DNA from: Eledone cirrhosa
Taxonomy: Eukaryota
Assembly: GCA_964016885.1 (NCBI GenBank)
Contig: OZ024742.1
Coordinates: 224,502,001 to 224,566,000, forward strand
Length of the DNA: 64,000 nt
Direction: 5' to 3'
This document shows positions 1 to 64,000 of this stretch, in pieces. Made by a program: the position numbers and the translations under genes. Numbering within the stretch: position 1 is the first letter of the stretch; each line of letters starts with the position of its first letter. The notes under the pieces are model-generated. The model ran no database searches and was not told the origin of the DNA. It worked only from the letters and a program-made list of their open reading frames with translations.

Positions 1-92
1 TCAAGGATGAAAAGCAACATAGTACGTAAAGAGCCGGAAATTCCTTGAAGTAGTTTTATAATTAATATTGATATTAATCCTCAATTATAAAT

Positions 93-160
93 ATCCGACA
101 AATTTGACAAATTCATAAAGTCTAAAACGTTTCGAATAGCAAAGACTCATTTTCAGGGAT
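93..160 (-). ncRNA. Degenerate type I hammerhead ribozyme-like motif
   Basis: Minus strand reads ATCC CTGAAAA T GAGT-ctttgct-ATTC GAAA CG...TG TC GGAT. Stems I and II pair, but core G8 is changed to A. Confidence 0.35.
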
Positions 161-414
161 TACATCATTATAGTAGAGGCTTTAGACTTCATGTAGGTGT
201 TTATATATAAATACACACACACACATACACACACACATATATATATATATATCGTATGTACATACATTCGTACACACACACATATATATATATCGTATAT
301 ACATACATTCGTACACACACACATATATATATATATATATCGTATATACATACATACATTCGTACACACACACACACACATATATATTGTATATACATAC
401 ATACATTCGTACAT

Positions 415-474
<60 letters not shown>

Positions 475-612
475 TGTCATTGGTTATTCTCCGTAACAAG
501 ATTGGTTATGTAAGTAACATTGCCCGGTTCTTATTTGTCAAAGAAGGGGGCAGTAAGTATATATAACATACTTATTAATTCCCCATGGAGTGTTTACAAT
601 CGTCATTGTAGA

Positions 613-780
613 CGCAGCATGGCCCAATAGTTAAAAAGTTCGCTTTGCAGTCATTGGATCAAGGGCTCGCTCCTACTGCGTGACATATTGGCAAGTGTCA
701 TTTTTTATAGCTGAGTGATAACCCAAGCCTTGTGAGTTATACTGTTACACGGAAACTGATTGGAAATCTGTTGGATGGAT
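613..780 (+). mobile_element. Degenerate tRNA-derived SINE (second family, V-domain-like)
   Basis: A-box-like TGGCCCAATAGTTAA and B-box-like GGGCTCGCTCC, then TTGGCAAGTGTC, similar to the copy at 51630-51970. Confidence 0.45.
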
Positions 781-826
781 TATTTCCGTAATTCAAAGAG
801 GGAACTTTGTCACACATATAACATCT

Positions 827-1246
827 CTCGCTCTGATCTATCGATAAGATCGACAAGATCCTAGACCTCATTCGCTTGCTGAGCAGGGTGGACCTCGCTC
901 TGATCTATCGACAAGATCCTAGACCTCATTCACTTGCTGAGCGGGGTGGACCTCGCTCTGATCTATCGACAAGATCCTAGACCTCATTCGCTTGCTGAGC
1001 GGGGTGGACCTCGCTCTGATCTATCGACAAGATCCTAGACCTCATTCGCTTGCTGAGCGGGGTGGACTTCGCTTTGATCTATCGACAAGATCCTAGACCT
1101 CATTCGCTTGCTGAGCGGGGTGGACCTCGCTCTGATCTATCGACAAGATCCTAGACCTCATTCGCTTGCTGAGCGGGGTGGACCTCGCTCTGATCTATCG
1201 ACAAGATCCTAGATCTCATTCACATGCTGAGCGGCGTGGACCTCGT
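827..1246. repeat. 58-bp GC-rich tandem repeat, 7 copies
   Basis: Unit CTCGCTCTGATCTATCGACAAGATCCTAGACCTCATTCGCTTGCTGAGCGGGGTGGAC starts at 827, 894, 952, 1010, 1068, 1126 and 1184. The first unit has a 9-nt internal duplication. Confidence 0.97.
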
Positions 1247-1299
1247 CAAACCAGACCAAGGGAACAATGTTCCTATTGGGCTTTCTAATTGAAAATACT

Positions 1300-1410
1300 A
1301 TCTAACGGTCGCAACTCCTGGCAGAGAAAGCAACGTGAAATAGAGTATCTTGCTCAAGGGCACAACCCATCACCCAACTCTCTAGCCACTAAGCCACGCG
1401 CCTTCACATA
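1300..1410 (-). mobile_element. SINE fragment (second family)
   Basis: GCAACGTGAAATAGAGTATCTTGCTCAAGGGCACAAC...CTAGCCACTAAGCCACGCGCCTTCAC matches 51855-51970. Confidence 0.6.
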
Positions 1411-1559
1411 CCCTACTATGTGAAATCTGCTAGAGAATAACGTTAAAGTTACACATATGTATAGAATGCTCAGCGACGGAATCTCATTTCATTCATGATT
1501 CTGAACAGAAACATTCTGTAGGATTATAGTATGAAGAAATGTCCAAATTTGGTGTTATA

Positions 1560-2270
1560 TGTTATGTTGTGTGGTGTTTGGTGTAGTAGTGTATGTTGTG
1601 TGGTATATGTTGTGTGGTATATGTTGTGTGGTATATGTTGTGTGGTGTAGGTTGTGTTGTTTTTTTTGTGTAGTATATGTTGTGTGGTGTATGTTGTGTA
1701 GTATATGTTGTCTGGTGTATATTGTGTAGTGTATGTTGTGTGGTATATGTTGTGTGGTATATGTTGTGTGATATATATTGTGTGGTGTATGTTATGTGGT
1801 GTATGTTGTGTGGTATATGTTGTGTGGTATATGTTGTGTGGTATATATTGTGTGGTATATATTGGGTGGTGTATGTTGTGTGGTGTATGTTGGGTGGTAT
1901 ATGTTGTGTGGTGTATGTTGTGTGGTGTATGTTGTGTAGTATATGTTGTGTGGTGTATGTTGTGTGATGTATGTTGTGTGGTATATGTTGTGTTGTATAT
2001 GTTGTGTGGTGTATGTTGTGTGGTGTATGTTGTGGTGTATGTTGTGTGGTGTATGTTGTGTGGTATATGTTGTGTGGTGTAGGTTGTGTGGTGTATGTTG
2101 TGGTGTATGTTGTGTGGTGTATGTTGTGTGGTATATGTTGTGTGGTGTAGGTTGTGTGGTATATGTTGTGTGGTATATGTTGTGTGGTGTATGTTGTGTG
2201 GTGTATGTTGTGTGGTATATGTTGTAGTGTATGTTGTAGTGTATACTGTAGTATATTCTATAGTGTAAGA
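1560..2270. repeat. 14-bp minisatellite (TATGTTGTGTGGT[A/G])n
   Basis: Direct reading of the tandem units. It explains the HTTYTTQ/MLCGVCC ORFs. Confidence 0.95.
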
Positions 2271-2349
2271 CGTAGTGTAACATATATGATAATCGTATGG
2301 TAATGTGTGACTACATGAAAAATAAACATACTTGACATCCAACCAATGA

Positions 2350-2697
2350 ACTGTTGCTTCACGAGATATGTATTGGGGTTCCGTTGGCTTTGACGATGAG
2401 TGTTCCAGTTGTTTGATCAATGGATCAGCCTGCTTGTGAAATTAATACTGTCTGAGCATTCTACAAACATATAGTATACCCTTAAGATATATCTGGGAGA
2501 CATTCGGCGTGACACTCTGTGTGACAAAGCTGACCTATTGAATTACAGGTATAACCTCTTGTTCCAGCAGAGTGAACTGGGGCAACGTGAAGTAATGTAT
2601 ATTGTTCAAGTACACAACACGCCGCCAAGAATCTAATCGAACTCACGACCTACGATTGAGAGCCGGACACCCTCACGACTAAGGCACGCGCTTTCAC
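2350..2697 (-). mobile_element. SINE (second family), degenerate; similar copy at ~3280-3560
   Basis: Shares GATGAGTGTTCCAGTTGTT...CAGCCTGCT.GT.AAA, GTGACA...CCT.TTGAA.T.CAGGTA and the tRNA-like head ...CTAAG.CACG.GC.TTCAC with 3280-3560. Confidence 0.6.
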
Positions 2698-2846
2698 TGA
2701 TGAGTTAGATTTACAATGAATTAGTCTTGTTTTAATAACGCCAACACACACACACACGCACGCGCGCGCGCGCGCACATACACACACACACACATACACG
2801 TACACACACACACGCGCACGCACACACACACGTGCACACACACGTG

Positions 2847-2877
<31 letters not shown>

Positions 2878-3904
2878 ACGCGCGCGCACGCACACACACA
2901 AACACACGCGCACACACACACGCACACACACACGCACACACGCACACACACACACACACACATTCACGTGTATATAACCACTTGTACATCTATATCAAAA
3001 CATCAGTAAAATTGTTGTAAAACCGGGTGTTAGCAACAGTGTAATGTCTTGAATATAACTTTAATGCTGTTATCTGAAACACATCTACAATAACAGTAAA
3101 CATAGTTCATCTGTAGAAATGTTCCGATGTGAAATCTTTTATAAAGACAACACTATTTACAAAGAACAGAAGTTTTTGTTTAAATGGGTTGAAAGATTAG
3201 CGGGTACTTTAGGTTCTAGATAAAATGGTTGCCGTCAGTTTTGAATAAACGAAAAGGGAAAGATTGAGTTGGACCTCCATGGCGTTCCGAGGATGAGTGT
3301 TCCAGTTGTTCGAAAAAGGGAACAGCCTGCTCGTAAAAATTGGTTAGAGGATGCCTCCATCTCAAAGGCCAAGTGAACATTTCACATGTGTACATTTTGC
3401 GTAGTTCTCAGTTCGATTCATCGTGACATAGTTCATGTGACATGGTTGGCCTTTTGAAATGCAGGTACAGCTCAAGGAAACAAGGTGCAGCTGGGAATCG
3501 AACTAATAAATTTGCGATCACGAGGCGAAAAACTTAATCAGTAAGCCACGTGCCTTCACATGCTACCAATATATACAGTATATAGTGTAATGAGGACTAA
3601 TTTGGTGCTAAACAAAAACAATGGTTTTAATTTAAGCACAAGATCAGCAATTTTGGTGGTGATGGTGGTGGCTATAATTGATTAAATTGATCCCAGTATT
3701 TGACTTCTACATCGACTCCGGTGGAATTTGAACTCAGGACGTAAAGTACTGAAAAAGAATACCGCAAGAAATTGTCCGACACTCTACCGTCTCTGCAAGT
3801 TGCGTATATATTTGGGGATATAATAGTAACGAGCTATTTGTATATAAAGAGATATGTATAGATGTGGACGGAGCGTGACCGAATGGTTTAGAAGTTCACT
3901 TAAT

Positions 3905-4098
3905 AATAATTGTTTCTACTTTTGGCACAAGGACAGCAATTACCCCAGTGCATTACTGGTACTTAATTTAATCGACCCCGTAAGGATGAAAGGCAAAGTT
4001 AAACCTCAGTGGGATTTGAACTCAGAACGTAAAGGGCCGCAATTCTATACTGTGAAGCATGTTGTCGGGCGCTCTACGGATTCTGCTAATCCACCAGC
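3905..4098 (-). mobile_element. tRNA-derived SINE with Nin/Deu-like central domain (family 1)
   Basis: The reverse complement has an A-box-like head, B box GAGTTCAAATCC and core TTTGCCTTTCATCCTTACGGGGTCGAT...AAGTACCAG. The tail is AGTAGAAACAATTATT. Confidence 0.85.
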
Positions 4099-4965
4099 CT
4101 CGGTTCGACACAAGTTTTGTTAGTGAAATTGGATAAACTGAAACTGTTTGGAGGCCTGTTGAATGGACTGTACCTGTAATTTTAAATGCCCCCTCGCCAC
4201 ACACTTCGTCACGCTGAGTCTCCCTGAGAATTAAGTTAATTTAATAAAAAATGCATCAGTCCAGAACTGGGGTTGATTTTTCCTCAATATCTGTTTCTCA
4301 CTTCCGCTATATCACTCTCTCTTTCTCCCACTCCTTTCCGGGAAGAAATCGCTGTATGTCACTACGGTGCCCCTACAACTACATCAATGGTTAAAGGTCC
4401 ATATATTTAAAAATATAATTTACTTATTAATTATTAGTTTATTCATAAAAAACTATGATCATATTCCTTACAGATAGTTTGAACATACCACATAACCCAT
4501 GATATATATACTAGTTTACATCATATGATAAATGTTCCCTTATATAAATTCACCCACCACTATAATATGTCATTTCTATATCTATTTAGATAAATACCTC
4601 AACTTTTTCTGATGAAGAACTATCGCCCGAGAGGTGGAGACATACATTTTCGTTTCCTCCACAACTAATTAGACTTTATGGAATTGTTCTTTATGTCTCT
4701 CTCCTCTTTTTAAACCGTGAACTATATATATATATATGTATATATATAAGTATGTATACGTACATACATATATGTATACAGACGTACAGTAGTATGTATA
4801 CATATATATATATATATACATACATGCACACATATATATATGTACGTATGGATTCACCGAACATTTATTATAATGCTCGGTGTGTTTGTAAACAAACATC
4901 CCGAATTAAGCCGTACAGTGTCTAGCAACCATCGTTGCTCATTTGTTCAACACTGACAAAGGAAC

Positions 4966-5004
4966 GCTGTACTAGTTTCAAGCTTATTAGCTATCGTCAG
5001 CAAC
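4966..5004 (-). ncRNA. Minimal type I hammerhead ribozyme (inverted copy)
   Basis: GTTG CTGACGA T AGCT-aata-AGCT T GAAA CTAG TA CAGC. Confidence 0.8.
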
Positions 5005-5334
5005 TTATACCTTCCTGCCAGATGATTGAACGTATATACTTACCTTATGCATATTAACGGCTGAGTAGCCCAATTTGCATATCAAGTGAGTTAATCGGCC
5101 GGGTGCACCGAAAACGATAAACGGAAAAAATGAAACGAAATTTCATTTCTCACTATTAGTTACTTATATTTAAGTAAGAATGAGAAATGAAATTTCGTTT
5201 CATTTTTTCCGTTTATCGTTTTCGGTGCGCCCAGCCGATTAACTCACTCGATATGCAAATTAGGCTGCTCAGCCGTTAATATGCATAAGGAAAGTATATA
5301 CTTTCAGACGTTCAATCATCTGGCAGGAAGGTAT

Positions 5335-5377
5335 ACGTTGCTGACGATAGCTAATAAGCTTGAAACTAGTACAGCGT
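5335..5377 (+). ncRNA. Minimal type I hammerhead ribozyme
   Basis: ACGTTG CTGACGA T AGCT-aata-AGCT T GAAA CTAG TA|CAGCGT. Intact core, 6-bp stem I, palindromic ACTAGT stem III and GUA cleavage triplet. Confidence 0.85.
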
Positions 5378-5820
5378 TCCGTTGTCAGTGTTGAACAAAT
5401 GAGCAACGATGGTTGCTAGACACTGTACGGCTTAATTCGGGATGTTTGTTTACAAACACACCGAGCATTATAATAAATGTTCAGTGAATCCATACGTACA
5501 TATATATATGTGTGCATGTATGTATATATATATACATACTACTGTACCTATGTATACATATATGTATGTACGTGTACATACTTATATTTAAGTAACAGCC
5601 GTACTAAGAGTGAGAAATGAAATTTCGTTTCATTTTTTCCGTTTATATATATAAGGGCGGTGCCCCAGCATGGCCTCAGCCGGATGGCTGAAACAGGTAA
5701 AATATATATATATATATATATATATAGTTCACGATTGAATATATTACTTTTAGTACTAATTTTCTGAAGATGCTTCGAAACAAGTCTGTAATGTGTCAGT
5801 ATTAATTGTCTTTTAAATGA

Positions 5821-5852
5821 TAACTATAACTGAAGCATAACAGAACACACAC

Positions 5853-5939
<87 letters not shown>

Positions 5940-5969
5940 CGTGTGTGTTCTGTTATGCTTCAGTTATAG

Positions 5970-5972
<3 letters not shown>
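5821..5972. repeat. ~35-bp inverted repeat around a (TA)n tract
   Basis: TAACTATAACTGAAGCATAACAGAACACACACGTA ...(TA)n... TACGTGTGTGTTCTGTTATGCTTCAGTTATAGTTA. Confidence 0.9.
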
Positions 5973-6038
<66 letters not shown>

Positions 6039-6414
6039 TATATCTGTATTATCTGTATATACTATATTTATCTCTCCTTCTCTCATTCTGTCTTTCTCTT
6101 TCTTTCACTGAACTCACCTTTTATTATCATCTTAGACAGGTACAACACCACCACAACAACAGTTTGAAGGTTATTTTCTCCACAATAGACATCATACTCA
6201 TTATGAGATCCTTTTCAAGGAAATGGTTTATAAGTGGACACCCTTCCTGGTGCCAAACGTTTTTGTTGCCTCTTACAAAACAGCAGGCGTTTGTACTGCA
6301 GGCTTCGTAATAGACTTATTACTCAACATGGAGTCCTATTTAAGACAATGTCTTGCACTAAAAACGTCCTTCCTGCTATCAATACGCCAGGTGAAAACGG
6401 TAGAGAGTATCTTT

Positions 6415-7320
6415 CGTTAGAGATATGGTAATAAAATGTTTAAAATATTTATATTTACCTGAAAAACCTATCATAATTTTATGTAAGAATCTTAATGTTA
6501 TACTCCAAGCAACAGCTTCATTATAAGAAAATTAATTATATTGCTAAATCCCTTCAAATTATCGATTATATTCAAACCTATTTGAAAATGATAAGCAGCG
6601 TTTTTCATTAGAAAGTGTTTAAGTGTTTATATTTAATTAGATACATCCCATCATAGTTTTATATGAGAACCTCCGTTATGATATGGTCCAAACAACAACC
6701 TCATAACGAGGAAGTTAATCATATTACTAAATCTACCCACATTATTGATTAATTTCATAATTATTTGAAAGTCATAAGCAGTGTTTGTCATTAGAAATAT
6801 GGCAACGAAAGCGTTAAAGTATTTATATTTATTTAAAAACCTTCCTTCTTAATTTTATGCGAGAATCTTTATTAATTCGGGTGCAAAACACCATCTTTAC
6901 ATTCGAAAGTTAGTTATATTTCTAAATTCCTTCATATTCTATTCTTGATTATATTCGTAATGACTTGAAAATCAAAAGCAGTATTTTGATAAGAAATACT
7001 GTAATGAAAGGGTTAAAGTGTTTATATATCCGAAACCCTTTCATAATAATTTTATGTAAGAACCTTTATGTTATGTTCCAAACACCAAGAACGTTATATT
7101 AATAAATCTCTCCAAATTCCTGATTATTTTCAAGATTATATAAATTTAAAAGCAATGTTTTTCATTTCGAATATGGTAACGAAAGGGTTAAAGGCTTTTA
7201 TATTTATTTAAAACCATTTCATCCTAATTTCATCTTAATGAGAAAGTTAGTTATAACTTAATTATTTGAAAATCATAGGCAGTGTCTTCTATTAGAAATA
7301 TGATAAAGAAAGATTCTGCG
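6415..7320. repeat. Diverged tandem array (~5 units of ~150-200 bp) related to the piggyBac-type MITE at 54501
   Basis: Recurrent TTTGAAAATCATAAGCAGTGTTTTTCATTAGAAATATGGTAACGAAAGGGTTAAA, the reverse complement of the MITE terminus at 54497-54545. Confidence 0.65.
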
Positions 7321-7530
7321 TTTTTGTAATTAGCCCTTCGTTGATTACTGTTAAAAATTTAATCCAATTAAAAATTCAAAATGGGAGCAAGCCCCTGACC
7401 TTTGTTTAGCTCGCTAAGATGGCAGCATAAAGTAAGTCATTTAAAGAGAACATATGATTAAAAGTTGGTTGAGAAAATTTGTCATTTTTATAGTTAGACC
7501 TGCTATTGCATAATAAGCATAATATGTGTG

Positions 7531-7750
<220 letters not shown>

Positions 7751-7848
7751 CACATACATACATATATATATCTATATATATACATATATATATAAACATA
7801 AATATATGTGTGTGAAAATATATACATATATATGTATATATATCTATG

Positions 7849-7895
<47 letters not shown>

Positions 7896-7950
7896 GTATA
7901 CATATTTATATATATATATATATATATACATTCACCCACACACAATTATA

Positions 7951-8011
<61 letters not shown>

Positions 8012-8730
8012 TATACGTATTCCTCATTAACGCATGGCTGATAGCATATTAGGTTGGCTTTGAACTCGTGACGTCACATGTTTTTTGGATACAGAAAACA
8101 TGTATAGCATGCTGGGCCTTGTAGGTCGGCTGTTGGGTCGTTAATTGGACATATGATACGTTAGTGATAGAGCGACGGGGAGAGAGGGGGGGGGAGACAG
8201 ACACAGAGGGTGAAGGGAGAGACAGATCGAGTGGTGAGAAGAGGGGTTGAGAGCAAATTATGAAGAACCACCGCTACTGCTGTGTTGTTTTAGTTATATA
8301 TTTATATTTTGGAATAATTATCAGGATATGTTAATGAGACGAAACGGGTGTATGTCAAGGTTGGGACTATCTCCTCTAAATGTACGTACGTATGTATGTA
8401 TGTATGTATGTATGTATGTATGTATGTATGTATGTATGTATGTATGTATGTATGTATGTATGTATGTATGTATGTATGTATGTACGTATGTATGTACGTA
8501 TGTACGTACGTATGTATGTATGTATGTATGTATGTATGTATGTATGTATGTATGTATGTATGTATGTACGTATGTACGTACGTATGTATGTATGTATGTA
8601 TGTATGTATGTATTATATATGTACGCACACGGGCATATATATATATAAATATATATATATAAATATATGTATATAAATATATATATATATATATAATATA
8701 AACTAAGTAAAGATCTTGCTTGCTATCCCC

Positions 8731-8761
<31 letters not shown>

Positions 8762-8770
8762 TAGATGTAC

Positions 8771-8858
<88 letters not shown>

Positions 8859-9441
8859 GTGTAATCATTTCACACAAATTTCAAGTCTTGTTTTATTTAT
8901 ATACCTACCAGATTATGCTAAAGATGAAACTGAGATTAAAATTATGAATGAAACAAACAAATGAATGAATTACGCTATGGCGGTAAAATAAAATAACTAA
9001 TGAAGAAAAATCTCTGAAGGATGAAAGGCAAAGTGAACCTGGGCGAGATTTGAACTCCCAATGTAAATAACCAGAACATATACTGCAAAACATTTGTTCA
9101 ATGTTCTCACCATTATGCCAATCCTATGCCTTTGGGGTTCTGATTTAGGTACGAGGTCAGCAATTTCGTGCATGGGGAGAAAGAAGTCAATTAAATCGGC
9201 CCCAGTACTTCATTGGTACTTTATTTCCTGACCCTAGAAGGATAACAGGCAAAGTTTTGAGATATTTAAATCTCAAAACGTAAATTTCCGGGACAAATGC
9301 CGCAAAGCATTTTCTCTGGCGCTCTAACGATCCCGGCAACCCTCAGTCTTAAAGTTCAGAGAAAAGGACGCTTAAATGTTTTAAGAATTTTGAAGGATTT
9401 TGTAATATAACTACTACCTCACTATTATTTAGAGTTTAGAA

Positions 9442-9623
9442 CGGTGGATTGGCAGTATCAGTAGAGGGTCGGACGCCATGCTTTCCAGCATAGTTACGTC
9501 CCTTTACGATCTGAGTTCAAATCCCGCCGAGGTTGACTTTGCCTTTCATCCTTACGGGGTCGATAAAATAAAGTACCAGTAATGCACTGGGTAATTGCTG
9601 GCTTTGTGCCTAAAGTAGAGACA
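9442..9623 (+). mobile_element. Full-length family-1 SINE with a ~19-bp target-site duplication
   Basis: A box TGGCAGTATCAG, B box GAGTTCAAATCC, Nin-like core. ATTATTTAGAGTTTAGAAC lies on both sides (~9424-9442 and ~9624-9642). Confidence 0.9.
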
Positions 9624-10054
9624 ATTATTTAGAGTTTAGAACATAACTTAGTAAAAGTTATTACACAAAACTATGATGGAAGGTTTTTATATAAATACTT
9701 TAGAATAAGCAGTTTTCTATCATGAGACCAGTGGCGGTTTGATATCAAAAGAGATAAAGTAAAATATGCATTATACTCCAATAGACATTATGGTTGTTTC
9801 TTCATCAGCCGTAACAACTCTATATTAACTTGTTCCTCGTTCATCATATGTTACCTTAAGTGCGAGGTAACATGAGTGTGAAATATATCATAGACTGCTA
9901 TTGTCTCACCATTGCCTCGCTAAATAATTGGAGTATAACACTAATGTCATTATTTCAAGAACCTATGGGGGAGTGGTGAACGTATTGGCAGAATCAATAG
10001 AGTATGCAGTATTTTCTATAGCGTTTTACTTTCTGAATTCAAATCCCGCCGAAG

Positions 10055-10090
<36 letters not shown>

Positions 10091-10107
10091 CGAGAGCGAG
10101 ACAGAGA

Positions 10108-10161
<54 letters not shown>

Positions 10162-10365
10162 AAGAGAGAGAGAGTGAGAGATGTGCGTGTGTACATGCAT
10201 TTATAAATATACATACATATACACATATATGTATGTGTGTATGTAAATTAAGAGAAATACTTTTATTTATTCACTGTTCCCTTCCACCAAAACAAACCCA
10301 CCATGCCTTCTGACATGCCGGAGTATGGAGTGTAGTGTGTGTTGCAAACATTAGACTAGAGGGTG

Positions 10366-10411
<46 letters not shown>

Positions 10412-10879
10412 AGAGAGAGAATGAAAGAGAGGGGAAAAGAGCCAATGCAAAAGAGAAAGAGAGAGAGAGAGCTATTTAGCTCACGCTTCACGGGAAAACA
10501 AACAGATCGATTCTTAGAAAAGGCCTTCTACATTATTGTTTTTATTGATTTTTTCCCCTGTCAAGTAGCTGCACTGATCCAGTTCCTGTGTTTCAATGAG
10601 TCTACTTTACTTACTAACCAAGAACACATTAGGCTGATCAACGAAGTAGAACGAAACACGGCTCAAACAACCACCTCACTAAGTTCCCCTCTCTCCACTC
10701 CTCTCTACCGATGAAAAAACGAAATCTCCGCGAGACAGAATTTCATATAATAAACGAATAAAGATCCGGATTTTGTAAGGTGTCAGGGTGTCTGTAAGTT
10801 TGTACTGTACGTGTATGTATGTATGTATGTATGTATGTATGTATGTATGTATGTATGTATGTATGTATGTATGTATGTA

Positions 10880-10965
<86 letters not shown>

Positions 10966-11008
10966 AATATATATATATACATATGTATATACATGTAAAT
11001 TGTATATA

Positions 11009-11044
<36 letters not shown>

Positions 11045-11076
11045 TGTATGTATGTATGTATGTATGTTTGTATGTA

Positions 11077-11138
<62 letters not shown>

Positions 11139-11171
11139 AATATATATATATACATATGTATATACATGTAA

Positions 11172-11228
<57 letters not shown>

Positions 11229-11255
11229 TTGTATGTATGTATGTATGTATGTATG

Positions 11256-11309
<54 letters not shown>

Positions 11310-11501
11310 AATATATATATATACATATATATATACATGTAAATTGTATATATATATATATATATATGAATATATATATATATACATATGCATATACATG
11401 TAAATTTTATATACACACATACACACACATTTACACATCTATATACATATATGCGTGTGCGCGAGTTTATGTATGTATATATGCGTATATATATATATAT
11501 A

Positions 11502-11559
<58 letters not shown>

Positions 11560-11689
11560 TATATATATATATATATACGCATATATGAGTATATATATAT
11601 ATACACATATGTGTAAAGGTGCAAAGGCTAGTCTCCGCATGTTGTATGCAAGAACGCTATAAAACAAGACAACAATACCAACACCGCAA

Positions 11690-12190
11690 CCATCATCACA
11701 CCCCGATAACATCAGCCCCACCACCACCACCACCACCAACACCTCCACCACCACCACCTCCACCACCTCCACCATCACGACCACCACCTCCACTTCCACC
11801 ACCTCCACCATCACGACCACCACCTCCACCACCTCCACCACCGCCGCCACCACCACCACCACCTCCACCACGACAACCACTACCTCCACCACTACCTCCA
11901 CCACCTCCACCACCAACACCACCACCTCCACCACCGCCACCACCACCACCATCACGACCACCACCTCCACCACCGCCACCACTTCCACCACCACCATCTC
12001 CACCACCACCGCCGCCACCTCCAAAACCACCACCATCACGACCACCACCACCACCACCACCACCACCTACACCATCATCACCGCCACACCACCTCCGTTC
12101 ACCCTACATCCACCGCCACCACCACCACCACCACCACCACCACCACCGCCACACCACCTCCGTTCACCCTACATCCACCGCCACCACCTA
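11690..12190. repeat. (CCA)n/(CCT)-rich trinucleotide simple repeat
   Basis: Direct reading. It gives the poly-Pro/poly-Val pseudo-ORFs. Confidence 0.9.
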
Positions 12191-12498
12191 TCACTATATA
12201 CTCCACATTCCAGTCAGTTTCCACGGGTTTTCCACAACATATCCCCCTCTCCCCCTCACCCATTTCACTCCTTCTCTCACTTCTTTTCGTTATTTCCCGC
12301 CATTTTCTTGTTCGTTTCACCTGCTCTTTACATTCATAGAACTACGGCCATGCTGGGTCATCGACATGAAAGGTTATACTTGATTATATCGATCCCAGTA
12401 GTGTGTGTGCAAACACGTGTATATATCTCTAAGTATGTGTGTGTGTGTGTGTGTGTGTGTGTTTGTGCTCACGTGGGTGCTTTTCTACCCACAAACAC

Positions 12499-12534
<36 letters not shown>

Positions 12535-12583
12535 CTATATACGTATATATAAATATATATATATATATGTATGTGTGTATATA

Positions 12584-12622
<39 letters not shown>

Positions 12623-12629
12623 ATATACG

Positions 12630-12674
<45 letters not shown>

Positions 12675-12812
12675 ATATATATATATATATACCTATATAC
12701 GTATATATAAATAAATATATATATATGTATGTGTGTGTATATATATATATATACCTATATACGTATATATAAATATGTATATATATATATGATATGTGTG
12801 TATAGATATGTG

Positions 12813-12883
<71 letters not shown>

Positions 12884-12991
12884 ATATACGTATATATAAA
12901 TATATATATATATATATATGTATATGTGTGTATATATATATGTATATATATATATATACCTATATACGTATATATAAATACATATATATAA

Positions 12992-13026
<35 letters not shown>

Positions 13027-13363
13027 TATGTATATAGGTGTATAAAGAGCCAGTGCGGTGAAAAGTCTATCTGGAACATATACACACATATACACACGTA
13101 TGAATATATGTGTGTATATGTGTATGAGAGAGAGAGAAGAGAGAGAGTGTGTGTAGGAAAAAGAGAGAGAAAGAGAGAAAGAGCAACAAACAGATAGATA
13201 TATTGATAGACACACAGACAGACCTGGATACGATGTCGATAAGATCTTCGGGAGAAAGGAATAAAGGAAGATGTACCCATGGTTGTAGAAGGGTTAATAT
13301 ACCGAAATATCAGAAAATAATGAGGTTAATAAGAGAATAAGAAAGATGCATATATACATACAT

Positions 13364-13427
<64 letters not shown>

Positions 13428-13445
13428 TTATATGCTTGTATAGAT

Positions 13446-13513
<68 letters not shown>

Positions 13514-13638
13514 TTATATGCCTGTATAGACACGTACACATATATATATATATATATATGCACACATACATACACATATGCATAGGTATGTATGTATGTA
13601 TACATGTATGTATACATATATGTACGTATATATATAGG

Positions 13639-13719
<81 letters not shown>

Positions 13720-13768
13720 GGATGTATGTATGTATGAATATATATGTACGTATACATACATACATACA

Positions 13769-13800
<32 letters not shown>

Positions 13801-14158
13801 CATATATATATACACATATATGTATGATATGTATGCGCATATATGTATAAATATATGTATGTATGTGCGTGTCTATGTACGAATGTGTGTGTACAGAGGT
13901 GTGTGTGTGTCTGTATGTAGATGTATATGAGACTGGGAATGAAAATCTCGAAAGTTTGTAAGTATGTGTGTGTTACAAGAAAATTTGACTGAAGCAGCCG
14001 ACAGCCTGCCAAATTCCTTAAAGTGATAGTGCCAGGCAAAATGGCTCCAGACTAGGCATTTAGCGAGGTGGGGTCCGCTATATCTAGAAAATCCGTACAG
14101 CCCCTTCTCACACAGGGAGTAGTATACCCCAGGAGATATCCACTTGTATCAGTTACAT

Positions 14159-14219
<61 letters not shown>

Positions 14220-59549: not shown

Positions 59550-59958
59550 TAACTCTATTGTTGCCTGTTTAATGTTTAGTTGGTCGGATGCCCTGATTAC
59601 TGATGAGCTTGTATGTAAGAAACTCTCTGTTATTCACTGTCCACTGTTGCCTGTTTAGTATGTACTCAGTCTGATGTTGCGGTTACTGATGAGCCTGTGT
59701 ATGTAAGAATCTCTCTGTTCCCTCACAACTAATTCTAATGTTGTCTGTTTAGTATTTAGTTGGTCTTATGCTCCTGTCACTGATGAGCCTGTATGTCGAA
59801 AAATCCTTCTGTACCCTCACAACTCACTCTATTGATGCTTGAGTAGTATTTAGTTGGCCTGATCTTCCGATTACTGAAGAACTTGTGTGTAAGAAACTCT
59901 CTGCTCTCAGAATTCACCCCGTTGTAGCCTGTTTAGTATTTAGTCGGTCTGATGCTCA
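59550..59958. repeat. Diverged ~94-bp tandem repeat (~4.4 units), each unit with CTGA[T/A]GA
   Basis: CTGANGA at 59600, 59686, 59780 and 59874, with shared TGTTGCCTGTTTAGTATTTAGT.GGTC. Confidence 0.85.
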
Positions 59959-60431
59959 TCTGTAAATTTACTGCTGTTTTATGTTTTTATGTTGGCTTTT
60001 ATCATCATTTTATGGCTTCTCTAACTACAATCATTTCATTCTTATTGCTTTGTTTTTCATGGCTCTGCTTCGTTTGAAGTCTATGTCTATGTATGTTGAA
60101 CATGGCTATTGTTGTAGTTTGTGGCTAGTAACAGTAGTTAGGTAGTTAGTACTAGTTCTTCGTTGGTGTTAAATGTGTGTTCTATATAGCTGTAACACGT
60201 TTATGTGGTGTGTTTAATGTTGTTGTTTTTATTATTGTTGTTGTCGTGGAGCACCAGGTGAATGTTGTTGTTGTTGAATACAAACCATACTCCTTAGCTA
60301 CATGGTTGATGAGGAAATGGATTTCAGCATTCAAACACTTTTACTTTCTTTTGATAGCTGTAAAATACGTTTTGATTTTCGTAATGTATTTAGGCTCTTT
60401 CAGTTCTGGGCTTAAATTATGATGTAGCTTA

Positions 60432-60582
60432 CTTGGATGGTAGACTTAATCCATTGTCTGGTTTAACACCACCACTTGGCCTTTGGATGGTAGGCTTAAT
60501 CCATTGCTAGGTTTAACACCACGACCTAGCCCTTGGGAGGTAAAATTTATCTATTGCCTGGTTTAATACCACCATCGGCCCT
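60432..60582. repeat. ~50-bp tandem repeat, 3 copies
   Basis: TTGGATGGTAG.CTTAATCCATTG.C.GGTTTAACACCAC repeated. Confidence 0.8.
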
Positions 60583-61054
60583 TCGTTGCTTTAGCGGAGC
60601 CAACACAGTTGCAAGCATTTGCCTGCGGTTTGAGTTATATCTTCCTTCCACCAGTGTCGGAGATCACAAAAATTGTTATGGGCAATGTCTCTCCCTCTTT
60701 TATTAAACAGTTTAAACATTCTATGTATGCAACATATTCTACCATTTATTAAAGACAATGTATGATTTGATCGGAAATTTGGCTGCTATTTCTTTCATAT
60801 TCAGCATCCAGAAAGAAGCTCATTTGTTACTTTGTATATGTTATGTTTTAATACTGACATGGTTGAAAGAGTAAGAAGTTCGCTCAGCAATCATGGAATC
60901 CCGGGTTCGATCCCACATGGTAGAAATATTTGCCCAAGCTGTCACTTAGTGAGATCGAACTATGGACCACATGATTAGGAAGTGATCTACTTAATCTTTT
61001 AGCCATGCCTTACATTTATCGGAATAAATAAATATAGATACATATAAGGAAAAT

Positions 61055-61259
61055 AATAATTTCTAGTATAGGCAAAAGGCCAGCAATTTTGGGGGAGGAG
61101 AAAGTCGATTAAATCGACCCCAGTGCGTTACTGATACTTTATTTTATCAACCCCCGTAAGGATGAAAGACAAAGCTAACTTCGGAGGGATTTGAACTCAA
61201 AACGTATAGGGCCGAAACTCGATGCTGAAAAGCATTTTGTCTGACGCTCTACCGATTCC

Positions 61260-61310
<51 letters not shown>

Positions 61311-61496
61311 TGTTTCTACGTTAGGCATAAGGCCAGCAATTATCCAGTGTATTACTGGTACTTTATTTTATCGATCCCGTAAGGATGAAAGGCAAAGTTA
61401 ACCTCGGCGGGATTTGAACTCAAAATGGCAAGGGCCGTAACTCTAGGCGCCAAAGCATGGCATCCGACACTCTACCGATACTGCCAATCCACCGCC

Positions 61497-61497
<1 letters not shown>
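61055..61497 (-). mobile_element. Two family-1 SINEs; the second (61308-61497) is inserted within (AAT)n
   Basis: Sequence match. (AAT)n at 61260-61310 and 61498-61541. Confidence 0.85.
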
Positions 61498-61542
<45 letters not shown>

Positions 61543-61642
61543 GATTTGAAAATGCAAATAATGTTTTTTTTTTATATACAGGAAAATTTACAGTATACAA
61601 CGAAAAGAAAGTAGTTCATACAAAATAAATCAAAGTTTTCCT

Positions 61643-61720
<78 letters not shown>

Positions 61721-62081
61721 ACATATATATATATATGTGTGTGTGTGCGTATGTATGTGTGTAAGCGTGCATATGCATGTGTGTGTATGTGTGTATGTGT
61801 GTGTCTGCGTGTGAGAGAGAGAGAGAGTGTGTGTGTGTTTACGAAAAGGAAAAAGTCACTTACTCTCACAAACACATTTATTTTCAAAAATCACAGTTAT
61901 TCGTTATTGAAATAAACTTGAGTTTCCACAATAGACAGGAACAGAGCATCCAGTGAAATTAGCTCGGTGGCATCCCTTGCCTATTTTCGGCATCACAGGA
62001 CGCCATGTTGAAGTAAATGTTAAGAACATCTCTAGCCACGCTTGCATAACTTTACAAGATTATAAATTAGTGTACACATGA

Positions 62082-62168
62082 GGTGGATTTAATCTACAGT
62101 CGGCATACTCACACACACACACTCTCTCTCTCTCTTTTTCGCAATCTTTCTTTGAATGATTATATGTA

Positions 62169-62253
<85 letters not shown>

Positions 62254-62417
62254 GCGTATATATATATATATATGTCTATTATTCAATATATATATATTTA
62301 TAATAATAGACATATATATATATATATATATACATATAATCATTCAAAGAAAGATTGAGAGAAAGAAAGAGAGAGAGAGAGTGTGTGTGAGTATGCCGAC
62401 TATAGATTAAATCCACC
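62082..62417. repeat. ~87-bp inverted repeat pair around (TC)n/(TA)n
   Basis: GGTGGATTTAATCTACAGTCGGCATACTCAC... versus ...GTGAGTATGCCGACTATAGATTAAATCCACC. Confidence 0.85.
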
Positions 62418-63034
62418 TTATACTCGGAATATTTCCTAGAGTGCTTAAAATTATTTGTGACTAACCCGGTCTTTTTTTTTAAAAACCCGCGATAATATTG
62501 CTTTATGCTGAACTCCATACCGTTTGTTGAGTTTTTTTCGGAATGTTTTGACTGCTGTTTCTTATAAACAGACATTCGTCTCATTCTGACGTCATTAGCC
62601 CTGTTCTCCATGTGTGTTTATTTTCATAATTCCACACGAGGTATACTAGCCTGCTTTTAAATTCCCTTTCTGGCATATTTTAGCAGTGGTTTTGGTTATC
62701 GTGTTTGAGCTCTACTGTTGAACGACTCCAACCGTGACTAACCCCACTGAAAAGTTTCGTGAAATAGTCTTTTTAAGACTATATAGAGCATTTGTAGTTT
62801 TTCCAAATTGAAGGATAAGTATTTAACCTTAATTTTATTCTGAGTTTTTTCTTGGTTTTTTCCCTGGATTTCACAAAATATGTGGATAACATTTCTGTCT
62901 TGACTTTTTTTGAATTGAGTTTGAATTATTTTCCCATATCTTACGTTAAATATTTTCCATCTTGACGTTATAGTCACTTATATATTATGAAATACTGTTG
63001 GCTTCTTGCTCACATTAATTTCTCTATTTTCATT

Positions 63035-63466
<432 letters not shown>

Positions 63467-64000
63467 GAGTGCATGTATGTATATGAGTATGCGTGTGTAT
63501 GTGTGAGTGCATGTATCTATATGAGTATGTGTGTGTATGTATGATTGCATATATGTATATGAGTATGTGTGTATGGGTGCATGTATGTATGTGAGTATGC
63601 GTGTGTATGTATGAGTGCATGATCTATATGAGTATGTGTGTGTATGTATGAGTGCATGCATGTATCTGTATCTGAGTATGCGTGCGTATGTTCGTGCCCG
63701 TGTTTACGTGTATTGTTCGTTTATTACCGTAAATTAGCGGTTCGACAAATAGAGATCGATAAAATTGCCCCAGCACAACCAATGACTGAAACAATATAAT
63801 AATGTTTTTCTAGTTTAGGCACAAGACCAGCAATATATCGAACACAGAAGGATGAAAGTTAAAGTTGACCGCCGTGGGATTTGAACACAAAGCGTAAAGA
63901 GTCGGTAGAAATGCCCCAAACAATTTGGCCGGTGTTCTAATGATTCTACCAAAAACATATTTCATTGTCACCATTGCGGAAAAATATGTTTTCATTAAAC

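What the first reader, a model, noticed from the sequence alone, without database searches (positions are those of the whole stretch)
4748..5646. ~420-nt monomer with wrap-around tail plus a full inverted copy: retrozyme-like, possibly from a circular or tandem RNA template
The direct unit 5163-5580 is followed by a repeat of its own start (5581-5646), which is a circular permutation. It is preceded by a full inverted copy. The unit has no coding capacity and one intact hammerhead. Inference: reverse transcription ran around a ~420-430-nt circular or multimeric RNA, the size range of metazoan retrozymes, and then folded back.
Basis: partly seen in the sequence, partly recalled or inferred. Interest (0 to 1): 0.8.

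Follow-up and report, generated by a model that had tools for sequence, protein, structure and literature searches.

The report
Hammerhead retrozyme riding Penelope-like retrotransposons
This is one copy of a 430-base non-coding repeat that carries a hammerhead-ribozyme motif found 10,046 times in this animal genome; its copies end like Penelope-type jumping genes, so it is likely copied by their enzyme, probably from a circular RNA, which would make it a good test case for how animal retrozymes spread.

Summary
Observation confirmed, with corrections. The unit is 430 bp, not ~420. The 'wrap-around' is the Penelope-like element (PLE) 'tail' between two fixed 3' ends. The inverted arm has its own hammerhead.

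The exact 31-nt core occurs 10,046 times. In 62 insertions chosen only by that core, 77 of 95 arms end at one of two sites, 45 of 96 run into another unit, 29 of 62 are head-to-head, and none is the terminal repeat of a coding PLE.

Two distant ORF-less sister families (441 and 465 bp) share this anatomy and the predicted fold; 19 of 20 changed base pairs still pair.

Verdict: a non-LTR retrozyme, likely moved in trans by a Neptune-type PLE. The template was continuous across the cleavage site; a circle is likely (0.6) and uncleaved tandem RNA is the main rival. Fold-back is not supported here, because the arms differ by a linked subfamily block.

Against: no RNA evidence, no Rfam match, a U.U mismatch at the base of stem II, the longest array is a later DNA duplication, and the partner PLE is unresolved.

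The parts
4723..4748 (.). (TA)n tract at the outer (3') end of the inverted arm; target microsatellite
   Evidence: sequence; 61 of 93 canonical family ends are followed by (TA)3 within 2 nt
4741..5160 (-). Inverted arm: unit positions 386-429 + 1-373, ending at the tail-less start site; carries a sub-lineage block absent from the direct arm
   Evidence: (L001)
4964..5006 (-). Second type I hammerhead motif, intact core, one mismatch at the outer end of stem I
5160..5177 (.). 18-nt hairpin palindrome where the two arms meet head to head; both arms skip the 3' strand of the closing helix next to it
   Evidence: role in joining the two cDNAs is inferred
5175..5216 (+). Partial upstream unit (388-429) of the direct arm
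5217..5646 (+). One complete 430-bp unit, 36.7% GC, no ORF, predicted multi-hairpin fold
5253..5260 (+). Octamer motif (ATGCAAAT) inside a hairpin, kept in the sister families; possible internal promoter element (untested)
5335..5377 (+). Type I hammerhead motif: stem I 5335-5340/5372-5377, core 5341-5347, 4-bp stem II behind a U.U mismatch, GAAA 5362-5365, 2-bp palindromic stem III, predicted cut after 5371
   Evidence: intact core in 72 of 83 aligned copies
5425..5432 (+). 5' strand of an 8-bp long-range helix (partner 5597-5604) kept by compensatory changes in three families
5492..5575 (+). TA-rich internal hairpin, part of the unit (also in family 3, absent in family 2)
5579..5594 (+). Small hairpin holding the first preferred 3' end (unit 370-373), inferred reverse-transcription start A
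5591..5646 (+). 56-nt tail between the two preferred 3' ends; its end (unit 429) is inferred start B
   Evidence: PMC11167929
5647..5726 (.). Right flank: (TA)3, a 48-nt unrelated fragment, then a (TA)n tract

Best explanation
This is a dispersed, protein-less 430-nt hammerhead retroelement (non-LTR retrozyme) whose copies carry Penelope-type ends, likely copied into TA-rich DNA by a Neptune-type PLE protein and likely from a circular RNA. Steps: (1) Inferred: loci with two or more units in tandem are transcribed. (2) Inferred: two hammerheads pair through the palindromic stem III and cut out a unit-length RNA. The predicted long stem I arm holds its two ends together, and they are ligated. 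(3) Shown: copies end at two fixed sites 56 nt apart, mostly followed by (TA)n; inferred: these are the protein's internal start sites. (4) Shown: copying runs through the cleavage site and into the next unit, stopping at scattered points. (5) Shown: about half of insertions have a second arm head to head that starts at the same two sites; inferred: both target strands were primed and the two cDNA ends joined, here at a hairpin palindrome. This locus has one hammerhead per strand, so it is likely a dead-end copy, not a source.
For: Abundance: 10,046 exact cores, control 0; 4 of 60 evenly spaced 10-kb stretches hold a copy, about 20,000 (5,400-51,000) insertions. Ends: 94 of 109 arms (my tally of the printed list) and 77 of 95 arms in the core-selected sample end at unit 365-378 or 419-429. 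Structure of insertions: head-to-head in 25 of 52 and 29 of 62; 45 of 96 arms cross a unit junction. Of 100 passes covering position 170, 10 stop at 150-170 and none at the cut itself (two at 156). Target sites: 9-nt duplications (L025; L320) and a 10-nt deletion (L081). No ORF link. RNA-level selection: z -8.8 linear, -9.5 circular, -5.4 without the TA hairpin. Two sister families at 62-70% identity show the same order of hairpins; 61 of 63 anchored cells pair, and 19 of 20 changed cells still pair (null mean 8.0). Units within one insertion share alleles: family 3, 18 of 18 clusters; this family 17-19% diagnostic mismatch against 30% between loci. PLEs with RT, CxC..C linker and C-terminal GIY-YIG motifs and ORFs of 637-830 aa are in the genome. 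PLE protein nicks and extends both strands and starts at two internal sites (PMC11167929).
Against: No RNA evidence of expression, cleavage or circles. Rfam gives no hammerhead match. Position 10.1-11.1 is U.U, where PMC4209133 reports a highly conserved G-C. The hammerhead stretch alone folds no better than shuffles (z -0.35), and the older copy L188 does not show stem I in its minimum-energy fold. RNAalifold on an unguided alignment recovered only 24 pairs and missed stem I. The helices were anchored on motifs I chose, and only three comparisons enter. The longest array (5 cores, L322) is a later DNA duplication (units 2 and 4 identical, 0 of 422); L033 also has two identical units. Several insertions, this one included, mix subfamily alleles, which one rolling circle cannot give. 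In the anole PLE, uncleaved RNA was the main substrate and no reads ended at the cut (PMC11167929). The partner PLE was not identified, and Pfam and PDB did not recognise the PLE ORFs.
Confidence: 0.6

Rival explanations
1. Same element and same enzyme, but the template is an uncleaved linear transcript of tandem source loci; the hammerhead is weak or incidental, and arrays are regenerated by DNA-level duplication.
For: Uncleaved RNA was the dominant PLE substrate in vitro (PMC11167929). Only 1 of 9 Xenopus retrozyme dimers cleaved in vitro (10.64898/2026.07.22.740005). U.U at the base of stem II. DNA duplication made the longest array. By my count of the first 100 cores listed, 9 of 81 loci hold two or more cores in tandem and could be such sources.
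Against: Core and stems I-III are kept with compensatory changes across families 30-38% apart. The young family 3 has 3-unit arrays whose units differ by 2-9 substitutions each, so they are not recent duplications. Inference: 5' truncation would shorten arrays every round unless a unit-length template can give more than one unit.
Confidence: 0.25
2. The templates are linear hammerhead-cut monomers, and the reverse transcriptase jumps from the 5' end of one molecule to the 3' end of another.
For: Mixed subfamily alleles inside some insertions (L001, L003, L028). A slight excess of 5' ends at 156-170 (10 of 100).
Against: No pile-up at the cut (one 5' end at 150-160 among 95 arms). The junction across the cut is seamless in most of the 83 aligned copies. 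Family 3 insertions are allele-pure in 18 of 18 clusters. The excess near 156-170 is expected from how selected loci.
Confidence: 0.08
3. It is only the truncated pseudo-LTR of a coding PLE that my sampling missed.
For: Tail, partial tandem, 5' inversion and TA targeting are all standard PLE features (PMC8557442). Xenopus retrozymes are homologous to pLTRs (10.64898/2026.07.22.740005). I saw under 2% of the copies and searched only five PLE families by their own sequence.
Against: Where an arm outruns one unit it enters another unit (52 of 109; 45 of 96). No 5' flank is shared at the junction between loci. PLE families A, A', B, C and H have different termini. PLE ORFs near copies are nested insertions.
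Confidence: 0.05
4. The inverted copy arose by fold-back of the nascent cDNA onto itself.
For: A hairpin palindrome sits at the junction, and in most loci the two arms share alleles.
Against: At this locus the arms differ by a linked sub-lineage block. Inverted arms end at the same two fixed sites as direct arms, often the other one of the two.
Confidence: 0.05

Closest known systems
Animal non-LTR retrozymes (Cervera & de la Pena 2020, PMC7229834; e.g. mussel 350-390 bp, coral 220-245 bp, axolotl 330-350 bp)
   Same: Short, low-GC, ORF-less unit with a type I hammerhead, tandem copies, strong self-pairing, co-occurrence with PLEs
   Different: Unit 430 bp (above their 170-400 nt, inside the 51-972 bp range of the 2026 preprint); mostly dispersed 0.5-2 unit insertions with two fixed 3' ends and head-to-head arms, which the sections I read do not describe; circular RNA and cleavage untested here
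Vertebrate non-LTR retrozymes as pLTR derivatives (Li, Clavereau, Pollet 2026, bioRxiv 10.64898/2026.07.22.740005)
   Same: Non-autonomous, PLE-associated; some arrays here did grow by local DNA duplication
   Different: No parent pLTR found among five PLE families; units were evidently retrotransposed on their own; three families share a whole-unit fold
Penelope-like elements, Neptune type, and their pLTR/tail (PMC8557442, PMC11167929, PMC4209133)
   Same: Two 3' ends with a tail between, partial tandems, inverted 5' arm, (TA)n targets, hammerhead upstream of the 3' end
   Different: No RT/endonuclease ORF; hammerhead has a 6-bp stem I with extension and a 4-bp stem II, not the minimal PLE form (4-5 bp and 7-8 bp)
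Non-autonomous Chlamys PLEs such as MRC1 (passage in PMC8557442)
   Same: ORF-less, head-to-tail multi-copy insertions by PLE machinery
   Different: Most Chlamys lack canonical hammerheads and share 3' sequence with their autonomous partner; no such shared sequence was found here
Newt satellite 2 (cited in PMC2220036; the original paper was not held)
   Same: Hammerhead repeat with a possible internal promoter; an octamer in it is recalled, not read
   Different: No block shared with this genome's U1 upstream regions

Membership tests
non-LTR retrozyme | type I hammerhead with intact core, stems I and II, short palindromic stem III | tested here: met
   caveats: U.U at 10.1-11.1, no Rfam match
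non-LTR retrozyme | short unit in head-to-tail tandem copies, each with a hammerhead | tested here: met
   430-bp period; 9 of 81 loci among the first 100 listed cores hold 2-5 tandem cores (my count); most loci are shorter
non-LTR retrozyme | no coding capacity, GC under 45% | tested here: met
   49 codons at most; 36.7% GC
non-LTR retrozyme | highly self-paired unit | tested here: met
   67% paired, z -9.5 as a circle, -5.4 without the TA hairpin; prediction only
non-LTR retrozyme | co-occurs with autonomous PLEs | tested here: met
non-LTR retrozyme | self-cleaves | not testable with these tools
   needs in vitro transcription of monomer and dimer
non-LTR retrozyme | accumulates as circular RNA | not testable with these tools
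   needs raw RNA reads, RNase R or northern blot
truncated pLTR of a coding PLE | tail, partial tandem, inverted 5' arm, microsatellite target | tested here: met
truncated pLTR of a coding PLE | collinear with an RT + GIY-YIG ORF in some copies | tested here: not met
   0 of 52 query-selected loci and 0 of 62 core-selected insertions; under 2% of copies seen
truncated pLTR of a coding PLE | minimal PLE-type hammerhead (long stem II, short stem I, bulged base) | tested here: not met
   against PMC4209133
snRNA-promoter satellite (newt satellite 2 type) | promoter blocks shared with snRNA genes | tested here: inconclusive
   no match to 10 U1 loci beyond 13-18 nt chance hits; octamer present; other snRNAs not tested

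The most novel reading that the evidence does not exclude
An old, independent lineage of viroid-like circular RNAs, three families 62-70% alike, has kept one whole-circle fold that mimics a PLE start site. It has repeatedly recruited whichever Neptune-type PLE was active and has no parent terminal repeat left. Its ends and head-to-head arms are a genomic record of two-strand, rolling reverse transcription. The young family 3 and the young PLE family C (1.6% and 1.4% pairwise divergence) would be a ready pair for rebuilding retrozyme mobilisation in vitro.
Probability: 0.35. Interest if true: 0.75.

Novelty: new member of a known kind. Interest (0 to 1): 0.52.

Why it matters
How animal retrozymes move is stated as open in the 2020 paper (PLEs a 'strong candidate') and the 2026 preprint (mechanism 'remains to be elucidated'). 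Here an ORF-less hammerhead unit shows the full PLE integration signature, with fixed start sites mapped on a fold conserved across three families. PLEs with long intact ORFs sit in the same genome. That turns the question into a direct assay: which protein, which start sites, circle or uncleaved RNA. The family also covers about 0.2% of the sampled DNA, and head-to-head copies would give long double-stranded RNA if transcribed through. The class itself is known, which limits the score.

Tried and rejected
Rfam: microRNA and other hairpin matches only, all under gathering score, no hammerhead.

Tail-only genome search: empty, uninformative because common words are skipped.

Sequencing runs: no RNA holder listed. 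Contigs of four runs show presence only; the summed depth was not used as copy number.

snRNA-type promoter: nothing shared with U1 upstream regions.

Parent PLE: families A, B and C, H and A' have other termini. Family D was seen only locally, and fragments in L014, L027, L140 and L320 were not searched genome-wide.

Apparent chimeras with coding PLEs (L002, L016, L224, L299, L305, L320) resolve as nested insertions or stay ambiguous; L320 has a 9-bp target duplication.

Partner by adjacency: A-type ends flanked 10 of 52 query-selected loci against 13 of 997 control TA tracts. In the core-selected sample both A-type (6 of 62 vs 23 of 997) and C (8 of 62 vs 41 of 997) were enriched. The reciprocal test was flat (1 of 29 independent A' loci). 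So no single partner is named.

'Inverted arms always come from a second RNA': rejected, since most share alleles with the direct arm.

Pentamer as proof of rolling copying: rejected.

Pfam and PDB did not recognise the PLE ORFs.

The first family-3 monomer had 22 wrong leading bases and was replaced.

Duplicate loci were dropped before counts: 11 of 63 for the 52-locus set, 19 ids; arms touching a locus edge were dropped.

Earlier-findings look-ups returned nothing.

Full report
Observation. The region holds an inverted arm (4741-5160) and a direct arm (5175-5646) that match at about 92%. They meet at an 18-nt hairpin palindrome (5160-5177). The end of the direct arm repeats its start. Tandem copies elsewhere give a period of 429-431 bp, so the direct arm is one unit plus 42 nt. 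Each arm has a type I hammerhead motif with the predicted cut after GUA at 5371 on the + strand. Rfam did not match it. The unit is 36.7% GC and has no ORF. The host is an animal with a 3.0-Gb genome; that it looks like an octopus is my recollection of repeat content, not a test.

The family. The 31-nt core occurs exactly 10,046 times, control 0. Four of 60 evenly spaced 10-kb stretches hold a copy, about 20,000 insertions (5,400-51,000). I studied two samples: 67 loci found mostly by similarity to this copy, and 62 insertions in 60 stretches taken in order along contig C1 for the exact core alone. Arms end at two sites, unit 365-378 or 419-429: 94 of 109 and 77 of 95. Of 93 such ends, 61 are followed at once by (TA)3. 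5' ends are scattered, with none at the cut among 100 passes (two at 156). Arms cross into another unit in 52 of 109 and 45 of 96 cases. Head-to-head arms occur in 25 of 52 and 29 of 62 insertions. Where an empty site could be compared there was a 9-nt duplication (L025, L320) or a 10-nt deletion (L081).

Not a truncated pLTR. These features are the PLE signature: partial tandems, an inverted 5' copy and a tail (PMC8557442, passages), the tail lying between two internal start sites (PMC11167929, main text). None did. No 5' flank is shared at the junction between loci. Eleven of the 60 core-selected stretches hold PLE protein pieces; the three nearest cases (L299, L305, L320) are nested or separated by TA. 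PLE families A, A', B, C and H have different termini. I saw under 2% of the copies, so a rare parent is not excluded.

Sister families. A sensitive search found two distant relatives: family 2 (441 bp, 3,328 candidates) and family 3 (465 bp, 874 candidates), 62-70% identical to this one and to each other. Both lack an ORF link in the 30 and 23 loci examined and show two 3' ends, partial tandems and head-to-head arms. Folded as circles, all give the same order of hairpins, including a long arm round the hammerhead that would hold the cut ends together and a small hairpin at the first 3' end. In stems I-III and one long-range helix, 61 of 63 cells pair and 19 of 20 changed cells still pair, 17 by changes on both sides (null mean 8.0). 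Limits: I anchored these helices by motif; unguided RNAalifold found 24 pairs, 8 with double changes, and missed stem I; the hammerhead stretch alone has z -0.35. Stem II starts with U.U here, A.A in family 2 and the canonical G-C in family 3 (PMC4209133, parts 1-2 of 4).

The inverted arm. Most insertions share alleles across tandem units and across arms: 49 of 285 and 54 of 289 diagnostic mismatches against 30% between loci, and 18 of 18 concordant clusters in family 3. This locus is an exception. Its inverted arm has three substitutions and an 8-bp deletion that match a sub-lineage (18 other matches) and are absent from the direct arm, so it is not a copy of that arm. Since inverted arms begin at the same two sites as direct arms, I infer priming on both target strands, as the anole PLE protein does in vitro, with the cDNA ends joined at the palindrome. 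Later gene conversion could also explain the block.

Circle or tandem RNA. Shown: the template was continuous across the cleavage site. Not shown: that it was circular. For a circle: conserved ribozyme and end-joining arm, allele-pure arrays, family-3 trimers whose units have diverged independently, and circles shown for mussel, coral and axolotl retrozymes (PMC7229834, passages and sections 14 and 17). Against: the longest array is a DNA duplication, some insertions are mixed, uncleaved RNA sufficed for the anole PLE, and 8 of 9 Xenopus dimers did not cleave (10.64898/2026.07.22.740005, parts 1-3 of 5). I put the circle at 0.6.

Partner. [quoted passage not shown] I call them Neptune-type from that order (PMC8557442, and my own knowledge); Pfam and PDB gave no match. 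Pairwise divergence pairs this family (6.7%) with A (6.6%) and family 3 (1.6%) with B and C (1.8%, 1.4%). Copies lie beside A-type and C ends more often than control TA tracts, but the reciprocal test was flat. The partner is unresolved. An octamer lies in this family, in family 2, in the L259 copy of family 3 and downstream of the endonuclease in 19 of 29 A and 9 of 12 C loci, against 0.08 per kb background. A promoter role is untested, and U1 upstream regions share nothing with the unit.

Known or new. It meets every retrozyme criterion testable from DNA; cleavage and circles are untested. It works like a non-autonomous PLE but fails the pLTR test. Searches of the held library (listings only unless named above) showed no paper on this family or on fixed start sites in retrozyme insertions. 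Passages of an octopus repeat annotation had no mention of ribozymes (PMC13282606). Subscription papers, Repbase and all supplements were not seen; the supplements of the 2020 paper and the preprint may list such families. Verdict: new member of a known kind, interest 0.52.

Noticed in passing
L206:1150-1970, L153:7434-7839 (loci L190-L219): Family 2: 441-bp ORF-less hammerhead unit with up to three octamer-like repeats, same insertion anatomy; pieces in 5 of 60 evenly spaced stretches.
   Followed up: yes
L259, L267 (loci L244-L268): Family 3: 465-bp unit, youngest (1.6% pairwise), canonical G-C at the base of stem II, arrays of over three units.
   Followed up: yes
L220-L225, L164-L175: Young high-copy PLE family C (150 hits at 99-100% in the endonuclease, ORFs of 713-741 aa) whose terminal repeat has CAGAAGA in place of the hammerhead core; 3 of 6 long-ORF loci have a family-1 copy within about 500 bp upstream.
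   Followed up: partly
L269-L298: A', a sister of PLE family A seen mostly as short terminal pieces with its own hammerhead; one copy (L272) continues into an ORF start.
   Followed up: partly
L106:4330-4440, L107:2332-2443: An unidentified repeat end abuts family-1 copies tail to tail in 2 of the 4 copies of the evenly spaced sample and in L044.
   Followed up: partly
L126:3015, L148:2826-2897, L153:1630, L155:6753, L163:8016: Further, different type I hammerhead-like motifs in the evenly spaced sample.
   Followed up: no
L094-L103 upstream of U1: U1 genes lie in long tandem arrays (about 2.67-kb period) and share short upstream blocks near -260 and -55.
   Followed up: no
window 4716-4747 / 5702-5733 and 5822-5965: TA tracts flanked by inverted repeats: the two outer flanks of the insertion mirror each other, and a second mirror surrounds the tract at 5853-5935.
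   Followed up: no
window 6384-7332: Degenerate ~183-200 bp repeats, too diverged for Tandem Repeats Finder.
   Followed up: partly
window 25542-25651: A near-perfect 110-nt inverted repeat of non-microsatellite sequence (alignment).
   Followed up: no
L320:673-3796: A family-1 dimer inserted in a PLE ORF with a 9-bp duplication; part of the composite is present again in inverted orientation at 97%.
   Followed up: partly
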